This document shows positions 1-64,000 of a DNA stretch of 64,000 nucleotides, one piece after another. This DNA is from Bacteroidetes bacterium UBA7674 (GTDB taxonomy: Bacteria; Bacteroidota; Bacteroidia; Chitinophagales; Chitinophagaceae). A program made the position numbers and the translations under genes. The stretch is from assembly GCA_002483105.1 (NCBI GenBank), contig DLHG01000011.1, forward strand, positions 190,497-254,496. The letters are read 5' to 3'. The notes under the pieces are model-generated. The model worked only from the letters and a program-made list of their open reading frames with translations. It was not told the origin of the DNA and made no database searches. Each line of letters begins with the position of its first letter. The first letter of the stretch is position 1.

Positions 1-415
1 CTGCACATGCCGAAACACCATGGCCGTTCAGGCGTTGTTCTGAAGGGATGTTCAGCCATTTGGCAGATGCACCTGTGGAGATGATCACAGCATCGGCTTC
101 TATCCATTTTTCATCGTCTATCTGTACTTTGAACGGGCGGTTGCTAAAGTCAACCTTGGTAGCCATACCCCAACGGATATCTGCGCCCATACGTTGTGCC
201 TGTTGTTCAAATTCCACCATCATTTCCGGTCCCATGATACCATTAGGATAGCCGGGATAATTCTCCACATCAGTAGTAATGGTCAATTGTCCGCCTGGTT
301 GCAGACCTTGATATAAAACCGGTTTTAGATTCGCGCGTGCTGCATATATAGCTGCGGTATATCCCGCTGGTCCTGAGCCTATTATCAGGCAATGTACTTT
401 TTCCGTGTCCGACAT
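1..415 (-). CDS. trxB: thioredoxin-disulfide reductase, N-terminal 138 codons (gene continues past left edge)
   Basis: Not in ORF track (no stop in window). Hand translation of minus strand from ATG at 413-415: MSDTEKVHCLIIGSGPAGYTAAIYAARANLKPVLYQGLQPGGQLTITTDVENYPGYPNG ... PSEQRLNGHGVSACA; GxGxxG FAD fingerprint and start of the TrxB CATC redox site cut by the window edge. Confidence 0.85.
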   Translation of the reverse strand, partial: MSDTEKVHCLIIGSGPAGYTAAIYAARANLKPVLYQGLQPGGQLTITTDVENYPGYPNGIMGPEMMVEFEQQAQRMGADIRWGMATKVDFSNRPFKVQIDDEKWIEADAVIISTGASAKWLNIPSEQRLNGHGVSACA

Positions 416-537
416 TAATTCAATATTAGCTTACAAAAATGCGAAATCCTGAAGACTATCAGGCTATTATTTATCTACATCACTATTCACAATTAATATG
501 TAGTGAATAATTATATTTTATGGCTCTTGAAATGAGA

Positions 538-567
538 ACTGCCAACTACTGCCAACTACTGCCAACT
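538..567 (+). repeat. tandem decamer (ACTGCCAACT) x3
   Basis: act gccaact act gccaact act gccaact read directly; similar ctgc(c/t)aac words at 26621-26660. Confidence 0.8.
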
Positions 568-573
568 AGGATA

Positions 574-1503
574 CTAGCGGTACTCCTGTATCTTGATATA
601 CGCCGAGCCATACCCGGCCCATATGCCCAATGCGCCGTTGGAGAAGTTGGTAGGCAGGTTAGTAGGCGAGGCAAACGGATTGCCAATTACATTAATGGCA
701 AATTGATAAGTTTTCCAGAACTCATATACATTCCGGTCAATAGCGCTCCATTTCAGGGTAATTGAGTCACCTCTTCTCGGATATGCCTCCGCGGCTGAAT
801 CGGGTAAGGAAGGAGGGTATCCAAAGCCTATCTGTATATTCGGCAGGTATTCACCATTACTTCCCAGTTCTTCCGCTGACGCTATATCCACAGGATAATA
901 AGGCTCATCGTTCTTGCTGGTATAATAGCGGAAGTAATTACCTGTAGTGTCGGGATCTTTTACATTAATGAAAAGAGAGACCGCATCTTCAGGAGTGGTA
1001 GAGAACGTCCTTGGGTCGTTCAACGGGCCACCATAAAAGCTATCAACAGGCACCAACGATGGTATCTTAGTTGTTGCCTCGTAGGTTTTACCCTCGTAGG
1101 TAACAGATAGTTTGTATGATTTATTGAACTCACCGAGAAAAGCATTGCCCAGGGTTGCAGTATCTATTGTGTACACCGAAAATTTCACCCCGCTGCTATC
1201 CAGTATATATTCCTTCAGTGTATCTGTTTGCGTTCCATCTGAAATAATTACGATCGCATCATGTACGAAGTTCCCTTCTAGTGTACTGAGGTCCACTTTG
1301 GAAAAGAAACCAAACGACTTGGTGATAACAACAAATGGAGGTCTGTCATTTTCTATTTCTCCTTCTATCACAAGGCTGGTGTTGCCTGTTCCAAGGTCAA
1401 GTTTCACTACTTTCTCGCAGGAGATGAAGAAACTGGCTAGAAATAGAAAAACAGCAATACCAACATATCGGGAGGCACTGCTGTTTGCTAATTTTATGGT
1501 CAT
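574..1503 (-). CDS. DUF4249-like lipoprotein
   Basis: 309-aa ORF; signal sequence ending in lipobox-like FFISC; LVIEGEIENDRPPFVVITKS block resembles DUF4249 lipoproteins of Bacteroidota (family recalled from memory). Confidence 0.55.
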   Translation of the reverse strand: MTIKLANSSASRYVGIAVFLFLASFFISCEKVVKLDLGTGNTSLVIEGEIENDRPPFVVITKSFGFFSKVDLSTLEGNFVHDAIVIISDGTQTDTLKEYILDSSGVKFSVYTIDTATLGNAFLGEFNKSYKLSVTYEGKTYEATTKIPSLVPVDSFYGGPLNDPRTFSTTPEDAVSLFINVKDPDTTGNYFRYYTSKNDEPYYPVDIASAEELGSNGEYLPNIQIGFGYPPSLPDSAAEAYPRRGDSITLKWSAIDRNVYEFWKTYQFAINVIGNPFASPTNLPTNFSNGALGIWAGYGSAYIKIQEYR

Positions 1504-1553
1504 AAAGCCGGGGCTGTAAAAAGTCTATTGATCAAAGGTACGGAAATCTGTTA

Positions 1554-2330
1554 TTAATAGCTTCCTACCGCATATTTACCATCCGGAGTGTATATCACAG
1601 GGAACACTTTGTGGTATTTCTCAAAGTAATCATATCCTGCTTTCAGGTTCACCCAGAATTCCTGTTTCATTTGTTCCTTAGAGTATTCCCTTCCCAGGAA
1701 GTTCAGGCCTTGTTCATCAAAGCGGGTAGGGAAGATGTGCACGGGGATATATGTTTCGCCGTTTACTTTCGCGTTCATGCAAAGCACATATAGTTCTTGT
1801 ATCACGTCATCGGTCATTGGCATACAACCGACAGTTACACAGCCGCCGTGTATATATATATCGCCACCCGGCTTTTGCCGGTTGCTTAGCACCTGGTCAG
1901 AATAGTTCGGATAGTTGATGAGCATAGACAGGTAATAGTCGCTGCGAGGGTTAAAGTCTTCTATAAAGTAGAAACCTTCCGGCACTTGCCTGTCTCCCTC
2001 ATAGCGCTTAGGGCCTAATATGCCCGAGAGTGCGCAAATGCGGTAGAGTTTGATCAGTTTGTATTCGCTATCCGGGTCGTTCCTGCCCCATACTTCCATT
2101 TCGTTCTGAGACTTGAAGGAGCGTATGTAAATGTCTTTAGGAGGATAAGCTATGCCTTTACTTTCAAACGTCTGGCGGAGGCCATCATTATACTTGGCCC
2201 AGGCTTGAGATACACGGGTAAAAGAGAACTGGAAATTTTTGAAAGTCAGGTCTTCCTGCGCAAAAGTGGTCAGAGAACCTGCACATAAAACCAACGCCAC
2301 GATAAAGCTGCGAAACATCATTTTCACCAT
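1554..2330 (-). CDS. L,D-transpeptidase (YkuD) family protein
   Basis: 258 aa, N-terminal signal peptide, catalytic-type block IYIHGGCVTVGCMPMTD (His...Cys). Confidence 0.7.
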   Translation of the reverse strand: MVKMMFRSFIVALVLCAGSLTTFAQEDLTFKNFQFSFTRVSQAWAKYNDGLRQTFESKGIAYPPKDIYIRSFKSQNEMEVWGRNDPDSEYKLIKLYRICALSGILGPKRYEGDRQVPEGFYFIEDFNPRSDYYLSMLINYPNYSDQVLSNRQKPGGDIYIHGGCVTVGCMPMTDDVIQELYVLCMNAKVNGETYIPVHIFPTRFDEQGLNFLGREYSKEQMKQEFWVNLKAGYDYFEKYHKVFPVIYTPDGKYAVGSY

Positions 2331-2434
2331 AAACCTTCTATAATGGGACAGAAAGAAATTGTCCTGTTTTGTAAAATGTAAGTTGTATTCACAAATATAT
2401 GGGGTTTATGGCTAATTTCTATCGAAAAAACGTT

Positions 2435-2470
2435 AAAAAAGCCCCCCAAATTGTGCTTGGAGGGCTTTTT
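2435..2470 (-). terminator. rho-independent terminator downstream of hppD
   Basis: aagcccccc / ggagggctt stem flanked by A-run/T-run; lies just after the hppD stop at 2499 on the minus strand. Confidence 0.55.
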
Positions 2471-2498
2471 ACAATTATATGATATATAAGCGCTTATC

Positions 2499-3629
2499 CT
2501 AGAGGTTGCCCCTTTTTGCCTGCTCTCTTTCAATGGATTCAAATAGCGCCTTGAAGTTACCTGCACCGAAGCTTTTTGCACCTTTACGCTGGATGATCTC
2601 AAAGAACAGGGTCGGGCGGTCTTCTACCGGCTTAGTGAAGATCTGCAAGAGATACCCTTCATCGTCGCGGTCCACCAGTATTTTCAATTCTTTGAGCGGT
2701 TCCAGGTCCTCATCTATCTTACCCACACGGTTGAACAGTTCGTCGTAGTAAGAATCCGGTGTATCCAGGAATTCTACCCCGCGCGACTTCAGGTCGCGTA
2801 CGGTAGCAATGATGTCATTGGTCGCTATCGCAACGTGTTGCACACCCTCACCTTCGTAGAAATCAAGGTACTCTTCTATCTGCGATTTCTTCTTTCCTTC
2901 TGCAGGTTCGTTGATTGGGAATTTCACATAGCCATTACCGTTACTCATCACCTTACTCATCAGGGCCGAATATTCAGTATTGATTTCCTTGTCATCAAAT
3001 GACAGGATGTTCACGAAGCCCATTACATCTTCATACCATTTAATGGTTGGGTTCATGCGGTTCCAACCCACATTACCTACGCAATGGTCAATATACAGGA
3101 GGCCTGTTTCCTTAGTTACCTGCGGGCTTTCCCATACTTTATAACCCGGCATGAAAGCGCCATTGTAATTCTTGCGCTCGATGAACATGTGTACCGTTTC
3201 ACCATAAGTATAGATACCTGCCATTTTCACTTCACCATGTTCATCAGTAATTGTTTGTGGTTCCAGGTACGATTTAGCACCACGTTTAGTGGTCTCTTCA
3301 TAGCTCTTGTAAGCATCATCAACCCACAGTGCCAGTATCTTAACACCATCACCATGTTTGCGAACGTGTTCGCTGACAGGATGGTCGCTTTTCAGTGCTG
3401 TAGTAAGCACCAGGCGTATTTTACCTTGTTGCAGTACATAAGACGCTCTGTCTTTAACACCTGTTTCCGGGCCTGCATATGCCAGTGCCTGGTAGCCGAA
3501 TGCAGCCCTGTAATAGTAGGCAGCTTGTTTAGCGTTACCTACATAAAATTCTACGTAGTCAGTACCATTGATAGGTAGGAAGTCTTGTGCCTGCGCCATT
3601 TTCTGGCTAACTGATAATGTATTATCCAT
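2499..3629 (-). CDS. hppD: 4-hydroxyphenylpyruvate dioxygenase
   Basis: 376 aa; two VOC modules; C-terminal GVQHVAIATNDI, GYLLQIFTKP, FFEIIQRKG and GFGAGNFKALFESIE blocks typical of HPPD. Confidence 0.9.
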   Translation of the reverse strand: MDNTLSVSQKMAQAQDFLPINGTDYVEFYVGNAKQAAYYYRAAFGYQALAYAGPETGVKDRASYVLQQGKIRLVLTTALKSDHPVSEHVRKHGDGVKILALWVDDAYKSYEETTKRGAKSYLEPQTITDEHGEVKMAGIYTYGETVHMFIERKNYNGAFMPGYKVWESPQVTKETGLLYIDHCVGNVGWNRMNPTIKWYEDVMGFVNILSFDDKEINTEYSALMSKVMSNGNGYVKFPINEPAEGKKKSQIEEYLDFYEGEGVQHVAIATNDIIATVRDLKSRGVEFLDTPDSYYDELFNRVGKIDEDLEPLKELKILVDRDDEGYLLQIFTKPVEDRPTLFFEIIQRKGAKSFGAGNFKALFESIEREQAKRGNL

Positions 3630-3871
3630 TGTATAAAATGTTTTTAATTGAAAAATTGATCGTTCTAAATGATGTTACTATAATACCAGCAACTCCATTC
3701 CGCCATTGCACTTGTTCTCAATAATTCTCTATTTAATGCAGCAAATCTTATCATAGCCAATCTTCAAAATCAAAAAAATCTTCACAAATTTCTCAGCGTC
3801 TTACCGTCTTTGCGGTTAAATTTTTCAAGCCCTGGTTAATCCCTTAATCCGCAGAATTCCGGTTCAAAAAC

Positions 3872-5032
3872 TTATTCTATCCAGCTGTAAGTATAACTGT
3901 CGTCTTCTATACCTAGTACTTCATTTGTCATTTTCAATGGGTGGAATGTATCTACCATAACGGCCAGCTCTTTGGTATCTAAAGCGCCAATGCTCTTTTC
4001 CACAGTGCCCGGGTGCGGGCCGTGCGGAATACCCGCAGGGTGCAACGTTATCATACCACGCTCCACATGCTTGCGGCTCATAAAGTCACCATCTACATAA
4101 TACAGCACTTCATCACTATCAATATTACTATGATTGTATGGTGCAGGTATCGAACCCGGGTGATAATCAAATAAGCGTGGCACGAATGAGCAAATAACAA
4201 AATTATGCCCGTCAAATGTCTGGTGTACGGGTGGTGGCTGATGCACACGCCCTGTTATTGGTTCAAAGTCGTGTATGCTGATAGCATAAGGATAATCGCA
4301 ACCATCCCAACCCACTACATCAAACGGATGTGAGCCATACCACATAGGGTAAAGCAGTCCTTTCTTTTTTATGTTGATGAGGAATTCCCCTTTCTGGTCT
4401 ATTGCTTCTGCAAACTCCGGCTTGCGGATATCACGCTCACAGAATGGCGAGTGCTCCAGTAACTGTCCGTACTTGCTCAAATATCTTTTAGGAAATGCTA
4501 CAGGTCCGAATGATTCTATAATGAACAGGCGGTTGTCTTTAGTATCAAATTCCAATTGATAAATAGTACCACGGGGCACTACTAAATAATCTCCATACCC
4601 GAACTTGATATGGCCATAGCAGGTCTTCAATGTTCCGGTTCCTTCATGCACAAAGATCACTTCATCAGCATCCGCATTCTTGTAGAACACATCTTCCTTA
4701 AAGCTATTCTGTGGTGCGGCAAAGGTCAGTTGACAGTCGTTATTAAAGAGTGCCACCTTTCGGCTATCCAGGTATTCAGCTTCAGGTTTTACATTAAAAC
4801 CTTTAAAGCACCTGTGCTTCAGGATATTATCATTCGCGGCTTTAGGAGAAACATCTTTAGGCTCTTCGGTACGAATGATAGTTGTTGGTGGATAAATATG
4901 ATAGAGTAGTGTATAGTCGGAAGAGAAACCTTCGGTACTGAACAGTTGCTCAGAATATAAAGTGCCATCAGGCTTACGGAATTGTGTATGCCTTTTGTGT
5001 GGTATGTTCCCGAGCGTATAATAATGTGGCAT
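3872..5032 (-). CDS. hmgA: homogentisate 1,2-dioxygenase
   Basis: 386 aa cupin dioxygenase adjacent to hppD; conserved C-terminal HNFVICSFVPR ... NHSNIDSDEVLYY ... ITLHPAGIPHGPHPG region. Confidence 0.88.
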   Translation of the reverse strand: MPHYYTLGNIPHKRHTQFRKPDGTLYSEQLFSTEGFSSDYTLLYHIYPPTTIIRTEEPKDVSPKAANDNILKHRCFKGFNVKPEAEYLDSRKVALFNNDCQLTFAAPQNSFKEDVFYKNADADEVIFVHEGTGTLKTCYGHIKFGYGDYLVVPRGTIYQLEFDTKDNRLFIIESFGPVAFPKRYLSKYGQLLEHSPFCERDIRKPEFAEAIDQKGEFLINIKKKGLLYPMWYGSHPFDVVGWDGCDYPYAISIHDFEPITGRVHQPPPVHQTFDGHNFVICSFVPRLFDYHPGSIPAPYNHSNIDSDEVLYYVDGDFMSRKHVERGMITLHPAGIPHGPHPGTVEKSIGALDTKELAVMVDTFHPLKMTNEVLGIEDDSYTYSWIE

Positions 5033-5102
5033 CTGTTAGTTTATTTGTTCAAAATTACGATTTTACCGTCCCTTTTACAAGGCTTCAAAATGATGATCTT
5101 TA

Positions 5103-5696
5103 TCATATTAATGTCAGTAACACCTGCAAAAGCCCTATCGCAAAACCCAGCACAGCACCTATCACTTCTATGAACCTGAATTCCTTGCTCATAATGGCTG
5201 TCAGTATTTCTTCCAGCTTGTCTGAGGAGAACTTCGATACTTTGTCGGTCACTATCTGTTCAATATTGATCTGTTGGCTGAGGGAGTCGGTGTACTTAGC
5301 CAGTACTTCCGGTAGCAATATCTCTATTTCTTCCATCATTCCCTCTTTCAACTGGCCTATGGTCTTCTCGCCTATGAACATGGATATCATGGGCATTTTT
5401 TCCACCAGTTTCACTTTCAGGAAATTGTCCAGGTGCGATTCTATAATGGGGTTGAGCTCTTTCAGCCTGCTGGGGTCTTTTATTTTGACGGCTATCTCGT
5501 CAAAATTCAGCAACTCTGTAGCTACCAGTGTACCCAGTTTGGCGGCAAACTGTTGTTGCCGCTTAGGGAAGATGCCCTGTATGGTAATACCCAAAAAGCG
5601 TTTCGGCTCTTTTGGGTGAAACAACATTTTTATGGCTATCCAGTTAGTGAACCAACCAATAAATGCAGATATAAATGGGATGAGATATAATATCAT
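5103..5696 (-). CDS. DUF445 family membrane protein
   Basis: 197 aa; N-terminal FIGWFTNWIAIKMLFHP motif and C-terminal TM helix typical of DUF445/YheB. Confidence 0.6.
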   Translation of the reverse strand: MILYLIPFISAFIGWFTNWIAIKMLFHPKEPKRFLGITIQGIFPKRQQQFAAKLGTLVATELLNFDEIAVKIKDPSRLKELNPIIESHLDNFLKVKLVEKMPMISMFIGEKTIGQLKEGMMEEIEILLPEVLAKYTDSLSQQINIEQIVTDKVSKFSSDKLEEILTAIMSKEFRFIEVIGAVLGFAIGLLQVLLTLI

Positions 5697-5712
5697 TGAA
5701 ATGCTCCTGTAG

Positions 5713-7830
5713 TTATAGTTCTATCCATGCCTTGGTCTTAAGGCTGTCTATTGCGGCAATGCTTGCGCGTGATGTGTTGATGAGTTCTTCTATGGGTATC
5801 AGTGCGCTGCCGCCTGTCTTTATTTTTTCCATCAGCAATTTGAACTGCGCGTTATGTCCCTTATCCTGGCTGGCCGACTCAGAAGAGAAATTGTTGAATC
5901 CAAAGCCTTTCAGCTTCTTCCAGTTCTCCATCACCAGGGTTCTTTCCTGGCTATAGACTTCTACACGTTCTTTCTCGTATGCTTTGCTGCCGTTGGCGAA
6001 GTAATTGATCACAGCATTGGAACCATTCTCATACTGTAACAGTATCGTAGCGTTGTCTGTATTCTCTGCCGGATGAACACCCATTGCATTCATACACACT
6101 GCTTTCACCAGCGAACCGGTTAGATATGTGCAGAGGTCTATAAAGTGGCAGGCTTCCCCTATTATACGCCCCCCACCTGTTTCCATATCGTGCAGCCAGT
6201 TGTTAGCAGGTATGTACCCTGCGTTTACGTTGGCAACAATATTCATGGGTGCTTCTCCATTGCCCAGCAGACGTTTCATCTTCACTGCCAGCGATGCGAA
6301 ACGACGATTATAACCTACGCTCAGCGTCTGATTGTTTTGTTCATAAGCATCTATCACACCATCCAGCTCTTCATGCGTCAGTGCCAATGGCTTTTCTACA
6401 AACACATGTTTCTTTGCCTTCAGTGCTTCTTCCACCATATGCGCATGTTGGTTGTGCCTGGTGGTGATGAATACGATGTCTATGTCACTATCCTGTAGTA
6501 TGCTTTTATAATCCGTTGTGGCACCGCCTATGCCATGTTTCTTCGCAAGCGTTACGCCCGAGAGTCCCGCTGCGCTGGCTATTGTTTTAATATCTGTATT
6601 GCAGGCTTTCAATGCAGGTAATACAATGGCTCCTGTGAAATTCCCTGAGCCTATGATGCCCGCTATACCTTTCTGCCCGTTGAAACTACGCTCACTCAAC
6701 TTGATGGTATGTTCCAGCGGTGTATTGTCATTATAACTAATGATGGTCGCAATAGAGTTGGGTTTACTCATGTTGCCATACACCTTCCGGTAATCGCTCA
6801 GGGGTATTCGTTCTGTTATCAGCGATTGTACTTCCAGTTGTCCGCTTGCCAGTGCTTGCAGCACGGTTTCAAAATTTCGTTTCTCTGTCCAACGCACAAA
6901 GCCAATAGGGTAGTCAACACCTTTTTGTTCATACACACTATCATATCTCCCCGGCCCGTAAGAGCAGCTCACCTGGAAGCTCAGTTCTTTTTCAAAGAAG
7001 TCTGCACGGCTAATGTTCAGTCCCACTACACCTACCAATACTATGCGCCCGCGCTTGCGGCTCATCTGTGCTGACTGTGCTATTATATCATCGCCTTTAC
7101 TTGAGGCTGTTATAATCACTGCATCTGCACCTATCCCATTAGTGAGAGAGGTGACGAATTTTACAGTATCTGTTCCTTCACCAGGGTTCACAGTAATGAT
7201 ACCTTTCGCTGCTGCCAGCAATAATTTATTGCTGTCGTAGTCTATACCTATCACACGGCAACCGTTCGCTTTCAGTAGTTGTGCGGTCAGTTGCCCTATC
7301 AGGCCCATACCTACTACCACGACTGTTTCGCCAAATGTCGGGTTCACCAATCTAATGCCTTGCAAGCCTATGGCACCTATCACGGTAAAGGCTGCTTCCT
7401 CATCACTTATCTCATCCGGTATTTTCGCCACAAGGTTCTGTGGTATGCACACTATCTCCGCATGATTGCCATTAGAGGCTACGCGGTCACCTATTTTAAA
7501 TTCAGTTACGCCTTTGCCTATCGCTATCACTTTACCTACGTTGCAGTAGCCCAGTGGTATAGGTTGCCCCAGTTTATTGAAAACAGCGTTGATGGTTGGT
7601 TTAAGTCCGTCGGTCTTTATTTTGTTCAGCACCATTTTCACCCTGTCGGGTTGCTGACGTGCTTTGTTTATCCATCCTGCTTTGCCAAACTCTACCAGCA
7701 TACGTTCCGTTCCCAGCGATAACAAGCTACGACTGGTGCGTATCAGCACGGCGCCGTTCCTTACCATTGGGGCAGGTACGTCTTCAAGTATGGTATCTCC
7801 GTTTTTTAGGTCCTGGATGATCTGTTTCAT
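5713..7830 (-). CDS. bi-domain oxidoreductase (zinc-type alcohol dehydrogenase/MDR N-half fused to Gfo/Idh/MocA C-half)
   Basis: 705 aa; MDR-like N-half with Rossmann VVVVGMGLIGQL; second Rossmann GIAGIIGSGNFTG plus EKP motif (VFVEKPLA) of Gfo/Idh/MocA. Confidence 0.75.
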   Translation of the reverse strand: MKQIIQDLKNGDTILEDVPAPMVRNGAVLIRTSRSLLSLGTERMLVEFGKAGWINKARQQPDRVKMVLNKIKTDGLKPTINAVFNKLGQPIPLGYCNVGKVIAIGKGVTEFKIGDRVASNGNHAEIVCIPQNLVAKIPDEISDEEAAFTVIGAIGLQGIRLVNPTFGETVVVVGMGLIGQLTAQLLKANGCRVIGIDYDSNKLLLAAAKGIITVNPGEGTDTVKFVTSLTNGIGADAVIITASSKGDDIIAQSAQMSRKRGRIVLVGVVGLNISRADFFEKELSFQVSCSYGPGRYDSVYEQKGVDYPIGFVRWTEKRNFETVLQALASGQLEVQSLITERIPLSDYRKVYGNMSKPNSIATIISYNDNTPLEHTIKLSERSFNGQKGIAGIIGSGNFTGAIVLPALKACNTDIKTIASAAGLSGVTLAKKHGIGGATTDYKSILQDSDIDIVFITTRHNQHAHMVEEALKAKKHVFVEKPLALTHEELDGVIDAYEQNNQTLSVGYNRRFASLAVKMKRLLGNGEAPMNIVANVNAGYIPANNWLHDMETGGGRIIGEACHFIDLCTYLTGSLVKAVCMNAMGVHPAENTDNATILLQYENGSNAVINYFANGSKAYEKERVEVYSQERTLVMENWKKLKGFGFNNFSSESASQDKGHNAQFKLLMEKIKTGGSALIPIEELINTSRASIAAIDSLKTKAWIEL

Positions 7831-7891
7831 AGATACTAAAACCGCAAAATGCTTTTACACAACACTTTGGATTTACATAACAATACCAATG

Positions 7892-9037
7892 TTATTGAGG
7901 GGTAAAAGTAAGCTCAAATTCAGAGATCTGCGTCTTATTCTTTACCATATCTGCTATATGCAGCATCAAGGTAGTGGAAAACTCCACTTCACTCCAGTCC
8001 CTGATCTTGTCCTGGGCTAAAAATGGTTGATTTACAGCCGTTTGATGACCTACATCCTTATGATTATACTCTTCCAGCAGGTGTTTTTCATTCTGCCAGA
8101 TAGATAGCCTCCTGAAGTCATCAATTTTAGCGATCACATTACCACATTGCAGGTTAATCGTCTCATTAATACCTTCAAATGGTTCTGTCCTCGAGGTGAT
8201 ATTGATACTCACCAGGTCATTGTATTCAGTAGTAAGTGTGATAATTATATTGTCATCAGGCTCGTTGATGTCTGAATAGGCTACCAGCACTTTGTATTTG
8301 GCAGGTACATGGCCTCTCCGGTGCATCAGGTGTACCATCAGGTCAAGCCAATGTCCCAGGTTTCCGCATATCCTGGAGCCTTCTTCCGGGTTCCTGTACC
8401 AATGGTCAGCGTCCAGCAGGTGTCCTGATATAAAGCAGTTCAGTGATAATGGCTTTTTACTATCGGCTATGTACGATACTACTTTGCGGGTAGCCTTCGC
8501 ATAAGGCCTGTTGTAGCCTGCATATACTTTAGAGGTAGACTTGCTTTTCGCTTCTTTCAATTGGGCAAATTGCTCCCAGCTAATGCTTATCGGCTTCTCT
8601 ATATATACGTCTATATTTTTCTTTAGTGCTTCCAGCGCGTATTGGGTATGGCTGGCGTGGTTCGACACCACATACAGTACCTTCAGGTCAGCATTGCCAA
8701 TGAGGCTTTTTGCATCCTTTGCCTGTTCCTTAAAGTTGTAGAATTTGGAAAGGTTATCCTGCCTTTTGGGATCGATATCATACGAGTTCAGGAATATATT
8801 GCCATGCTCGCGATAGATAAAATAACACACTGTGGAAAAGGAGAATTGACCGCAACCTATTACAGATACGTATCGTTTCCTGGGAAGGAAAACCCCTAGA
8901 ACAAAATGCCTGAATACGGGTTTTTGTAATCGTCCTGCAGCCTTTACTAATGCCCTTTTTAATCCATAAATTTCAGAAAAACGAAATAGTTTCTTGAGTT
9001 TTATAGCAAAAGGTTTCTTTTCTAGATCATACCCCAT
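7892..9037 (-). CDS. Gfo/Idh/MocA-like oxidoreductase
   Basis: 381 aa; VSVIGCGQFS Rossmann start and YIEKPIS (EKP) motif; sits in the polysaccharide cluster. Confidence 0.55.
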   Translation of the reverse strand: MGYDLEKKPFAIKLKKLFRFSEIYGLKRALVKAAGRLQKPVFRHFVLGVFLPRKRYVSVIGCGQFSFSTVCYFIYREHGNIFLNSYDIDPKRQDNLSKFYNFKEQAKDAKSLIGNADLKVLYVVSNHASHTQYALEALKKNIDVYIEKPISISWEQFAQLKEAKSKSTSKVYAGYNRPYAKATRKVVSYIADSKKPLSLNCFISGHLLDADHWYRNPEEGSRICGNLGHWLDLMVHLMHRRGHVPAKYKVLVAYSDINEPDDNIIITLTTEYNDLVSINITSRTEPFEGINETINLQCGNVIAKIDDFRRLSIWQNEKHLLEEYNHKDVGHQTAVNQPFLAQDKIRDWSEVEFSTTLMLHIADMVKNKTQISEFELTFTPQ

Positions 9038-9080
9038 TCCGGTGGATAAGTTGTCGGTTCTAATTGGGGACTAAGTTATC

Positions 9081-10217
9081 TTAACTATTCCTATTTAGGT
9101 AATCTTTCAGCACTTTTAATAGTTTTTCGGCTCTTTCCTGTGCCGTATCAAACTTTTTTAGGATGCTTAGGCCATTTTGTATTAATGTTTTTTGTGTTTC
9201 ATTGCTGTTTATCAGTTGCTCTATGGTATCTACTATGGTATCCGGCTCAAACGGGTCGAAATACAAGGCGGCATCCCCACATATGTCATGAGCATAAGGG
9301 AGGTCTGAGGTAATGATGGGCTTGCGCATCACCATCGCTTCGGGGTAATTAGCCGAAAAGGTCTCCGTAAATGATGGGAAGAACAACGCATCTGCTTTCT
9401 GGTAGGCATCATAGCATTGCTCAGCGGTCAGCGGTCCCAGGTTTATTAACTGCGGATTATTGACGTGCTCCGGAAACCTACTCTTGAAAATCTCCTCAGG
9501 TAGCGTCAGGTAGAAGCTGCACTTGATGTCTCTCGCTTTCAGCAGCGGTAGTATCTTATTAAAGACTTCGAGGTTTTTATGCGGATAGTCTGCGGTTATA
9601 TAAATGAACCGATAAATACCGTTCTTTTCTTTCTCAGGTAGCAAACGAGCCGACTCATACAGCTCACTATAGGTATTGCTGATCACGAAGATGTCCTCTC
9701 CGGGTATATTCAGGCTTTTTTCCAGTTGCTGTTTAGAGTACTCTGTCTCTGTCCATAGCAGAGTGGCTTCATGTTTTATCCTGTTCAGGAGCAAGCACCT
9801 TCTGATGTCATAACGTATTCTTTGTGAGGTAGTTGTAAGCCATACTTCACGCAGAAAGCGAGCTTTGTTAAAAAGGTACAGTCCATTGGCAAAACCTACC
9901 AGATGTGGTGCTTTGGGCTTCCAAAGTGCCGGTCCAAAAACCGTCAATACAAAGTCCGCCTGTATGTTTTTCTCAGCTTTACTCAGTTTTCCTGCAAAAG
10001 TCAGCATATCTACGACTGAAGAGGTCGGATTGGACGAAAAGTGGTGGAACGTAAAATTTCCGGGAAAATTAGATACACTTATCTGCTCGGAAAGTTGCGG
10101 CGAAAGAAATACATGATATTCATGCTCGGTAAACCTTTTTAGTTGTTCCAGCACCGAAGAGGTAACCTGTAAAGCTCCACCTTGCTTTAAATTGGTTGCA
10201 TTAATAATAATTCTCAT
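9081..10217 (-). CDS. glycosyltransferase family 4 (GT-B)
   Basis: 378 aa; C-terminal FFPSFTETFSANYPEAMVMRKPIITSD (E-x7-E-type region). Confidence 0.7.
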   Translation of the reverse strand: MRIIINATNLKQGGALQVTSSVLEQLKRFTEHEYHVFLSPQLSEQISVSNFPGNFTFHHFSSNPTSSVVDMLTFAGKLSKAEKNIQADFVLTVFGPALWKPKAPHLVGFANGLYLFNKARFLREVWLTTTSQRIRYDIRRCLLLNRIKHEATLLWTETEYSKQQLEKSLNIPGEDIFVISNTYSELYESARLLPEKEKNGIYRFIYITADYPHKNLEVFNKILPLLKARDIKCSFYLTLPEEIFKSRFPEHVNNPQLINLGPLTAEQCYDAYQKADALFFPSFTETFSANYPEAMVMRKPIITSDLPYAHDICGDAALYFDPFEPDTIVDTIEQLINSNETQKTLIQNGLSILKKFDTAQERAEKLLKVLKDYLNRNS

Positions 10218-10282
10218 CAGTGGCTTCGGCTGTTATCAGGCAAATATGAGTGTAAAGATAGCAAAATACTAAAGGCCAGCCT

Positions 10283-11404
10283 ATGCTGGCATATCAGAAA
10301 CTATTGGTTATTTTGCACTGTTTCCTACTGCTAATGCCTGATACCGCTCCAAAGATCCTCTTTCTTGCCGCCCATGTGCAACCGTTTTTATTGGCAGGTA
10401 TCAATATGCTGGTCAAAGAATATGACGCCCGGGTACTCGTGGTCTGTCGCCCCGTTTCTTCCATAGCGCCTAATCAGCTGTCGGAGAGCAAAAACCTCAC
10501 TTTTCTTATTAAAGAGGATAATATTGGGGAAATAGAAAAGCGGATATTTCAGTTTGACGCGGATGTGGTCTGGGCTGCCGGATGGATGGACAAGACTTAT
10601 CTTAAATGGGCAAAAAGATACAGGCAAATGGGAAAACCGACCGTCATGGCGATGGACACTCAATGGAAAGGCCATTTCAGACAGTATGTCAACCTGGTAT
10701 TGGCACCCTTCAGGCTAGGGCCTGTTTACACTCATGCATGGGTGCCGGGCTTTAAACAAAAGATATACGCCGAAAAGCTGGGATTTAAAAACTCACAGAT
10801 ACTCTCCGGGCTCCTCACGCCCGACGTGGAACTCTTTAGCCGCGCCTACCATGCTAATAATGAGGCAAAACAAAATGTGTACCCTAAAGCACTATTATAT
10901 ATAGGAGAGTTACAACCGCATAAATTCGGGAACCTGTTACTTGCGTTTACATCCCTTAGTGAAGAGGAACGAAATGGCTGGCAGCTGATTGTGATCGGAA
11001 AGGGGCCGCTGGAGACACATCCCGGAATGAAAAATGCCGGTATCGACTACCGTGGGTTCTTGCAGCAGACGGAACTCGTAAGGGTTTTTGAGGAAGCAGG
11101 TGTGTTCTGTCTTACCTCCAGCAACGAGGCCTGGGGAACCGTGATACAGGAAGCCGCGGCAGCGGGAATGCCGCTACTGATCTCGAAGCAATGCGGGGCG
11201 CATTATTCAATGTTGAAGGATGGTCACAATGGTATGCTATGCGATGGTGAAAGTGTAACTGATATAAAAGATAAAATAAAGAAAATGACCGCTCTCCCGG
11301 TATCCGGATTATTGACGATGGGTGAAAGAAGTCATGAATTGGGAATTGCTACCAACCCTCAAATGTGGGCTGCTACTTTAATGAGTGTGATCAAAAATAA
11401 TTAA
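10283..11404 (+). CDS. glycosyltransferase family 4 (GT-B)
   Basis: 373 aa; SSNEAWGTVIQEAAAAGMPLLIS E-x7-E motif; true start may be the internal Met at about 10334. Confidence 0.7.
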   Translation: MLAYQKLLVILHCFLLLMPDTAPKILFLAAHVQPFLLAGINMLVKEYDARVLVVCRPVSSIAPNQLSESKNLTFLIKEDNIGEIEKRIFQFDADVVWAAGWMDKTYLKWAKRYRQMGKPTVMAMDTQWKGHFRQYVNLVLAPFRLGPVYTHAWVPGFKQKIYAEKLGFKNSQILSGLLTPDVELFSRAYHANNEAKQNVYPKALLYIGELQPHKFGNLLLAFTSLSEEERNGWQLIVIGKGPLETHPGMKNAGIDYRGFLQQTELVRVFEEAGVFCLTSSNEAWGTVIQEAAAAGMPLLISKQCGAHYSMLKDGHNGMLCDGESVTDIKDKIKKMTALPVSGLLTMGERSHELGIATNPQMWAATLMSVIKNN

Positions 11405-12306
11405 TGCCATTTTTTAGTATCATCATTCCAACTTACAACCGTGCAGGGGACTTGAAAAGTTCCCTCGAGAGTGTATTGCAACAATCGTTCACCGACTTTG
11501 AGGTGGTAATTGTTGATGATGGTTCTACTGATGATACATCGGCTGTTGTAAGGTCGTTCACCGATACACGTGTTAAATACATCTATCAACAGAATAGTGA
11601 AAGAAGCGCCGCACGGAACAACGGCATACGCAATGCTTCGGGAAAGTACATCTGCTTCCTCGATAGTGATGACCAATATCTACCCGAACATTTAGCTATA
11701 ATTAAAGCAGCTATAGAGGAACAGAAGTTACCTGTGGCGATGTTCAAGACAAGGGTTCAGATAATTAATACCGAATCCGGCTCTGTTGCTTTGCCTGTTA
11801 TTAGCTCAAAAGGTGATGGGGTAAAGTACATTTGGTATAATGGCTGCCAGTTAAATTCTGTTTGTGTCCACCGGGATATCGCGGTGCAGGTTTCATTTCC
11901 TGAACAGTTTTTCTGGTTCGAGGATAATCATTGGGCGCTAAGGGTGGCCTTGCGCTATCCCATGCATCTTATCGATCGGTACACTTGCACTTACAATGTA
12001 AGGGGCACTATCGATCTGTTGCATAAAGACTACAGGAAGTATGAGGATAATTGTGTGGCCTGCATGCGCGATCTGGAAGGGCAAAATGGTGATGAGATAA
12101 AACGATGCCTTGGTAGCAACTGTTTTAACGAAAAGGTCGCTGAATTGTACCTGGGATTTTTAGTTGCAGGTGGCATTGCCACAAAACAACTAAAGCTCGC
12201 GAAAAAATATCTATTCAAGGCGATGCGTATTTGCGTCACACCAAAGCTCATGGCCAAATATGTCTACTATTCTCTGAAACTTATAAAAGCATCTTTCTCT
12301 AAATAG
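11404..12306 (+). CDS. glycosyltransferase family 2
   Basis: FSIIIPTYNRAGDL ... VVIVDDGSTDDT ... FLDSDD motifs; start overlaps upstream stop (TAATG). Confidence 0.8.
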   Translation: MPFFSIIIPTYNRAGDLKSSLESVLQQSFTDFEVVIVDDGSTDDTSAVVRSFTDTRVKYIYQQNSERSAARNNGIRNASGKYICFLDSDDQYLPEHLAIIKAAIEEQKLPVAMFKTRVQIINTESGSVALPVISSKGDGVKYIWYNGCQLNSVCVHRDIAVQVSFPEQFFWFEDNHWALRVALRYPMHLIDRYTCTYNVRGTIDLLHKDYRKYEDNCVACMRDLEGQNGDEIKRCLGSNCFNEKVAELYLGFLVAGGIATKQLKLAKKYLFKAMRICVTPKLMAKYVYYSLKLIKASFSK

Positions 12307-12307
12307 T

Positions 12308-13300
12308 ATGGGGATCAGCGTCGTTATATGTTGTTATAACAGTAGCCAAAGGTTACCTGAAACTCTGCGCCATCTTGCCAACCAACAAGTGCAGGATATA
12401 GAGTGGGAGATAGTGCTGGTAGATAATGCCTCAACTGACGATACAGCTTCTGTAGCTGAAAAAATTTGGCAAGGCAATAAGAATGTAGCCCCGTTAAAAA
12501 TAGTTTCAGAGACAACGCCGGGTTTAAGCTATGCGCGTGATGCAGGAATAAAGAATGCAGCTTATGATATCATCATTTTCTGCGACGACGATAATTGGTT
12601 GTCACCTCAATATGTGCAGACAGGCCACGACATAATGAGCAGCGATGCTACTATCGGTATTTGTGGAGCTGTAGGCGAAGCAGCTTTTGAACAAGCGCAG
12701 CCTGATTGGTTTGAAAAATATAAATTAGTTTTTGCCTGTGGCGAACAGGCGGCTTATGAAGGACCGTTGGGTATAGATGTAATGGCAGTATATGGTGCCG
12801 GCATGATTGTCCGCCGCAGTATATATGATACACTCAGGGAGCAAAACTATACATTTATACTAACCGGCAGGAAAGGCAATAAGGTCATTGCCGGCGAAGA
12901 TTATGAATTGGCCATACTTTCAAGGGCACTAGGATATAAGCTATACTATTCAAAATCGCTTACATTCAAACACTATATGCCGGCTGGCAGAATGCAATGG
13001 AAATATCTTGTGAGAACGGTCCACGGTTCTGCCCTTGGCAGCGCTGTGCTCTTTATCTATGCCGATAAGCTAAGGTATTTGCTTACGGGCAACAGTAAGT
13101 ATAAAGTAAGTTGGATAAAAGATATAGCTAAGGCTGTCTATGGTGCATTTCTCATTAAGATAGACCGCCCGCGCGACCTGCAAATAGTATGGGCAAGACT
13201 AAGCGGATCTGTTTATTCTGTATTCACTAATATCTCGAACTATCCTGAATACGGGCAAAAAATAAAACGCCTTTATGAGTTGAAGCATAAAGGCGTGTAA
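12308..13300 (+). CDS. glycosyltransferase family 2
   Basis: ISVVICCYNSSQRL ... IVLVDNASTDDT ... IIFCDDDN motifs; starts 1 nt after the upstream stop. Confidence 0.8.
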   Translation: MGISVVICCYNSSQRLPETLRHLANQQVQDIEWEIVLVDNASTDDTASVAEKIWQGNKNVAPLKIVSETTPGLSYARDAGIKNAAYDIIIFCDDDNWLSPQYVQTGHDIMSSDATIGICGAVGEAAFEQAQPDWFEKYKLVFACGEQAAYEGPLGIDVMAVYGAGMIVRRSIYDTLREQNYTFILTGRKGNKVIAGEDYELAILSRALGYKLYYSKSLTFKHYMPAGRMQWKYLVRTVHGSALGSAVLFIYADKLRYLLTGNSKYKVSWIKDIAKAVYGAFLIKIDRPRDLQIVWARLSGSVYSVFTNISNYPEYGQKIKRLYELKHKGV

Positions 13301-13319
13301 ATATGTTGTAGTAGGACTG

Positions 13320-14015
13320 CTATAGCAATGTGATCATCCTGCTCGTTCTCAGTATTATTTCCATTCTGCCCGACGAGTTAGTGTCAGCTTGATGAAGTGG
13401 TAATGTCCTCAATAGTTCCAGGCTCACCTTTATATCTCCCGGTGTCAGGTTGGTCAGGTCACCTGAACCATACTGCCATACGCCCGCGATCAGTTCTTTA
13501 TAAACCGGAGGGTGTACCATGTCGTTCACTACTATGAACAGGCGCTCGTTAGTGTCCAGTGTTCTTCCATCCCAGTTAATGGTCATACCCGAATTCTGGT
13601 TGATATTGCTGGGGAAGATCGTTGGGAAAGAAAGACTATTTGTATCCGTTGTGCGGATGGTATTTAAGAATTGCCTTCCCGCATTTTTTGTGAATACATA
13701 TTCTACATTCACCAGTTTATTGCTGCTGAATGTATATTCCCTGGTGGCTGCATTGTAGCCGGCCAGTTTTTTATTAATGTTCAGAGACTCATTTTCTGTT
13801 AGAGTATGTATATATCCTGTAGCTGTATCGGTACGGAACTGTGCGGTTGCCCTGGTCGTATTAGTGTCCTTATCGTAGGTCACTGTATAGTGCTGGTAAT
13901 AGACTGTGCTCTGGGTAGTAGGGTTCGGCCCTGTTTCCCTCCTGCAGCTATTAAGCGAAAATAAGATAGGCAACGCTATGGCAGCCTTTAGTAAATATGT
14001 TGTGAAACTTCTCAT
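13320..14015 (-). CDS. hypothetical lipoprotein
   Basis: ORF 13320..14096 trimmed to Met28 (ATG 14013-14015), giving MRSFTTYLLKAAIALPILFSLNSC signal plus lipobox. Confidence 0.45.
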   Translation of the reverse strand: MRSFTTYLLKAAIALPILFSLNSCRRETGPNPTTQSTVYYQHYTVTYDKDTNTTRATAQFRTDTATGYIHTLTENESLNINKKLAGYNAATREYTFSSNKLVNVEYVFTKNAGRQFLNTIRTTDTNSLSFPTIFPSNINQNSGMTINWDGRTLDTNERLFIVVNDMVHPPVYKELIAGVWQYGSGDLTNLTPGDIKVSLELLRTLPLHQADTNSSGRMEIILRTSRMITLL

Positions 14016-14170
14016 GCTTTGTTGTTTGATCACATCCCGACCTGCGGTTGGGACAAAAATTCCCTGTAAAATAGGAAGTCTGGCTCTATTTTGCAATAGC
14101 CCTACTGTCTTCTAAGGCTCAAATATTAAGCCAAATCGCTTTTCAAGCCCCTTTTGTCTCCTAAATATGC

Positions 14171-14677
14171 TTACACCGGCAACTCCCAGTCCCCGTTCAG
14201 CTTCATTACCTTCTCTATCACGTCCCTCGCGCAGCCTTCTCCACCTTTCTGAGGCGATATGTATTTAGAAATACTCTTTATCTCCGGTACAGCATCCGCA
14301 GGACAGCAGGGTAGTCCGCAAAGTTGCATTACTGCATAGTCAGGAATGTCATCGCCCATATACAGCACGCTTTCATATTGCGTCTGGTATTTAAGGACGA
14401 TCTCGTTCAGTATTAATTTCTTGTCCTCTATGCCTATATGTACATCTATCGCTCCCAGTTTTTGCAATCTCAGCCGCACACCTTCCGATTTAGCGCCGGA
14501 GATCACCCATACTTTATAACCCTTTTTAATAGCCAATTGTATAGCATAGCCATCTTTAATGTTCATGCTGCGCAGTAGCTGGCCATCTTCTGTTGCCAGT
14601 AGCTGTCCGTTGGTCAGCACTCCGTCTACATCAAAGACGAAAGTGCGTATTGGGGCAAAAAGTTCCAGGATATTCAT
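14171..14677 (-). CDS. kdsC: 3-deoxy-D-manno-octulosonate 8-phosphate phosphatase (HAD family)
   Basis: 168 aa; HAD motif I FVFDVDGVLTNG, motif III MGDDIPD; size typical of KdsC. Confidence 0.8.
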   Translation of the reverse strand: MNILELFAPIRTFVFDVDGVLTNGQLLATEDGQLLRSMNIKDGYAIQLAIKKGYKVWVISGAKSEGVRLRLQKLGAIDVHIGIEDKKLILNEIVLKYQTQYESVLYMGDDIPDYAVMQLCGLPCCPADAVPEIKSISKYISPQKGGEGCARDVIEKVMKLNGDWELPV

Positions 14678-14679
14678 TG

Positions 14680-14919
14680 CTATTTTTGGTTATCGCGCCA
14701 TTCATATACCCAGCTACTCTGTATCATTTCCAGGTGGCCTTCGTTGCTTTGTTCGCGTGTGCCTTCAAAGTTTGGTATCTCCAGCACCCAGTTCAGCAAC
14801 TCGGTAAAGCGGATACGGTATATCTGGCTTTCACCAAACTCATCCCCGAATCGCTCATACAGCTTCATTGCTATATCCTCATAGTCACTCCATTTTATCG
14901 GCGGCTCGTAATGGCTCAT
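14680..14919 (-). CDS. IscX (YfhJ)-like Fe-S assembly protein
   Basis: 79 aa; IKWSDYEDIAMKLYERF ... IRFTELLNWV ... resembles E. coli IscX; immediately downstream of a ferredoxin gene. Confidence 0.55.
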   Translation of the reverse strand: MSHYEPPIKWSDYEDIAMKLYERFGDEFGESQIYRIRFTELLNWVLEIPNFEGTREQSNEGHLEMIQSSWVYEWRDNQK

Positions 14920-15023
14920 ATTATCAGTTGACAGTTTTAAGTCGGCAGTTTGCAGTGCCTGTTTTTTTAGTCGTATAAATATAGTTCCCGCCTTTAGGGG
15001 GCGGAGGGGGGCTCTAAAGGCGG

Positions 15024-15359
15024 CTATTCTCCATGTATCAAACTCTGGTCCGGTATAGTCACTTCTATCTCTCCGCTACCTGCCTGTAGTATACATTGGC
15101 AACCCAGTCTTGAATTTAACCTTGGGTTACGCGCACGATCCACAAAATCTTCTTCCTTGTCAGATATCTCAGGTACATACTCATCGCCTTTCTCCAGGTA
15201 TATATGGCAAGTGCTGCAGGCGCAAACCATGCCGCAATTGTGGTGTAGCTCTATATTATTCTCTAAGGCTATTTCCAGGAGGCTGTCGCCGGGCAATACA
15301 TTCTCTATAGTAACAGGTTCAAGCCCTTTTTGCTCAAACTTGAATTTTATATTATACAT
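15024..15359 (-). CDS. fdx: 2Fe-2S ferredoxin (adrenodoxin/ISC Fdx type)
   Basis: 111 aa; C-x5-C-x2-C (CGMVCACSTC) plus downstream LGCQC cysteine. Confidence 0.8.
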   Translation of the reverse strand: MYNIKFKFEQKGLEPVTIENVLPGDSLLEIALENNIELHHNCGMVCACSTCHIYLEKGDEYVPEISDKEEDFVDRARNPRLNSRLGCQCILQAGSGEIEVTIPDQSLIHGE

Positions 15360-15407
15360 CTATATTATTTTTCTGGCGCAAAGGTAGTTCATCACATTCT
15401 TTTTGCC

Positions 15408-16181
15408 CTATTTACCTCCATACATCTTTTCTATAGAGCTACTGATAGCTTTATAGATCTCCTGCCACTCAGGATGGTTGTCCAGCAGGCTTGCCTGCCT
15501 TTCCACTACTTCTGTATCTCCTCTCATGGCCGGACCTGTTTGCACATCTTTTGTTTTCGCGCTTTTAAAGCGTTCAAAGGTCTGGTTAATAATAGGTTGC
15601 AGCACTTCCACCGGCAGGTCCTGCTCTGCGCATATCTGCTCACAAATAGCCACCAGGTGGTTGATGAAGTTATTGCCTATTACCGCCGAGAGGTGTAGCC
15701 ACTTCCTTTTTTCAAAGTCGGCTTCAAACAGGTTGTCGGTAATACTATGCCCCATAGTATTAATGTACCGCTTGGCCTTGGCTGTATTAGCCTCCCAGGA
15801 GGTAGGTATATCTCTATGGTCGGGTATATTGTTCTTGGCGATAGAATATACCGGCCATAGCACGGCACAGTCGGTAGCGTGATGTGTCAGTACATCTATT
15901 TCCATAGAGCCTGCGGTATGCACCAGCACGGTCTTTTCCAGCTTTAGCTCGGCTATCACACTGGCTATCTCATGGTCAGGCACAGCAACAAAACATATAT
16001 CTACTTCACCGTCCGTTATATCGCTCACGCTTTTATAGCTGTTCACGTTCATTTCGGCTGCAAGGGCTTTCATGGTCGCTTTATTGCGTCCCCATATACC
16101 GTCGCACTGGTGGCCTGCAGTTTTCAGGCGCTTTACCAGGAACCAGGCCATATTACCTGTTCCTATAATACTGTATGTCAT
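15408..16181 (-). CDS. Rossmann-fold / DUF2520-type NAD(P)-binding protein
   Basis: 257 aa; N-terminal IIGTGNMAWFL dinucleotide-binding motif. Confidence 0.55.
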   Translation of the reverse strand: MTYSIIGTGNMAWFLVKRLKTAGHQCDGIWGRNKATMKALAAEMNVNSYKSVSDITDGEVDICFVAVPDHEIASVIAELKLEKTVLVHTAGSMEIDVLTHHATDCAVLWPVYSIAKNNIPDHRDIPTSWEANTAKAKRYINTMGHSITDNLFEADFEKRKWLHLSAVIGNNFINHLVAICEQICAEQDLPVEVLQPIINQTFERFKSAKTKDVQTGPAMRGDTEVVERQASLLDNHPEWQEIYKAISSSIEKMYGGK

Positions 16182-16183
16182 AG

Positions 16184-16933
16184 TTAGGAGTTATTATGAG
16201 TAACATAGTAATTTTTCATCACATTATGTACTCTTTCTTTTAGTTTAGCTGTGTCATCAAGCGTCATTCCTTCCGTGCTTATTGGCTCCAGGAAGTGAAA
16301 TTTTATGGGCATTGGCCTGGCCCACAGCTTTTTATTGTGTGGTAGTATTTTTCCTGTATTAAATATCACTCCGGGCATGATGGGCTTTTGTGCCCGTATG
16401 GCTGTTATAAAAGCGCCGTCCTGGAAGGGTTGTAATGGTTCATTGCTTTTATTCCGTGTTCCTTCGGGGTAGAGGCACAGGTGCAGACCAAGTTCCAGTA
16501 CTTGTTGCATTTTCACAAAGCTCTCAGCACGGCTGTCCTTTTTCTTGCGATCTATGAGTATAGAACCCGTTTTATAGATGAGTCCAAAAATGGGTATGCG
16601 TGCCATCTCCACTTTCGCCAGTGTTTTATTCGGCCCCGGTATCCATGGAGATGAGACAGGTACGTCCACCAGCGAATTATGATTGACCACCACTACATAG
16701 TTCTCGCCTTTCTTAAAGTGATGCGTCCCTTTTCTTAGTATCGGGCAACCTACTAATGTCATGAAAACACTCATCCATCCTTTGAATATAATATGCAGTG
16801 CTTTAGAGCAGGTCGGCTCGGGCAACAATGATATGATCCAGATGGGGATGAACACAACAAGCATCGTCGCTACGAAGAACAACATGCCCGCGAAGAAATA
16901 AATATGCCCTAAAATGTTTTTAATGAATCTCAT
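16184..16933 (-). CDS. plsC: 1-acyl-sn-glycerol-3-phosphate acyltransferase
   Basis: 249 aa; N-terminal TM, HX4D (VNHNSLVD) and YPEGTR motifs. Confidence 0.8.
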   Translation of the reverse strand: MRFIKNILGHIYFFAGMLFFVATMLVVFIPIWIISLLPEPTCSKALHIIFKGWMSVFMTLVGCPILRKGTHHFKKGENYVVVVNHNSLVDVPVSSPWIPGPNKTLAKVEMARIPIFGLIYKTGSILIDRKKKDSRAESFVKMQQVLELGLHLCLYPEGTRNKSNEPLQPFQDGAFITAIRAQKPIMPGVIFNTGKILPHNKKLWARPMPIKFHFLEPISTEGMTLDDTAKLKERVHNVMKNYYVTHNNS

Positions 16934-16936
16934 ACG

Positions 16937-17608
16937 CTAATCAAGCGACCAGTCTATAGTTTTCTTGCCTTGATCCTCTAATATCTTATTGGTCTTGCTA
17001 AAGTGCCTGTTACCCAAAAACTTAGTTACAGAAAATGGCGAAGGATGTGCCGATTCCAATACGAAGTGTTTAGAAGTATCTATCAGTTCTTTTTTCTGAC
17101 GGGCAAAGTTACCCCATAATATAAATACGACCCCGTTTAGTTTGTCAGATATTTTTTTGATGACAGCATCGGTGAAAGTATGCCAACCTATATTGCCGTG
17201 AGACATTGGCTGGCCTGCTTCTACGGTCAGTCCCGCATTAAGCAGCAGCACGCCTTGCTTTGCCCACTTGGTTAAATTACCATGATTCGGGGTGGGGATA
17301 TCGAGGTCTTCTTTAAGTTCTTTGTATATGTTCACCAGGGATGGGGGAGGCTTCACGCCATCGGGTACGGAGAAGCTGAGCCCCATGGCCTGCCCTGCAC
17401 CATGATAAGGGTCCTGGCCTATTATCACCACTTTTACCTTATCGAAAGGTGTGGTATTAAATGCGTTGAAAATAAGCGGCCCGGGTGGATAAATAACTTT
17501 CCCTGCCTGCTTCTGATCTTTTAAGAACTGAACTATCTGTATGAAATAGTCTTTGCCAAACTCTTCTTCCAGTTGTTCTTTCCAGCTTTCATCTATTGAG
17601 ACACTCAT
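16937..17608 (-). CDS. ung: uracil-DNA glycosylase
   Basis: ORF 16937..17713 trimmed to Met36 (ATG 17606-17608; [13 protein letters not shown]); motifs [29 protein letters not shown]. Confidence 0.9.
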
Positions 17609-17624
17609 AGCGCCCGCTAAGATA

Positions 17625-18152
17625 TTATTTTCTCGGGGGAGGCGGAGGCGTTTTTTTCTGCTGTTGCGCAGGTTTTGCCGTTTCTTCTGCCTGTTTAGGT
17701 GCCACCGGTGCATCGTGCATTAGTGTGAAGCTGCCGCAGGCTGTCCTGCCTTTGAATTTCTGGTACAGTACCACCAGGTACTCATCAGTTCTTTCAGGGA
17801 TAAATGAATAAACTATATTATGGCTGCCGCCTTTTTGTGTTTCCTTTCGTGCAAGAAGTTTATGATCACCGTCCATTATTTCCAGGTTTACTTTAGAGGC
17901 ACTGCTGGCACCTATAAAGATCATCTGGTATATTCTGCCTTTCACCATCTGGATAGCTATCGGTAAAGGTTGCTGAGATTCCATGGTGACCATCGCGTCC
18001 TTGAATACGCTCAGTCCCTGATTGATAAAAGAAGCTTTCAGTCCTTCTGACTCCACACGCATGTCTTTGTCTATACAGCCAAGACCCTCCGACTGTGCAG
18101 CTGCACCGAATGATATAAATGATATTGCTAAAATTGCGAAAAGGCTTTTCAT
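17625..18152 (-). CDS. hypothetical secreted protein with Pro-rich tail
   Basis: 175 aa; signal peptide [21 protein letters not shown]; ends [10 protein letters not shown]. Confidence 0.45.
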
Positions 18153-18242
18153 TGCTTGAGTATTAATACGGACGAAGATAAAACTAAAGGTTCTTGCCTG
18201 CTAGTGAAATACCCCCTAAATAACATATCTATAACAAGCATA

Positions 18243-18854
18243 TCAGCGTATATCCACTTCCAGCAGCTGTTCCCCGTTCAGGAACCCTGTTAGTTTGTCA
18301 TACACCGCTACAGGGCCTACACCTGCAGGAGTGCCGGTGTATATCAGGTCGCCTATGTTGAGCGTAAAGAATTTAGAGACGTATTCTATTATCTTATTTA
18401 CGCCAAAGAGCATATCTGCGGTATTGCCTTGCTGAACGGTGATATCGTTGAGCTTTAGCTCAAAGTTCATTTGCTGTACGTTCGCATCAGGCGCGAGTGT
18501 TACAAATTTCCCTACGGCTGCTGAGGAGTCGAATGCCTTCGCCAGTTCCCAGGGCAGGCCTTTGCTTTTTAGTTTTTGTTGGAGGTCACGGGCAGTAAAG
18601 TCTATGCCTACCGATACATCATTGTAATATTTGCGGGCAAATTTCTCCTGTATAAATTTTCCGTTCTTGCTGATCTTCACTACCACCTCACATTCATATT
18701 GCAGGTCGTCGGTGAACTCAGGATAATACACCGGTTTTTCGGGCAAAAGCAAAGCGCTTTTGGGCTTCAGGAAAATAACAGGCTCAGACGGAACTTCATT
18801 ATTAAGTTCTTTCGCATGTTCGCTGTAATTTCGTCCGATACAAATAATTTTCAT
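18243..18854 (-). CDS. fumarylacetoacetate hydrolase (FAH) family protein
   Basis: 203 aa; KIICIGRNYSEHAKE, DFTARDLQ and GDLIYTGTPAGVG motifs. Confidence 0.8.
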   Translation of the reverse strand: MKIICIGRNYSEHAKELNNEVPSEPVIFLKPKSALLLPEKPVYYPEFTDDLQYECEVVVKISKNGKFIQEKFARKYYNDVSVGIDFTARDLQQKLKSKGLPWELAKAFDSSAAVGKFVTLAPDANVQQMNFELKLNDITVQQGNTADMLFGVNKIIEYVSKFFTLNIGDLIYTGTPAGVGPVAVYDKLTGFLNGEQLLEVDIR

Positions 18855-18876
18855 AGACCTTAAACGGTATTTAGCA

Positions 18877-19314
18877 ATGGGGCGTGTAAAAATAAAATTT
18901 CCAACTGAAAAACCCTTATTTCAGGTAATAATTCCTGTAAGAATTTCTGATATAAACTATGGAAATCACATGGGCAACGATTCTCTCCTTTCCATCATAC
19001 ATGAGAGCAGGATGCAACTGTTGTCCCAATGGGGTTACACGGAGTTGAACGCCGGAGGAACTGCGCTGATAATGGCCGACGTTGCCATCGCCTACAAAGG
19101 CGAAGCATTTTATGGAGATAAACTAATAGTTAATATTTATGTAGAAGAACTCACCGACCGCTCTTTTGTTCTCCTTTATCATATCACTACACATCGCGAC
19201 GGCGCAACAAAAGACATCGCCCACGCCAAAACAGGAATGCTCTGCTTTAATTATGATACTCGTAAAATTGACCTGGTAACGGAAGAGCTGAAAGAGCATT
19301 TGATAAATGGATAA
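18877..19314 (+). CDS. acyl-CoA thioesterase (hotdog, 4HBT-like)
   Basis: 145 aa; DINYGNHMGNDSLLSI ... hotdog-fold pattern. Confidence 0.6.
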   Translation: MGRVKIKFPTEKPLFQVIIPVRISDINYGNHMGNDSLLSIIHESRMQLLSQWGYTELNAGGTALIMADVAIAYKGEAFYGDKLIVNIYVEELTDRSFVLLYHITTHRDGATKDIAHAKTGMLCFNYDTRKIDLVTEELKEHLING

Positions 19315-19328
19315 TGAATGTCACTCCC

Positions 19329-19352
19329 GTCATTGCGAGGAACGAAGCAATC
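19329..19352 (+). repeat. dispersed palindromic repeat GTCATTGCGAGGAACGAAGCAATC
   Basis: attgc...gcaat stem; related copies at 32713, 52072 (inverted), 28418, 31332. Confidence 0.7.
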
Positions 19353-19449
19353 TAATCGGCACGACCATCAGAATAATACTCACTTTAACACTGGTCTGAG
19401 TATTTACTCAGACCCAACATAGAGCAAGCATTTGCTTGCTTCCTGAACA

Positions 19450-19887
19450 TCATAAATACCGCATCTTTACCACCACACTCTTATCTCCTTTTAACTCGAA
19501 ATCGAAATCTGCCAATACAGGTCTGGTAAGCGAACTATGGTAATAGTCTGAGAAGCCAAAGCCTTCCTTCGGTATGCCCAGCATATTAAACTCCATTTTT
19601 GAATTGTTGTCTTCATCGTCGAGAACGGAGAAACCATAGGTGCCGGGTTCCAGGGGCACAGAAAAGACCACAGAACCATTGGCTAATGTAGCCTTGCTGT
19701 ATTTCTGCCTTTTGAAAGGTTTATTGTCTTTAAAACTCTGCTGATCTTTGAATATCGCCAGTATCAGCTGTCCCTTCGCCGATTTTATGTTGGTCACGGA
19801 TACTTTTACCTTCTGTGCCGCTACGTCCGCCGACGATATCAAGGTAGTCAGGAATGCCATTGCGATAACCGCTATTATTCGTCTCAT
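19450..19887 (-). CDS. DUF2141 domain protein (secreted)
   Basis: ORF trimmed to Met14 (ATG 19885-19887; MRRIIAVIAMAF signal); GQLILAIFKD ... GTYGFSVLDDEDNN ... GIPKEGFGFS typical of DUF2141. Confidence 0.6.
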   Translation of the reverse strand: MRRIIAVIAMAFLTTLISSADVAAQKVKVSVTNIKSAKGQLILAIFKDQQSFKDNKPFKRQKYSKATLANGSVVFSVPLEPGTYGFSVLDDEDNNSKMEFNMLGIPKEGFGFSDYYHSSLTRPVLADFDFELKGDKSVVVKMRYL

Positions 19888-20032
19888 ATTTTTGCTACAA
19901 TTCTTTTGCTCTTCTGAAAATATCAAGCCATCATGGCCTGTCCATATACCCTGTCTCTAACTAATTTGCGCGTTGCTTTATTGCCTGCAACGGGCATAAA
20001 ATATTAATAGCCGCTCATCGCGGCCATTAGCT

Positions 20033-20590
20033 TTATTTCAAGATCCTCACCAACTCTTCCTGCACATCTTTGCCCTTATTAGCATTATACCATACCTGTA
20101 GTTCCGTCTTTACCCGTTCAAAGTCTGCTTTTTCCGCCATCAGGGTGTTGTACAGTTTCTGGCAATCGACAGGTCTCGGTCCCCAGGTCGCAATATCATT
20201 TTCATCCTTATCACGAATGATCAGTTTCGGGATGGCTTTTCCGTTATTGGTCAGGTAGCCGTTTATCCGGAACGGCTCGCTGTCACGTAGTTCATACGTT
20301 ACCGTTATCTGGTCATTCAGTTCCGCCGCCATATGCAGGAAAGGTACACTGTGCGCCGCGTCACCACACCAGGGCTCGGTAATGATGATCCAGTGTTGCG
20401 GTTCTTTTATCGCTTTGATGGCGCTTGTCAATTCTTCTGTGAGTTGCCCCGTTTTCAGCCAACGGTTCATCCTTGCCCAGTTCAGCTTTGTATAGTCTAT
20501 ATACATAGCATCGTTATAGGGTGCCTGTTGTTCTTCTATGGGCTTATTTACTATGGATTCGAAGTAGTCCTTATATTCCTGGAATGTCAT
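20033..20590 (-). CDS. thioredoxin-fold family protein
   Basis: 185 aa; IIITEPWCGDAAH thioredoxin-like active-site region. Confidence 0.55.
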   Translation of the reverse strand: MTFQEYKDYFESIVNKPIEEQQAPYNDAMYIDYTKLNWARMNRWLKTGQLTEELTSAIKAIKEPQHWIIITEPWCGDAAHSVPFLHMAAELNDQITVTYELRDSEPFRINGYLTNNGKAIPKLIIRDKDENDIATWGPRPVDCQKLYNTLMAEKADFERVKTELQVWYNANKGKDVQEELVRILK

Positions 20591-20764
20591 ATGCCTTTCG
20601 TTTCATTAAGGCTGCAATTTCGGCCTTTTGTTTATACCGTTGGTTGTTAATATATCTATGGTGGTATAATCGCAATGGGCTAAGCGGCAATAAATTGTTA
20701 AAAAGAAATATTCTGGTGATACTGATGGAATAATAAGACTGCTTTTTGTACGTTAGTACCAAAA

Positions 20765-22195
20765 GTGCAAATACAATCTATGATACGTTCGGTTATCCTT
20801 TCTTTAGCAACACTCTTACTTGCCTCCAATACGCTGTATGCTGACAGCGTCACCATCCGTGGTAAAATAACCAACCCGCTCTCAGATGAGATCACATTCT
20901 CCACATATGACGGTATGCTGGAGTATAACCAGGTGGAGCGCAAAGCGAAACTTGATAAGGATGGTAACTTCTCTGTGGTCTTTCCGGTAACTGCCGATTA
21001 TATGGATATTTCCATCCAGCATGGTGACCAGGGTTCTGAATTGTGGTTGCGCGACGGGGACGTTGTAAACATGACACTCGATGCTAAGGATTTTGATAAG
21101 ACCCTGCATTACACAGGTACGGGAGCAGCTACCGCCAACTTCGCCGCAAAGCATGTACTGGACCGCGGTATGAGTCAGCAATTTGGGGCAAACCTGCAAC
21201 CATTAATGGCAAAAGAACCGCAGGAATTTTTGACGGAAAGCAAGGCGATGCTTCAAAAGGAACTTGACTACTTGCAGGAGAATAAACAGGGCCTTCCTGA
21301 GGCCTTCATAAAGAGCCTGACTGCAAAACTCAGTTATACGATGTACTACGATTGGCTGATCTATCCTCCTTACCATCAAATGATGACGAAGAAAGAAAGA
21401 TCGCCCGGCGATATCCCTAAAGAAAACTATATCGTGCCTGCAAGCATACCCATGGTCTTTGATGATAATTACCTGAGCATATCGTCATACAGGAATGTGG
21501 TCGGCAGCATATTTGAGAATCGTGCCGGTACCTTAGATAGTGTACACGCAATGAAGTACAAGGTGTCCGACAGCAGCAGTATATTGGCTAAACAGATCCT
21601 CCCGAAAAAAAGCAGGGAATTTTATTTTGCACATAAGCTGCACAATAATATGAAGTATGCTACTGTTGCAAAAGCCGATTCTGAATACCGTGCATTCAGG
21701 AAGATGTATCCGAAAAGCGAGTATATGCCGGTCGTAGAAAAGTCTATGGCCTTGAAAAGAAAGCTAGGTGCCGGCCAGCCTGCCATTGATTTCGCTTTTA
21801 CTTCGCTGGATGGTAAAAAGATGAAGCTGTCCGATCTCAAAGGCAAGGTAGTGTATATTGATTTTTGGGCAAGCTGGTGTGGCCCTTGTATGCGTGAATT
21901 GCCTTCTGCTAAAAAAGTAGAAGAACACTTTAAGGGACGTGATGTGGTGTTCTTAAATGTATCTATCGATGAGGATATGGAGGCATGGAAGAATGCAATA
22001 GAAAAGAAGCATATAGAAGGCATTAATGTATGTGAGCCAGGAGGATGGAAAGCGCCTATAGCACTTAAGTACGGTATACAGAGCGTTCCTTCCTATTTTC
22101 TGATAGATAAGAACGGCAAGTTCGTTACAGAAACAACGCCTCGCCCAAGTGAAACGGATAATCTTATCGGACTTATAGAAAATGCGTTGAATTAA
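20765..22195 (+). CDS. TlpA/ResA-like thiol:disulfide oxidoreductase with long N-terminal domain
   Basis: 476 aa; signal peptide; C-terminal redoxin domain with IDFWASWCGPCMRELP (CxxC). Confidence 0.8.
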   Translation: MQIQSMIRSVILSLATLLLASNTLYADSVTIRGKITNPLSDEITFSTYDGMLEYNQVERKAKLDKDGNFSVVFPVTADYMDISIQHGDQGSELWLRDGDVVNMTLDAKDFDKTLHYTGTGAATANFAAKHVLDRGMSQQFGANLQPLMAKEPQEFLTESKAMLQKELDYLQENKQGLPEAFIKSLTAKLSYTMYYDWLIYPPYHQMMTKKERSPGDIPKENYIVPASIPMVFDDNYLSISSYRNVVGSIFENRAGTLDSVHAMKYKVSDSSSILAKQILPKKSREFYFAHKLHNNMKYATVAKADSEYRAFRKMYPKSEYMPVVEKSMALKRKLGAGQPAIDFAFTSLDGKKMKLSDLKGKVVYIDFWASWCGPCMRELPSAKKVEEHFKGRDVVFLNVSIDEDMEAWKNAIEKKHIEGINVCEPGGWKAPIALKYGIQSVPSYFLIDKNGKFVTETTPRPSETDNLIGLIENALN

Positions 22196-22241
22196 GACCT
22201 GTTGTACCGGAGTAGGATCCCGGAATAAAGAGTAAATAAAA

Positions 22242-22269
22242 ATAGCCCCATTTCAGGGGCTATTTTTTT
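22242..22269 (+). terminator. rho-independent terminator (bidirectional hairpin)
   Basis: tagcccc attt(c)a ggggcta followed by TTTTTTT; 47 nt after the TlpA-like stop. Confidence 0.65.
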
Positions 22270-22270
22270 G

Positions 22271-22337
22271 TGTAGCGAGGAGGAGATTTGAACTCCCGAG
22301 CTCAGGGTATGAATCCCGCTCGGCATAGTCTCCTCGC
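22271..22337 (-). pseudogene. degenerate tRNA(CAU)-like remnant (intact 3-prime half, no foldable D-arm)
   Basis: Reverse complement reads GCGAGGAGACTATGCCGAGCGGGATTCATACCCTGAGCTCGGGAGTTCAAATCTCCTCCTCGCTACA; the last 46 nt match the 3-prime half of the tRNA at 23893-23966 apart from 1 indel and 1 substitution; the 5-prime part cannot form a D-stem. Confidence 0.55.
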
Positions 22338-22503
22338 ACATCGCAGCCACTGGTAGCAAATGCATGGGGCAGTCATTCTCTTCGCAGCAGGAAGGGCGCA
22401 GAGTTCTGCTCGCACTTTTTCTTTCACCGGCGTTGCGTTTGAGCTGAAATAGGTAAGGATACCGCCGGTGGAAATGCTGATGTTCTTCATAATACATGCT
22501 GTT

Positions 22504-23481
22504 TTATAAAATGAGATTAAACAAATATCCTGATATGATAATGCAGGCTGCCACTACCGCGAAAAATATCGCCAGCATTTTTCCTGTCATTACTTTCTTT
22601 AATAGTAGCCCTTCAGGCACAGACAGACCCACAACGGCCATGGAAAAAGCAATAGCCGTTCCCAGCGGTATCCCTTTCTGAACAAGGACCTGTAATACAG
22701 GTAGCACGCCTGCGGCATTGCTGTACATCGGCACGCCCAGCAAAACGGCTATGGGAACCGCAAACGGATTGTCTTTGCTTATATAAGCTTCAAAGAAGCC
22801 CGTTGGGATAAATCCGTGCATGAGTCCGCCTACGGCTATACCTATAAGGATGTACAAGGAGACACCTTTTACTATGCCTGACGCCTCCTTAGCAATGCCG
22901 GGTAACCTCTGCATAAATGGTTGCGGTTTTCCGTCAATACTTTCTTCCGGTTTCTGTTTGTTTTGGATGATCTGCTGTACCCAGTCGGTAAGTAAATGCT
23001 CCATTTTCATTCTGCCAAGGATGTACCCCGCTATCATAGACAGCACAATACCACTAACAACATAGATGATTGCGGTTTTCATCCCGAACATACCAATGAA
23101 AATGGCTACGGAGACGGCATCAACCAGTGGAGAGGAGATGAGGAAGGCAAGTGTAACGCCCAGAGGAATTCCTCCCTTTACAAACCCGATGAATAAAGGG
23201 ACGGACGAGCAGGAACAGAACGGGGTGATGGTACCAAAAAAAGAAGCCAGGAAATAGTCAAGCCCGTACCATCTTCGTTTAGTAAGAAAACGCCGCACTT
23301 TCTCTATCGGGAAATACGAATTGATAATGCCCATGATGAAGGTGACCATCGCAAGCAGAATAAAAATCTTGATGGTATCGAAAACAAAAAAGTTCAATGC
23401 CTGGCCAACATGGCTTTCGGCCGAAAGCCCGAACACTGTATATATCAACCAGTCAGCAAACTGCTGTGTCCATTTGAACAT
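22504..23481 (-). CDS. COG0701/ArsP-type permease
   Basis: 325 aa polytopic membrane protein with TPFCSCSSVPLF motif. Confidence 0.7.
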   Translation of the reverse strand: MFKWTQQFADWLIYTVFGLSAESHVGQALNFFVFDTIKIFILLAMVTFIMGIINSYFPIEKVRRFLTKRRWYGLDYFLASFFGTITPFCSCSSVPLFIGFVKGGIPLGVTLAFLISSPLVDAVSVAIFIGMFGMKTAIIYVVSGIVLSMIAGYILGRMKMEHLLTDWVQQIIQNKQKPEESIDGKPQPFMQRLPGIAKEASGIVKGVSLYILIGIAVGGLMHGFIPTGFFEAYISKDNPFAVPIAVLLGVPMYSNAAGVLPVLQVLVQKGIPLGTAIAFSMAVVGLSVPEGLLLKKVMTGKMLAIFFAVVAACIIISGYLFNLIL

Positions 23482-23504
23482 TTATCGTCTTTTTAGCTGA
23501 TTCT

Positions 23505-23741
23505 CTATGCCGTCAGGAACTCTTTTATTTCGCTGATATCTGCCACGCGACCTTTTACCTTCACCACTTCGTCTATCATCAGTACCGGCGTGGTCAATAC
23601 GTCATACTTCATCATTTCCTCAATGTCTTCGATCTTTGTCACTTCCGCCTCTACGCCGGTTTCCTTTATTGCTTGCAGCACGTTATTGTATGTCGTTTTG
23701 CATTTGGCGCATCCGGGACCCAGCACTTTTATCTGTTTCAT
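23505..23741 (-). CDS. thioredoxin-like redox-active disulfide protein (glutaredoxin-like, 78 aa)
   Basis: IKVLGPGCAKCKTT CxxC motif; frequent partner of the COG0701 permease. Confidence 0.75.
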   Translation of the reverse strand: MKQIKVLGPGCAKCKTTYNNVLQAIKETGVEAEVTKIEDIEEMMKYDVLTTPVLMIDEVVKVKGRVADISEIKEFLTA

Positions 23742-23872
23742 GAATTAATTTTCTCAAATGTAGGTTCACACAATAGCCTCATCGCTGACGGATGTCACCT
23801 GTAACGAGAATATCAGTCACATAGTACCCCCAAGAATATTTGTTCCAGTCATTGATTTTTCAACTTTTTCCC

Positions 23873-23880
23873 TACCTTTG
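23873..23880 (+). promoter_or_regulatory. Bacteroidota -7 box TAnnTTTG (TACCTTTG) upstream of tRNA
   Basis: Exact match to the TAnnTTTG consensus, 12 nt before tRNA position 1. Confidence 0.5.
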
Positions 23881-23892
23881 CAATCCATTTTT

Positions 23893-23966
23893 GGCGAGGT
23901 AGCTCAGTTGGTTAGAGCACAGGATTCATAACCCTGAGGTCGGGAGTTCAAATCTCCTCCTCGCTA
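23893..23966 (+). tRNA. tRNA with CAU anticodon (elongator Met; Ile2/lysidine type not excluded)
   Basis: Hand-folded cloverleaf: GGCGAGG/TA/GCTC-AGTTGGTTA-GAGC/A/CAGGA-TTCATAA-CCCTG/AGGTC/GGGAG-TTCAAAT-CTCCT/CCTCGCT/A; CCA not encoded. Confidence 0.85.
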
Positions 23967-23972
23967 CACAGA

Positions 23973-23996
23973 AAGCCCCTTTCAGGGGCTTTTTTT
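23973..23996 (+). terminator. rho-independent terminator after tRNA
   Basis: aagcccct ttc aggggctt followed by a T-run. Confidence 0.7.
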
Positions 23997-24056
23997 ATGC
24001 CCCTTTGTTTTTATATTTAATTCTCGCTAACTTGTAAAGGGTTAAACATAATTGCC

Positions 24057-24392
24057 ATGCAGAATACTGAAGCCCTCGAGCCGGTCGCTCAGCAGATACT
24101 TGCTTTGCTCGGCAGCGGCAAGACAAGAACGGAGATATCCGAGCAACTCACAGCACAGGGCCATGATGCGTATTTTGTAAAGAACATCGTTGCCGAGACC
24201 ATAAAACTTCACCATGCCAAAAGCCGCACTCGTGGGTTGGTACTTGTAGGTATAGGCGCAGTCATCTGCCTGATCAGTTGCGTGTTCACAATCGTGATGT
24301 CTTATATGGGTGGTAGTGCGCCGGTCATCTTATACGGAGCTACCAGCCTCGGTATCGTATTCATCTTTGCCGGCCTCGTGAAGATATTTTAG
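24057..24392 (+). CDS. hypothetical membrane protein
   Basis: 111 aa; soluble N-half, two C-terminal TM helices. Confidence 0.4.
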   Translation: MQNTEALEPVAQQILALLGSGKTRTEISEQLTAQGHDAYFVKNIVAETIKLHHAKSRTRGLVLVGIGAVICLISCVFTIVMSYMGGSAPVILYGATSLGIVFIFAGLVKIF

Positions 24393-24399
24393 GCAAACT

Positions 24400-25473
24400 T
24401 TACTTTATCTGTCTCCGCAGCAACACCAGAGCCACAGCCCCGAACACAAAGTTCAGTATCCATACACTCAGCAAGGGATTAAGGCCGCCCTTGGTAGAGA
24501 ACGTAGTAGAAAATTGCATCATAAAGAAATACACCGCGCTCAGCACTATGCCCAGAGCCAGGTGCAGACCGCTACCACCCCTTATCTTTCTGCTGGCAAT
24601 ACATACACCTATCAGCACCATGATCATCCCGGCAAAGGGTTGGGACGTACGGCGGTATTTTTCTACATAGAAGAAGTTCAGGCTTTCACGGCCCCTTAGT
24701 TTTTCACGTTCTATATACTTGGTCAGTTCCGGTGTGGTGAGGGCTTCTTTCACGCTCTCGTCTTCATCCAGGTCCATGGGAACGAAAGGGAATTTGCGCT
24801 TCATCTCGCTGAGCACCTGCAGGTCTTCTTTCAGTCCGTCGTTCTTTCTTACAGTTACGTTGTACAGGGTATATTCCTTCTTCACCGAGTCATAAGATAT
24901 TCGGTCGGCCATTACCTTTTCCACCAGCTTGGTGCCTTGTATTGTTTCGGCGGTAAAGCGGTTGCCGGTATTGGTCTTATAGTCGAAATTCTGCATGAAG
25001 ATGTACAGGTCTTTTTTCAAACGCAGGTGTACATTCTGGTCGGCAGATATTTTTTCGTAGTGTATGTACTTGTCTTCAAAGGCCAGCCGTTGTTTGTTGG
25101 CCATTGGTACCACATAGTGGTTTGCCCACAGAGATAAGCCGCACATCAGTGCCGCTCCTATAAAGTAGGGCCTCAGGAAACGCTGAAAAGAAACGCCGTT
25201 AGCCAGTATCGCTATTATCTCCGACTTGTAGGCCATCTTCGAGGTAAAGAAAATAGTGGAGATGAAGATGAAGAACTGGAACAGCAGTGCGGTGATATGC
25301 GGAATGAAGTTTTTGAAATAGCCAAGGATTGCCATTACAGGCGCCTTTCTTTCCACAAAGTCATTTACTTTTTCGGAATAATCTATCACGCAGGCAACCG
25401 ACGCCATCAGCAGGATGGTGAAAAAGAATGTACCGATGAACCGCTTTAATATATACCAGTCTAATTTCTTCAT
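24400..25473 (-). CDS. LptF/LptG (YjgP/YjgQ) family LPS export permease
   Basis: 357 aa; MKKLDWYILKRFIGTFFFTILL start and TM/periplasmic-domain/TM layout. Confidence 0.8.
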   Translation of the reverse strand: MKKLDWYILKRFIGTFFFTILLMASVACVIDYSEKVNDFVERKAPVMAILGYFKNFIPHITALLFQFFIFISTIFFTSKMAYKSEIIAILANGVSFQRFLRPYFIGAALMCGLSLWANHYVVPMANKQRLAFEDKYIHYEKISADQNVHLRLKKDLYIFMQNFDYKTNTGNRFTAETIQGTKLVEKVMADRISYDSVKKEYTLYNVTVRKNDGLKEDLQVLSEMKRKFPFVPMDLDEDESVKEALTTPELTKYIEREKLRGRESLNFFYVEKYRRTSQPFAGMIMVLIGVCIASRKIRGGSGLHLALGIVLSAVYFFMMQFSTTFSTKGGLNPLLSVWILNFVFGAVALVLLRRQIK

Positions 25474-25480
25474 GCCTTAC

Positions 25481-26611
25481 TTACATCCTCTGCTTGAGCA
25501 AAGGTATCATTTCGTTTTTCCAACTGTTATAATCACCCTGTAAAATATGCGTCCGAGCTTGCTTTACCAAATGCAGGTAGAATGCAAGGTTGTGTATGCT
25601 CGCTATCTGCAATCCCAGTATCTCTCCGGAGATGAACAGGTGTCGTACATAAGCTTTACTATACGTATTGCTCGTAGGGCAGTCTATTCCGTCATCTATC
25701 GGGCTGAAGTCTGAAGCCCATTTCTTGTTCCTGATGTTCACTACGCCTTTGCTGGTAAAGAGCATCCCGTTCCTTCCGTTGCGGGTAGGCATCACGCAGT
25801 CAAACATGTCTATCCCCAGTGAAATGTTCTCCAGTATATTCCAGGGAGTACCCACACCCATCAGGTAACGCGGTTTCTCCTCAGGTAGGTATTCGCAGCA
25901 GAGCGCAGCCATTTCATACATCATCTCTTCAGGTTCCCCTACAGAGAGTCCGCCTATGGCATTGCCGTCACATTCCATACTTGCCGCAAATTGCGAAGAG
26001 GCAACCCTCAGGTCTTTATAAGTACTTCCTTGTACTATCGGGAACAGTGCCTGGTCGTATCCATATTTAGGTTCTGTCTGTCCCAGGTGATCTACGCAAC
26101 GCGCCAGCCACCGGTGTGTCAGTTCCATCGATTTCTGTGCATAGCTGTAATCAGACGGGTAGGGTGGACATTCATCAAAAGCCATAATGATATCAGCGCC
26201 TATACTGCGTTGTATATCCATCACCTTCTCCGATGAGAACATGTGTTTCGACCCATCTATATGTGAGCGGAACATGGCACCTTCTTCCGTCAGCTTCCGC
26301 TGACCCGAAAGTGAGAATACCTGGTAACCACCGCTGTCTGTAAGTATAGGCCTGTCCCAGCCCATGAACTTATGCAGCCCGCCCGCTGCTTCCAGCACTT
26401 CGGTACCCGGTCTCAGGTATAGGTGATAAGTATTGCCGAGTATTATCTCAGCCTTTATTTGTTCTTTCAGTTGATCTTGCATCACAGCCTTTACGCTGCC
26501 CACAGTACCTACGGGCATAAATATCGGCGTCTCTATCTGTCCGTGCCCGGTGGTGATTACACCCGCACGTGCTTTGCTATTACTGTCTGTACCTTTTAGT
26601 TCAAAATTCAT
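25481..26611 (-). CDS. tgt: queuine tRNA-ribosyltransferase (tRNA-guanine transglycosylase)
   Basis: 376 aa; FMPVGT, LTDSGGYQVFS, GLSVGE, MFDCVMPTRNGRNG motifs. Confidence 0.92.
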   Translation of the reverse strand: MNFELKGTDSNSKARAGVITTGHGQIETPIFMPVGTVGSVKAVMQDQLKEQIKAEIILGNTYHLYLRPGTEVLEAAGGLHKFMGWDRPILTDSGGYQVFSLSGQRKLTEEGAMFRSHIDGSKHMFSSEKVMDIQRSIGADIIMAFDECPPYPSDYSYAQKSMELTHRWLARCVDHLGQTEPKYGYDQALFPIVQGSTYKDLRVASSQFAASMECDGNAIGGLSVGEPEEMMYEMAALCCEYLPEEKPRYLMGVGTPWNILENISLGIDMFDCVMPTRNGRNGMLFTSKGVVNIRNKKWASDFSPIDDGIDCPTSNTYSKAYVRHLFISGEILGLQIASIHNLAFYLHLVKQARTHILQGDYNSWKNEMIPLLKQRM

Positions 26612-26670
26612 GTAAGTCTTTACTCTTAACTGCTAACTGAAAACTGCCAATTGCTAACTATCTTGCAAAG

Positions 26671-27795
26671 ATGTTATCCATCCTGTTCTGGCTTTTTGCG
26701 TCGGCCTCACTGGCTCAGTTGCTCTATGCTATTGGCATATTCGGCAGGATATTTTCGTTTCCTACACCTAAGCCTGGTCCGATGGCGGGCAAAAAGCCTG
26801 TTTCTGTTATTATTTGTGCCAAAGACGAAGCCGCCAATCTGAAGGCTCATCTCCCGCAAATAATGGCGCAAAGATACACGAATGATGCAGGTAAACCGCT
26901 ATTTGAGGTGATAGTAGTGAACGACTGCTCCACCGACGATACTGAGCTGGTTTTGCAGGAACTGGAACAACTATATGATAACCTTTGGCATGTGACCATT
27001 TCCCCCGGAGAGGAGCGCTTATTCCCCGGTAAGAAGTTCGCCCTGAGTGAGGGTTTGAAACATGCAGGGCATGACCTCTTGATGCTGACAGATGCTGATT
27101 GCGCCCCCTCAAGCGAGAACTGGATGGAACAGATGGTCGCTCCCTTAAACCAGGGAAAACAGATGGTAGCAGGCTATGGCAAGTACATTGCAGAAAGTAG
27201 TTTGCTCAATGCCTTCACCCGTTGGGAAACGCTGCATACGTTCCTGCAATACAGCACCTACGCCCTGGAAGGAAAGCCTTACATGGCGGTTGGGCGAAAT
27301 CTTGCCTGCACTAAAGAAGTGCTCCTAAAAGCGCAGGCCACTGAGGTATGGAACAAACTCCCATCCGGCGATGATGACCTCTTGATAAGCACAATGGCTA
27401 CAAAGGAGAACATGGCTATCGTTTGCAACGAGGACGCTTTTACACTCACACGTAGTAAAAGCACCTGGGGCGATTGGCTTCGCCAGAAGCAACGGCATAT
27501 GTCCACAGGTAAATATTATAAAGAGGATGTGAAGACTTGGCTGGGGCTATATGCTATCACACATATGCTTATGTGGATACTGCTCTTTGTTATGTTATAT
27601 TATAAACCACAGCAGGCGCTGTACTATTGGGGCATCCGTAGTATGGCTATGTGGTTCGTTTGGGCAGTTGCTGCTTTTAAGTTGAAAGAAAAATCTTTAA
27701 TTCCTTGGTTCCCTTTCTTCGATATAGGCTGGATGATGTATAACTTTGCCTTTTCGCCTTACATAGTCCTGAAAAATAAGACACAGTGGAAATAA
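26671..27795 (+). CDS. membrane glycosyltransferase family 2
   Basis: 374 aa; VSVIICAKDEAANL ... VVNDCSTDDT ... TDADC, C-terminal TM helices. Confidence 0.7.
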   Translation: MLSILFWLFASASLAQLLYAIGIFGRIFSFPTPKPGPMAGKKPVSVIICAKDEAANLKAHLPQIMAQRYTNDAGKPLFEVIVVNDCSTDDTELVLQELEQLYDNLWHVTISPGEERLFPGKKFALSEGLKHAGHDLLMLTDADCAPSSENWMEQMVAPLNQGKQMVAGYGKYIAESSLLNAFTRWETLHTFLQYSTYALEGKPYMAVGRNLACTKEVLLKAQATEVWNKLPSGDDDLLISTMATKENMAIVCNEDAFTLTRSKSTWGDWLRQKQRHMSTGKYYKEDVKTWLGLYAITHMLMWILLFVMLYYKPQQALYYWGIRSMAMWFVWAVAAFKLKEKSLIPWFPFFDIGWMMYNFAFSPYIVLKNKTQWK

Positions 27796-28412
27796 TTCTG
27801 AAATACTTCGACGATTTTACGGAAACACAGCAACAGCAATTTGCTCAGCTACAGGAATTGTATTCCGACTGGAATGAAAAAATAAATGTCATTTCCCGAA
27901 AGGATATAGAGTCTCTATATGAGCGCCATGTACTGCATTCTCTGGCCATCGCCGCTGTCAATAATTTTCACGACGGCGCGCAGATAGTGGACATAGGCAC
28001 GGGTGGGGGATTCCCCGGTATTCCGTTAGCGATCTTTTTCCCTGAGGTAGAATTCCTGTTGTCTGATAGTATTGGCAAGAAGATAAAGGTGGTGCAAGGT
28101 GTAGCTGATGCTATTGGGCTGAAGAATGTTACTGCTGTTCATACGCGCGTAGAAGATATTAAAGGACGTATGTTCGACTATGCTGTGTCACGTGCTGTTG
28201 CGCCCCTGGCCGACCTATGGTTCTGGACCAACAAGATGATAAAGAAGGGCAAAGCCGGTGACGATTTACCCAACGGCCTCATCTGCCTGAAAGGTGGTGA
28301 CTTGAAAAAGGAAATATTAGATGCTAAAGTCAACGCCCGTCCCTGGAAGGTTCATGACATTTTCCCCGAGCCTTTCTTCGAGGAGAAGTCGGTGGTTTAT
28401 GTACCCAAATAA
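27786..28412 (+). CDS. rsmG: 16S rRNA (guanine527-N7)-methyltransferase
   Basis: 208 aa; GTG start overlapping the upstream stop by 10 nt; SAM motif VDIGTGGGFPGIPLAI. Confidence 0.85.
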   Translation: MEIILKYFDDFTETQQQQFAQLQELYSDWNEKINVISRKDIESLYERHVLHSLAIAAVNNFHDGAQIVDIGTGGGFPGIPLAIFFPEVEFLLSDSIGKKIKVVQGVADAIGLKNVTAVHTRVEDIKGRMFDYAVSRAVAPLADLWFWTNKMIKKGKAGDDLPNGLICLKGGDLKKEILDAKVNARPWKVHDIFPEPFFEEKSVVYVPK

Positions 28413-28417
28413 TAACT

Positions 28418-28440
28418 GTCATCCTGAGGCACGAAGTATC
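28418..28440 (+). repeat. variant of the GTCAT...GAAG dispersed repeat (gtcatcctgaggcacgaagtatc)
   Basis: Shares GTCAT..GAGG.ACGAAG core with 19329/32713/52072; second related unit tgtcatggtgagcggagtcgaaccatgaca at 28501-28530. Confidence 0.5.
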
Positions 28441-28624
28441 AATCCCGCCGGACAGATACTTCGCTATCGCCCCTGTGTAACACGAGTGCCTGAATGAAGC
28501 TGTCATGGTGAGCGGAGTCGAACCATGACAAAGCTGAGCATAGCTGCATTTGAAACAACATATTATTATATATATGGTTAGAAAGCCAACCCATTATTTT
28601 TCCGCACACACAGAAAACAATTCT

Positions 28625-28632
28625 TATTTTTG
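28625..28632 (+). promoter_or_regulatory. TAnnTTTG -7 box (TATTTTTG) upstream of the YebC-family gene
   Basis: Consensus match 35 nt upstream of ATG 28667. Confidence 0.4.
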
Positions 28633-28666
28633 CAACTCTTAAAAATCAATAAAAGACAATTTATAT

Positions 28667-29377
28667 ATGGGTCGCATATTTGAAGTAAGGAAGTCGTCGA
28701 TGTTTGCCCGCTACGACCGCATGGCAAAACAGTTCTCCCGTGTCGGTAAGGAAATAGCTATTGCTGTAAAGAAAGGTGGCCCTGACCCGGACACCAACCC
28801 GATGCTTCGTCGTGTAATGCAGAATGCAAAAGGGTTCAATATGCCGAAAGACCGTATTGAAGCTGCCATCAAAAATGCACAGGGTAAAGATCAAAGCAGC
28901 TACGATGAAGTTTTGTATGAAGGTTATGCACCTCATGGTATCGCTGTGATGGTGGTAACTGCTACCGATAATACTACACGTACTGTGGCCAACGTTCGTT
29001 CTCACTTTAATAAAGGTGGTGGTAGCTTAGGTAACAGTGGCTCGGTAGGTTTCATGTTCAAACACCTCGGTGTGTTCAAATTGAAAAACGAAGGACAGGA
29101 TCTTGAAGAACTGGAATTGGAATTGATAGATTTCGGATTGGAAGAAGTAGGAGAGGACAGCGAAGGTAATATCATCGTTCGTTGCGAATTCAATGATTTC
29201 GGTAATATGCAGAAGGCCTTGGAAGATAAAGGTATCACACCAATATCATCTGAAATTGAATGGATACCGCTGAATACAGTAGAGCTCACTCCTGAACAAC
29301 AGGAAGACGTTTACAAGCTCATCGCGCGAGTAGAAGAAGACGATGACGTGCAACAAGTATTTCATACCATGGCTTAA
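28667..29377 (+). CDS. YebC/PmpR family DNA-binding transcriptional regulator
   Basis: 236 aa; MGRIFEVRKSSMFARYDRMAKQFSRVGKEI start, highly conserved family signature. Confidence 0.9.
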   Translation: MGRIFEVRKSSMFARYDRMAKQFSRVGKEIAIAVKKGGPDPDTNPMLRRVMQNAKGFNMPKDRIEAAIKNAQGKDQSSYDEVLYEGYAPHGIAVMVVTATDNTTRTVANVRSHFNKGGGSLGNSGSVGFMFKHLGVFKLKNEGQDLEELELELIDFGLEEVGEDSEGNIIVRCEFNDFGNMQKALEDKGITPISSEIEWIPLNTVELTPEQQEDVYKLIARVEEDDDVQQVFHTMA

Positions 29378-29440
29378 TTCAGTTAGCGTCCGCACGCCTT
29401 TTCGGCGTCAGTACGCGTTATAAGGATATCATATAAAAAA

Positions 29441-29472
29441 GCACCCGACTCATTTTAGTCGGGTGCTTTTTT
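29441..29472. terminator. bidirectional rho-independent terminator
   Basis: AAAAAA gcacccgact catttt agtcgggtgc TTTTTT between convergent genes. Confidence 0.75.
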
Positions 29473-29491
29473 ATATCTAAACCGTTTTTTC

Positions 29492-30028
29492 TTAATTAGT
29501 ATTCTCACTCCACGACTCTGTCTTCTTCCACGCAGTCACATCCAGTGGTGCTATCTTGTCTAATTGATCAGCCAGTCCTTTCAGGAATGCAGGAGCAAAC
29601 GGAGAGTTCGCATTTTGTATGAGTTGCTCTCTGCCGTTCTTGTAAATGATAGTGTACTCCAGTCCGGCCATATCAGGTATAGCATTCTTATATTTCTCAG
29701 AGCAGGTGTCTACTTTGTAGCGTTTAAATTCTGAAAATAGTTTTGCTACAGGTTTTGCATCTACCTGGCCTTCATAAGTGCCCTGGTGTTCGGCATGCCT
29801 TCTGCCCACATACGTAGCTTTGCCGGTTTCAGTAACAATAAGCCTGTAGTCAGGACATCTGCCATAGCAATTGGTCCTGTGTATCTCTATCGAGGCTATG
29901 TCGGTAGTGTTTTTAGCTGTCTGTGTTGTTGTTTGAGTTTTGGTTTTTTTAGTGCCTTTCTTCTGCTGTGCACAGGCGCCAAATACTGTCGCTACAAGAA
30001 CTAATCCACATAAAAGAGTCCTATTCAT
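29492..30028 (-). CDS. hypothetical lipoprotein (DUF6438-like)
   Basis: 178 aa; signal plus lipobox VFGAC; IEIHRTNCYGRCPDY motif. Confidence 0.45.
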   Translation of the reverse strand: MNRTLLCGLVLVATVFGACAQQKKGTKKTKTQTTTQTAKNTTDIASIEIHRTNCYGRCPDYRLIVTETGKATYVGRRHAEHQGTYEGQVDAKPVAKLFSEFKRYKVDTCSEKYKNAIPDMAGLEYTIIYKNGREQLIQNANSPFAPAFLKGLADQLDKIAPLDVTAWKKTESWSENTN

Positions 30029-30081
30029 TTTTTTGATTTATTTTCCGTGTCAAAGATAATAGAATAACCCACGCTATTGTA

Positions 30082-31209
30082 ATGAGTAAAGCAAATATGT
30101 TGCCAACCGGGATTGACGAGGAGCTGTTTTACCAGTTGGCTTTAACATTTGTGCCCGATGTAGGGGCAAAAACAGGCCGTATCCTGTACGACTATTTCGG
30201 TACGGCCACAGATATCTTCAAAGCTAAGTTGCAGGAAGTGAAGGCCATAGCAGGCATAGATGAGAAGCGCTCCAAAGGTTTCCGCGACCCCGAAGTGCTG
30301 AAAAAGACTCAAGACGAACTAGCTATAGCGGAAAAGCATGGAATTAACATATTGAGCTATAAGAACGGTAATTACCCATCCCGCTTAGCCCAATGTATCG
30401 ACTCACCATTAGTATTGTACTACCGAGGCAACGCCAACCTCGACGCAAAGAAAATAGTCGCAATAGTAGGAACACGCAAAAGCACCGACTACGGTCAGCG
30501 ATTAGTAGATGAATTAGTGGAAGGATTGCAATCCCAGGAAGACATCATCATCATCAGTGGACTTGCAGCAGGCATCGATACTATAGCACATAAAAAATCG
30601 CTTGACTTACATATTCCAACGGTCGGCGTGCTAGGTCACGGCCTCGACAGGATGTATCCCGTAGGAAACAAAAAACTGGCAAAGGAAATGATAGAGAACG
30701 GCGGCCTCCTCACAGAGTTTCCCTTCGATACTGTTCCCGATAAAGGTAAATTCCCGATGCGCAACAGGGTTGTAGCCGGGCTTGCAGATGTAACAGTAAT
30801 AGTAGAAAGCGCCATCTCAGGAGGCGCACTCATAACAGGCCGTATGGCAAACGGTTATAATCGCGATGTAGCAGCTTACCCCGGACGTGTACACGACAGC
30901 CGCTCTGCAGGATGCAACAAACTGATCCGCACCAACATGGCCTCGATGATTACCTGCGCCGATGACCTGCTCGACCTGATGAACTGGAAAAACAATCGCC
31001 CCAAACCCGTACAAAAAGAACTCTTCATCTCCCTCACCCCCGAAGAGCAAACATTGATAGATATCATTCAATCAAAAGACCAGGTTCACGCCGACGAACT
31101 CTACAACCTCACCAACTTCAACAGCTCCCAACTCGCCGCAACACTACTAGGACTAGAAATGCAAAACCTTATCAAGACACTACCGGGAAAATATTATAGG
31201 ATGAATTAG
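30082..31209 (+). CDS. dprA: DNA-processing protein A
   Basis: 375 aa; VGTRKSTDYG ... ISGLAAGIDTIAHK ... Rossmann-like DprA core and C-terminal winged-helix part. Confidence 0.85.
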   Translation: MSKANMLPTGIDEELFYQLALTFVPDVGAKTGRILYDYFGTATDIFKAKLQEVKAIAGIDEKRSKGFRDPEVLKKTQDELAIAEKHGINILSYKNGNYPSRLAQCIDSPLVLYYRGNANLDAKKIVAIVGTRKSTDYGQRLVDELVEGLQSQEDIIIISGLAAGIDTIAHKKSLDLHIPTVGVLGHGLDRMYPVGNKKLAKEMIENGGLLTEFPFDTVPDKGKFPMRNRVVAGLADVTVIVESAISGGALITGRMANGYNRDVAAYPGRVHDSRSAGCNKLIRTNMASMITCADDLLDLMNWKNNRPKPVQKELFISLTPEEQTLIDIIQSKDQVHADELYNLTNFNSSQLAATLLGLEMQNLIKTLPGKYYRMN

Positions 31210-31287
31210 TCTGAACTGGAATTTATGGAATTGATAAATTTTTGAAATTTCAGTAATTCTGCTCATTCCGTAAATTCCAGTTCAGAC
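31209..31287. repeat. long inverted repeat / hairpin (gtctgaactggaattta ... taaattccagttcagac)
   Basis: 17-bp perfect arms (20 of 21 including extension) around a 37-nt AT-rich loop; the same gtctgaactggaatt word recurs at 39635. Confidence 0.7.
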
Positions 31288-31296
31288 AAATAAAAA

Positions 31297-31319
31297 AGCC
31301 ATGACTCTCGTCATGGCTT
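31297..31319. terminator. bidirectional terminator hairpin
   Basis: AAAAA agccatgac tctc gtcatggct tcAAAAAtt between convergent dprA and rimO. Confidence 0.65.
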
Positions 31320-31331
31320 CAAAAATTTCTT

Positions 31332-31356
31332 GTCATCCTGAGCCCTGCGAAGGATC
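31332..31356 (+). repeat. variant dispersed repeat gtcatcctgagccctgcgaaggatc
   Basis: GTCATCCTGAG... word shared with 28418. Confidence 0.45.
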
Positions 31357-31377
31357 TATTCACACGGGCGATCGCGA

Positions 31378-32712
31378 TTAGCCAACCACCTCACCCTCCA
31401 GATCATAATCATACGCCTTCGTTATCCGCACATTCACGAAATCACCTATTGGCAGTTTCTTCTCACTCTGTATGATCACTTCATTATCCACTTCCACACT
31501 ATCAAACTCAGTACGGGCTAAATAACGTCCCGCTTCCAGTTTATCAACAATTACTTTAAATTCTTTACCAACATACTCCTGGTTCTTCTCGTAAGATATC
31601 TCCTGCTGCACTTCCATTATCTCTTGCGCACGTGCTTCTTTCTCTTCAGCCGGAATATTGTCCACCAACTCATGTGCACTCGTATTCTCTTCATGCGAAT
31701 AAGTAAAGATACCTACACGATCCAGCCTTACATCTTCCAAAAACTGCTTCAGCTGATCCACATCTTCCCTCGTTTCACCCGGGAAGCCAGCTATCAGCGT
31801 GCTGCGTATAGCAATGCCCGGCACCTTATCACGTATCGCAGCCACAAGATCATAGATCTCCTGCGTCTCCATATGGCGTTTCATCGCCTTCAGCATATTG
31901 TTAGAGATATGCTGAAGCGGCATATCCAGGTAATTACAAATGTTGTCCCTTTCCCTCATCACGTCCAGTATGTCCATCGGGAACTTGGTAGGGTAGGCAT
32001 AGTGCAAACGTATCCATTGCAGACCCGGCACATCCGACAGATGTTTCAGCAATTCAGATAACGCCCTCTTTTTATAAATGTCCAGTCCGTAGTAGGTCAG
32101 TTCCTGTGCTATCAGCATCACTTCCTTCACACCCATGCGCACGAGGTTCTTGGCCTCAGCTACAACTTCTTCAATAGTCTTCGAAACGTGGCCACCACGC
32201 ATCAGCGGTATCGCGCAGAAAGAACAAGTACGATTGCAACCCTCAGATATCTTCAGGTAAGCATAGTGCTTTGGTGTAGCCAATAAACGCTCACCCAACA
32301 GCTCCGCCTTATAATCAGCATTGAACTGCTTCATGATCTGAGGCAACTCCATCGTCCCAAACCACGCATCCACCTCAGGTATCTCCTTCATCAGGTCGTT
32401 GCGGTAGCGTTCGCTCAGGCAACCCGTGATGTAAACCTTGTCCAACTTACCTTCCCGCTTCAGGTCCACCTGTTCCAGTATCATGTTGACGCTTTCCTCT
32501 TTCGCTTTATCTATAAAGCCACAAGTATTCACCACCACGATATTGTGATCCATCTTCTCGCTCTCATGCGCCACTTTTATGCCATTGGCATTCAGCTGGC
32601 CGCTCAGCACCTCACTATCCACCATATTCTTGGAGCATCCAAGAGTAATGATGTTTACCTTATCCTTCTTTAGCGTTCTGGTCTTCAATATTTTTAATTT
32701 TTTTTTAATCAC
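31378..32712 (-). CDS. rimO: ribosomal protein S12 methylthiotransferase
   Basis: 444 aa; UPF0004 N-domain, radical-SAM CNRTCSFCAIP, C-terminal TRAM domain. Confidence 0.9.
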   Translation of the reverse strand: MIKKKLKILKTRTLKKDKVNIITLGCSKNMVDSEVLSGQLNANGIKVAHESEKMDHNIVVVNTCGFIDKAKEESVNMILEQVDLKREGKLDKVYITGCLSERYRNDLMKEIPEVDAWFGTMELPQIMKQFNADYKAELLGERLLATPKHYAYLKISEGCNRTCSFCAIPLMRGGHVSKTIEEVVAEAKNLVRMGVKEVMLIAQELTYYGLDIYKKRALSELLKHLSDVPGLQWIRLHYAYPTKFPMDILDVMRERDNICNYLDMPLQHISNNMLKAMKRHMETQEIYDLVAAIRDKVPGIAIRSTLIAGFPGETREDVDQLKQFLEDVRLDRVGIFTYSHEENTSAHELVDNIPAEEKEARAQEIMEVQQEISYEKNQEYVGKEFKVIVDKLEAGRYLARTEFDSVEVDNEVIIQSEKKLPIGDFVNVRITKAYDYDLEGEVVG

Positions 32713-32736
32713 GTCATTGCGAGGAACGAAGCAACC
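32713..32736 (+). repeat. dispersed palindromic repeat GTCATTGCGAGGAACGAAGCAACC
   Basis: 23 of 24 identical to the copy at 19329. Confidence 0.7.
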
Positions 32737-32867
32737 TCACGAAACACTCTTGCTCTCCCGTTTGTATTTCACTTCACACGTCCCCTCTTGAGAGGGGTAG
32801 GGGTGTGTTGACTCGCGCCTCATCCTTTTTCGGGAGCCACGGTTAATCCTTTAATCCCAGTTCAAAC

Positions 32868-34190
32868 CTACTTCTTCCTAAAAAACAACCTTATCGGCAC
32901 CCCACTAAAATTATAGTGCGCCCTTATCTTGTTCTCCAGGAAATTCTTATACGGCTCCTTCACCGACTCAGGGAAATTCGTATAGAATGCAAAACTCGGC
33001 ACCACCGTAGGCACCTGCATGATATACTTGATCTTTATCGCATGGCCACGTGTCATCGGCGCATTGTACTTCTCTATTTCTTTACCCAGCGTCTCGTTCA
33101 GTTCCGATGTCATGATGCGGCGCTTACGGTTCTCATTCACTTCCAACGCTTTTTCCAAAGCCTGGAATATCCTTTGTTTCTCCGTAGCCGAAATAAATAT
33201 TACCGGTACATCCGTGAACGGTGCTATCTTTTCCTTCAACTCCTTTTCATAGTCACGCGCAGTATTCGTTTCTTTCTTCGTCACAAGGTCCCACTTGTTC
33301 ACCAGTATCACCACGCCCTTGCCCTTACGCGTTGCCAGGCTGAAGATATTTACGTCCTGCGCAGTGATGCCTTTTTCAGCATCTATCAGTTGCAGGCATA
33401 CATCCGCTTCATCCATCGCACGTATCGCACGAATCACCGAGTAGAACTCCAGGTCCTCGTTCACGTTCTTCTTCTTCCTCAGTCCCGCAGTATCTATCAG
33501 TATAAAGTCCCTGTTGAACAGGTTGTAGTGTGTATGTATCGTATCACGTGTAGTACCCGCTATATCCGAAACGATCATGCGTTCCTGGCCCACCAACGCA
33601 TTCAGCAAAGTCGACTTACCCGCATTCGGCTGACCGATAATAGCGATCTTCGGCGGCTGATCATCAGGATTCACCTCAGCTGTAGGAGCGTCAGCAGGAA
33701 TCTTATCCGTTACGGCATCCAGCAGGTCACCGGTACCACTACCCGAGATAGACGAGATAAAATATACATTTTCCAGCCCCAGCGAGTAGAACTCAGTGGC
33801 TTCCAGCGCGCGGGTAGGGTTGTCCACCTTATTCACAACCAATAACACCGGCTTTTTGCTGCGACGCAGTATGTTGGCCATATCCGAATCCTGGTCGGTG
33901 ATGCCCGTTTCTGTATCTACGACGAACATCAGCAGATCAGCCTCATCCAGGGCTATTTGCACCTGTTTTTTGATCTCCTGCTCGAAAACGTCCTTGGAAT
34001 TATTGACAAAACCACCTGTATCTATCACGTTAAATACCTTACCGTTCCAGTCGGCGATGCCGTACTGGCGGTCACGGGTCACACCGCTCACGTCATCTAC
34101 TATAGCCTTACGCTGTTCCAGCAACCTGTTGAACAAGGTTGATTTCCCCACATTGGGCCTTCCTACTATCGCTACGGTAAATCCCGGCAT
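32868..34190 (-). CDS. der: ribosome-associated GTPase Der (EngA)
   Basis: 440 aa; two G domains with GRPNVGKST and GQPNAGKST P-loops, DTGG/DTAG, NKVD/NKWD, KH-like C-terminus. Confidence 0.92.
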   Translation of the reverse strand: MPGFTVAIVGRPNVGKSTLFNRLLEQRKAIVDDVSGVTRDRQYGIADWNGKVFNVIDTGGFVNNSKDVFEQEIKKQVQIALDEADLLMFVVDTETGITDQDSDMANILRRSKKPVLLVVNKVDNPTRALEATEFYSLGLENVYFISSISGSGTGDLLDAVTDKIPADAPTAEVNPDDQPPKIAIIGQPNAGKSTLLNALVGQERMIVSDIAGTTRDTIHTHYNLFNRDFILIDTAGLRKKKNVNEDLEFYSVIRAIRAMDEADVCLQLIDAEKGITAQDVNIFSLATRKGKGVVILVNKWDLVTKKETNTARDYEKELKEKIAPFTDVPVIFISATEKQRIFQALEKALEVNENRKRRIMTSELNETLGKEIEKYNAPMTRGHAIKIKYIMQVPTVVPSFAFYTNFPESVKEPYKNFLENKIRAHYNFSGVPIRLFFRKK

Positions 34191-34280
34191 TAACTTTGAA
34201 TTTTAGCGTGCAAAGGTACGTCAATTATATGGGTTTTTTGGCTATGAATTGGGTAAATTGCTGTTAAATGCACCAAGACT

Positions 34281-34323
34281 CTCCTCCTTTTTTCAAGGAG
34301 GAGTACCCGCAGGGGGAGGTGGT
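34281..34323 (+). repeat. 43-bp repeat ctcctccttttttcaaggaggagtacccgcagggggaggtggt
   Basis: 42 of 43 identical to the reverse complement of 39650-39692; internally palindromic (cctcctt...aaggagg). Confidence 0.8.
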
Positions 34324-34685
34324 CTGCGCCACACAGGCAAAAGCCCCACCAAACCTGTCATTGCGGGCCTGACCCGCAACCTCCTGAAATGTAGCGACTC
34401 AGACGATAAAAGAACGGAACCCCAAAAAACTCCCCGCCCTATTTTCAGGGCGGGGTGGGTCTGCGCCAGACAAGCCAGCCCCTCTCCGCTGTCGGCCTGA
34501 GCGGAGTCGAATGGATTGTTAAGGATTGCAGTCATAGCTAGATCTAGAAAGGACGCAAAAAAATAATGTGAGCAATTATCAGTCATAGAAACAATTCTGG
34601 CTTGCGGCAGTTTGTGGGTTTTATAGAATAAGTACATTAACGTAAATTCATCGCAGAATTCGATAATCGAATTGTAAATTAGAGC

Positions 34686-35813
34686 ATGGACAAATCAGAA
34701 ATTAGATTTCTCAAGCAGAAAGATTATAAGTTTATTAAAGAGCTGAGCAGAGGGGGCTTTGGCGAAGCGATTTTAATAAATGATGAAACTATAGGCGAGG
34801 ATTTCGTTTGTAAGAAATATTCGCCGTTTTATGAAGAAGATAAAGAAGTATACTACAAAAATTTTGTTCAAGAGATTAAACTATTACATTTATTAAACCA
34901 CAGAAATATTGTTAGAGTTTTTAACTATTATTTATACCCTGAAAAATCTACTGGTTATATTTTGATGGAATATATTAATGGCTCATCAATCGACAAATTT
35001 CTTCAGAATAATCCTGACAAAATAAAAGACGTCTTTCTGGAAACAATAAATGGTTTTCAGCATTTAGAAGGGCTTCAAATACTCCATAGAGACATACGAC
35101 CTCAGAATATTTTGGTGACTGATCAAGGTATACCAAAAATCATAGATTTCGGCTTCGGTAAACAGATGCAATTCCTAGAAGAAGATTTCGGAAATAGTAT
35201 TAGCTTAAATTGGAGATACACTCCGCCTTCCGAATTTTCGCTAAAAGTTTATGATTATAAAACTGAAGTTTATTTTGTAGGAAAGTTATTTGAGGAGATA
35301 ATTAATGAAAATCAATTGCCGGCTTTCCCATATGCGTCGGCTATTCGTAAGATGATTGCTCATAACTATGATGAGAGACTTTCTTCATTCCTTGATGTTA
35401 GTCGAGAGATTTCGACTGTTGATTCGACCGAAGTTTCATTTAGTTACATGGATAAGTATGCATACCAACAGTTTGCCGAAAATTTAAGTAAGATCATCGC
35501 TAGCATGGATGAAAATTGTCAGTACAATTCAGACGTTGATGATATAAATCAGAAACTACAAACTGTTTATAATAATTCATTGCTAGAAGAATATCTGCAA
35601 AATAGTGCCGCCTTATTGCGATGTTTTTTAAAGGGTACTTATAAGTATTACAACTCAAAAACATTTCCAATTAGTACATTGCGAGATTTTGTTATACTTT
35701 TTAAGAATACGCCTAAAGATCTTCAAAAAATTATTTTGAATAATATTTGGCTTAGGTTCGACTCAATAGGTAGGACCTCAAAAGTATCTAGTGCTGATGA
35801 TTTACCATTTTAA
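34686..35813 (+). CDS. Hanks-type Ser/Thr protein kinase with uncharacterised C-terminal domain
   Basis: 375 aa; Gly-loop SRGGFGEA, FVCKK lysine, QEIKLL Glu, HRDIRPQN (HRD at 35085-35093), DFG (35145-35153), YTPPSE; about 140 C-terminal aa with no motif I recognise; AT-rich. Confidence 0.75.
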   Translation: MDKSEIRFLKQKDYKFIKELSRGGFGEAILINDETIGEDFVCKKYSPFYEEDKEVYYKNFVQEIKLLHLLNHRNIVRVFNYYLYPEKSTGYILMEYINGSSIDKFLQNNPDKIKDVFLETINGFQHLEGLQILHRDIRPQNILVTDQGIPKIIDFGFGKQMQFLEEDFGNSISLNWRYTPPSEFSLKVYDYKTEVYFVGKLFEEIINENQLPAFPYASAIRKMIAHNYDERLSSFLDVSREISTVDSTEVSFSYMDKYAYQQFAENLSKIIASMDENCQYNSDVDDINQKLQTVYNNSLLEEYLQNSAALLRCFLKGTYKYYNSKTFPISTLRDFVILFKNTPKDLQKIILNNIWLRFDSIGRTSKVSSADDLPF

Positions 35814-35844
35814 TACATACGCCGGAGTTGCCTTAAATCTGTTT

Positions 35845-36576
35845 TTAAGTAGGATGTATTGAGTTAATAAAATACTGCATTGTATTTTCTTCATAATAGA
35901 AAATTGAATGTAGACGTTGGTTATTATATAAGGTATAGCTTTGGTCAGATATCTTTATGTTTCGCTGGTGATTAACAGTAGTACGTTTCGAGATAAAAAA
36001 AGCGTTAATTGTTACGTCAATAATATCTCTGGGGTGCATCAAATTGTTTTTCGTCGGTTGAGTTGACAAAGGGATGTCAGAATATGAGAAGTGTTTAAAG
36101 GCATGAAAAACTCCGCCCGTAAATACAGATTTTCTAGAGTCTCTCTTCTCTATGTCAATTTTTCTAAATAATTCCATTCGAAGAGCATCGCCAATCACCT
36201 CGCCATCCTCTACTTCGAAAATGTATGCAACCTTATCTCTAGATAGAAAATTTCCAAAGGAATCGAGATTAAACATTGGGTCAGGGTTGATATCATAGAG
36301 CGCTTTCAATACGCTGTAGGCATTATATTTTCCGAAACAATCCGGATGTTCTTTTACGGCCAATATTAATACGTTCTCAATAATTTCAATAAAAATTCTT
36401 GAAGGTGCTACTATGAATTTTCTGTCTCCGATAAATACAGGATAGTAGTAACCCACAAAATCACCTGCCAGGTAATGACTTCTCTTTTCGTGTACTCCCA
36501 GTTTTGACGCTTTCACTTCGAAATTTCTTCTAATTGAAAGAATCTCTTGTTGAGAGATATTAGGGATGATTATCAC
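35845..36576 (-). CDS. hypothetical protein (no recognisable domain)
   Basis: 243-aa ORF, AT-rich, no signal peptide or TM; convergent with the kinase (31 nt between stops). Confidence 0.45.
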   Translation of the reverse strand: MIIIPNISQQEILSIRRNFEVKASKLGVHEKRSHYLAGDFVGYYYPVFIGDRKFIVAPSRIFIEIIENVLILAVKEHPDCFGKYNAYSVLKALYDINPDPMFNLDSFGNFLSRDKVAYIFEVEDGEVIGDALRMELFRKIDIEKRDSRKSVFTGGVFHAFKHFSYSDIPLSTQPTKNNLMHPRDIIDVTINAFFISKRTTVNHQRNIKISDQSYTLYNNQRLHSIFYYEENTMQYFINSIHPT

Positions 36577-36672
36577 AAATAATTATTTGATTGTTATTAG
36601 TGCTTTTTTCCAGTAGTTCAATTTATCCCGCGTCGTATGGCGTATTGAGATGCAAAAAAAATGATACGTATA

Positions 36673-37569
36673 TTACTCCTCGGTAATTGTCGTTTCGTTA
36701 TCCTTCACAATAACAAATAATATTGGCAACCCCTCCGCATCTTGTATTTCTACTGAGTAATTCTCATGTTCCTGAAAACTGTTAAATAGATTTAGAACAT
36801 TAATTAATGCACTACCTCTAGTTATTGAACTAGGGATTTTACCACTACCTATATTCAGTAAGTCATGGACTATGCAATTCCAATTGGTATCTCCTTGGTT
36901 AGCAGTTGTAAAGGGTAATCCCATGTCACCATTTAGCATTCGGGCTAAAAAAACTCCCCATGTAGAACTAATGCCGTTGCTCCATGGCACAAACCTCAAT
37001 CGCGGACTAGGGTTTATTACTAAATAGTGAAGGGCTTTCGGTCTCCCTTGACTATAATCAGGAAAATGTCGAAGCGGAGATGGTGTTATGGAGTTTCCGT
37101 AGATAGTAGCGGGCATATCGAAAGAAATGTCGCTGTCATATAAACACTTTTGCGATTGTGATGTAAGTTGTTCATCCATTTTGGCCTGTGCTAAAACGGC
37201 ACTGCGATAGATGGGCTTTTTATTTGCATCAAGTAGGCAGAATATTACCATCATATCTCCCAGTTCGCAAGCGGGAGTATCGCCTGTGCAATTTCTTACA
37301 GAATTTACTGTTCGTTGAACACGGGGTTTCTGGTGAATATATACAGATGCGAACTTTACCTCGTATCCACCACCACTTAGTAATGGCGACAAGTTTCTAT
37401 TTAGATAGTCAACACCAACACTTCTGTCAAGTAGGTAACTTCTTACGATTTGAGGTTCTGAGCGATTAGTATTGATGCCGTTCCAAGAGCTATCTCCAAT
37501 TGAAATTATATTTCCCCATTGAGCTTGGATATGTCTAATAAATTTGTCAAATTCTGGAGTCATGGTCAT
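36673..37569 (-). CDS. hypothetical protein, possible PD-(D/E)xK-like core
   Basis: 298-aa ORF; CELGDMMVIFCLL ... AVLAQAKM (E102, D105, Q128-x-K130; nt 37180-37266) fits D...(E/Q)xK spacing; weak. Confidence 0.45.
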   Translation of the reverse strand: MTMTPEFDKFIRHIQAQWGNIISIGDSSWNGINTNRSEPQIVRSYLLDRSVGVDYLNRNLSPLLSGGGYEVKFASVYIHQKPRVQRTVNSVRNCTGDTPACELGDMMVIFCLLDANKKPIYRSAVLAQAKMDEQLTSQSQKCLYDSDISFDMPATIYGNSITPSPLRHFPDYSQGRPKALHYLVINPSPRLRFVPWSNGISSTWGVFLARMLNGDMGLPFTTANQGDTNWNCIVHDLLNIGSGKIPSSITRGSALINVLNLFNSFQEHENYSVEIQDAEGLPILFVIVKDNETTITEE

Positions 37570-37973
37570 GTAGTTAAATTGATACTCTGCTTACGACTAA
37601 GTAGCTTGATTTCGTTGAAGTGGTAGCCAATCTCCGGAATGGCCTGTTCCTTGCCAAAATACACATCTCAAAATCACCAAACAACCGTCTTTCGACGGAT
37701 AAAACCACATTTATTTGGATATCTCTTTTTCCCCACCTCCCACCATCTTCCTAACTTTACAATCGAACAATCAGGGATACATTTCATTTCCGAGATCCCA
37801 ACGAATTACACAAGTTCCTTGCCTACCGGCAGGCATACAGTTCAGAAATTATTCCCAAACTATAAAACCAATCTAATGGCCAATCTAAAAGAAAACGCCC
37901 CTAGTTCGGCTTTGTCTCTTTGAATACGTCGCAATGGCAGTCAATCTTCTGATTGACGAATGGGAAGCCCCCC

Positions 37974-38885
37974 TCACTCATAATGCTCATACTCCCAACC
38001 CTTCACAAACTCCCGCTTGCCACCCGTCAGCTCAAACTCCTGTATGGGCAGTCCATTGCTGTTGGTGATGATCTCGCCGTTCACGGGCTTTCGCTGCACC
38101 CGCTTGCCCGTTTCGCCTGTGTACGACCACGCAGACCGCATGATACGGGCGTTCCCCTTATAGGTGATTGTCGTCACCACCCGGATATCCGTCACCCTTT
38201 CTGCCTCTTTATAGCCCAATGCCGACACCGAGATAGTCTTCACTTCCTTCCCGTTCTTATACCAGGTACTATCCGCGTAGATGGTCTTGTTGTCGCGGAT
38301 CTTCGTAATATATTCGTGGTCTTTGGTCTTATACGTCTCGATGGTTTCTTTGAGTTCCACCCGGAAGTTCAGGTTTGGGTATTCGCGCGTCAGTTCCTCC
38401 GCTTTCAGGAAAGATGTTCCCCGTGAGTGCGTCACCAGTTGCCGGTGACTCTTATATGTTATGTCCGTCCTTTTTACATAGGTGGTGTCATTAGCTATAA
38501 AGTCGGGCATTTGCTCTATAGAGACAAAACAGGTTACCCTATGTGCGGTGTCATACTGCACTACGAATATTTTATACGCTGTATCGCCGGTGCCGGCTAA
38601 GCGGTCATAGATCCTGCATATCTCGCCATCTTTGGTAGGTGTGTAAACATATCGCGTGGAGAGTTTTGCATCGTTACCGATCCTATACTCTTGTAATCGC
38701 CCTTTCCGGTCGTATTGGTAGGTGCCGGTCAGCTCGCCCTGTTTGCCTTTTTCTGTTACTTTATACACCTTCTTCAGTGCATATTCCGGCTCCCCGGGCA
38801 AGTAGTCACTAATGTCATAGCCTTGCCCGAATGACGTTGATATGGATAGCAGAAGAAACAGTAAAGGGAGTATATAGGTCTTCAT
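37974..38885 (-). CDS. hypothetical secreted protein
   Basis: 303 aa; signal peptide MKTYILPLLFLLLSISTSFGQ; Tyr/Thr/Lys-rich beta-type sequence. Confidence 0.5.
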   Translation of the reverse strand: MKTYILPLLFLLLSISTSFGQGYDISDYLPGEPEYALKKVYKVTEKGKQGELTGTYQYDRKGRLQEYRIGNDAKLSTRYVYTPTKDGEICRIYDRLAGTGDTAYKIFVVQYDTAHRVTCFVSIEQMPDFIANDTTYVKRTDITYKSHRQLVTHSRGTSFLKAEELTREYPNLNFRVELKETIETYKTKDHEYITKIRDNKTIYADSTWYKNGKEVKTISVSALGYKEAERVTDIRVVTTITYKGNARIMRSAWSYTGETGKRVQRKPVNGEIITNSNGLPIQEFELTGGKREFVKGWEYEHYE

Positions 38886-39067
38886 CTACTGCAAATTAGT
38901 AAAAACATCTTCCGTTGTCAAAACCAACGTTAGGACTGGTCTTCCCAACAAATCGACGGTGTATCCAAGCTCGTGATTGACGGATGAAAAGTAAAGGAAG
39001 CGGGCTGCTTTTTTGTGAAGTGCTTGCCTGGAGAGGAGTTTAGTGTTTGAAAGGTGAATATAGCTTC

Positions 39068-39148
39068 CAGAAAAGTAAATACAGGTTCCAGCAACGGTTC
39101 ATTTTACTTACAGAAAAGTACATTTTTCTTCCACAAAAGTGCATTTTC
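39068..39148 (+). repeat. three direct 15-17 nt iteron-like repeats CA(G/C)AAAAGT(A/G)(A/C)AT
   Basis: cagaaaagtaaatac 39068-39082; cagaaaagtacattttt 39111-39127; cacaaaagtgcattttc 39132-39148; partial inverted copy cattttactta at 39100-39110. Confidence 0.55.
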
Positions 39149-39573
39149 TATTGGGGAATGGAAGTTTGTGGAGTTTTGGTTTCGGGTGGTGTAGTTTCGA
39201 GGCCGGGTGGGACGATCAGTTCGTAGTCGTGTGATACGCTGCGCCATCCATCCTTTATATTGTCCCAGGCATTGATCAGCCCGATGATGCGTGTGCGCGC
39301 ATCGAGTTCTTCTTTGGTGGGAAAACGCAGGGCGGGTTCGCGCTTGCTGATGTTGAGGGAGATGACGCGGAGCTCTTCGTAGAGGCGATGTATCTCGACC
39401 TGTGAGGAATGGAAGTTGGCTTTCTTGATGGCTCTCCAGTTGCCCTCGATAGCCCAGGTGGATACTGTCTTCTCGGAAACGCCTAGTTCTCTTGCGATCT
39501 GGCATTGTCTCCATGCTGTGGTGAAATAGAGTTCGCGTGCTCTTTCTTTTTCGTTTTCTTTAGTGTTTGACAT
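39148..39573 (-). CDS. small HTH DNA-binding protein (terminase-small-subunit / gpP-like HTH)
   Basis: 141 aa; RARELYFTTAWRQCQIARELGVSEKTVSTWAIEGNW helix-turn-helix. Confidence 0.5.
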   Translation of the reverse strand: MSNTKENEKERARELYFTTAWRQCQIARELGVSEKTVSTWAIEGNWRAIKKANFHSSQVEIHRLYEELRVISLNISKREPALRFPTKEELDARTRIIGLINAWDNIKDGWRSVSHDYELIVPPGLETTPPETKTPQTSIPQ

Positions 39574-39649
39574 ATGATTGGAGTTTTAAGGTTTGAACCG
39601 GGATTAGGTTGGATTTATCGGATTAGCCGGGGCTGTCTGAACTGGAATT

Positions 39650-39692
39650 ACCACCTCCCCCTTCGGGTACTCCTCCTTGAAAAAAGGAGGAG
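39650..39692 (-). repeat. inverted partner of the 43-bp repeat at 34281
   Basis: accacctcccccttcgggtactcctccttgaaaaaaggaggag; 42 of 43 match after reverse complement. Confidence 0.8.
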
Positions 39693-39930
39693 AGTTGCGG
39701 GATTTATGATTGACCCGGCTCCATAGATAGATTGTAAAGGTACGAAGGTGGTGCCGTGTGGAGAAAAAGACATATCCACATAGGATACACATGAGGTGGT
39801 GGGTAGCTTCAAAAACGGAAGTTGGTTCGCTCTTTGTCTTCATCGCAGCTTTTCAACAGCCTTTCGACGGGGCTCAGGGGGACAACGCTATTGAGTTTAG
39901 ATTGTTTCATTCTTCGCAATGACACGAGTA

Positions 39931-39970
39931 AAAACAAAAAAGCCGCCCCAACAAATCGGGACGGCTTTTT
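39931..39970 (-). terminator. rho-independent terminator after the EEP gene
   Basis: agccgcccc ... gggacggct stem with flanking A/T runs, 26 nt beyond the stop at 39996. Confidence 0.6.
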
Positions 39971-39995
39971 GCAAATGTTTTTTTTTACCCTCATT

Positions 39996-42089
39996 CTAAT
40001 TGATCACGATCTTATACACCTCATTCAGCTGAACGGCCTTCAGGTAATAAACTCCCGGAGTTAAACCCGATACATCAAAAGGCGTGGTTTCTCCTTCATT
40101 CAGGCGTAAGGTCGATTGCCTGATGCTCCTGCCACTTACATCATATAGATTAAAGTTAACAGGCTCACTACTCGTAGTATGCGAGCTGATGAATAGCATA
40201 TCGTGTGTGGGATTAGGATAAATGTGCACACTTTGCGCTGTTCTTGTCAGGGTATAGTTGATGCTCGTGCTTTTTGCGCCGCTTGTGGTGGCTTTCAGCT
40301 TCACTACTACAGGCAGGTGGTCGGAAGCATCATGCAAGGCAGATGCAATCGTAGAAGAATACATGCTATATGGTGGGGTATTCAATGCCTGGTTGTAGTG
40401 CAGACCGTCATTGCCATATGCTTTATACGTACTGCTCACTATATCCACACCACCCGGTGTTGTGATGGCAGAGGAAAATAAGAACATATCAAAGCGGTCA
40501 TCCAGTCCACCAGTAGCACCACCACCAAATGAGGCAGTACGCGGAGATTGCGTATGGTTGATCGCATAAGAGGAATTATTCCATGTACCACTCATGCTGA
40601 TGATGTCATTGAATTTTCCATTAACGTTGCTGCCATTTGAAATGAGGTTTTGATAAGCCTGCTCTGAAGAACCGTAGATATTAAAATCACCACAAACCAT
40701 AAAGTATTTACCCGCTCCCAGTGCATTGGTTACAGTACGTAAAGTGGCGGCCTCACTGGCACGTTGAGCTTCGTCAGAAGCCGTATTGCTCGCTTTCAGG
40801 TGTACAGAATATACGATCAATGTATCACCAGATGGTATATAACGGAGTTTGAATTGGTTGATATCCCTCAGAGATGTGCTGATAGCTGTATTATTGATGA
40901 ACTGGAATTTTGCACTTTTATAGAAGATGCCATTGTCTGAATCAGGGCCATCTATAAAGGTTCCTGAACTATAAGTTGATGTTGTATAGTTCAATACATT
41001 GTTAAGAAAATTGGTGACACCCGTAGAGCTGGAAAGTTCCTGTACTACCAGCAGGTCCGGTTGTACATCGTTTACGATGGTGCGGTATGAAGGTTCACGC
41101 GAGGAGCCTGTACTGCCCGGATAATTTAATAGGTTGTAGGTCATCACCGTAAATTCTGTTTCTTCAGGTTCGGTCTCCTGTGATGTTTCAAAGCTGGTAG
41201 ATGCCCAGCCGGAAAATGTACTTCCCGCACATACGCTGCGCACGTGAATATAATAAGTAGTATTAGGCGTTAGTCCGGATGCTGCATAGAAAGTTGTAGC
41301 AGTATTAGTACCCGATGAAGGTGGGGTTGCAGACGTGGTGACAGCATACTCATATGATAAAGCCCCGGTAGTTGCGCCCCAGCTCAGGTTGGCGTCTGTA
41401 GTAGTGATACCCGATGCTGTTAAGCCAGCGGGTGTATTACATGTGCCGCCGACGGTACTGATACTGATATCATCTACTGATATTTTATCTCTCGATCCGC
41501 TGGCCCCGGCTGATTCCCAGTATATCCATCTTATCTGTACTACCGCCTGGTTCTCGGCTGCAACCGGTAGTGTCTCTGTAAAGATTCCGGAAGTATGTCC
41601 GTTTGCTTTGCCTGCACTGGTATAGGTAGATGTTGTACCAACATCTGTAAAGCTCCCGGCTGTTCCTATTCTATATTGTAGTGCAATGCTGTTATCGCGC
41701 GCGGATTGATTAAATATTGTTTTGCATATCCATGATACAGAAATATTTGTCTGGCCTGTAGTGTTTATCGCTACCACCACAGCACCTGAAGCATTTACTG
41801 AAGATGCTAACATGCCAATGCCATCAGCCCCCAGGTGATACCAGCCACCTGTTATTGATCCGGGTGTGCTGCCCTGGTTAGGAAGGTCGGCACTTGCAAC
41901 TGAAACCGTGCGACTGGTTTGAATAGTGGAGAACTTATGCACCGCTACCCCTGTCGGCAATGTTGCGCTGCTCTGACTGTTCAAGGTGAATGGTAAGGAT
42001 ACTGCTGATGGATTCGTTTGGGCACGTGTTTGCGCCGGCGACATACATAACAAACCTACTGTAGTAATGAGTGAAAAGATACTTTTCAT
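39996..42089 (-). CDS. secreted endonuclease/exonuclease/phosphatase (EEP) family protein with FN3 domain and T9SS C-terminal sorting domain
   Basis: 697 aa; signal peptide; FN3-like PAGLTASGITTTDANLSWGA...YYIHVRS; EEP-like FTVMTYNLLNYPG ... LLVVQEL ... GDFN ... SDHLPV; C-terminal IYPNPTHDMLFI ... LYDVSGRS ... GVYYLKA T9SS CTD. Confidence 0.75.
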   Translation of the reverse strand: MKSIFSLITTVGLLCMSPAQTRAQTNPSAVSLPFTLNSQSSATLPTGVAVHKFSTIQTSRTVSVASADLPNQGSTPGSITGGWYHLGADGIGMLASSVNASGAVVVAINTTGQTNISVSWICKTIFNQSARDNSIALQYRIGTAGSFTDVGTTSTYTSAGKANGHTSGIFTETLPVAAENQAVVQIRWIYWESAGASGSRDKISVDDISISTVGGTCNTPAGLTASGITTTDANLSWGATTGALSYEYAVTTSATPPSSGTNTATTFYAASGLTPNTTYYIHVRSVCAGSTFSGWASTSFETSQETEPEETEFTVMTYNLLNYPGSTGSSREPSYRTIVNDVQPDLLVVQELSSSTGVTNFLNNVLNYTTSTYSSGTFIDGPDSDNGIFYKSAKFQFINNTAISTSLRDINQFKLRYIPSGDTLIVYSVHLKASNTASDEAQRASEAATLRTVTNALGAGKYFMVCGDFNIYGSSEQAYQNLISNGSNVNGKFNDIISMSGTWNNSSYAINHTQSPRTASFGGGATGGLDDRFDMFLFSSAITTPGGVDIVSSTYKAYGNDGLHYNQALNTPPYSMYSSTIASALHDASDHLPVVVKLKATTSGAKSTSINYTLTRTAQSVHIYPNPTHDMLFISSHTTSSEPVNFNLYDVSGRSIRQSTLRLNEGETTPFDVSGLTPGVYYLKAVQLNEVYKIVIN

Positions 42090-42345
42090 AGATAAACCGT
42101 TTAGTTCTCTATAAAAGTATAGTAATACTTATCTGCCGAAATTGGTTGGTGTTATGTTTACAACCCTGTTATACACTTCCCGGATAGCGAGTAACGAAAT
42201 TGTAAATCACACGTTTTTTTTTGTTGATATCGCATTTCTTATGTTAAAGTTTTTCTTATAATTAATATTAAAAACTGCAGCTTGCAGTTATTTTTTTGTT
42301 ACGATCAGCGTTCCTGTGTTTATTCAGTGCACACATACCCACGCA

Positions 42346-42380
42346 CAAAAAAGCCGTCCCCAAACATCAGGACGGCTCTT
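42346..42380 (-). terminator. rho-independent terminator
   Basis: agccgtcc ccaaacatca ggacggct; T-run on the minus strand; 21 nt after the stop at 42401. Confidence 0.65.
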
Positions 42381-42400
42381 TAAATATCTAAACATCAAAA

Positions 42401-42673
42401 CTACTCCTCCTTCACAAAACTCCCGTTCTCTTCAAAGAACGCTTCCTTACCCTTGCCATCCAGCTTAAAGCCGATCTCATATTCCACCTTACCATCTTCG
42501 GTTTCCTTTTCCCATTTCACATCAGTAGCCGTAGGATACTTTGTAGCAAAAGCCTCTTTCACTGCAGCAGGCACCTGTGCCTCGTCCAGGAATTCTTCTT
42601 GTTTCTCTCCGCTTGAGCAAGCCGTCATAAATGTAGCTGAGAACAAGCTCAGGCAAATGATCATCTTCTTCAT
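42401..42673 (-). CDS. PepSY-like (DUF2874) small lipoprotein
   Basis: 90 aa; lipobox MTAC; VPAAVKEAFATKYPTATDVKWEKE...YEI pattern. Confidence 0.55.
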   Translation of the reverse strand: MKKMIICLSLFSATFMTACSSGEKQEEFLDEAQVPAAVKEAFATKYPTATDVKWEKETEDGKVEYEIGFKLDGKGKEAFFEENGSFVKEE

Positions 42674-42911
42674 CTATCAAAGTTTTAAAAGTAAAAATTT
42701 AGTGTCGTAGTATCCGTTCCGGAATACTGCCCGAATGTACTATTTCCTGCTAAAACGCATTTTCATATTCGGGAACTTGTGCCTAAGCTCATTTGTCACC
42801 TTTTTTTATAAGGGAAGCTTGTGCACAGTATGATAATTTGTTTATTGTCAACTTACCCGATAGTCTTACTCCAAAGATCACGCATTTAAAATACGGTAAG
42901 GAAACACCTTA

Positions 42912-42940
42912 AAAATAAAAATGGCGAGTTATTAGCTCGC
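42912..42940 (-). terminator. rho-independent terminator after the DinB gene
   Basis: ggcgag ttattag ctcgcc, T-run on the minus strand. Confidence 0.55.
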
Positions 42941-42955
42941 CACAAAAATATTTGA

Positions 42956-43450
42956 CTAATCATATTTCATTGCCGGGTAATCCAGCAATCTGCGCCACAG
43001 GGCAAGTTGGCCTATCATGCTTGCTTCACGGTATATGGTAAAGGAGACCGTGTCGTGCCAGGTCATTTTCATAAAACCCATGTCCAGTTCACTATCCAGT
43101 TTTTTATCGTCTAATGCTATCAGTGCTTCGCGTGCAAAGGGTGTTACTTTGTTCCAGTCCCGGAGGTACGTATCAATAGTAGGGTAGTTGGCGTTCTCAT
43201 TTATTCCCTTGTTATTCTCAAACAGTTCAGCATTGGTTTGCTTCATTTCGGGATGCGTTTCAGAGACCATCATATATCGCTGTGCTACCAGTGCGCCGGT
43301 AAGCCATGCCATATGATTAGCTTTTGTATCGAGACGCCTGTACATATCTTGCTCTGAAATGCCATCAAGTGCACGGCTAAGAAAACCTGTATGCAAGTCG
43401 AACAAGGCGAGTAATCCTTCTGTTCTTGTGCTGGCTGTTTTAGTGGTCAT
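42956..43450 (-). CDS. DinB family protein
   Basis: 164 aa four-helix-bundle-type sequence with conserved His positions (HMAWLTG ...). Confidence 0.65.
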   Translation of the reverse strand: MTTKTASTRTEGLLALFDLHTGFLSRALDGISEQDMYRRLDTKANHMAWLTGALVAQRYMMVSETHPEMKQTNAELFENNKGINENANYPTIDTYLRDWNKVTPFAREALIALDDKKLDSELDMGFMKMTWHDTVSFTIYREASMIGQLALWRRLLDYPAMKYD

Positions 43451-43544
43451 ATCTTGAGTGATTTATTTATTCCAAAGCTAGGATATCCATTACTTTGATA
43501 GAGGGCTCCAAACTGACAAACTAAGGGGGTAATTGCGACAACGT

Positions 43545-44348
43545 TTACTGGTTGTAATACTCCATTGCTTTAGGCAGATGGCTTTGTATATCCTCAATAC
43601 GTTGTTGGTCGCTTGGGTGTGTGCTCAGTAATACAAAGGTACCACCGCCGCCTTGCGCCGACATCTTTTCCCAGAATGTCACCGCCGCATTTGGATTATA
43701 ATTAGCAACTGCCATATAGTACAAACCAGCTTCATCAGACTCTGATTCGTGCTTGCGTGAGTATGACAGCGTTCCTAATGTAGAACCTACACCGTACACA
43801 GTATTAAACAACTGTTGTGTTTCAGCAGGCTTTGATGAGAGCAGGGTAGAAAGGGCAGTGCCACCATATTGCACCAGCAATTCCTGGCTCATGCGTTCGT
43901 TACCATGTCTTAGTACGGCATGAGCTATTTCATGACCTATTACTACTGCCAGTTCATCATCTGATTCGGTAAGTGCCAGTAACCCGCTATACACCACTAT
44001 TTTGCCACCGGGCATACACCAGGCATTTACTTCAGGGCTATTGACGAGATTGAATTCCCATTGGAACCCGTTTATCTTATCACTCTGTCCCACATCTGCG
44101 AGATACTGCTGTACTCCGGCTATTACATTGGCGGATACGGTCTGCACTCTTAGCGCCTCCGGTGTACCGGTAACCGGTGGGTTTTGCGATAAAAAATTGC
44201 CATATTCCTGTAAAGCCATGCTGGACAGGGTAGCGTCATCCACAAGATTCAACGCGCTACGTCCACTTGCATTTTTCTTGCAAGCGTAAAAAGTTGTCGC
44301 CATGGCCAAAAGACCAAGTACAGCGGCAAAAACATATACCTTTTTCAT
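43545..44348 (-). CDS. M48 family metallopeptidase (lipoprotein)
   Basis: 267 aa; lipobox FYAC; HEIAHAVLRH zinc motif; later ESESDEAG. Confidence 0.8.
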   Translation of the reverse strand: MKKVYVFAAVLGLLAMATTFYACKKNASGRSALNLVDDATLSSMALQEYGNFLSQNPPVTGTPEALRVQTVSANVIAGVQQYLADVGQSDKINGFQWEFNLVNSPEVNAWCMPGGKIVVYSGLLALTESDDELAVVIGHEIAHAVLRHGNERMSQELLVQYGGTALSTLLSSKPAETQQLFNTVYGVGSTLGTLSYSRKHESESDEAGLYYMAVANYNPNAAVTFWEKMSAQGGGGTFVLLSTHPSDQQRIEDIQSHLPKAMEYYNQ

Positions 44349-44514
44349 AAATTGTTATTATATAAGAGGCAAGATAACAATTTCGTACCACGAGGGTTGA
44401 AAAGGCATAAGCAGGCCTCCTGCACCAGGCAGAATGCATGCCTGCGCCAACGATAGCCTCCTATCAAAATATACTGACATATTTGTAACTTGTGAAGCCC
44501 ATACCTACAAAAAG

Positions 44515-44751
44515 ATGAAGAAACAATATACCCTCACTGCCATCGTACTGGCTTTTGTTCTTCCGGCTTGTAATTCCAGTTGGGAATGTACCTGTGTTAC
44601 GAACGAGAAGACATCAGGGATGGAGGAGCAGTCTACCAAGGTGAGTACAATACCAGGACCAAAGCAGCATGCCAGGAATGTCTGCGATACCGGAACTACT
44701 TCTTATAGCAGTACCGCATATAGTTATAGTACTGTTTGTACCTTGAAGTAG
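44515..44751 (+). CDS. small Cys-containing lipoprotein
   Basis: ORF trimmed to Met28 (ATG 44515); MKKQYTLTAIVLAFVLPAC lipobox then WECTCV ... NVCD ... TVCTLK; same Cys pattern as 47949-48179. Confidence 0.4.
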   Translation: MKKQYTLTAIVLAFVLPACNSSWECTCVTNEKTSGMEEQSTKVSTIPGPKQHARNVCDTGTTSYSSTAYSYSTVCTLK

Positions 44752-44834
44752 TAAATTTTCAAACGAGACGAAATAGGATTTGTTGTCACAAGCAAGCTTG
44801 CTGCATGCTTGCGCCAACAAATAAAATGAGCTAT

Positions 44835-45044
44835 TTATGGATTGTCATCGCCGTCGCCATTGCTGTTATTCGGATTGTCGTCGGCGCCATTGTGATTTCC
44901 ATTGTCGTCACCATTGCCATTACTGTTGTGTGGATTGTCGTCAATACTGTTTGATGAGTGTGAGCCGGACGGGTAGAGGCTTGATTTGGTGCACGATGCG
45001 GCTGATAACGCTATCAGCATAACAAATACGAGTGTCTTTTTCAT
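44835..45044 (-). CDS. small lipoprotein with DDNPxNSNGxGDDN low-complexity repeats
   Basis: 69 aa; lipobox SAASC; Asp/Asn/Gly-rich repeats. Confidence 0.35.
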   Translation of the reverse strand: MKKTLVFVMLIALSAASCTKSSLYPSGSHSSNSIDDNPHNSNGNGDDNGNHNGADDNPNNSNGDGDDNP

Positions 45045-45237
45045 AATTACTGCTTTTTCAGTTGTGTGTATGTTACTGAAAGTAAATGTAGGAAGCAGTT
45101 TTATTAATTATGTTTCGAAGAGTACAGGCAGGAATTATTGAACGATGGAACGAGAAAATGTAGGTATGAAGCATTAGAAGCTATTACTTATTTCATGTAT
45201 TCCGTGAAATTACGTGTGTTTAGCGTATGAGCTTTTG

Positions 45238-45825
45238 CTAAAACAAAACCAGTTGCTCTGCCATTCCTTTTAGCGGGAACTCGTGTATCACTTCCCAGTT
45301 GTAGCCGTTGTGTTTCCATAGATAGAACGCGTTGCAATCGAAACCGTCTTTAAAGCGGCGTTTAGAATAATCTTCTTTTATCCATGGGAAGGCGTCGGGG
45401 GGTATGTCGCGGTAGCCGATGGTGATGTGTGGTTTATAACTACGCCTCGGTATATCGAAATCATAATGACGCCTCATCCTGTTCAGAAAGCCATCACGCA
45501 GTACATTCAGCTTTTGGTTCTTTAACACGTTAATATATACTAAGGGATTTATGGGATTCTCAAAGAAACCAAAGTCCTGCAGCTCAATAGGGAAACTGTT
45601 TTGCTGTGCTGCCCAATCTTGTAAAGAATACATTTTATCTTCAAACAACGGAGCAATATCATTGTCTATAAAGAACGGATCCAGCAGCGTGATATGCACC
45701 GGTGGCTTTAGTGCTTTTGTAAAGCTATAGTTCTCGGCAAATCCCAGTCTGTGATCGTGAATCTCCAATGCTTTTGTTTCGGGCGGCATGAAAGCGAACA
45801 TGTACAAAGTGCGTGACTGTCTCAT
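45238..45825 (-). CDS. 2H phosphoesterase / 2-prime-5-prime RNA ligase (LigT) family protein
   Basis: 195 aa; two H-x-T-x motifs (PVHITLL, PHITIGY). Confidence 0.65.
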   Translation of the reverse strand: MRQSRTLYMFAFMPPETKALEIHDHRLGFAENYSFTKALKPPVHITLLDPFFIDNDIAPLFEDKMYSLQDWAAQQNSFPIELQDFGFFENPINPLVYINVLKNQKLNVLRDGFLNRMRRHYDFDIPRRSYKPHITIGYRDIPPDAFPWIKEDYSKRRFKDGFDCNAFYLWKHNGYNWEVIHEFPLKGMAEQLVLF

Positions 45826-46107
45826 AATGTGAAAGTAGGGAGGGGAAGGATAGATTGGGTGGAAATGTGGATATGTTGTGGAGCTGTTATTCGTTCATCG
45901 TTTGCCAATGACACCCGGTGCTTCATTCTATTTTTAAATCGCCCTTATCATTTATCTTTCTATTAACATAAATAGTACTATCTTAGAAGAGTTACCATTG
46001 TAACATATCAAGTAATATTTCAATTCTGTGGCGGCGAGTGATCCTGTGTGCGTTTAGAGTTTAAGCTTTTTCTTGATGCAGTAAATTCATTTTAAAGCAA
46101 AACTATT

Positions 46108-46794
46108 ATGCTTATTTTATCCATCAGTATGTACTATTGGGTGCGCTATAACCGCCTTCCCATTAAGGAAATACGTTCGCTTGTTGCCAATTCATTCAAG
46201 ACAGTATTATTGTTGCTGCCCTTGCTTTTGTTCAACTCCTTTGCATCTGCCGGAGGAAAATGGGAATTGAAAAAAGACAGCGACGGAATAAAGATATTCA
46301 CCTCCGGCATTGCCAACTCTGACGTAAAAGCGCTGAGAGCGGAGCTGACAACGAAGGGCACGCCCGCGCAACTGGCCGCCATCCTTATGAATGTAGGCAA
46401 ACAAAAGGACTGGGTATATAGTACGGAGTCATCGTCGGTAGTGAAATATATCAGCAATACAGAGCTGATATACTATAGTGAGAAAGACATGCCATGGCCG
46501 GTAACCAATCGCGATGCAGTGATGCGGATAAAAATAGATGAGCACCCGACCACCCATGTAATGACAGTAAAGGTGACTACGGTAAATAACATGGTAGCTG
46601 CGAAAAAAGATATAATAAGGGTTCCTTCCTCTACTGTGACCTGGGTAGTGACCCCCACGAGCAGCAACAGCATGAAAATAGTGTATGAAGCGCAATTGGA
46701 CCCGGGCGGATCTGTACCAGCATGGGTGGTGAATATGTTTACTACCAAAGGCCCGTTTGAGACTTTTAAGAAGCTAAAAGGGATGCTAGGGTAA
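46108..46794 (+). CDS. START/SRPBCC lipid-binding domain protein
   Basis: 228 aa; signal/TM then WELKKDSDGIKIF ... WPVTNRD ... START-like pattern. Confidence 0.55.
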   Translation: MLILSISMYYWVRYNRLPIKEIRSLVANSFKTVLLLLPLLLFNSFASAGGKWELKKDSDGIKIFTSGIANSDVKALRAELTTKGTPAQLAAILMNVGKQKDWVYSTESSSVVKYISNTELIYYSEKDMPWPVTNRDAVMRIKIDEHPTTHVMTVKVTTVNNMVAAKKDIIRVPSSTVTWVVTPTSSNSMKIVYEAQLDPGGSVPAWVVNMFTTKGPFETFKKLKGMLG

Positions 46795-46815
46795 CACGCG
46801 AGTGTACACATTCCC

Positions 46816-46856
46816 AAAACTCAACGCACCGCTATTGCGGTGCGTTGAGTTTTCTT
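46816..46856. terminator. bidirectional terminator hairpin; same sequence module as repeat Y
   Basis: aaaactcaacgcaccgc tatt gcggtgcgttgagtttt, a perfect 17-bp stem between convergent genes. Confidence 0.7.
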
Positions 46857-47553
46857 AGAAACGGAAATTGAAGAAGAACCTGTTGGAGAAGGTACCTAGG
46901 TTGAAGTCGAAAGTACTGTTGGTATTGCCGTATGCTGTTGTAGATTTATAAGCGGCTTCGAGGGGAGCTATTTCTGCTCCGAAGGCTACACGGTTGAACT
47001 GGAGTTTAGCGCCGATGGTGGGTACGAATCCAACATCGGTCATGTTCACATTGCTAGAGGTAAGCGGACGCATGTCGGCTGTCATGTACTGGCGGCTACC
47101 GGCATCCCTGTATTGGCTTGCTTCAGTTTCTTCGATCTCGCCACGTCCGGTTCCGCCACGTAGTTCGAGGGCGGCAAAGAGATATACCTTTTTATAAAAA
47201 TGCCGTTGCATTTCCACCCCTGCGCCGAGGAAGGCCATGTTCACAGTACTGTTGCTGAATACGGTGAATACAGTATCATTGACAGAAGGCCTCGTAGAAG
47301 GGCGTGTATCGAACGTCGAATACCTGGCATAAGACACGAGGGTACGGTATGCGGTATTGGGTTTTACCCAACGCTTGTATTGAAGACCCGTCATCATGAG
47401 TGTATTGGTAGCATCGGTGTTGATGACAGAATTGGAGAAGATACCAATCTCGTTGTTGCGCTCCGGTTGGGCGGGTATGGTTGCTTCGGTTGTTTGTGCC
47501 GTGGCGGGAATAGTGAGTATTATCCCCAGTGCTATTAATAAGGTCTTTGACAT
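46855..47553 (-). CDS. outer-membrane beta-barrel protein
   Basis: ORF trimmed to Met27 (ATG 47551-47553; MSKTLLIALGIILTIPATAQT); alternating beta pattern, C-terminal ...FFNFRF. Confidence 0.55.
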   Translation of the reverse strand: MSKTLLIALGIILTIPATAQTTEATIPAQPERNNEIGIFSNSVINTDATNTLMMTGLQYKRWVKPNTAYRTLVSYARYSTFDTRPSTRPSVNDTVFTVFSNSTVNMAFLGAGVEMQRHFYKKVYLFAALELRGGTGRGEIEETEASQYRDAGSRQYMTADMRPLTSSNVNMTDVGFVPTIGAKLQFNRVAFGAEIAPLEAAYKSTTAYGNTNSTFDFNLGTFSNRFFFNFRF

Positions 47554-47714
47554 GATGAAGGTTTTTTGGATTAACGTTAAAGATAAGAGTTTATTGTATA
47601 TGGGAAAGGGGGATATTGAGGAGCGAGACACCCACCCCGCCTAAGCTGCGCAAAGGCACCCCTCCCTGAAAAAGGGCGGGGAGTCGGGGTAATGAGGTTG
47701 TGTGCCGGGGGAGA

Positions 47715-47933
47715 CTAGCTTGCCAGGAAGATACCGACATGCACTAACGCCCATAGGAGGACTATACAAACTACAAAAACAACGGGAACCCAAACTGCTG
47801 AGATACCGGCCCAACCATAGCTGCGTGCGTAACGCTCTATCAACTTACGTTTGTGGTACTTGCCATAACGTAAACGCATATACAAATACCCGATGGGAGC
47901 ATGGATCGCTTTTATTAGCAGCCGGGATATCAT
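47715..47933 (-). CDS. small hypothetical membrane protein
   Basis: 72-aa ORF with one clear TM helix; no other support. Confidence 0.3.
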   Translation of the reverse strand: MISRLLIKAIHAPIGYLYMRLRYGKYHKRKLIERYARSYGWAGISAVWVPVVFVVCIVLLWALVHVGIFLAS

Positions 47934-47948
47934 AATGTAAGTTAGTGA

Positions 47949-48179
47949 TCAGATCTCGCCGCTGCCGAATTTGCAATATGGTCCGTTAAAGAGATTTGTT
48001 TTTTTTAGTGAATCTTCGGTAATGTGACAGCGAGGTTCTCCATCCTGAAATGAAGGTGCGTATAGGATGCTTCGATGAACTTTATTGTCCTCTTTATCTA
48101 AGCAATTGCATGTGTATCGTTTGTCTTTTTTACAAGAGATGAGTGCCGATGCGGCAAACAGGATCATTAGGTATCTCAT
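47949..48179 (-). CDS. small Cys-containing lipoprotein (paralogue-like of 44515-44751)
   Basis: ORF trimmed to Met29; MRYLMILFAASALISC lipobox then YTCNCL ... PRCH ... PYCKF. Confidence 0.4.
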   Translation of the reverse strand: MRYLMILFAASALISCKKDKRYTCNCLDKEDNKVHRSILYAPSFQDGEPRCHITEDSLKKTNLFNGPYCKFGSGEI

Positions 48180-48354
48180 AAGGGTTGTTTTGTGATATAG
48201 CAGCAATATATATGCCAAAAAACTTATTGTTCGGATAGCCAGAAATTTGCCCTTATGACTCACTATTACGCGCCGGTCAGAGACCGGTTTATCTATTTAG
48301 ACACCGAAGCGCTGCGCTAACTCCTGCGCCAGATGCGAACTAACTTCAAACCCA

Positions 48355-49269
48355 TCACGACAGCGGTTCGGGCTTAGGAGGGCCACCTGCCGGTTTTGAC
48401 CTGTCGTCAGGTAAGGGTATAAATTCTGTGTTATCGTTCGGCGGCAATATTATCCTGCCTTGTTTCCAATCCTCTTTCGCCTGCTCTATACGCTCTTTTC
48501 GTGAGGACACGAAGTTCCACCAAATGTAGCGTTCGCCCAAAGGTTCGCCACCCAAAAGCATCAGTGTAGTAAATTCTTTTGCAACAAGTACAGGGTCTGA
48601 CCCGGTGGTGAAGACGAGCATCTTTCCTGCATCATAGTTCACACCTGACAACTCGATAGATCCTGAAACGATATACAACCCTCTTTCCGAATAATCCTTC
48701 GGCAGCGTAAATGCAGTTCCCTTAGTAAGCGTGACATGCAAATAGAATAAAGGTGAATTTGTCTTTACATCATTGCTTAGGCCATATGCATTTCCCGCTA
48801 TCAACCGCATCCATATGCCTTTATCGGTAAAGACGGGAAGCTGCTCGACAGTGTAATTATTGAAAGATGGGTTGGTTTCTTCGTCCTTCTCGGGTAATGC
48901 TACCCATGTCTGTATCATTTCCAGGCCTCCGGAGAGTGATGAGGGGTTCTCGAACCGCTCGGAGTGGGCAATGCCGCTACCGGCGGTCATCCAGTTCACT
49001 TCGCCGGGTTTTATTATCTGCTCTACGCCCAGGCTATCCCTATGGGTCACCTGCCCGCCAAATAAATAGCTAACGGTAGAAAGGCCGATATGCGGGTGCG
49101 GGAGTACATCGAGCGCGGAGGAAGGTACGGGGATATTGGTGAGCGGCCCAGCGTGATCCATAAAGATGAACGGACCTACCATCCTGCGAAGACGAAACGG
49201 AAGAATACGTTTAACGCTCATAGCCGCACTAATGGTTGCCGTGCGTGCTTCTACCACTATCTCTATCAT
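48355..49269 (-). CDS. pirin family protein
   Basis: 304 aa; HPHIGLSTVSYLFGG ... HRDS ... bicupin pattern. Confidence 0.85.
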   Translation of the reverse strand: MIEIVVEARTATISAAMSVKRILPFRLRRMVGPFIFMDHAGPLTNIPVPSSALDVLPHPHIGLSTVSYLFGGQVTHRDSLGVEQIIKPGEVNWMTAGSGIAHSERFENPSSLSGGLEMIQTWVALPEKDEETNPSFNNYTVEQLPVFTDKGIWMRLIAGNAYGLSNDVKTNSPLFYLHVTLTKGTAFTLPKDYSERGLYIVSGSIELSGVNYDAGKMLVFTTGSDPVLVAKEFTTLMLLGGEPLGERYIWWNFVSSRKERIEQAKEDWKQGRIILPPNDNTEFIPLPDDRSKPAGGPPKPEPLS

Positions 49270-49354
49270 AACGGTTCTATTATGGGTATGTAATATACGC
49301 CATTTCTTAGAGGGTAGTCTGAACCGGGATTTTTGGGAATTGGTTGTGGCTGTT

Positions 49355-49402
49355 GCAAACTGCCATTATTTACTGCCACAAGTGAAAAACACTTGCGGCA
49401 GC
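49355..49402 (+). repeat. repeat module X (hairpin ctgccacaagtg-aaaaa-cacttgcggcag)
   Basis: Copies at 53498-53544 and partial at 51812-51838. Confidence 0.7.
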
Positions 49403-49495
49403 AGTAGGAGGATTTGTAGACGCATTACAAACGCTATTCCCGTGCATCCTCGTTGCAAACGAGGACGAGATGGGTGGGGAGCACTTGCGTGAGTG

Positions 49496-49583
49496 GACAC
49501 CACCCCCCAAAACTCACCGCACCGCTATCGCGGAGGCGTTGAGTTTTGACCCCTCCTCCGAAAGGAGGGGTATCGTGATTGTT
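49496..49583 (+). repeat. repeat module Y (two hairpins: aaaactca.cgcaccgc...gagtttt and cccctcctcc-gaa-aggagggg)
   Basis: About 95 percent identical by eye to 53547-53633; first hairpin also at 46816-46856. Confidence 0.8.
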
Positions 49584-49685
49584 GCGTTCGAATTCGCCAA
49601 TCGGGAGATTATTTCGCTGCGCTTCATGAGAAAAGTTGACTGCGGGGGCAATGTAATCAGAGACTATGCAGAGCCGGGTCTTCTG

Positions 49686-50249
49686 CTACTGCAACATTTT
49701 GTTTATGCCGTCGTAATGTTTCTTACCATAAACAATTAATATCTTCTTCTTATCGGAACTCTTAATGCGGTCTACGATGTTTTCATTTCTTCTGCTGATG
49801 GTTATGTCTTCCAACAGATATTTTTTATGTTCAGCGTCAGCTTTACCGCAGTTGTAAATGTTACTTCCTAGTTTACTATCGTGATCGCACTCGGTTAACT
49901 GCACTACTCCCTTTGCTTTCTCGAATTCAGATATGAGAACGGGCATAGACAGATCGACAGACTCGGAATTGCCTGGTGTGATGCCCAAATCAATATAGTC
50001 CGGTTGGTCAATTAACTTGTATTGCCGGATGTATTCAGAAAAAGGTCTCATTTTGGAGTATTCCACAAAGGGGTCCAGGCCGGTTATCTTTCTGAATTTC
50101 AGATAATTTACCGTGTCCTGTTCTTTTACTACTCTATCACTTTTTCTTAGATATAGTCCTTCATAAAAGACGAAGTAGCCATCCTTTTTGCCAGATGGTA
50201 TCTTGTTTTTTATTTTGGGGGGTGCGAATCTATCTTTGTGCCGAGAGCA
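49686..50249 (-). pseudogene. probable 5-prime-truncated gene (TraB/ChaN/Tiki-like C-terminal part?)
   Basis: Track ORF 49686..50066 starts at GTG, but the frame stays open 61 more codons to 50249 with protein-like sequence (..IPSGKKDGYFVFYEGLYLRKSDRVVKEQDTVNYLKFRKITGLDPF..) and no ATG/GTG/TTG; C-terminal ILIVYGKKHYDGI resembles a GxxH motif. Confidence 0.35.
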
Positions 50250-50278
50250 TCAAAACAATTGATAGATGTTGACAGACT

Positions 50279-50833
50279 ATGTTTAAATTGACAACACACA
50301 TGGTGTCGAGCCTGGATGGCTTTGTCGCGAAGAAGGACAATAGCATTTCCTGGTTTGAAACAAACAGTTATTACGACAAGGGTATTGAACTTTCACGCGA
50401 AGACAGTGAGAAGTTCCTGAGCGAAATAGATTGCTATGTAATGGGAGCAAGAACCTATGAACTTGCCCTGGAGCTTTCAAAAACTCATGGCTGGGCATAC
50501 GGCAATACACCGACTATTGTAATGAGTCATAGCGACCTGCCTATCGACAGGGACAATATAGAACTATATTCAGGCGACCCGGCAAGACTTGTGGATGAGC
50601 GGCTAAAGCCGAACTATAAGCATGTATGGCTGGCAGGCGGACCAATGCTGGCGAGAGACTTTATTCGTTTGAAGTTGGTTGATGAGATAAGGCTTTCTAT
50701 TCTTCCGATCATCCTTGGTGACGGAGTTCCGTTTTTTGATCGTATAGAACAGGAGCAATTATTGGAATTGATAGATGTGACCGCTTACAAAAACGGAATG
50801 GTGGAACTTTGTTACCGGGTGAAAAGGGATTAA
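50279..50833 (+). CDS. dihydrofolate reductase family protein (RibD C-terminal domain type)
   Basis: 184 aa; MVSSLDGFVA ... MGARTYE ... WLAGGPMLA ... LLPIILGDG pattern. Confidence 0.75.
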   Translation: MFKLTTHMVSSLDGFVAKKDNSISWFETNSYYDKGIELSREDSEKFLSEIDCYVMGARTYELALELSKTHGWAYGNTPTIVMSHSDLPIDRDNIELYSGDPARLVDERLKPNYKHVWLAGGPMLARDFIRLKLVDEIRLSILPIILGDGVPFFDRIEQEQLLELIDVTAYKNGMVELCYRVKRD

Positions 50834-50916
50834 CGGTTTACTTGTTTAGACACAGGAGCCACGCCCAACGAAAGTTCTTGGGGCAGACGCTGCGCCAGTG
50901 GGAGCTTTCCCAATGT

Positions 50917-51306
50917 TTAATTTCTTTTGATTGCGGACTCTCTTCTTTTCACCCAAACAACGAATAACGCCAGCAACAATACAAACACATTGATGCCGAT
51001 AGATGATATTTCACCGCGGGAGATGTGAAAGATTGCTGCGGAGATCATCAGTAGCGCTATGCCAACAGCTGCGAAGATGGTCAGCTGTGGCCTGGCTTTT
51101 AGTAAGGAAGGTAGTATGATCCCCAAGCCTCCAAAAATATCGAAAACTCCTGCAACCTTAACTAGTGAAGGGTGCTCGGCTGTCCACGGCCACATCCCGG
51201 CTAAGGTCGCTATGGGCGTGAATAACTTTGTGTATCCGGCCCACAGCAAAGTAATGGCCAATAATCCTTGTACGATCCAGCAGATCACGCTCAATGTCTT
51301 TATCAT
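50917..51306 (-). CDS. DoxX family membrane protein
   Basis: 129 aa, four TM helices, GYTKLF motif. Confidence 0.7.
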   Translation of the reverse strand: MIKTLSVICWIVQGLLAITLLWAGYTKLFTPIATLAGMWPWTAEHPSLVKVAGVFDIFGGLGIILPSLLKARPQLTIFAAVGIALLMISAAIFHISRGEISSIGINVFVLLLALFVVWVKRRESAIKRN

Positions 51307-51423
51307 GGTGAATCCGGTATTTTTAATTTGAATGCAAATCTATTTACATTTACTATCCGATTGATATTACTACCCGTTTGGATAGCGCTATCCGATGGGG
51401 TAGTATCATTAACAGCTTAGCTT

Positions 51424-51762
51424 ATGTTAGAAGAAGGAGGATGCCCTAAGACCATGCTGTCTATCAGTGATGCGCTGGAAGCCCTGGAAGGACGGTGGAA
51501 ATTATTGATACTATTTGCTTTATCAGAAGGGCCTTTGCGTTTTAAGCAGATTTCCCGTGAGGTAGCAGGGATTACTGATAAAACGTTGTCCAAAGAATTG
51601 AAGTCTTTGGAATCCAATTTACTCATTGACCGAAAGGTACACGATACGTTTCCGCCCACAGTGGAATATTCCATAACCGGACATGGCCTGTCGTTGGGCA
51701 ATGTATTAAAGGAACTCCATTATTGGGGATTGCATCACCGGAAAACGGTGCTTGGAAAGTAA
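51424..51762 (+). CDS. HxlR family winged-helix transcriptional regulator
   Basis: 112 aa; CP...L..I.GRWK..IL..L..GPLRF..I ... TL..L..LE ... V...P..VEYS.T pattern; divergent from DoxX as is typical. Confidence 0.85.
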   Translation: MLEEGGCPKTMLSISDALEALEGRWKLLILFALSEGPLRFKQISREVAGITDKTLSKELKSLESNLLIDRKVHDTFPPTVEYSITGHGLSLGNVLKELHYWGLHHRKTVLGK

Positions 51763-51811
51763 GCGAGGATAACGGATGATTGCAAGTCGAAAAGGCTTGC
51801 TGCCGTGCAGG

Positions 51812-51838
51812 CAAAAGTGGAGAACACTTGCGGCAGCG
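51812..51838 (+). repeat. partial repeat module X
   Basis: caaaagtggagaacacttgcggcagcg versus cacaagtgaaaaacacttgcggcagca at 49376-49402. Confidence 0.5.
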
Positions 51839-51842
51839 GGGG

Positions 51843-51946
51843 GTAGAAGCATCGAATGAGCTTTAGCCTAAGTGCTGCCGGGCACAGCCCTTCGTTTTAT
51901 TTGTTTGATTTAAGTTACGCTGACGCTAAACTTAAACCAGTGGGGG
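51843..51946 (+). repeat. repeat module Z (about 104 bp, contains hairpin gatttaagtt-acgctgacgct-aaacttaaacc)
   Basis: Direct copy at 53660-53763, roughly 85 percent identical by eye. Confidence 0.8.
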
Positions 51947-52071
51947 TTGTTGAATTTAATGAGGCATAAGCAGCCCTAAATGCAAGTTAGACTGTGGTTA
52001 GGTCATAGCAATGAAAATGTGGATATCTTATAGCAAAAACATATCCACATTAAGGTACTGATGTTTCGTGA

Positions 52072-52095
52072 GGTTGCTTCGTGCCTCGCAATGAC
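52072..52095 (-). repeat. dispersed repeat GTCATTGCGAGGCACGAAGCAACC (inverted orientation)
   Basis: ggttgcttcgtgcctcgcaatgac is the reverse complement of the 19329/32713 family. Confidence 0.7.
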
Positions 52096-52235
52096 GTGAG
52101 TAGGTTGTATATTGCCCAATCAGGAGATTGACTGCCGCTGCGACGTAGTCAGAGACTACACCGAGCGGAGGGCGGAGACCCGTTTTACTGTTTAGGCACG
52201 GTGACCCTTCGGAACACCCGCACCAGTGGGGTGCA

Positions 52236-52838
52236 TTATCCGTCAGATAAAGCATCAGCATACCCTTTTCTTATCTGAGCTATCCTTCGTCTTTTGTTCG
52301 GGTGAGTTTCACTATCGTAGTCAGAACCAATAATAGACATTGCAGCAGTTGCAGATCGTTCAGACGCGCCTAATTTTTGAAGGATGTATCCGCTCCAATA
52401 GTCTGCTGACAATTCTCTTTGATGAGCATCACCCCTAAAATTACTGATATGATGTCCCAGTTCATGAGCTATGATTGATATTGCAGCCCATCTTGTATCG
52501 CACATTTCATTTACACGACTGCAAAATCCAACATCTACCAATAGTAGCCGTTCTCCACTTGGATACATCCATGCTTCAGCATTGTTTTGGCCAACATACA
52601 CCATTAGCCGTAAATTCATACGTTTACTTACAGCCTCCAGACTACGCCTGACAATTTCCGGTATGCCTGTATCGTCTTTCTGTTTAGATATGATCTCTTC
52701 AACGTCTAAGGACCGGCCATCCGGTGACTTTATTTTCCACCCTCCATTGATCCCATAGCTGCAATTGTGAGTTCTCTGAGCAATCGATACACCTGTAAAG
52801 TGCATGACGATCAGAAGTGTTAGAACTGTTCTAGTCAT
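52236..52838 (-). CDS. secreted zincin-like metallopeptidase (HExxH)
   Basis: 200 aa; signal peptide; IIAHELGHHISN zinc-binding motif followed by RELSADYWSG. Confidence 0.5.
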   Translation of the reverse strand: MTRTVLTLLIVMHFTGVSIAQRTHNCSYGINGGWKIKSPDGRSLDVEEIISKQKDDTGIPEIVRRSLEAVSKRMNLRLMVYVGQNNAEAWMYPSGERLLLVDVGFCSRVNEMCDTRWAAISIIAHELGHHISNFRGDAHQRELSADYWSGYILQKLGASERSATAAMSIIGSDYDSETHPNKRRRIAQIRKGYADALSDG

Positions 52839-52871
52839 AATTCCGGTTTTACTGATGAATGATATTAAGAG

Positions 52872-53309
52872 CTACCTGGCTTGCCAGCCTGTCGCATCTG
52901 TTGGTATTTGCAGTGTGACTTTTTTTCTGCCATTGCCTGCATCTGCTATGTCTTCTTCCAGATCTTCAATTTCATCGACATCCATTTCTGGAGCCTGGCG
53001 ATCATGAATTTGCCTGGTAGGCGCCGGCTTGTGTGTGGGCTGTATACTTGCACATTGGTATGCAATTGTGTTATACCATTGATTTACATAGTTGCATTGC
53101 TGGAAATACCAGTAGTTTAAGTTGTTCAGGCAATAGGCCCAATTAAAGCCACAATAACTTCCGGCGTTGGTATAATAGTGGTAATACATCTGGTTAACCC
53201 CTTGTGCATAATGCTGTAGTTGCATCACCGCATTAGAGCAAGAGGTCTGGGCGGTTGAATTGGAATTCAGTATTAACAGTAGGCTGAAAAATGAAATGAC
53301 CCTTTTCAT
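52872..53309 (-). CDS. hypothetical secreted Cys/Tyr/Trp/Asn-rich protein with acidic tail
   Basis: 145 aa; signal peptide; 6 Cys and many YY/WY pairs; EMDVDEIEDLEEDIAD segment; 33 nt upstream of the metallopeptidase gene. Confidence 0.4.
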   Translation of the reverse strand: MKRVISFFSLLLILNSNSTAQTSCSNAVMQLQHYAQGVNQMYYHYYTNAGSYCGFNWAYCLNNLNYWYFQQCNYVNQWYNTIAYQCASIQPTHKPAPTRQIHDRQAPEMDVDEIEDLEEDIADAGNGRKKVTLQIPTDATGWQAR

Positions 53310-53497
53310 AACTATGATTTTATCGTTTTGAAATATTTACATTTGATAATGTAAACCTAGATCAGCGGATAGTATCAATAGTTATTAAAAAAACGGTTTT
53401 TATATGTGAAAAATACCCTACCAAATATTTGGAGAGTTTTGTACGTGGGCTTTGGGATAGGTATTGATCAAGGGGGGCTGTAGCCCGCCTGGCAGAA

Positions 53498-53544
53498 GCA
53501 AACTGCCATTATTTATTACCACAAGTGAAAAACACGTGCGCGAG
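53498..53544 (+). repeat. repeat module X
   Basis: gcaaactgccattatttattaccacaagtgaaaaacacgtgcg, matches 49355-49397. Confidence 0.7.
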
Positions 53545-53546
53545 TA

Positions 53547-53633
53547 GACACCACCCCCAAAACTCAACGCACCGCTATCGCGGAGGCGTCGAGTTTTGAC
53601 CCCTCCTCCGAAAGGAGGGGTATCGCGATTGTT
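53547..53633 (+). repeat. repeat module Y
   Basis: Matches 49496-49583. Confidence 0.8.
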
Positions 53634-53659
53634 TTGGTTTTGGGCTTGTCGGGAGGTAG

Positions 53660-53763
53660 GTAGTGGCATCGATTGAGCTTCAGGCTAATTGCTAACGAGC
53701 ACAGCCCTGCGTTGTATTTGTTTGGTTTAGGTTACGCTGACGCTAAACTTAAACCAGTGGGGG
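53660..53763 (+). repeat. repeat module Z; also the likely terminator of the minus-strand defence-like operon
   Basis: Matches 51843-51946; ends 2 nt before the stop codon (53765-53767) of the CBS-HEPN gene. Confidence 0.8.
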
Positions 53764-53764
53764 A

Positions 53765-54808
53765 TTATTTGGTTTTTACTTTTAAGGTCGCTGTTATCGT
53801 ATTTAGAAATGAGACAGTTTGGCGCAAAAGATCAAGGTCTTGTGATGTGATTCCGTCGGGATCAAAATGCATAACATCATTTCGTATTTTTCTCACTTCT
53901 TCTAATTGTTTTGCAATAAGTGTCCTGTCAATATTTAACTTTAATTTTTCAAACTTTTTGGGATCTTCAATTATCCTAACATACTGTCCGAATGTTAGGT
54001 CTGCTAGGTTCTTTATCTCCTTAGTTTTCTCAATATTCGACATTGAAGCATTTAGTTCTTCAGCGTCAAATTTTTGATCGAAGAGTTTTCTGATATGATT
54101 TTCAATTTGTTCAATTATTAGAAACGGTTCTGCCATTGCAATAAATTGTTCTCCAATATCAGTGATAGTTACAATGCCACTTATAGTCTTATCTTTCTGT
54201 CTAACAAGAACAACTTCTTTGTCTAATACAAACTTCACTGCGCTGAACAAAGGCTCATCGTAATTTAAAATTATAACCTCGTCTTTACAGTCTACTGCTT
54301 TAACACAATGTTTGCCTAGGGAAATTGCCCTGCCGATTGATTTCCAGCTAACTATTCCATCTACCTCTCGTTGCCCTGATAGTATTGGCAATTGAGAGAA
54401 ATCGTGCAATAACATTAAGGTAATAGCCTCGTTTAAAGATGTTTCACGATTAATGCTTATGAGGCCTGTTCCCAAGCCAGTTTCCTTCACTTTATTGATA
54501 TTCGCTGCCTTTAATAGACTTATTCGGGGAGTCGGATCTCTATCCTCAAATTCACTTTCTTTACTTTTCGTCGATAGCTTTGGGCGAGGTTTTATTTCGA
54601 TTTCTCCATAAAACCATGCACTTGCAATATCTGGCTCGCTTACAACGTCATACTTATTAAGTAGAAAGTTTATTTTGTCAATTACTTTCCACCCACGTCT
54701 AGCAACTCCTAAATATGCAGTTGCTATATAGGGATAAGTCGTAATTGATTTTTTAGTTTTATGAACTTCACTTAATATCTCTTCGAAATTTAGCTTGTTG
54801 TCACTCAT
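53765..54808 (-). CDS. CBS-pair protein with C-terminal HEPN (Rx4H) domain
   Basis: 347 aa; CBS1 LISINRETSLNEAITLMLLHDFSQLPIL...VDGIVS, CBS2 VIILNYDEPLFSAVKFVL...ISGIVTITDI; C-terminal EEVRKIRNDVMHFD, with R309-N-D-V-M-H314 at nt 53867-53884. Confidence 0.65.
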   Translation of the reverse strand: MSDNKLNFEEILSEVHKTKKSITTYPYIATAYLGVARRGWKVIDKINFLLNKYDVVSEPDIASAWFYGEIEIKPRPKLSTKSKESEFEDRDPTPRISLLKAANINKVKETGLGTGLISINRETSLNEAITLMLLHDFSQLPILSGQREVDGIVSWKSIGRAISLGKHCVKAVDCKDEVIILNYDEPLFSAVKFVLDKEVVLVRQKDKTISGIVTITDIGEQFIAMAEPFLIIEQIENHIRKLFDQKFDAEELNASMSNIEKTKEIKNLADLTFGQYVRIIEDPKKFEKLKLNIDRTLIAKQLEEVRKIRNDVMHFDPDGITSQDLDLLRQTVSFLNTITATLKVKTK

Positions 54809-54843
54809 AGAGATTTTATAAAAACAGGTTTTGGGAACTAGTA

Positions 54844-55413
54844 TTATATATTTGCTGAAACAAACTCATATAATCCTGAAAATGACTTACACTTTGTTTT
54901 TACTGTATTTAGGTTTAAGTTCTTAGCAAGCACCGTATTATGCTTTGTATTAATGTACACTTTGGAATTATCTGAAAAGGTTCTAATAAGTCGTCCTAAA
55001 GTTTCTTTTGGGGAATCTATTGTTTCGGGATTCCCAGTGATTTTGGGACTTTTTTTAAGGTTAAATGATTTTTTGATGGAAGCTGGGTCAGCCAGTATCC
55101 AAGCTTCCATCTCCTGTATAGGAATGCATATGTAGGAATGTCTGATCGGATTAGGTTTTATATTTTTTTCAAGTAATAGTTTCAGATCCTGGATATTATT
55201 GCTGTCGAGGTCATGAATTAATATTAAAACGTTACATCCTCTTAGTTGTAATTGTTTTGCCCAATCTGAACATTTTCTTTTGATTTTCCCGCAACCTCTA
55301 CCTACAAATCTTTTATAACTAAGATTAGACTTGCCAGTAATTCTCGCGATAAGCTCTTTTAGTGTATCTACGTCACTTTCATCTTCAGCGATAATGCCTA
55401 TTTTTTTACTCAT
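54844..55413 (-). CDS. DUF4276-like, TOPRIM-fold-like protein
   Basis: ORF trimmed to Met12 (ATG 55411-55413), 189 aa; IGIIAEDESD (Glu), NVLILIHDLDSN (DxD), IPIQEMEAWILAD; start overlaps the ATPase stop (ATGAGTAA). Confidence 0.6.
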   Translation of the reverse strand: MSKKIGIIAEDESDVDTLKELIARITGKSNLSYKRFVGRGCGKIKRKCSDWAKQLQLRGCNVLILIHDLDSNNIQDLKLLLEKNIKPNPIRHSYICIPIQEMEAWILADPASIKKSFNLKKSPKITGNPETIDSPKETLGRLIRTFSDNSKVYINTKHNTVLAKNLNLNTVKTKCKSFSGLYEFVSANI

Positions 55414-56635
55414 TCTCAAAACCTCCTTCCTTCCAATATTCACCAAGATTTCCAGATTCTGTTAAATAGATTTTCAATGCTTGATAATCATTCTTTGACA
55501 GAGCAGTTGTCAATTTTGAGGCAGTAGTTCCTTTGCCTTTTTCTTTTTTTACAATTACAATATTCTCTGGAGATAATTTATCTAATACAAAATCCGAGTG
55601 CGTACTTATTATTATTTGTTTATTTTCATTGTCAAGTATTAAGCTTAATACACTATTGAGCAGACCATGATGAACACAGACTTCTGGTTCTTCTATTAAA
55701 AGGATTCTGTTTTCGTCTGTTAGAATATAAAAAACTAAGGCAAGGGTTTTGAATGTGCCTTCTGATAATTGATTTGGAGACAATAAATACCCATCGATAT
55801 CTATACATGGTACAATTATCTGTCTGCTTCTTTCTATCTTAAGAATTTTCCCTCCAGACTTAACTTTATAACTATTAGAAGGAATATCTACCTCATCGAA
55901 TCGAAGGTCATTAATCAAACCAATGCCATTTGTGTTAACCGTTGAAATGAATTTTTCAAAAGTTTTTTTATTATTCTTATATGTAAAGTATAAATCACTT
56001 AAAAATATCTCGTGAGTTGAGCTTCGTAAATTAGATCGCCCAAGACGATGGTCTTCAATTTCGATTGATATTGGACACTTCGTAGGGTCTGAGAACTGAC
56101 TTGCGCTATAATAACTTTGATGTTTTAAATATTTAACTACGGAGATAATAATCTTGATGTCATCTCTAGTACAGTCGATTTGTCTAGTATCATAATAGAA
56201 GAAAATTCTCTCATTTATTTGTCTAGGATGATGTCTGTACAATTCAAACGCTTCAGGGATAATATCAATCCATTTTCCATTACCATTTATATTTCTAAGA
56301 TTAATTTTTAAAAATGAAGCCTTCACTTCGTCATTATTCTTGTCGTCTGTTTCAATAAAAATGTCACCTTTTATATATATATCTTTACCATTGTCATTAA
56401 GTGTCATTTGAATATTCGTACTAGTTTCAAATCCATATTGTTTCCTGAATTCTTTAATAGAACGCGAATATCGATCCCCTCGAGTCTTCTTAAATAATTG
56501 TAGTGCATTTAAAATATTGCTTTTGCCTACTCCATTTATCCCTATTAGGCATGTGAGTTTGGGATTTAAATCAAATTTAGTTTTCAAGCATGACCTATAA
56601 TTGTCAACTTGGAATTTTGTTATTCTCATTTTCAA
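55406..56635 (-). CDS. ABC/SMC/RecF-like ATPase (AAA_15/AAA_21 type)
   Basis: 409 aa; Walker A GINGVGKS (56519-56542), LSEGTFK signature-like, Walker B ILLIEEPE, H-loop ISTHSD; no TM segment. Confidence 0.8.
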   Translation of the reverse strand: MKMRITKFQVDNYRSCLKTKFDLNPKLTCLIGINGVGKSNILNALQLFKKTRGDRYSRSIKEFRKQYGFETSTNIQMTLNDNGKDIYIKGDIFIETDDKNNDEVKASFLKINLRNINGNGKWIDIIPEAFELYRHHPRQINERIFFYYDTRQIDCTRDDIKIIISVVKYLKHQSYYSASQFSDPTKCPISIEIEDHRLGRSNLRSSTHEIFLSDLYFTYKNNKKTFEKFISTVNTNGIGLINDLRFDEVDIPSNSYKVKSGGKILKIERSRQIIVPCIDIDGYLLSPNQLSEGTFKTLALVFYILTDENRILLIEEPEVCVHHGLLNSVLSLILDNENKQIIISTHSDFVLDKLSPENIVIVKKEKGKGTTASKLTTALSKNDYQALKIYLTESGNLGEYWKEGGFENE

Positions 56636-56738
56636 GAATGTTGTGGGATAAAAGTATAATTCTATAATTACAAATTAACCAGTCAAAAGACGGTACTCAT
56701 CAATTATTTTGCCCCTACCATATATGCACAAAATATCG

Positions 56739-56746
56739 TAACTTTG
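56739..56746 (+). promoter_or_regulatory. TAnnTTTG -7 box (TAACTTTG) upstream of ileS
   Basis: Consensus match 30 nt before ATG 56776. Confidence 0.45.
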
Positions 56747-56775
56747 CGCCTTATTTTTAGCTTTGGGTGAGGTCT

Positions 56776-59700
56776 ATGTTGGATAAATATAAGGAATACA
56801 AGCAGTTAAGCATGCCGGCCATAGAAAAGGAGATCCTTGATCTGTGGAAGGAAACAAAAGCATTTGAAAAGAGTGTCAGCCAGAGAGAGGGGGCAGTGCC
56901 GTTCGTATTTTATGAAGGTCCGCCCAGTGCTAATGGTATGCCCGGCATTCACCACGTAATTTCCCGCACATTAAAGGACCTTGTCTGCCGTTACAAAACG
57001 ATGCAGGGTTACCAGGTAAAGCGTAAGGCTGGTTGGGATACCCATGGCCTGCCGGTAGAGCTGGGTGTGGAAAAGGAATTGGGCATCACGAAGGAAGATA
57101 TAGGCATCAAAATAAGTGTAGAGGACTATAACAAGAAGTGCCGTGAAGTGGTGATGCGCTACAAGGATAAGTGGGAAGAGATCACTGAGAAGATGGGGTA
57201 TTGGGTGGATATGACAGACCCGTACATCACTTTCGATAATAAATATATAGAAACACTGTGGTGGGCGCTGAAGCAGCTTTATGATAAGGACTACTTATAT
57301 AAGAGCGTCAGCATACAACCTTATTCGCCTGCTGCGGGCACAGGGCTGAGCAGCCATGAGCTGAATCAGCCGGGTACTTATAAGGATGTGAAGGATACTA
57401 CGGTGGTGGCGATGTTTGAGTTGAGCAAGATCAGCGGACAGTCGCACAACCAGTTGCAGATAGCCATACATGATATAGCGATCAAGGCATGGGCACCATA
57501 TGTGCAGCAGCCGATAGGTGGGGGTATGGCATCTGCCGAAGAAGCCGGCAGGGTACACTTTATGGCCTGGACGACCACTCCGTGGACGTTACCGAGCAAC
57601 TGCGGACTGACCGTAGGTCCGAACATAGACTACGTACTGGTGCAGACGTTCAACCCTTATACGCATAAGCCTGCGAATGTGATATTGGCCAAGCCGCTGC
57701 TGGGTAAATACTTTAAACCGGAAGGGGAGCATGCCGACTTCAGTATATATACTGCTGAGGAGAAGGTGTTGCCATGGAAGATACTGGCTGAATATAAAGG
57801 TAAGGACCTTGAAGGGCTCAGGTATGAGCAACTGATACCAACCGAAGGTAATACCCGCGAGATAGCCGGTGGTGATCCGTGGAGAGTGATAACGGGTGAC
57901 TTCGTGACGACTGAAGATGGTACGGGTATCGTGCATACTGCACCGGCCTTTGGTGCGGATGACTATAAGGTGGGCAAGAAAGCCAACATCGGGATACTGG
58001 TGATGGTGGACAAAGAGGGCAAGTTCATAGACTATATGAGCGAGTTCAGCGGCAGGTATGTAAAGAATTATAAGAACGATACGGAATATAAAGACGTGGA
58101 CGTGGATATAGCCGTGAAGCTGAAGCTAAGCGGTAATGCCTTTAAAGTAGAGAAATACGAACACACCTATCCGCACTGCTGGAGAACGGATAAGCCGATC
58201 ATATACTATCCGCTGGATGCGTGGTTCATACGTACCACGGCAGTGAAGGACAGGATGATAGAGCTGAACAAGACCATCAACTGGAAGCCTAAGGCGACAG
58301 GAGAGGGTAGGTTTGGTAACTGGCTGGAGAACATGGTGGACTGGAACCTGAGCCGTAGCCGCTTCTGGGGAACGCCGTTGCCTGTATGGGTGAGTGAAGA
58401 TGGTAGTGAAGTAAAATGCATCGGCTCGATAGAAGAACTGATGGATGAGGTGAAGAAAGCCAATAAGGAATTACACCTGAACCAGCTGCTGGATGATGAA
58501 TACCACAAGAGTGAAGGACTGAAAGTAGTAGAGAAGCTGACAATGGGCCTGATACATGATAAACATGTGCCGAGCCAGTTGGACCTGCATAAGCCATTCG
58601 TTGACCAGATAATACTGGTGAGCGATAGCGGTAAGCCGATGCATCGTGAGCCGGACCTGGTGGATGTATGGTTTGATAGTGGCGCAATGCCCTATGCGCA
58701 GCTGCACTACCCGTTCGAGAACAAAGGACAGTTGAAATATAATTTCCCTGCTGACTTCATAGCCGAAGGCGTGGATCAGACGAGGGGATGGTTCTATACG
58801 CTGCATGCACTGGGTGTGATGTTGTTTGATAACGTTGCCTATAAGACGGTTGTCTCTAATGGCCTTGTTCTGGATAAGAACGGGAACAAGATGAGTAAGC
58901 GTGTGGGCAATGTGGTAGATCCGTTTGAAACACTGGAAAAATACAGCGCTGATGCAACGAGGTGGTACCTCATCACCAATGCTTCTCCGTGGGATAGCCT
59001 GAAGTTTGACCTGGAAGGTATAAAGGAAGTGCAGCGTAAGTACTTCGGTACTTTATATAATACTTATCAATTCTTCGCGTTGTATGCTAACGTGGATAAG
59101 TTCACCTTTAAAGAAAGGTATATCCCGGTACATAAACGTCCGGAGATAGACAGGTGGATACTTTCTTCGCTGCATACATTGGTGAAAGATGTGACCAAAT
59201 ACATGGACGACTATGAGCCTACACAGGCGGGTAGGGCCATGGAGTACTTCCTGGATGAGCACCTGAGTAACTGGTATGTAAGGCTTTGCCGCCGCCGGTT
59301 CTGGAAAGGAGAATATGAGCATGATAAGATATGTGCGTATCAAACGTTATATGAATGTTTGGAAACACTGACCCTGTTGATGGCCCCGATAGCTCCGTTC
59401 TTCTCTGACTGGATGTATAAAAACCTGAATTCGGTGACCCACCGTCTGCCGGGTAATGCATCCGTTCACCTGGCAGATTTCCCGGCTGTGGATGAGAGTG
59501 TGATAGATACCGAGCTTGAAGAAAGGATGCAAATGGCACAGGATATATCCTCGCTGGTACTGTCCATCAGGAAGAAAGTGAACATACGTGTAAGACAACC
59601 CCTACAGAAGATATTGATACCCGTAATGGACAAACACATGCGGGAGCAGATACAGAAAATAGAGGAGCTGATAAAGAACGAGGTGAATGTAAAGCAATTC

Positions 59701-60255
59701 GAGTATCTTACTGAAACAGAAGGATTTATAAAGAAGAAGCTAAAGCCGAACTTCAAATCTTTAGGTGCCCGTATGGGAGCTAAGATGAAGTCGGTAGCAG
59801 CGGCAATAACGCTTCTGGATCAGCACCAGATAACCGAGTTGGAAAATGACAAAGGTTATGTGTTGACCGTTGATGGCGAGGCAATAAGCATCAGCCTGGA
59901 AGACGTAGATATAATAGCTGAAGATATACCGGGATGGAGTGTGGCCAATAAGGACAGCCTGACCGTTGCGCTTGATATAACCATCAGCCCTGAACTGCAA
60001 GATGAAGGCAATGCAAGAGAGCTGGTGAATCGTATACAAAAAATACGTAAAGAGAGCGGATTGGAGCTTACGGACAGAATTAATGTAAAGATACAGGAGT
60101 ATGAACCTTTAAAATCTGCAATTATTAATTTTGGTGATTATATTTGCGCGGAAATTTTAGCTGATAACATACAGATTACGAACAATTTAATAGAAGGGAC
60201 AGAGATAGAAGTAAATGAAGCAAATTTAAAAGTGTTAATAAATAAAACTCCCTAA
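56776..60255 (+). CDS. ileS: isoleucine--tRNA ligase
   Basis: Track ORF starts at GTG 56767; ATG at 56776 preferred; class I HIGH-type PSANGMPGIHHV, KMSKS-type KMSKRVGN, editing (CP1) domain, about 1160 aa type-2 IleRS length. Confidence 0.95.
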   Translation: MLDKYKEYKQLSMPAIEKEILDLWKETKAFEKSVSQREGAVPFVFYEGPPSANGMPGIHHVISRTLKDLVCRYKTMQGYQVKRKAGWDTHGLPVELGVEKELGITKEDIGIKISVEDYNKKCREVVMRYKDKWEEITEKMGYWVDMTDPYITFDNKYIETLWWALKQLYDKDYLYKSVSIQPYSPAAGTGLSSHELNQPGTYKDVKDTTVVAMFELSKISGQSHNQLQIAIHDIAIKAWAPYVQQPIGGGMASAEEAGRVHFMAWTTTPWTLPSNCGLTVGPNIDYVLVQTFNPYTHKPANVILAKPLLGKYFKPEGEHADFSIYTAEEKVLPWKILAEYKGKDLEGLRYEQLIPTEGNTREIAGGDPWRVITGDFVTTEDGTGIVHTAPAFGADDYKVGKKANIGILVMVDKEGKFIDYMSEFSGRYVKNYKNDTEYKDVDVDIAVKLKLSGNAFKVEKYEHTYPHCWRTDKPIIYYPLDAWFIRTTAVKDRMIELNKTINWKPKATGEGRFGNWLENMVDWNLSRSRFWGTPLPVWVSEDGSEVKCIGSIEELMDEVKKANKELHLNQLLDDEYHKSEGLKVVEKLTMGLIHDKHVPSQLDLHKPFVDQIILVSDSGKPMHREPDLVDVWFDSGAMPYAQLHYPFENKGQLKYNFPADFIAEGVDQTRGWFYTLHALGVMLFDNVAYKTVVSNGLVLDKNGNKMSKRVGNVVDPFETLEKYSADATRWYLITNASPWDSLKFDLEGIKEVQRKYFGTLYNTYQFFALYANVDKFTFKERYIPVHKRPEIDRWILSSLHTLVKDVTKYMDDYEPTQAGRAMEYFLDEHLSNWYVRLCRRRFWKGEYEHDKICAYQTLYECLETLTLLMAPIAPFFSDWMYKNLNSVTHRLPGNASVHLADFPAVDESVIDTELEERMQMAQDISSLVLSIRKKVNIRVRQPLQKILIPVMDKHMREQIQKIEELIKNEVNVKQFEYLTETEGFIKKKLKPNFKSLGARMGAKMKSVAAAITLLDQHQITELENDKGYVLTVDGEAISISLEDVDIIAEDIPGWSVANKDSLTVALDITISPELQDEGNARELVNRIQKIRKESGLELTDRINVKIQEYEPLKSAIINFGDYICAEILADNIQITNNLIEGTEIEVNEANLKVLINKTP

Positions 60256-60265
60256 ATAACGAGTT

Positions 60266-61504
60266 ATGGCCACACAAAAAAAACCGGCTGCCAAGCCAAT
60301 CAAGAATGCAAAAGCATCTGCAAAACCTGCAAAGAAGGCCGCACCGGCCAAAAAAGTTGTGGCGACTAATAAGAAGGGAAATGTAGCGAAGAAAGCCGCT
60401 CCAGCTAAAAAGGTAGTAAAACCTGTAGCAAAAAAGGCCGCACCCGCTAAGAAGACTGAGAACAAAAAGGCGGCGCCTGCTCCTAAAAAAGTGGCACCTG
60501 CGAAGGCTAATTCAAAAAAAGGAACAAAAACTGTGAGTAAAGCAAACGATAAAGCAAAGAAGGCAGCACCTGCAAAGAAGGCTGCTCCGGCAAAGAAAGC
60601 GGCAGTTGCACCTAAGAAGGCAGCACCTGCCAAGAAAGCTGCTCCTGCTAAAAAGGCGGCACCTGCTCCTAAGAAAGCGGCTCCTGTAGCAAAGAAGGCA
60701 GCACCTGCTCCTAAGAAAGCAGAAGTGAAAAAAGCACCTGCAAAAGTAGAAGCGAAAAAAGCTGCTCCTGTAAAACCAACACCTGCTCCTGCTAAGGCGG
60801 AAATAAAAAAGGGCCCGGTAGCGAAACCCCAGGAAGCGCCTATGAAAGGCTCACCTGCTGATAAGGCGCCCGAAGCAGCCCCTGCAAAGAAAGGCAAGAA
60901 AGTAAAAGCACCTGTGAAGAAAATAATAGTACAGACTATTACACATACTTCATCGAGGCCGATGCCTAACCGCCAGGCTTTGCGTGAAGAAAAGAAACCA
61001 ACGGTAGTGATCGCTCACCGCCGCCTAGAGAATAAATCAAAGAAAGACGACAATAACAAAACAATGGTGAGTTACCAACCGGAAACTTACCGTTCAATAT
61101 TAGACGAACCACAACAACAAACTGGACCAGTGTACAGATATAGCGACGAGGAACTTAACGAGTTCAAAGAATTGATAACAGGACGCCTGGAAGCAGCGCG
61201 TAAAGAGTTAGTTTACCTTCAAGGGTTGATAACACGTAAGGATGAAGCGGGTACAGAAGATACTGAGAACCGCTACATGAATATGGAAGATGGTAGCGGC
61301 GCTATGGAACGTGAGCAATTAGCTCAGCTTGCGAGCCGCCAGATACAGTTCATCAACCACCTGGAAAAGGCGATGATGCGTATTGAAAACAAAACGTATG
61401 GTATTTGCCGTGTAACGGGTAAGCTGATAGACAAAGCACGCCTTCGTGCTGTGCCGCATGCTACCTTGAGCATTGAGGCCAAGAATACAATGACGAAGAA
61501 GTAA
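60266..61504 (+). CDS. DksA/TraR-family regulator with about 285-aa Lys/Ala/Pro-rich (histone H1-like) N-terminal extension
   Basis: 412 aa; aa 1-217 are AKKAAPAKK-type repeats; C-terminal aa 290-412 (nt 61133-61504) YRYSDEELNEFKELI ... RIENKTYGICRVTGKLIDKARLRAVPHATLSIEAK matches the Bacteroidota DksA/TraR type. Confidence 0.7.
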   Translation: MATQKKPAAKPIKNAKASAKPAKKAAPAKKVVATNKKGNVAKKAAPAKKVVKPVAKKAAPAKKTENKKAAPAPKKVAPAKANSKKGTKTVSKANDKAKKAAPAKKAAPAKKAAVAPKKAAPAKKAAPAKKAAPAPKKAAPVAKKAAPAPKKAEVKKAPAKVEAKKAAPVKPTPAPAKAEIKKGPVAKPQEAPMKGSPADKAPEAAPAKKGKKVKAPVKKIIVQTITHTSSRPMPNRQALREEKKPTVVIAHRRLENKSKKDDNNKTMVSYQPETYRSILDEPQQQTGPVYRYSDEELNEFKELITGRLEAARKELVYLQGLITRKDEAGTEDTENRYMNMEDGSGAMEREQLAQLASRQIQFINHLEKAMMRIENKTYGICRVTGKLIDKARLRAVPHATLSIEAKNTMTKK

Positions 61505-61562
61505 GGTTGATTGGTTGACTAGTTGATAAGTTAACCGGCTGATAGGGTCAATATAAAAATAC

Positions 61563-61595
61563 TACCGCTGTCCTTTTAGGGCAGCGGTATTTGTG
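61563..61595. terminator. bidirectional terminator hairpin
   Basis: taccgctgtcc ttttag ggcagcggta followed by tttgtgtttt, between convergent genes. Confidence 0.6.
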
Positions 61596-61601
61596 TTTTC
61601 G

Positions 61602-62390
61602 TTATTGTGTGACGGCAATCATCACGCCGAAGTTGCCGCCGAGCTGAAGGCGACCGAGGGCAGGGATGTATGATCTGCAGATGGCGCCATCCATGTAGAG
61701 AGCATTGTTGCAAAAGAGTTTGTCTTTGAAGAGTGTAGCGAAGTCGTAGAAATTACAGCCTGCGTTTGAGATGGCGAATATTATTTCTCCTTTAGCGTTT
61801 ATGCCGACACCGCTTCTTATGTAGCCGTTGTTTGGTGAGCCTTGTTTGAAAGTGTTGTTTACTTTTCCGTTGATGACGAGCATTGGGCCGGATTGTGTCG
61901 CGTATAATGTTTGACCTTTATAGGACGAGTAGTTATCTGTTGTCAGTATCTTCCCTTCTATTCTGGTCAACAAGAAAACGCCATTGGGCTGCATATAGAA
62001 ATTTGCATTGCTGACTTTCTTTTTCTTGTCTAATGGGCAAAGCGTATCGCCGCTCTCAACATATAATCCTTGTGGTGAATTGTCTTCGAGATATATTCCA
62101 GCGTTGGTGGCGAAGAGTAGTTTCTTCCCTTTGTTCTCAATGTGTTTTTTGAGGTTGTTGAGGCTGATAAGTTTGTTGCCGTTATCGTCTTTCCAACAGA
62201 GTTGGATATTGCTGCCCGTATAATTCACAATATAGACATCGAATGTCTGTTGCTTGTGAGTTACTGTGTAGGCCCTGTTCTTTAGATTGTGTTGTGCAGG
62301 TTTATTTACCTGTGCGTTAACCCCGGTTTGCGCAATTGTAATGACGGAGGTAGCTAAGCTTAGAAGTATAATTGCGTTTTTGATATTCAT
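61602..62390 (-). CDS. phosphodiester glycosidase (DUF2233/NAGPA) family protein
   Basis: 262 aa; signal peptide; FATNAGIY ... QSGPMLVINGKV ... RSGVGINAKGEIIFAIS blocks. Confidence 0.6.
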   Translation of the reverse strand: MNIKNAIILLSLATSVITIAQTGVNAQVNKPAQHNLKNRAYTVTHKQQTFDVYIVNYTGSNIQLCWKDDNGNKLISLNNLKKHIENKGKKLLFATNAGIYLEDNSPQGLYVESGDTLCPLDKKKKVSNANFYMQPNGVFLLTRIEGKILTTDNYSSYKGQTLYATQSGPMLVINGKVNNTFKQGSPNNGYIRSGVGINAKGEIIFAISNAGCNFYDFATLFKDKLFCNNALYMDGAICRSYIPALGRLQLGGNFGVMIAVTQ

Positions 62391-62521
62391 ATATCAGGCT
62401 TCAATACAAAGATGCAGGAATAATAATATTTCATAACAAATTTGTTTTGATGTGAAGATTGGCTGTGTTTTTTGTATTTTAGTAAAGGCTTTTATCCATA
62501 AATGCGAATAGTAAACCCGGC

Positions 62522-63694
62522 ATGAAAGTATTCCTAGTCATTTTAGTTGTTTTGTGTTTAGCATACTCACCAGTGTTGGCTCAGAACCTGAAAGTACATA
62601 TGAACTGGGATTATAAAAATCCCGAGAAAGAAAAAGCATTCCAGGTTTGGAAACAATATGTGAACCAGAATGAAGGAAGAGATACTTTCTGGCACGAAAC
62701 TGACATCAGGAAATTCAAAGGTGTGGACCTGCTAAAAAGCGCAGTAGGGTTTGGAGGGCATCTCTATAAATTCCGCTTTAGCTATAACGTCCTGAGTATT
62801 TCCGGAGTAGAAAATGACTTCCTGATAAAAACAGCGCTGTATTCGGTAGTAAACGATTCCCTCGTATCTGACCAATTAAACCTGTTTGCCATAGTTAATG
62901 TTATGGCCATAAAAACAGGAAATACTTATAAGCTATCCAACTACCTTAATTACACAACTGCAAACTGGAAGGAAGAGCAGATAGGTAATATTGTCTATCA
63001 TTATCCTTATACCCACCATTTCGACCGACAGAAAGCCATCAAAGCAAACGCGTTTATCGATACGCTGCAAGATTGGTTCGGCTTCACCGCCGGTACATTA
63101 CATTATTATATCCCGTTGAATTGCACAGAAGGCTACAGGATGGTTGGATTCGATTATTACCAAGGGGAGGGTAAAGAGCCTAACCTTTGTGGCTATTTTG
63201 ATGATGAAAACAATATTATCTATTCTAATTCTACCGCAGGTGAATTATACAGGCACGAATTGATACACACGGTAAACAGGTCGTTCCCCAATGCCAATGC
63301 ATATCTCCTTGCCGGCCTTTCCGCGTATATAGATGATGCCGGGTCAATGGGGAAATCTGAAAAAGAGCATATCAGGATATTTCAAAAGTACATGGAAACC
63401 CATCCCACTGATCTAAATAAGTTTACTGAGATCAGGAATGTTGCTGAAAGCACTGTTGGGGTTTATATTTTCAGAGCAGTTATCTGCAATGCGCTGCTGA
63501 AGAAGGGTGGGCTGCCTTTGCTGAAAGAGGCATTGAATCAAGACACTGAGAGTGACGAAAGATTAATAGCGTATTTACAACGTACATTGGCAATAGCAGA
63601 CTTTAATGATTTTTTCAATAGAGAGTTTAAGTTGTTCCTGAAGCAGCCGAATGTATTGCTGCGAACAGAATCAGGCCAGATAAAAAAGAGATAA
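62522..63694 (+). CDS. hypothetical secreted protein
   Basis: 390 aa; signal peptide MKVFLVILVVLCLAYSPVLAQ; contains HELIH (possible HExxH) but context is weak. Confidence 0.45.
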   Translation: MKVFLVILVVLCLAYSPVLAQNLKVHMNWDYKNPEKEKAFQVWKQYVNQNEGRDTFWHETDIRKFKGVDLLKSAVGFGGHLYKFRFSYNVLSISGVENDFLIKTALYSVVNDSLVSDQLNLFAIVNVMAIKTGNTYKLSNYLNYTTANWKEEQIGNIVYHYPYTHHFDRQKAIKANAFIDTLQDWFGFTAGTLHYYIPLNCTEGYRMVGFDYYQGEGKEPNLCGYFDDENNIIYSNSTAGELYRHELIHTVNRSFPNANAYLLAGLSAYIDDAGSMGKSEKEHIRIFQKYMETHPTDLNKFTEIRNVAESTVGVYIFRAVICNALLKKGGLPLLKEALNQDTESDERLIAYLQRTLAIADFNDFFNREFKLFLKQPNVLLRTESGQIKKR

Positions 63695-63697
63695 GTT

Positions 63698-64000
63698 ATG
63701 TATCAATTTAAGGAAACACAAAGGTTCAGGCAATGGTGGTTGTGGCTGCTGATGGTGATAAGCGTATTGCCGATCCCTGCAATGTGGGTGGTTGAGTATA
63801 CAAAGGGAAATGAACTTGATCTGTGGGAGTTGATATTGGTGTCAGTTTTGCCAGTGCTGGTGTTGCTTTTGTTTTTTGCGATGAAGTTGACAACAAGAAT
63901 TGACAGTACGGGAGTCCACTACAGATTTATTCCGTTTCATTTTAAGGAGCGGACGGTAGCCTGGGATGTAATTGAAAGTGCACAAATACGAAAGTATAAT
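63698..64000 (+). CDS. hypothetical membrane protein, N-terminal 101 codons (runs off right edge)
   Basis: Not in track; ATG 63698 opens a frame to the window end: MYQFKETQRFRQWWLWLLMVISVLPIPAMWVV...LILVSVLPVLVLLLFFAM (two TM helices). Confidence 0.4.
   Translation, partial: MYQFKETQRFRQWWLWLLMVISVLPIPAMWVVEYTKGNELDLWELILVSVLPVLVLLLFFAMKLTTRIDSTGVHYRFIPFHFKERTVAWDVIESAQIRKYN

Follow-up and report, generated by a model that had tools for sequence, protein, structure and literature searches.

It may be asked whether a short AT-rich segment beside der, in which a kinase gene faces two orphan genes, represents one defence system or several genes that merely lie side by side. Hanks-type kinases act as phage-infection sensors or effectors in some defence systems, for example staphylococcal Stk2 and PglW. 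An earlier account made from the letters of the DNA (the sequence-only reading) had accordingly proposed a horizontally acquired, kinase-centred module with undescribed partners. The segment belongs to a 64,000-nt stretch of a contig of Bacteroidetes bacterium UBA7674; this whole stretch is called the window. According to the analysis presented here, the 3.1-kb segment is probably a horizontally acquired islet of variable genes of the defence-island type, composed of three unrelated, independently moving cassettes and not of one system. The features concerned are listed in Table 1.

Table 1. Position and basis of the features of the islet and its surroundings in the window
Feature	Position	Strand	Basis
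46-nt hairpin-containing repeat, left copy	34278..34323	+	blastn self-comparison, 97.8% identity to 39695-39650
AT-rich, compositionally foreign islet	34560..37620	.	GC 0.35 vs window mean 0.44
Solo cytoplasmic Hanks-type Ser/Thr kinase, 375 aa	34686..35813	+	Pfam Pkinase, E = 8.8e-31
orf243, 243-aa protein of an uncharacterised stand-alone family, possible BECR-like RNase	35845..36576	-	HMMER, AF2, Foldseek
orf298, 298-aa protein, short-form member of a rare uncharacterised family	36673..37569	-	42 homologues
46-nt repeat, right inverted copy	39650..39695	-	blastn self-comparison and pattern search

Composition and surroundings of the islet

The segment beside der is compositionally foreign. 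Its GC content of 0.350 lies about 3 sd below the mean of 3-kb windows (0.439, sd 0.027), and by the same measure only one other region of the window, at 53-57 kb, is equally AT-rich. In the GC profile, der stands at about 0.49; the values then drop to 0.30-0.35 over 34600-36800 and reach 0.43-0.51 again by 37600-38000. The three islet genes show GC3 values of 0.287, 0.332 and 0.328, in contrast to 0.601 in der, 0.618 in orf303 and 0.585 in orf141, and it is because of this difference (0.29-0.33 inside, 0.59-0.62 in the flanking genes) that a foreign origin is assigned to the islet; in GC profile and GC3 it has the composition of a genomic island. The sharp drop had been noticed before by hand counting, and these counts proved exact (13/60 G+C at 34861-34920, 32/60 at 33601-33660). 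The three open reading frames were recovered just as first described (375, 243 and 298 aa), and none of them shows an evident transmembrane segment or signal peptide, in agreement with the earlier description of a cytoplasmic kinase and of two orphans lacking both features. An exact look-up of der returned a sole contig of 1.6 kb, from the same sample.

The islet was also said to adjoin a block of dispersed repeats and to be free of integrase. A repeat exists, but near the islet the block reduces to one 46-nt element in two copies (0 expected in the pattern search), while no integrase was found among the ORFs examined at 34-57 kb. The two copies bracket 5.4 kb with the kinase, orf243, orf298, orf303 and orf141. 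An independent Logan contig (L001, 5384 bp) spans the same five genes, from orf141 to the kinase, and its length is close to the interval between both copies. The product of orf141, which lies 1.6 kb off and inside the bracketed interval, is a phage-type small DNA-binding protein. Phage origin of the islet genes was considered and rejected, since the viral contig collection has few relatives of them: orf298 is represented at 2 loci, orf243 at 2 and the kinase at 3. The flanks were also searched for structured RNA with Rfam, which gave just one chance miRNA match. In a scan for sigma-70 promoters and terminators, which is ill-suited to Bacteroidota promoters, the number of sites did not exceed that in shuffled sequences.

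The kinase

Judging by its sequence, the kinase is complete and has the features of a Hanks-type (eukaryotic-like) Ser/Thr protein kinase. Its catalytic domain, given by the Pfam Pkinase match (PF00069, 107.7 bits against a cut-off of 31.7), covers approximately residues 14-230 of the protein, and the five motifs first read by eye were confirmed: SRGGFGEA at 21, FVCKK at 40, HRDIRPQN at 134, DFG at 154 and TPPSE at 179. Residues G23, G24, G26, K43, K44, E63, H134, R135, D136, N141, D154 and G156 are invariant over 20 family members. Beyond the kinase domain, a C-terminal stretch of some 140 aa is conserved as well and ends in DDLPF. Homologues are numerous (2289 at E <= 1e-10), the best 120 of them being full-length with 48-57% identity. 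The family, with members of about 372 aa, is large and tightly conserved in Bacteroidota and Ignavibacteria, and its mean column identity of 64% is unusually high for a defence gene.

Members of this family are solo genes: seven independent contexts have no neighbour in common. The neighbours are variable and often belong to RM, Abi or Mrr islands or to integrative elements. One identical protein (P0112) is found in at least three different neighbourhoods, among which are CfrBI R-M, Mrr, AbiE, NB-ARC and an Hsp70/kinase-AAA locus, and a copy in Flagellimonas resides on a small integrative element that also encodes an integrase, an excisionase-like HTH protein, Rep and a PIN protein. Contexts outside defence occur too: in Paludibacter the surroundings are amino-acid permeases, and in Bacteroidetes GWF2_42_66 they are a glycosyltransferase cluster. 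As candidates for a conserved partner, the 211-234-aa genes directly downstream in three genomes were rejected, being unrelated mutually and to orf243, and so were the unrelated 423-aa and 428-aa genes upstream in loci L053 and L058.

By analogy, the kinase is best read as a single-gene kinase similar to PD-T4-6 or Stk2. In PADLOC it matched PD-T4-6 and mad6 models at 1e-27 to 5e-35; 20+ PD-T4-6 models responded at E values from 1e-12 to 4e-29, these models being kinase-domain-wide and not specific. One of them, PDLC04042, was matched over positions 8-279 of 292 (93% model coverage). PD-T4-6 itself comes from the E. coli pangenome and is a defence system that consists of one gene, for a Ser/Thr kinase (Vassallo et al. 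2022, PMC9519451). The same models also label the core PASTA kinase of every S. thermophilus strain (PMC11514479), therefore the label is not specific.

The 298-aa protein

For orf298, a D...QxK arrangement compatible with a PD-(D/E)xK nuclease core had been suggested. The arrangement is real, with D105, Q128 and K130 invariant in 28 homologues, and the invariant residues also include E38, K72, H79, C101, E102, D114, Q140 and Y144. The AF2 model is confident (pLDDT 90, pTM 0.90). Foldseek gave no match in PDB or BFVD (best E 0.23, TM 0.13), sequence and profile searches gave none in Pfam, NCBIfam, PHROGs, PADLOC or PDB, and the Pfam PD-(D/E)xK families yielded nothing even at E <= 10. The motifs and the modelled order of secondary structures are compatible with the nuclease idea; a nuclease is no more than possible, since so confident a model has no fold match. 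The top Foldseek rows suggested a papain/transglutaminase/NAT-like Cys-His-Asp reading; it was rejected, with Foldseek probabilities of at most 0.06 at TM ~0.13 and an order (H79...C101...D105) that does not fit.

Long forms of orf298 were found at nine loci (L018, L019, L021, L025, L026 and L028-L031) in at least five lineages, with mutual identity of 40-70%. All nine adjoin type I R-M genes, HsdR or HsdM being the direct neighbour in 7/9. Other relatives adjoin a PLD-SNF2 helicase and an Eco57I-type methylase (L022-L024), a C5 methylase and a UvrD/PD-(D/E)xK protein (L002-L004), or Mrr and patatin (L005). The short forms of an Ignavibacteriales genome and of Algoriphagus share 87% identity, which indicates recent transfer. 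Next to the copy in the window, no R-M genes were found among the ORFs and their Pfam matches.

The 243-aa protein

The family of orf243 has the conserved motif FxGG[LV]FHAxKHFS, with G155 and H162 invariant and with H158, K161 and H162 conserved. The word index returned 5 homologues and the full HMMER search 209 representative clusters. For 93 members of the family no Pfam or PADLOC model was found, permissive Pfam thresholds included, and NCBIfam, PHROGs and PDB profiles gave no match either. The AF2 model reached a pLDDT of 94. Its top Foldseek match, 7m5f_C, has a probability of 0.90 at a weak E value of 0.06, with TM 0.44 by target and 0.25 by query, and about 115/243 residues aligned. 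This chain is the CdiA-CT BECR RNase toxin of S. marcescens BWH57 (PMC8616854). Lower in the list are HigB2 and Nsp15 EndoU, and around the top match stand generic alpha+beta ones, for example NTF2 and cystatin. A BECR-type RNase toxin is the only fold hint that the model offers, and a weak one. With regard to context, one relative has CBASS and GmrSD genes as neighbours and is carried by an integrative conjugative element, and relatives on a conjugative element lie between an ArdC-like gene and a relaxase.

Do the three genes belong together?

Searched by tblastn, relatives of the kinase and of orf243 are absent from all 32 other orf298-family loci, and a relative of orf298 is absent from all 13 loci with relatives of the kinase or of orf243. 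When every neighbouring ORF was clustered, the only family shared with the window was that of orf298 itself. It had been proposed to survey homologues of the 243-aa and 298-aa proteins for a kinase as a conserved neighbour; no co-occurrence appeared across the 32 + 13 loci. Each islet gene does have relatives in defence islands or on mobile elements. Since the three genes travel separately elsewhere, the segment is to be regarded as a small mixed islet of defence type and not as a three-gene kinase system. Of the module put forward in the sequence-only reading, the foreign composition and the complete kinase have survived, and the undescribed partners have not: that reading was to be given up if the three genes were never co-located in other genomes, and in the loci recovered they never are.

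From gene context we infer a defence role for all three genes, together with every functional step that follows. The kinase would most likely act in abortive infection as a single gene, comparable to PD-T4-6 or to Stk2 of staphylococci. Its conserved C-terminal region may sense an infection cue, and activation would then lead to phosphorylation of host or phage proteins and to growth arrest. Owing to its many invariant polar residues, orf298 is most likely an enzyme, possibly a divergent nuclease; its long forms may serve as a back-up effector beside restriction, and the short form would act alone. As for orf243, its family is undescribed and carried on mobile elements; the protein may be a toxin of RNase type, its C-terminal half being BECR-like and a His-Lys-His motif being present.

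A bolder proposal concerns orf298 separately. It could constitute a previously undescribed family of anti-phage enzymes, with about 40 members and a fold that has no solved counterpart. The long forms would then be an effector wired to type I R-M, triggered for example when restriction is inhibited, and the short forms stand-alone cassettes spread by recent inter-phylum transfer. This proposal is tentative and we consider it rather doubtful at present.

It is unlikely, though to be taken seriously, that no defence function exists at all and that the islet is a decaying mobile-element remnant, with an ordinary signalling kinase and two orphans as selfish or neutral cargo (addiction, element maintenance). 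Some kinase homologues do stand amid metabolic or polysaccharide genes, orf243 relatives occupy the ArdC-to-relaxase interval of a conjugative element, the phage-type orf141 shares the repeat-bracketed 5.4 kb and neither orphan matches a known defence model. Against this view stand three intact ORFs that keep the family-invariant residues, long forms of orf298 repeatedly and strongly tied to type I R-M operons at 40-70% identity, and kinase copies frequent in R-M, Abi and Mrr islands.

Still less probable is an operon of two genes, orf298 and orf243, in which the orf298 family pairs with a variable downstream partner (orf243 here, elsewhere DUF6602, DUF5677, DUF6414 or a C5 methylase) and the kinase is an unrelated neighbour. 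The next downstream gene is co-oriented in most distinct short-form loci (window/L001, L002, L005, L008, L012, L032 and L033), at a gap of 33-186 bp in six of them when the window (= L001) is counted; in the window itself the gap is 96 bp, with no terminator-like site by pattern scan. Co-orientation is nevertheless weak evidence of an operon because it is common in cassette arrays, and in L007 the neighbour is convergent. The downstream genes are mutually unrelated and belong to different Pfam families. That orf243 might be their distant relative was rejected, hhalign giving its profile a probability below 1% against DUF6602, DUF5677, DUF6414 and the L032 ORF. Relatives of orf243 also exist without any orf298 relative.

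A single three-component defence or abortive-infection system, with the kinase as sensor or effector and the orphans as its partners, is highly improbable and already largely refuted by the absent co-location: the genes do adjoin one another in a single AT-rich stretch of uniform composition, and just 31 bp separate the kinase from the convergent orf243, but transcription of the kinase converges with that of both other genes, co-occurrence is seen in 0/45 other loci, each family has a different set of neighbours and the kinase family is about 50 times the size of the orf298 family (2289 vs 42 homologues).

Significance

If the islet of independent cassettes is the correct explanation, the locus is one more small islet of defence type, useful chiefly because it points to three single-gene candidates. 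Through the kinase family, abortive infection based on kinases (PD-T4-6, Stk2) would be extended to Bacteroidota, a phylum that matters in the microbiomes of the gut and of the environment. Both orphan families are outside Pfam and PADLOC, and that of orf298 is the most novel lead. No new multi-gene system is revealed, therefore the significance is that of a candidate list and not of a discovery.

Comparison with known systems

The BECR-fold RNase toxins (CdiA-CT, RelE/HigB, EndoU) have no sequence similarity to orf243, which also differs from them in having no cognate immunity or antitoxin gene; the H158-x-x-K161-H162 arrangement may nevertheless recall the His/His/Lys chemistry of EndoU. With PD-(D/E)xK nucleases orf298 shares a modelled order of elements: E38 in a helix, D105 at the start of a strand, Q128-x-K130 in the next strand and Q140-x-x-x-Y144 in the helix after it. 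Unlike these and the RecB-Cas4-type enzymes, it has an invariant Gln at the acidic position of (D/E)xK, and its best Foldseek TM of 0.13 does not belong to a nuclease. PrrC/EcoprrI is a defence gene embedded in a type I R-M operon. TgvAB of V. cholerae VPI-2, embedded in a type I R-M cluster, likewise turned out to be a defence system (PMC11411939). The long-form relatives of orf298 resemble such embedded genes by their location beside hsdR/hsdM in several divergent lineages, whereas orf298 of the window is devoid of the C-terminal extension of ~120-140 aa and of R-M neighbours, and resembles PrrC, GmrSD or any PADLOC model neither in sequence nor in fold.

With MADS MAD6 and BREX type 2 PglW the islet kinase has in common a kinase domain of the kind that serves phage defence, and mad6 is its best single PADLOC match (5e-35), the alignment being limited to that domain. 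Its NCBIfam scores are far under the curated cut-offs: the MAD6 model NF047741 gave 76.4 bits against a cut-off of 460, with MADS partners absent from the islet; the PglW model NF033442 gave 21.2 bits against 990, for a protein of 375 instead of ~1400 aa and an islet with no BREX genes (pglX/pglZ neighbours). From the housekeeping PknB/Stk1 PASTA kinases it is set apart by 80.2 bits against 450 (NF033483) and by having no TM segment and no PASTA domain. PD-T4-6 and Stk2 are the closest parallels. The islet kinase differs from them in a match at kinase-domain level only, in a C-terminal region of ~140 aa with no assigned domain, and in a family that is specific to Bacteroidota/Ignavibacteria and unusually conserved. 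Like them, it is stand-alone and cytoplasmic, possesses all catalytic residues, has no conserved partner gene and belongs to a family often encountered in defence islands and on mobile elements.

Composition and boundaries of the islet

The evidence partly supports the sequence-only interpretation: the AT-rich islet beside der (34560-37620) appears to have been acquired horizontally and to have the character of a defence island, but it is a mosaic of three independent cassettes rather than a kinase-centred module. The sequence-only reading was accurate in the coordinates and features it gave: the three ORFs are found in the ORF listing as described, both hand counts (13/60 and 32/60 G+C) are exactly reproduced and the same is true of all five kinase motifs. 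The GC profile falls from about 0.49 to 0.30-0.35 in the islet and is back up by about 37800. GC3 values of 0.29 for the kinase gene and 0.33 for both orf243 and orf298 (coding for the 243-aa and 298-aa proteins), against 0.60 for der, 0.62 for orf303 and 0.59 for orf141, limit the foreign patch to these three genes. No TM segment was found in the three proteins, and no integrase or tRNA adjoining the islet.

Features of the islet, of its flanks and of other parts of the window
Feature	Position	Strand	Remarks
der	32868-34190	-	one flank of the three islet genes
46-nt element, first copy	34278-34323		
kinase gene	34686-35813	+	375 aa; ORF listing
orf243	35845-36576	-	243 aa; ORF listing
orf298	36673-37569	-	298 aa; ORF listing
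orf303	37974-38885	-	303-aa lipoprotein-like ORF, other flank of the islet genes
orf141	39148-39573	-	141-aa HTH protein
46-nt element, second copy	39650-39695		inverted
dispersed direct repeats	49347-49583		
dispersed direct repeats	53490-53763		
second AT-rich island	53700-56650		3-kb GC minimum 0.329
CBS-domain gene	53765-54808		beside the ATPase/200-aa pair
200-aa gene	54844-55446	-	together with the ATPase matches PADLOC HEC-01A and HEC-01B
AAA_15/AAA_21 ATPase gene	55406-56635	-	together with the 200-aa gene matches PADLOC HEC-01A and HEC-01B; overlaps 200-aa gene
tandem repeats	60314-60709		imperfect, 18-21 nt

Two copies of a 46-nt element, ACTCTCCTCCTTTTTTCAAGGAGGAGTACCCG[C/A]AGGGGGAGGTGGT, which contains its own hairpin, are 97.8% identical (0 copies are expected by chance) and bracket 5.4 kb from the kinase to orf141, the host-like orf303 and orf141 included. 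The same five genes are carried by an independent short-read contig (L001) of 5384 bp, approximately the length of the bracketed interval, which fits an assembly break at a repeat. The candidate readings of the repeat are a REP-like element and the ends or relic of a former mobile unit. The orf141 product shows similarity to small subunits of phage terminases or to DNA-binding proteins (Pfam Terminase_5 2e-07, phrog_4151 2e-11); its gene has host-like GC and lies inside the bracketed 5.4 kb.

Kinase

The kinase matches Pfam Pkinase at 8.8e-31 and scores far under the cut-offs of the curated NCBIfam models for PASTA kinases, MAD6 and PglW. In PADLOC it gives many PD-T4-6 matches (up to 4e-29) and mad6 at 5e-35, at the kinase-domain level only, and the PD-T4-6 label is non-specific, as it also catches the PASTA kinase of every Streptococcus thermophilus strain (PMC11514479). 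Homologues found by protein search number 2289 (E <= 1e-10). The top 120 are all 365-392 aa long, show a full-length identity of 48-57% and, where a source is named, come from Ignavibacteria and Bacteroidota (Flavobacterium, Paludibacter, Draconibacterium, Aquimarina, Flagellimonas and others). Twenty aligned members agree in every catalytic residue, and conservation of the C-terminal non-kinase region (about 140 aa) extends to the final DDLPF.

Seven independent gene contexts were read. At least three distinct neighbourhoods, rich in R-M, Mrr, AbiE, NB-ARC and Hsp70/kinase-AAA genes, contain one and the same protein (P0112), a Flagellimonas copy lies within a small integrative element with integrase, excisionase-like HTH, Rep and PIN protein, and the copies of Paludibacter and GWF2_42_66 are surrounded by permease and glycosyltransferase genes. 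The seven contexts have no neighbour in common, thus the kinase is a solo, mobile cassette. P0112 (372 aa) occupies positions 6001-7119 in each of the loci L035-L039, and the collection lists it in 322 blocks; about 2 kb from it, in three of its neighbourhoods, there is a MrpR_C_cat-type tyrosine recombinase, which suggests that Bacteroidales have a cassette hotspot serviced by a recombinase.

The 243-aa protein

Five homologues of orf243 were obtained by word-indexed search, and exhaustive HMMER with a profile built from them gave 209 representative clusters (77 at E <= 1e-30), most of which are stand-alone proteins 230-260 aa long. The 93 members checked fall into no family of Pfam or PADLOC. 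The core motif is FxGG[LV]FHAxKHFS, in which G155 and H162 are invariant, H158 being nearly so together with R133 and R138. The AF2 model is confident (pLDDT 94). Of the PDB structures, 7m5f_C ranks first (probability 0.90, E 0.06, 115 columns, TM 0.44 on target), followed lower in the list by HigB2 and Nsp15 EndoU amid generic alpha+beta folds. Chain C of 7m5f equals in length the CdiA-CT toxin domain, which has a BECR-superfamily RNase fold according to its depositors (PMC8616854); a BECR-type RNase is named here as a lead, not an assignment. One relative belongs to an integrative conjugative element with an integrase, an ArdC-like gene and a TrwC relaxase, where CBASS and GmrSD genes are its neighbours, and others are on short contigs, adjoining a DUF5131-like gene.

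The 298-aa protein

The family of orf298, which is associated with type I R-M operons and lacks a detectable fold relative, is the most novel element of the islet. Searches of Pfam, NCBIfam, PHROGs and PADLOC gave no match to the protein, which has only 42 homologues among 5.8 billion clusters; loci of the family number only 5 in 185,579 species genomes, 20 in metagenomes and 2 in viral contigs. Many polar residues are invariant in the alignment (E38, K72, S75, H79, C101-E102, D105, D114, Q128-A-K130, Q140-x-x-x-Y144, R167, R176 and others), which points to an enzyme. In the confident AF2 model (pLDDT 90, pTM 0.90) a helix with E38 is followed by a strand, a strand beginning past D105, a strand ending in QxK and the QxxxY helix, an order that would allow a RecB/Cas4-like PD-(D/E)xK core, and nuclease activity is put forward as a hypothesis. 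Foldseek with this model does not back such a core, as it found nothing in PDB (best E 0.23, TM 0.13) or BFVD; the profile had no match to PDB sequences at E <= 10, and the fold may be new.

The informative part is the gene context. Long-form relatives (about 420-480 aa, mutual identity only 40-70%) adjoin HsdR, HsdM and HsdS genes in nine metagenomic loci, frequently placed after HsdR and before HsdM, and in L022-L024 the genes after the relative code for a PLD-SNF2 helicase and an Eco57I-type methylase. A position within a type I R-M cluster has marked defence genes before, e.g. TgvAB (PMC11411939). An FRG-domain gene is directly upstream of the long form in L021 (8979-9863) and L027 (309-1157), both genes of L021 being within the type I R-M operon, and a small DUF6697-type gene lies between hsdM and hsdS in L021 and L029.

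The window copy is a short form (about 300 aa). The Ignavibacteriales short form lies upstream of a C5 methylase and a UvrD/PD-(D/E)xK protein, and other short forms neighbour DUF6602, Mrr and patatin (Chryseobacterium), DUF5677 or DUF6414. Ignavibacteriales and Algoriphagus short forms are 87% identical, and that of L002 (Ignavibacteriales CP054182) is 84-94% identical to those of L007 (Algoriphagus jejuensis), L012 and L013; such identity over different phyla and neighbourhoods implies a very recent horizontal transfer of this gene by itself. Two relatives are on predicted viral contigs, L033 (5677-6417) and L032, one immediately upstream of a DUF2213 gene, so the family is also cargo of predicted viral or prophage contigs.

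Other features of the window

In the second AT-rich island the ATPase and the 200-aa gene, with their matches to PADLOC HEC-01A and HEC-01B, are a recognised candidate two-gene defence pair (54844-56635); AbiLi, AriA and Old-type models likewise match the ATPase. The dispersed direct repeats (58-105 nt, 84-96% identity, about 4 kb apart) include a CCTCCTCCGAAAGGAGGGG hairpin, in style like the 46-nt element, and are probably the block of dispersed repeats mentioned in the sequence-only reading. The tandem repeats code for a Lys/Ala/Pro-rich (AKKAAP-like) low-complexity segment.

Organisation of the islet and comparison with known systems

It could be supposed that orf298 forms a pair with a downstream gene that differs between loci, a weaker idea than a three-gene system, and the frequent co-orientation of the gene after family members gives it some support; however, these partners are mutually unrelated and orf243 relatives are found without orf298, and such pairing is improbable. 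The kinase, orf243 and orf298 are not one system. Absence of co-location from all other genomes was named in the sequence-only reading as a result that would refute its kinase-centred module, and the three genes are co-located in 0 of the 45 other loci examined, with no kinase or orf243 relative in the 32 loci of the orf298 family and no kinase or orf298 relative near orf243 relatives in the contexts examined. For the mosaic of three cassettes, we infer a defence function from context only. The kinase would belong with the solo Hanks kinases of defence type, a group already described, and the closest functional analogues of this putative defence kinase are PD-T4-6 (PMC9519451) and Stk2.

Follow-up and report, generated by a model that had tools for sequence, protein, structure and literature searches.

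The AT-rich block beside ileS is very probably a small defence islet in which two independent, already described anti-phage modules lie head to tail, and the co-location of its genes is of the defence-island kind, not that of a functional three-component machine. The block lies in the 64,000-nt stretch of Bacteroidetes bacterium UBA7674 contig DLHG01000011.1 analysed here (the window). In a first-pass annotation its three genes, an ABC/SMC-type ATPase (gene 1), a TOPRIM-like DUF4276 protein (gene 2) and a CBS-HEPN protein (gene 3), were read as a candidate defence module of undescribed, unnamed three-part architecture. The assignment to defence is supported by matches to DS-11 and HEC-01. The claim to novelty has to be withdrawn, since synteny between gene 3 homologues and ATPase/DUF4276 pairs is not conserved and the parts already carry names, DS-11 for gene 3 and the PADLOC candidate HEC-01 for genes 1 and 2.

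The three minus-strand open reading frames annotated at the outset, their coordinates, the 8-nt stop/start overlap at the gene 1/gene 2 junction (ATGAGTAA, 55406-55413) and the gap between genes 2 and 3 were all recovered in the sequence, as were the motifs quoted for the three translations and the residue numbers K38, R309 and H314 (Table 1). The low G+C content noted by hand count was also borne out, at 31-35% GC against about 44-47% around the block: GC is 0.307 in gene 1, 0.332 in gene 2 and 0.351 in gene 3, compared with 0.466 in ileS and 0.438 in the whole window, and GC3 is 0.25-0.29 in the three genes and 0.55 in ileS. Over the ~2.9 kb of the block the low GC is uniform, with a sharp drop at both ends. 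On the left, the repeat mosaic described earlier was traced to dispersed copies elsewhere in the window (49347-49404, 49482-49583 and 51842-51946); it lies outside both defence modules, and metagenome contigs end inside it, at window position 53731. On the right, the intergenic region is presumed to hold the promoters of the gene 1-2(-3) transcript and of ileS, which begins at 56767. A promoter-like site was found there on the minus strand (56686-56659) in a promoter/terminator scan that used no Bacteroidota promoter model and whose total of sites was no more than expected by chance. The same scan gave no minus-strand terminator-like site across 53000-57000, and the gap between genes 2 and 3 contains no terminator-like hairpin; because this gap is only 35 nt long and lacks a terminator, gene 3 is probably carried on the gene 1-2 transcript. 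Neither a tRNA nor an Rfam element was found near the block and no convincing flanking direct repeats mark an insertion around it, while a 16-nt inverted pair (53389/54817) is at chance level. The trio is surrounded by host genes, among them ileS and those for a DksA-like protein, HxlR and DoxX.

Table 1. Position of genes, domains, motifs and borders of the AT-rich block in the window.
Feature	Position	Strand	Description
Gene 1	55406-56635	minus	409 aa from TTG (ORF)
Gene 1 Walker A	56519-56542	minus	GINGVGKS
Gene 2	54844-55413	minus	189 aa from ATG (ORF)
Gene 2 E10	55384-55386	minus	acidic residue
Gene 2 D68-x-D70	55204-55212	minus	acidic residues
Gene 2 E101-x-E103	55105-55113	minus	acidic residues
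Gene 2/gene 3 junction	54809-54843	minus	35-nt gap in the sequence, boundary of the two modules
Gene 3	53765-54808	minus	347 aa (ORF)
Gene 3 N-terminal domain	54584-54808	minus	~aa 1-75, winged-helix-like (predicted structure)
Gene 3 CBS pair	54167-54511	minus	~aa 100-214 (Pfam CBS, fold matches)
Gene 3 HEPN domain	53768-54166	minus	~aa 215-347
Gene 3 R309-N-D-V-M-H314	53867-53884	minus	motif in HEPN domain
Left border	53490-53763	.	mosaic of dispersed host intergenic repeats, ~50% GC, abuts gene 3 stop codon
Right border	56636-56766	.	131-nt divergent intergenic region between gene 1 and ileS, GC 0.321

By sequence, gene 3 belongs to the DS-11 family and is predicted to be a single-gene anti-phage protein. 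DS-11 combines CBS and HEPN domains in one protein, whose anti-phage function has been validated in E. coli (WP_000257686.1; DefensePredictor study, PMC13092281). Gene 3 matches the corresponding NCBIfam model NF053863 (DS11_antiphage) with an E-value of 6e-108 and 360.6 bits, against a curated equivalog cut-off of 260 bits, positions 5-305 of the 305-position model falling on residues 31-335. It aligns end to end with an E. coli DS-11 ORF that has Y157, R330 and H335 at exactly these positions; 35% of residues are identical across 97% of gene 3 (E 2e-72). Substitutions Y157A, R330A and H335A each abolish defence by the E. coli protein (PMC13092281). These residues map to F137, R309 and H314 of gene 3; the first position is F or Y throughout the family, a conservative exchange, and R309 and H314, together with N310, do not vary among 76 homologues, the most distant of which is 34% identical. 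The R309A and H314A mutants suggested earlier are thus the equivalents of R330A and H335A, already assayed in E. coli DS-11.

The domain assignment first made for gene 3 holds for the CBS pair, with two Pfam CBS stretches and CBS-pair fold matches at 1e-7, and gains from the invariant R-N-x3-H motif in its HEPN part, for which the profile evidence comes from the family and not from gene 3 itself: the isolated C-terminal domain scores below the Pfam threshold against HEPN_Swt1 (E 0.028), and the same Pfam family is matched in 14 of 76 family members (best 6.7e-5). In the structural model (pLDDT 82.8) the C-terminal domain is all-helical; a whole-chain Foldseek search against the PDB returned CBS pairs only, and a profile search of the C-terminal domain against the PDB gave no matches. 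A disordered linker separates the CBS pair from the N-terminal domain, where R37-R38-G39-W40 is near-invariant in the DS-11 family. This conserved domain is absent from the published description of DS-11 (PMC13092281) and, with its winged-helix-like topology, might be a sensor of nucleic acid or of a phage protein.

Gene 1 is predicted to encode an ABC-type AAA_15/AAA_21 ATPase acting as a sensor or scaffold subunit of the HEC-01A, AbiLi or AriA-like kind. The initial ABC/SMC-type call was upheld by Pfam, with AAA_15 (1.8e-20) and AAA_21 (1.9e-19) above the Pfam cut-offs and SMC_N at 5e-11, and the translation contains Walker A GINGVGKS, a signature-like LSEGTFK, Walker B ILLIEEPE and the H-loop STHS. 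Among the PADLOC models, AbiLi scored best (1.2e-25), followed by HEC-01A (3e-24) and AriA (7e-24); several HEC-01A models matched, from 3e-24 to 1e-15. The length of 409 aa first reported corresponds to the open reading frame from TTG, whereas gene callers begin at ATG 56629 and give 407 aa with the N-terminus MRITKF. The ATG is likely to be the true start, and the Walker lysine is K38 in the 409-aa and K36 in the 407-aa numbering.

The annotation of gene 2 as a TOPRIM-like DUF4276 protein is essentially right, and the product is best described as a DUF4276 predicted nuclease of the Toprim superfamily and of HEC-01B type. Pfam assigns DUF4276 at 5.8e-17 (63 bits against a cut-off of 30.2), and PADLOC HEC-01B matches residues 1-186 at 2.5e-14 with a 197-position model, 19 further HEC-01B models also matching. 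The motifs IIAEDESD, LILIHDLD and IQEMEAW are present, and 30 homologues all share E10, D11, D68, D70, E101 and E103. DUF4276 has been described in the literature as a member of the Toprim superfamily and a Mad4 homologue, with the same published arrangement of Glu and DxD relative to the strands. In agreement with this, the gene 2 model (pLDDT 94.9) has a four-stranded alpha/beta core, with strand 1 (residues 4-9) followed by E10 and strand 3 (62-66) followed by D68-x-D70. Foldseek against the PDB gave a best E-value of 8.6e-3, with TOPRIM proteins missing from the 50 best matches. A profile search against PDB sequences gave no matches, and the sole significant structural neighbour was an RloB-like protein, the top hit in the BFVD viral library (E 9.8e-4, TM 0.58/0.53). 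A tblastn search of gene 2 against plasmids gave no match. The reading frame is extendable to TTG 55446 (200 aa); AGGAGG precedes the ATG at 55413, which agrees with the starts of homologues.

Whether genes 1-2 and gene 3 belong together was addressed through the neighbourhoods of their relatives. A phmmer search of the 7 kb to each side of 80 gene 3 loci in reference genomes detected no ORF resembling gene 1 or gene 2. By Pfam, AAA_15, AAA_21 or DUF4276 occurs in at most one of 124 upstream and at most one of 128 downstream neighbours of gene 3 homologues, and no family recurs in more than 3 of the former or 4 of the latter. The three closest metagenomic relatives of gene 3 (72-74% identity) adjoin putAbiC, AIPR or a DEAD/MZB helicase, with no ATPase/DUF4276 pair, and the E. 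coli DS-11 locus likewise has no ATPase or DUF4276 neighbour. Conversely, no relative of gene 3 was found at 86 DUF4276 loci, nor a DS-11 relative downstream of DUF4276 at the 45 loci having at least 700 nt of downstream sequence. The ATPase itself lies directly upstream of DUF4276 in 76 of the 77 loci with enough upstream sequence, and in four annotated contexts the pair stands alone among housekeeping genes, with no helicase or methylase nearby. DS-11 relatives have a patchy distribution and are often found beside other abortive-infection, defence or integrase genes. The trio is confined to one genome: every contig with an exact gene 3 also carries it, and these contigs, being 100% identical to the window, represent the same genome. 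One contig (L002), considered as a variant locus with a broken ATPase, was rejected as an assembly artefact, because apart from its scaffold gaps it is 100% identical to the window. The shared low GC was also rejected as a sign of joint acquisition because a GC content below that of the surrounding DNA is typical of each module wherever it occurs, gene 3 loci elsewhere being 7.3 GC points below their flanks (lower in 93%) and ATPase/DUF4276 pairs 9.2 points below (lower in 100%).

As the genes are co-directional, with uniformly low GC, sharp edges and a 35-nt gap lacking a terminator, the three may have arrived together, be co-transcribed and engage in functional cross-talk in their host. A locally coupled composite, in which two autonomous systems recently joined in one operon cooperate in this lineage with no conserved system type, either as layered or back-up immunity or with products of the Toprim nuclease switching on the HEPN activity, would account for that junction, for the common borders of the AT-rich block and for the habit of DS-11 relatives of adjoining other abortive-infection and defence genes. 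Such coupling is nevertheless unlikely, since each module is complete and of a family that works or occurs alone, and because the arrangement is known from a single genome no sign of co-evolution supports it. One cooperating operon and, separately, a sensor role of the conserved N-terminal domain within DS-11 are together quite improbable; under the former, the CBS pair might respond to an adenine-containing product, or to ATP depletion, arising from the activated ATPase/Toprim pair, and so give a two-tier abortive response.

The original proposal of one undescribed system, in which an ATPase sensor would control two effectors, the Toprim nuclease and the HEPN RNase, the latter gated by a ligand, is very improbable. 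Strand, tight spacing, the terminator-free gene 2/gene 3 junction, the common composition and the presence of the trio in all contigs having an exact gene 3 are consistent with it, but those contigs come from the same genome, low GC is generic to both modules, the two are associated at none of the 80 gene 3 and 86 gene 2 loci elsewhere, and DS-11 defends alone in E. coli from a locus with neither partner. That the genes serve no defence role, gene 3 being a CBS transcriptional or metabolic regulator and genes 1-2 a DNA-repair-type ATPase/nuclease pair, is scarcely credible: the JGI name 'predicted transcriptional regulator' of some gene 3 homologues, the topology of its N-terminal domain and weak RecF, Rad50 and SMC matches of gene 1 point that way, yet the RecF and Rad50 scores are far under their cut-offs, gene 3 matches an equivalog of a validated anti-phage protein with its catalytic residues kept, and the patchy distribution, low GC and integrase or defence-gene neighbours argue against it.

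Under the preferred reading of two modules side by side, genes 1 and 2 would form an obligate two-gene cassette of HEC-01 type, translationally coupled through the overlap of their reading frames. By analogy with PARIS, OLD and AbiL, the ATPase may serve as sensor or scaffold and as an ATP-dependent switch which, on detection of a phage cue, would license the metal-dependent Toprim nuclease to cut nucleic acid. Gene 3 would act alone, its CBS pair presumably binding an adenine-containing ligand and thereby gating a dimeric HEPN RNase that would stop infection, probably through RNA cleavage.

The significance of the locus is mainly that of a correction: an apparently novel three-gene architecture resolves into two catalogued modules, and it should therefore no longer be treated as a new defence system. 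Gene 3 provides a clean Bacteroidota example of DS-11 in which, at 35% identity to the validated E. coli protein, the tested residues are kept or conservatively replaced; this conservation in a diverged protein speaks for the CBS-gated HEPN design being a general one. The ATPase-DUF4276 pair emerges as a strictly coupled, free-standing two-gene cassette and not merely as the 'embedded' Hma component first described.

Several known systems resemble the locus in part. In MADS, DUF4276 is the Mad4 family, but the mad4 match of gene 2 has an E-value no better than 0.027, the 68.8 bits reached by gene 1 fall short of the MAD3 cut-off of 420, and the neighbourhood holds no other mad genes and no methyltransferase. 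The AbiL system combines the AbiLi ATPase, whose model is the best PADLOC match of gene 1, with the RloB-like AbiLii; gene 2 has no match to any AbiLii model at E<=1 in PADLOC, so that its link to AbiL, through the resemblance of its model to an RloB-like protein, is structural only. PARIS and the OLD family (Gabija GajA, P2 Old) share the logic of an AAA_15/AAA_21 ABC ATPase with a Toprim-superfamily nuclease; gene 1 matches the AriA, Old and GajA models at 1e-20 to 1e-24, and DUF4276-associated ATPases fall in the same tree as the PARIS ATPases according to the PARIS paper. The nuclease partner in these systems is DUF4435 (AriB) or TOPRIM_OLD, whereas gene 2 is a DUF4276 protein matching neither: Pfam gives DUF4276 only, no AriB model of PADLOC matches at E<=1, and AriB is ~300 aa long compared with 189 aa for gene 2.

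The closest counterparts are HEC-01 and DS-11. HEC-01 is a PADLOC candidate consisting of an ABC ATPase and TOPRIM-like pair, defined as embedded inside Hma systems, and showed no defence in its first assay (Payne et al., bioRxiv 10.1101/2024.01.29.577857). One HEC-01 representative has been reported as protective against phage. Genes 1 and 2 match HEC-01A and HEC-01B, an assignment made through the PADLOC HMM library, and their order and overlapping junction are as in homologous pairs. Whereas HEC-01 was embedded in Hma as first defined, the pair here is free-standing, as in the four annotated homologous loci, and is regarded as a stand-alone instance because no helicase or methylase genes flank it. 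DS-11 shares with gene 3 its full-length architecture of N-terminal domain, CBS pair and HEPN domain and an identical R-N-D-V-M-H motif. The E. coli protein is from another phylum, the closest relatives of gene 3 being from Bacteroidota, and differs in its length of 365 aa compared with 347 aa, in the longer linker that joins its N-terminal domain to the CBS pair and in Y157 in place of F137. E. coli DS-11 stands alone, whereas gene 3 sits 35 nt downstream of another defence pair.

The minus-strand trio beside ileS, comprising an ATPase (gene 1), a DUF4276 protein (gene 2) and a CBS-HEPN protein (gene 3), had been proposed in the first-pass annotation to form one undescribed three-part defence system. 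This proposal was not upheld: the locus consists of two known modules, a HEC-01 type pair (genes 1 and 2) and a single gene of the DS-11 family (gene 3), which are neighbours in one genome, and the proposed novelty disappears on testing. The description of the locus itself proved accurate, with the three ORFs lying exactly where they had been placed, every quoted motif present, K38, R309 and H314 correctly numbered, and genes 1 and 2 sharing the stop/start overlap ATGAGTAA at 55406-55413. A small correction concerns the start of gene 1, placed by gene callers at an ATG at 56629 (407 aa), in which numbering K38 becomes K36. A perfect AGGAGG within the 3' end of gene 1 (55421-55426), 8 nt before the ATG of gene 2, suggests Shine-Dalgarno-driven coupled translation; such sites are usually rare in Bacteroidota, the home of the closest relatives of these genes. 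The transcript of genes 1 and 2 probably extends into gene 3, given that genes 2 and 3 are separated by 35 nt and no terminator was found between them; promoter prediction was uninformative. The left border is, as had been described, a patchwork of dispersed host repeats, and the right border is a 131-nt divergent region before ileS. The neighbouring genes are ordinary (ileS, DksA/TraR-type protein, HxlR, DoxX, RibD_C, M48-like peptidase), and no tRNA or Rfam element marking an integration site was found near the trio.

Positions of the trio and of other features (window coordinates unless a locus is named)
Feature	Position	Strand	Remarks
Gene 1	55406-56635	minus	409 aa, TTG start
Gene 2	54844-55413	minus	189 aa
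Gene 3	53765-54808	minus	347 aa
DS-11 N-terminal domain	54584-54808	minus	gene 3 residues 1-75; also L176:5992-7089 (E. coli locus)
Dispersed repeats, left border of trio	53490-53763		
Dispersed repeats, further copies of those at the left border	49347-49583, 51842-51946		
Dispersed repeats, others	19323-19353, 32706-32746, 34278-34323, 39650-39695, 52062-52155		
412-aa repeat protein	60266-61504	plus	DNA tandem repeats at 60314-60709
tRNA-Met	23893-23967		only tRNA in the window

Gene 3 scored 360.6 bits, against a curated cut-off of 260, with NCBIfam NF053863 ('DS11_antiphage, CBS domain-containing anti-phage protein'). DS-11 consists of a single protein carrying CBS and HEPN domains, and its defence is abolished by mutation of CBS Y157 or of the HEPN catalytic residues, and its authors proposed that the CBS domain binds some adenine derivative, so regulating the HEPN nuclease (DefensePredictor, PMC13092281). 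The supplement of that study gives the accession WP_000257686.1 (gene length 1098 nt) together with the mutants R330A, H335A and Y157A. A 365-aa E. coli ORF was recovered with Y, R and H at exactly 157, 330 and 335; its alignment with gene 3 was full-length (35% identity, E 2e-72), and Y157, R330 and H335 mapped to F137, R309 and H314, respectively. R309, N310, M313 and H314 were invariant in 76 gene 3 homologues with identity down to 34%, and the gene 3 model (pLDDT 82.8) has a CBS pair and a C-terminal domain made up entirely of helices. The Pfam family HEPN_Swt1 fell below threshold on gene 3 itself (E 0.028) and was found in 14 of the 76 family members (best 6.7e-5). Together, the published mutants, the residue mapping and the family-wide conservation bear out the HEPN call and the residues selected for gene 3 mutants, although these mutants have already been made in E. 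coli DS-11. The DS-11 family also has a conserved N-terminal domain which is absent from the published CBS+HEPN description; its predicted topology (helix-strand-helix-helix-strand-strand) resembles a winged helix, and R37-R38-G39-W40 shows almost no variation. It had no Pfam family match and showed weak matches only, to BT4734-like_N and the PADLOC 'PrimPol' model (residues 13-46); a sensor role is possible but unsupported.

The domain calls for the other two genes also stood. Gene 1 matched Pfam AAA_15 (1.8e-20), AAA_21 (1.9e-19) and SMC_N, as well as the PADLOC models AbiLi, HEC-01A, AriA, Old and GajA (1e-20 to 1e-25), systems that the ATPase by itself does not tell apart. Gene 2 is a DUF4276 protein (63 bits against a cut-off of 30.2) and was matched by twenty HEC-01B models of PADLOC, the best at 2.5e-14 with nearly the full model covered. 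Its residues E10, D11, D68, D70, E101 and E103 were invariant across thirty homologues. DUF4276 has been newly assigned to the Toprim superfamily and described as homologous to Mad4 (PMC12065111), and the Glu/DxD arrangement reported there is likewise seen in the predicted structure of gene 2 (pLDDT 94.9), with E10 directly after strand 1 and D68-x-D70 directly after strand 3. A Foldseek search of this model against the PDB gave no significant match; the sole significant structural neighbour was a viral RloB-like protein (E 9.8e-4, TM 0.58), in keeping with the resemblance of gene 1 to AbiLi.

Conserved synteny of gene 3 with ATPase and DUF4276 genes was absent in both directions. A search in which each GTDB species was covered by one genome yielded 381 gene 3 relatives from many phyla, 80 of which (34-74% identity) were kept with flanks of up to 7 kb on each side. 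When genes 1 and 2 were used as phmmer queries on all ORFs of at least 60 aa, none of the 80 loci contained a similar ORF, the only matches being the three contigs of the source genome. Among the two nearest neighbours upstream (124 ORFs of at most 800 aa) and downstream (128 ORFs), no Pfam family occurred more than three or four times, respectively, and AAA_15, AAA_21 and DUF4276 were each found in at most one. Recurrent neighbours were integrases, AbiEii, type I and ISP restriction components, T5orf172, GmrSD, HATPase_c_3 and transposases. Among metagenomic sequences, the nearest relatives (72-74% identity) adjoin putAbiC (L171/L172), AIPR (L173-L175) or a DEAD/ResIII/MZB helicase (L170), never the ATPase/DUF4276 pair, and at the E. 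coli DS-11 locus one neighbour is integrase-like, with no ATPase or DUF4276 gene found. DS-11 relatives repeatedly adjoin other abortive-infection or defence-type genes, the partner differing by lineage; three loci (L013/L017/L054) share a very large upstream ORF pair of about 950 and 1300 aa. The E. coli KE47 locus (L176, NZ_CP141089.1 3327499-3340572) lies on a 4.9-Mb sequence labelled 'plasmid unnamed1', evidently the chromosome, and its DS-11 gene is missing from the gene table distributed by PLSDB.

In the reverse direction, all 117 gene 2 homologues detected were DUF4276 proteins. An overlapping AAA_15/AAA_21 ATPase gene (404-420 aa) precedes the DUF4276 gene in four annotated contexts, where the pair sits among housekeeping genes unrelated to it and a CBS gene is absent. 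Across 86 gene 2 loci, 80 of them from a metagenome scan, a gene 1-like ATPase lay directly upstream in 76 of the 77 whose upstream sequence reaches 600 nt or more, and the DS-11 family HMM matched none of the 86, including the 45 whose downstream sequence reaches 700 nt or more. The ATPase and DUF4276 genes therefore form an obligate pair, with which gene 3 is not associated. The one locus of the 77 that departs from this pairing is L150 (metagenome contig Ga0302325_10315392; DUF4276 gene at 1986-2504), with about 2 kb upstream and no detectable gene 1-like ATPase.

The shared composition of the trio (GC 0.31, 0.33 and 0.35 for genes 1 to 3 versus 0.47 for ileS and 0.44 for the window; GC3 0.25-0.29 versus 0.55 for ileS) is no argument for a single unit, because both modules are AT-rich relative to their flanks elsewhere: gene 3 homologues average 7.3 GC points below them (lower in 93% of loci) and ATPase-DUF4276 pairs 9.2 points (lower in 100%). 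The contigs bearing this exact trio match the window at 100% identity, and the arrangement is therefore known from one genome only. Local functional coupling of the two modules is possible but unsupported.

Dispersed GC-rich intergenic repeats of several families, REP/MITE-like and some palindromic, occur across the window, and two metagenome contigs (L001 and L003) both end within one, at 53731. The 3' part of the tRNA-Met gene has a 44-nt inverted copy, 95% identical, about 1.6 kb upstream (22265-22308 versus 23893-23974), possibly left behind by an integration or a rearrangement. The 412-aa protein fuses a long, histone-H1-like Lys/Ala/Pro-rich repeat N-terminus of AKKAAPAKK-type units to a C-terminal DksA/TraR C4 zinc finger.

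A mechanism is proposed for each module. In the first, the ATPase would sense a phage cue and then license the Toprim nuclease, on the pattern of PARIS and OLD; in HEC-04, a relative in which ATPase and TOPRIM are fused, the ATPase site and the nuclease site are both required (bioRxiv 10.1101/2024.01.29.577857). In the second, an adenine-nucleotide signal on the CBS pair would gate a dimeric HEPN RNase, DS-11 requiring the CBS aromatic residue and the HEPN R and H residues (PMC13092281). A dimer has been published for DS-11. HEC-01, an ABC ATPase with a TOPRIM-like partner sharing the OLD metal site, gave no defence in the original authors' assay (Payne et al., bioRxiv 10.1101/2024.01.29.577857), and in a later study a representative was protective against at least one of T4, T5 and T7 (PMC12881386). 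The tree of OLD-like systems in the PARIS paper takes in DUF4276-associated AAA15/21 ATPases. HEC-01 is thus already catalogued, and DS-11 is already described and validated.

Follow-up and report, generated by a model that had tools for sequence, protein, structure and literature searches.

A nucleotide sensor is fused to a HEPN RNase that presumably works as a dimer in the CARF/SAVED-HEPN effectors (Csm6/Csx1 type) of type III CRISPR and CBASS and in RNase L, a 2-5A-activated KEN/HEPN dimer. For CBS-HEPN fusions, ligand-responsive RNA degradation was proposed in 2013 by Anantharaman et al. (PMC3710099). The same work defined the HEPN active site by an Rx4-6H motif lying where core helix 3 ends and the loop to helix 4 begins; the R is directly followed by a polar residue (N/D/H), and an upstream E-x3-[KR] motif supplements the site (PMC3710099). 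The closest described system is DS-11, a one-protein CBS+HEPN anti-phage system that was validated in E. coli (DefensePredictor; bioRxiv 10.1101/2025.01.08.631726; Science 2026, PMC13092281). E. coli DS-11 gives phage protection when cloned singly, and defense is lost in each of the Y157A, R330A, and H335A mutants, with Y157 predicted to contact adenine within the CBS domain; an AF3 dimer model with ATP has been published, as has an HHpred search in which aa 252-359 matched HEPN_Swt1 with a probability of 0.98 (PMC13092281). A domain N-terminal to the CBS pair is absent from the published description (PMC13092281).

Within the window, by which we mean the whole 64,000-nucleotide stretch of DNA analyzed here, we identified a complete ORF of 347 aa at 53765..54808 (-), with a single ATG start and the stop codon included, so the gene reported in the earlier note is real (Table 1). 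Two ORFs on the + strand inside this conserved gene, 53673-54077 and 54453-54611, were taken to be chance ORFs. The NCBIfam equivalog model NF053863 "DS11_antiphage" (CBS domain-containing anti-phage protein) has a cut-off of 260 bits, which the protein passed with 360.6 bits (E 6e-108), the match spanning aa 31-335 of the protein and positions 5-305 of the 305 in the profile. BLASTP against E. coli DS-11 (WP_000257686.1) gave 35% identity and 57% positives (E 2e-72) in an alignment that was collinear from end to end, aa 3-340 against 4-361. The E. coli sequence used (L084:8992-10089) was identical to the one in the supplement of the paper, and Y157 was confirmed in it. All 3 essential DS-11 residues had a counterpart in this alignment, with Y157, R330, and H335 aligning with F137, R309, and H314, respectively. 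The window protein is almost certainly a DS-11 family member; the gene belongs to a published family and is not a new discovery. In the 2023 release of PADLOC, which is without a DS-11 model, no model matched the target better than E 0.03.

Table 1. Coordinates of the gene, its predicted domains and motifs, and the 2 adjacent genes, numbered along the window
Feature	Position	Strand	Basis
Gene assigned to the DS-11 family (N-terminal domain, linker, CBS pair, Swt1-like HEPN)	53765..54808	-	ORF list, NF053863, BLASTP
N-terminal domain, aa 1-75	54584..54808	-	AF2, conservation
Linker, aa 76-90, variable, basic/acidic, probably disordered	54539..54583	-	AF2 pLDDT, homologue lengths
Pre-CBS motif DPTPRISLLKAAN, aa 91-103	54500..54538	-	conservation
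CBS pair (Bateman module), aa 112-222, predicted adenosyl-ligand sensor and dimerization module	54143..54475	-	Pfam, PDB sequences, Foldseek
F137, counterpart of E. coli DS-11 Y157	54398..54400	-	pairwise alignment
G211-I-V-T214-I-T-D217 in CBS2	54158..54178	-	conservation
Swt1-like HEPN domain, aa 223-347, predicted metal-independent RNase	53768..54142	-	AF2, profile similarity
E236-N-H-I-R240, E-x3-[KR] motif	54089..54103	-	conservation, HEPN definition
R309-N-D-V-M-H314, Rx4H motif	53867..53884	-	conservation, alignment to DS-11 R330/H335
DUF4276 protein	54844-55446	-	ORF list
AAA_15/AAA_21 ATPase	55406-56635	-	ORF list

The window protein and E. coli DS-11 share the N-terminal domain, the CBS pair, and the C-terminal Swt1-like HEPN domain, together with the catalytic R/H, the Ex3R motif, and an aromatic residue at the Y157 position, and both are single genes without a conserved partner. 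They differ in that the window protein has F, not Y, at the adenine-contact position, is only 35% identical, and has a shorter linker after the N-terminal domain (347 against 365 aa in total); further, its gene lies in a Bacteroidota host, an origin deduced from the closest homologues, and directly downstream of a HEC-01-like pair. A role in anti-phage defense in its own host, argued by analogy with the tested but distant DS-11 of E. coli, is likely.

We analyzed the CBS pair, the ligand site, and their conservation in 151 diverse family representatives (clusters at 50% identity). Both CBS repeats lay where the earlier note had placed them, with the Pfam CBS model (PF00571) matching in 2 stretches at 39.1 bits against 24 (E 9.5e-10) and Foldseek agreeing; GIVS corresponded to aa 151-154 and GIVTITDI to aa 211-218 of the 347-aa protein. 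PDB sequence matches for aa 112-222 were CBS-pair proteins, and the AF2 model matched solved CBS pairs with E of about 1e-7 and a target-normalized TM of 0.7-0.79, the matched structures carrying AMP, ATP, SAM, or c-di-AMP. The adenosyl-site signature G-h-h-[ST]-x-x-[DN] was present in CBS2, where G211 was conserved in 150/151 representatives and T214 and D217 in 149/151 each, and the column of F137 held F or Y in 147/151. G-h-h-T-x-x-D in CBS2 is what we take to be the ribose-contacting signature of adenosyl-binding CBS sites. In CBS1, S157 stands in place of the D or N of the signature, so each protomer probably has 1 canonical adenosyl site, as judged from the sequence. Structurally, aa 112-222 came closest to stand-alone CBS-pair receptors (c-di-AMP-binding CbpB/DarB, MJ0100, and CorC/CNNM modules), which likewise have the ribose-binding signature in 1 CBS repeat; these control partner proteins or transporters, whereas the output of the window protein would be a fused nuclease.

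The C-terminal region (aa 215-345) was all-helical when modeled alone (pLDDT 87.8, pTM 0.83). RNDVMH was located at R309-H314, nt 53867-53884, exactly as claimed in the earlier note, within EEVRKIRNDVMHFD (aa 303-316). A protein of 347 aa can be expected to contain an Rx4H motif without significance, and R309 and H314 are meaningful through their conservation, each being retained in 150/151 representatives, along with N310 in 149/151 and both E236 and R240 in 151/151. An RN[DE][VI]MH-type motif was found in 264 of the 267 retrieved proteins; a second Rx6H at aa 160-167 was not conserved. In the predicted structure, R309-H314 closes the penultimate long helix (295-313), after which come a loop and helix 322-345; the Rx4H motif with its polar N after the R, its position in the helix, and the Ex3R motif all fit the HEPN definition. 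The consensus of the 151 C-terminal domains matched Pfam HEPN_Swt1 (PF18731, clan KNTase_C) over profile positions 19-112 of 115 with E 8.2e-6; its 26.5 bits fell 1 bit short of the gathering threshold of 27.5, and the window protein alone gave E 0.026 and 15.2 bits, far below that threshold. Weak sub-threshold matches to HEPN_Swt1 were identified in 25 of 49 diverse members, and the commonest non-HEPN family, SH3_16, in 7 of 49. The comparison with known HEPN folds that the earlier note had suggested brought back no HEPN structure from the PDB or BFVD when Foldseek was run with the C-terminal domain (best E 0.27, TM about 0.2-0.4); the full-length model matched only CBS pairs in the PDB, and the C-terminal sequence profile found nothing among PDB sequences. 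TM in the C-terminal Foldseek search was poor for every match, and for this reason we do not take the result as a refutation of the HEPN fold. The assignment as a predicted HEPN domain is supported by motifs, profile similarity, and the published mutagenesis, with no structural match.

Upstream of the CBS pair, the first ~110 aa had been described as having no assignable motif, which held as far as Pfam and PDB matches are concerned, but aa 1-75 form a conserved and confidently modeled domain. The pLDDT was about 79-91 over aa 11-60, and the predicted elements were H8-18, E22-24, H26-33, H40-52, E55-58, and E70-74; this H-E-H-H-E-E order resembles a winged helix in the model, a likeness drawn from the order of helices and strands only. 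Of the representatives, 136/151 had an N-terminal domain of 55 aa or more, with R38 conserved in 134/151 and P59 in 139/151, R38-G39 preceding the third helix. The N-terminal domain had no Pfam or PDB sequence match, its profile gave chance-level matches against the PDB, and Pfam searches with 41 N-terminal domains returned no consistent family, DUF7187 being found in 6/41 with a best E of 0.0037. Residues 78-90 had a pLDDT below 50 and belong to the linker, whose length differs among homologues and where most of the extra residues or gaps relative to E. coli DS-11 fall; the basic segment PRPKLSTKSKESEFEDRDPTPR pointed out in the earlier note spans aa 74-95. The pre-CBS motif that follows was conserved at D91 (122/151), R95 (126/151), L99 (140/151), and A102 (140/151). 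The conserved N-terminal domain and the anti-phage role had been overlooked in the earlier note.

The window protein is best explained as a stand-alone, single-protein anti-phage effector, a Bacteroidota member of DS-11, a reading that we consider likely; the ligand-gated HEPN RNase mechanism that goes with it is held with less assurance, being somewhat better than an even prospect. The CBS pair would make the protein a dimer, and in each CBS pair F137 and the ribose motif G211-T214-D217 would hold an adenine-containing ligand. Whether this site is occupied, or how its occupancy changes during infection, would set the relative placement of the 2 Swt1-like HEPN domains, whose R309-N310-x3-H314 motifs, with E236 and R240, would together make up a composite RNase site that needs no metal. 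Cleavage of host and/or phage RNA there would stop phage multiplication, probably at the cost of the infected cell. We infer the dimer-based gating, the RNase chemistry, the identity of the ligand, the abortive-infection outcome, and any role of the N-terminal domain. The control of a HEPN RNase by a CBS-sensed nucleotide, put forward in the earlier note, is supported, since it agrees with the published account of the orthologous DS-11, and the essential residues are aligned. The Y157A defect may reflect destabilization of the protein instead of loss of a regulatory ligand.

We searched the neighborhood of the window gene and of its homologues. GC content around the gene is low (0.32-0.35 vs about 0.44), and the ATPase and DUF4276 genes lie on the same strand; these 2 share 41 nt, and the start of the CBS-HEPN gene is only 35 nt away from DUF4276. 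In PADLOC, the ATPase matched HEC-01A (E 3e-24) and the DUF4276 protein HEC-01B (E 3e-14), and the CBS-HEPN protein matched no HEC-01 component; we regard the 2 genes as most likely a candidate system of their own, HEC-01-like, that shares the low-GC island with the CBS-HEPN gene. Co-transcription of all 3 genes in this genome is possible. Scans for promoters and terminators gave no more sites than shuffled sequence did, and the sigma-70 consensus is inappropriate for Bacteroidota, so these scans do not bear on co-transcription. The family is patchy but wide: at E<=1e-30 it comprised 549 representative clusters, and more than 358 genome loci were spread over many phyla. Immediate neighbors of the homologues included type I R-M specificity subunits, TIR, AAA_15, HipA, AbiJ, GmrSD, and transposases, and some homologues sat between housekeeping genes. 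No homologue was identified in 50,697 phage records, which says nothing either way on defense.

The arrangement of the 3 genes raises the question of whether the CBS-HEPN protein is the third component of a system in which the ATPase and DUF4276 would, for example, sense infection and release or consume the nucleotide read by the CBS pair. The shared strand and short spacing agree with this, as do the position of all 3 genes in 1 low-GC block, the finding of no terminator-like site between the pair and the CBS-HEPN gene on the - strand, and the same gene order on 3 metagenome contigs. These contigs carry a 100% identical protein, however, and represent the same lineage, so they are no independent evidence. 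Relatives of the ATPase or of DUF4276 were found at 0/80 homologous loci from other genomes, no conserved partner gene was identified, and no neighbor family occurred in more than 3 of 82 loci; further, the ATPase and DUF4276 already form a self-contained 2-gene candidate, HEC-01A/B, in PADLOC, and for E. coli DS-11, cloning the one gene is enough for protection. Such a system is very improbable, and since the linkage is not conserved, a 3-gene operon system was set aside as the main explanation. A housekeeping or stress role, in which a sensor of metabolic state tunes bulk RNA stability with the adenylate pool and has no dedicated phage role, is how CBS-HEPN fusions were read in 2013 (PMC3710099). 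It is consistent with the AMP, ATP, SAM, or c-di-AMP bound by solved CBS pairs and with the metabolic genes that flank some homologues (such as FBP aldolase, TctC, and a cytidylyltransferase), but phage protection by the E. coli orthologue needs the very residues that are aligned here, and the curated equivalog model that the window protein passes is named for an anti-phage function. The low-GC island with its other candidate defense pair, the patchy distribution, and the recurring defense and mobile neighbors without conserved context also argue against such a regulator, and we regard it as quite improbable.

The N-terminal domain offers another way to switch the nuclease, with the CBS pair serving as a constitutive, nucleotide-stabilized dimer scaffold and the winged-helix-like domain sensing phage nucleic acid or protein. 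Many single-protein defense effectors carry a dedicated N- or C-terminal sensor, and the confident AF2 model of this domain, its presence in 136/151 representatives, and the conserved R38 and P59 fit that pattern; the Y157A loss would be equally explained by misfolding or a lost dimer, and ATP, which is always abundant, would make a poor infection signal alone. In haloarchaeal relatives, however, the N-terminal domain is missing while the CBS pair and a HEPN domain whose Ex3R and RNxxxH motifs are intact have been retained, so the CBS-HEPN core stands as a functional unit by itself. The adenosyl-site residues are also as conserved as the catalytic ones, and no similarity of the N-terminal domain to a known nucleic-acid-binding family was found in Pfam or PDB sequences. 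We consider switching by the N-terminal domain unlikely, and distinctly unlikely a 2-input switch in which that domain would be the phage sensor and the CBS pair the nucleotide license, possibly wired to the ATPase/DUF4276 pair. The preferred reading remains a single protein in which the CBS ligand would gate the HEPN nuclease.

Compared with the other fusions, this effector resembles the CARF/SAVED-HEPN proteins and RNase L in logic only, a small-nucleotide sensor fused to a HEPN RNase, whereas the sensor here is a CBS pair and not CARF, SAVED, or an ankyrin/pseudokinase; no match to CARF or SAVED was identified in the target protein with Pfam, PADLOC, or NCBIfam. No cyclase or Cas10 gene was present within 4 kb on either side, and none recurs beside the homologues. 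The ligand of the CBS pair may be an ordinary metabolite instead of a dedicated second messenger. The HEPN-MNT and other HEPN toxin-antitoxin pairs share the Rx4H toxin-type RNase domain and the location in defense or mobile islands, but the window gene is without an adjacent or conserved nucleotidyltransferase or antitoxin, and its control would presumably be intrinsic, through the CBS pair. A HEPN toxin-antitoxin pair was rejected, there being no antitoxin-like neighbor. The CBS-HEPN and CBS-HD-HEPN fusions of Anantharaman et al. 2013 (alr3009 and gi 118580987; PMC3710099) have the intact Rx4H, the polar residue after the R, and the CBS domains in common with the window protein, and control of RNA degradation by a CBS-sensed ligand was likewise proposed for them. 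Compared by description, the HD domain of the CBS-HD-HEPN fusions is missing from the window protein, and the role of the fusions was framed as signaling and RNA stability, not phage defense (PMC3710099).

The idea of a nucleotide-gated HEPN protein is already known, having been proposed in 2013 and given genetic backing in 2025/26, and the family already has its curated model at NCBI and a member validated in E. coli, which leaves the gene little discovery value. PGAP uses NF053863, so the gene should be labeled "CBS domain-containing anti-phage protein." The mechanistic questions that matter are which adenine derivative is read, whether as a metabolite reporting a phage-induced metabolic disturbance or as a dedicated signal, which RNAs are the targets, and what the N-terminal domain does. 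With 35% identity and its key residues intact, the Bacteroidota orthologue is a useful second test case for the mechanism and helps to map the truly invariant residues of the family: E236, R240, R309, N310, H314, T214, and D217.

We identified the CBS-HEPN protein as a member of DS-11, a published single-protein anti-phage family, and of the Swt1-like HEPN group. Judged by sequence, the decisive pointer to its identity is the match to the NCBIfam equivalog model NF053863.1 ('DS11_antiphage', CBS domain-containing anti-phage protein), which spans aa 31-335 and scores 360.6 bits (E 6e-108) against a curated cut-off of 260 bits. The finding is thus already known, DS-11 having been published in the DefensePredictor study (bioRxiv 10.1101/2025.01.08.631726; Science 2026, PMC13092281), and CBS fusions in the Swt1-like HEPN group, with the same ligand-responsive hypothesis, were described in 2013 (PMC3710099). 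No subsequent biochemical study of CBS-HEPN defence proteins turned up in the literature search.

The validated E. coli member, WP_000257686.1 (365 aa, sequence printed in the DefensePredictor supplement), requires Y157, R330, and H335 for phage protection (PMC13092281). An AlphaFold3 model of two DS-11 protomers with two ATP gave ipTM values of 0.59 (protomer-protomer) and 0.88 (protomer-ATP), a contact with the adenine base was predicted for the CBS residue Y157, and defence was lost in Y157A and in HEPN catalytic-residue mutants (PMC13092281). We recovered an identical ORF from the plasmid collection in E. coli KE47 (NZ_CP141089.1, L084:8992-10089) and confirmed the 3 residues in it; by BLASTP, the window protein is 35% identical to it (E 2e-72) and collinear over window protein aa 3-340, with F137, R309, and H314 aligned to Y157, R330, and H335, respectively. 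The KE47 gene carries no annotation, on a 4.9-Mb replicon filed as 'plasmid', and the ORF before it (L084:7958-8638) looks by eye like a tyrosine-recombinase fragment, which would fit a mobile island.

Within the window protein, the strings quoted in the earlier note all lie where it placed them, and we observed the domain layout that it had proposed. The ORF has no Met within its first 60 residues besides the start. A CBS pair was detected by Pfam in two stretches (E 9.5e-10), and the central part of an AlphaFold2 model (27 homologues as input, mean pLDDT 82.5) resembled solved CBS pairs with AMP, ATP, SAM, or c-di-AMP (Foldseek E about 1e-7, target-normalised TM 0.7-0.79). The C-terminal domain, aa 215-345, was all-helical, as the note had described it (isolated-domain model, pLDDT 87.8, pTM 0.83).

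All 4 published HEPN-defining features (PMC3710099) fit this domain by motifs and model: R309-N-x3-H314 ends helix 295-313 ahead of helix 322-345, E236-x3-R240 is invariant in the 151 representatives, and an insert with short helices occupies aa 244-294. HHpred on DS-11 had assigned HEPN_Swt1 (PF18731) to aa 252-359 with probability 0.98, and also HEPN_SAV2148 (PMC13092281 supplement). The window sequence alone matched HEPN_Swt1 at E 0.026 (Pfam); among 49 diverse family C-terminal domains, 25 matched this family (best E 0.0015), with HEPN_RiboL-PSP (5), HEPN_STY4199 (2), and HEPN_Cthe2314 (1) also found, and SH3_16 (7) the commonest non-HEPN family. An HMM consensus of 151 C-terminal domains matched HEPN_Swt1 at E 8.2e-6 (26.5 bits, one bit under the gathering score) over profile positions 19-112 of 115, the next family reaching E 0.05. 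Foldseek, the check proposed in the earlier note, returned no HEPN structure for the isolated domain from PDB or BFVD (best E 0.27 and 0.56), every match superimposing poorly, so that this check did not confirm the fold; the domain's sequence profile had no match in PDB. The combined evidence of motifs, profiles, and published mutants supports the assignment to Swt1-like HEPN well.

A word-indexed protein search retrieved 2210 relatives (E<=0.001), the nearest (50-75% identical) in Bacteroidota, among them Puia, Mucilaginibacter, Flavobacterium, and Sphingobacteriales; an exhaustive search of 1.84 billion representatives gave 549 cluster representatives at E<=1e-30. A scan that took a single genome from each species confirmed no fewer than 358 loci, in Bacteroidota, Alpha-, Beta-, and Gammaproteobacteria, Verrucomicrobiota, Acidobacteriota, Chloroflexota, Cyanobacteria, Actinomycetota, Planctomycetota, and others. 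Residue conservation was counted over the query plus 150 retrieved sequences that share 32-69% identity with it, and the R/H pair proved conserved across homologues. A bare Rx4H string is not significant at this protein size, and the significance of R309/H314 therefore lies in its conservation; Rx4H occurred within the last 90 residues of 264 of 267 retrieved proteins, most commonly as RNDVMH (188) or RNEVMH (31). An additional R-x6-H at 160-167 is not conserved.

Window features and conserved residues of the CBS-HEPN protein (counts are out of 151 representatives)
Feature	Position	Strand	Details
CBS-HEPN ORF	53765-54808	-	347 aa, one ATG start
RNDVMH (R309-H314)	53867-53884	-	coordinates checked
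N-terminal domain	54584-54808	-	aa 1-75
DUF4276 protein	54844-55446	-	200 aa; directly upstream of CBS-HEPN ORF; HEC-01B, E 3e-14 (PADLOC)
AAA_15/AAA_21 ATPase	55406-56635	-	409 aa; upstream of CBS-HEPN ORF; HEC-01A, E 3e-24 (PADLOC)
ileS	56767-60255		abuts low-GC block
Asn/Tyr/Gln-rich protein	52872-53309	-	145 aa; downstream; faint lipoprotein-signal match at start
Protein with weak Peptidase_M48-like C-terminus	52236-52838	-	200 aa; downstream; E 2e-5
RibD_C protein	50279-50833	+	dihydrofolate-reductase-like
Ser/Thr protein kinase	34686-35813	+	Pkinase E 9e-31
ORF	35845-36576	-	no Pfam match
ORF	36673-37569	-	no Pfam match
tRNA-Met (CAT)	23893-23967	+	sole RNA gene detected in window; far from island
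Position 137	aa 137		F or Y in 147
G211	aa 211		G in 150; GIVTITD strand
T214	aa 214		T in 149; GIVTITD strand
D217	aa 217		D in 149; GIVTITD strand
E236	aa 236		E in 151
R240	aa 240		R in 151
R309	aa 309		R in 150
N310	aa 310		N in 149
H314	aa 314		H in 150

GC content drops to 0.32-0.35 in the block at 54-57 kb that holds the gene, vs about 0.44 elsewhere. Another low-GC stretch, 34686-37569 (0.33-0.36 at 35-37 kb), holds the kinase gene and 2 further ORFs and may be another acquired island. RibD_C proteins lie 1.5-3 kb from DS-11 homologues in the window, E. coli (L084:11664-12203), and a Mariniphaga MAG (L065:9404-9922), probably by coincidence, since this holds in only 3 of 82 loci. The ATPase and DUF4276 proteins of the window match the two halves of HEC-01A/B, a candidate defence system in PADLOC, and the former has further similarity to the ATPases AbiLi, AriA, Old, and GajA.

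The protein could instead be part of a three-gene system: the ATPase and DUF4276 genes overlap by 41 nt, 35 nt separate the latter from the start of the CBS-HEPN gene, and the same gene order recurs on 3 metagenome contigs that encode an identical CBS-HEPN protein and come from the same lineage. Relatives of the ATPase or the DUF4276 protein were absent from 80 homologous loci of other genomes, and when 889 called ORFs from 82 loci were clustered all against all, no neighbour family was shared by more than 3 loci. The protein thus stands alone, as reported for DS-11, and the simplest reading of the pair is that of a second system sharing the island. A role as a metabolic RNA-stability regulator is a further rival. 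The 100 immediate neighbours of homologues mix ordinary metabolic genes with defence or mobile ones (among them type I R-M specificity subunits, TIR_2, AAA_15/21, HipA_C, AbiJ_NTD3, GmrSD_N, Type ISP domain, IS110 and DDE transposases), and the E. coli orthologue protects against phage.

The most likely mechanism is a CBS-gated HEPN RNase, as the earlier note had proposed, a reading that DS-11 membership and the orthologue mutants support. The protein would dimerise via its CBS pairs, with one canonical adenosyl site per protomer (F137, T214, and D217); CBS1 probably has no canonical site, because S157 replaces the ribose-binding acid. Ligand occupancy would set HEPN-HEPN geometry so that two Rx4H motifs form the active RNase site, and RNA cleavage would block phage multiplication; the gating by dimer geometry, the RNase chemistry, the nature of the ligand, and an outcome of cell death or dormancy are our inferences. 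The parallel that the note drew with CARF/SAVED-HEPN effectors holds in logic, as does one with RNase L; unlike CARF/SAVED-HEPN effectors, the protein has neither a CARF or SAVED domain nor a linked signal synthase, and it is therefore not in those families or that of RNase L. Alternatively, the N-terminal domain could be the sensor and the CBS pair structural only. This domain, omitted from the published DS-11 description, is confidently modelled by AlphaFold2 as helix-strand-helix-helix-strand-strand, an order that would be that of a winged helix; it occurs in 136 of 151 representatives, with R38 (134/151), P59 (139/151), and an RRG turn conserved, and has no detectable relatives in Pfam or PDB.

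A haloarchaeal plasmid protein of 255 aa (Halobaculum sp. XH14, NZ_CP134950.1, L085:3001-3768) combines a CBS pair and HEPN with intact E-x3-R and RNxxxH motifs (EPFLQIGEIEESLR, RNALLHF). An ImmA/IrrE peptidase gene adjoins it, and plasmids of Haloarcula, Halorubrum, Halomicrobium, and Natronococcus gave comparable matches. Its lack of the DS-11 N-terminal domain suggests that the shorter CBS-HEPN core is an older family in archaea and that the domain was added in the bacterial DS-11 clade. The residual value of the window protein lies in the questions of its ligand, its RNA target, and this N-terminal domain.
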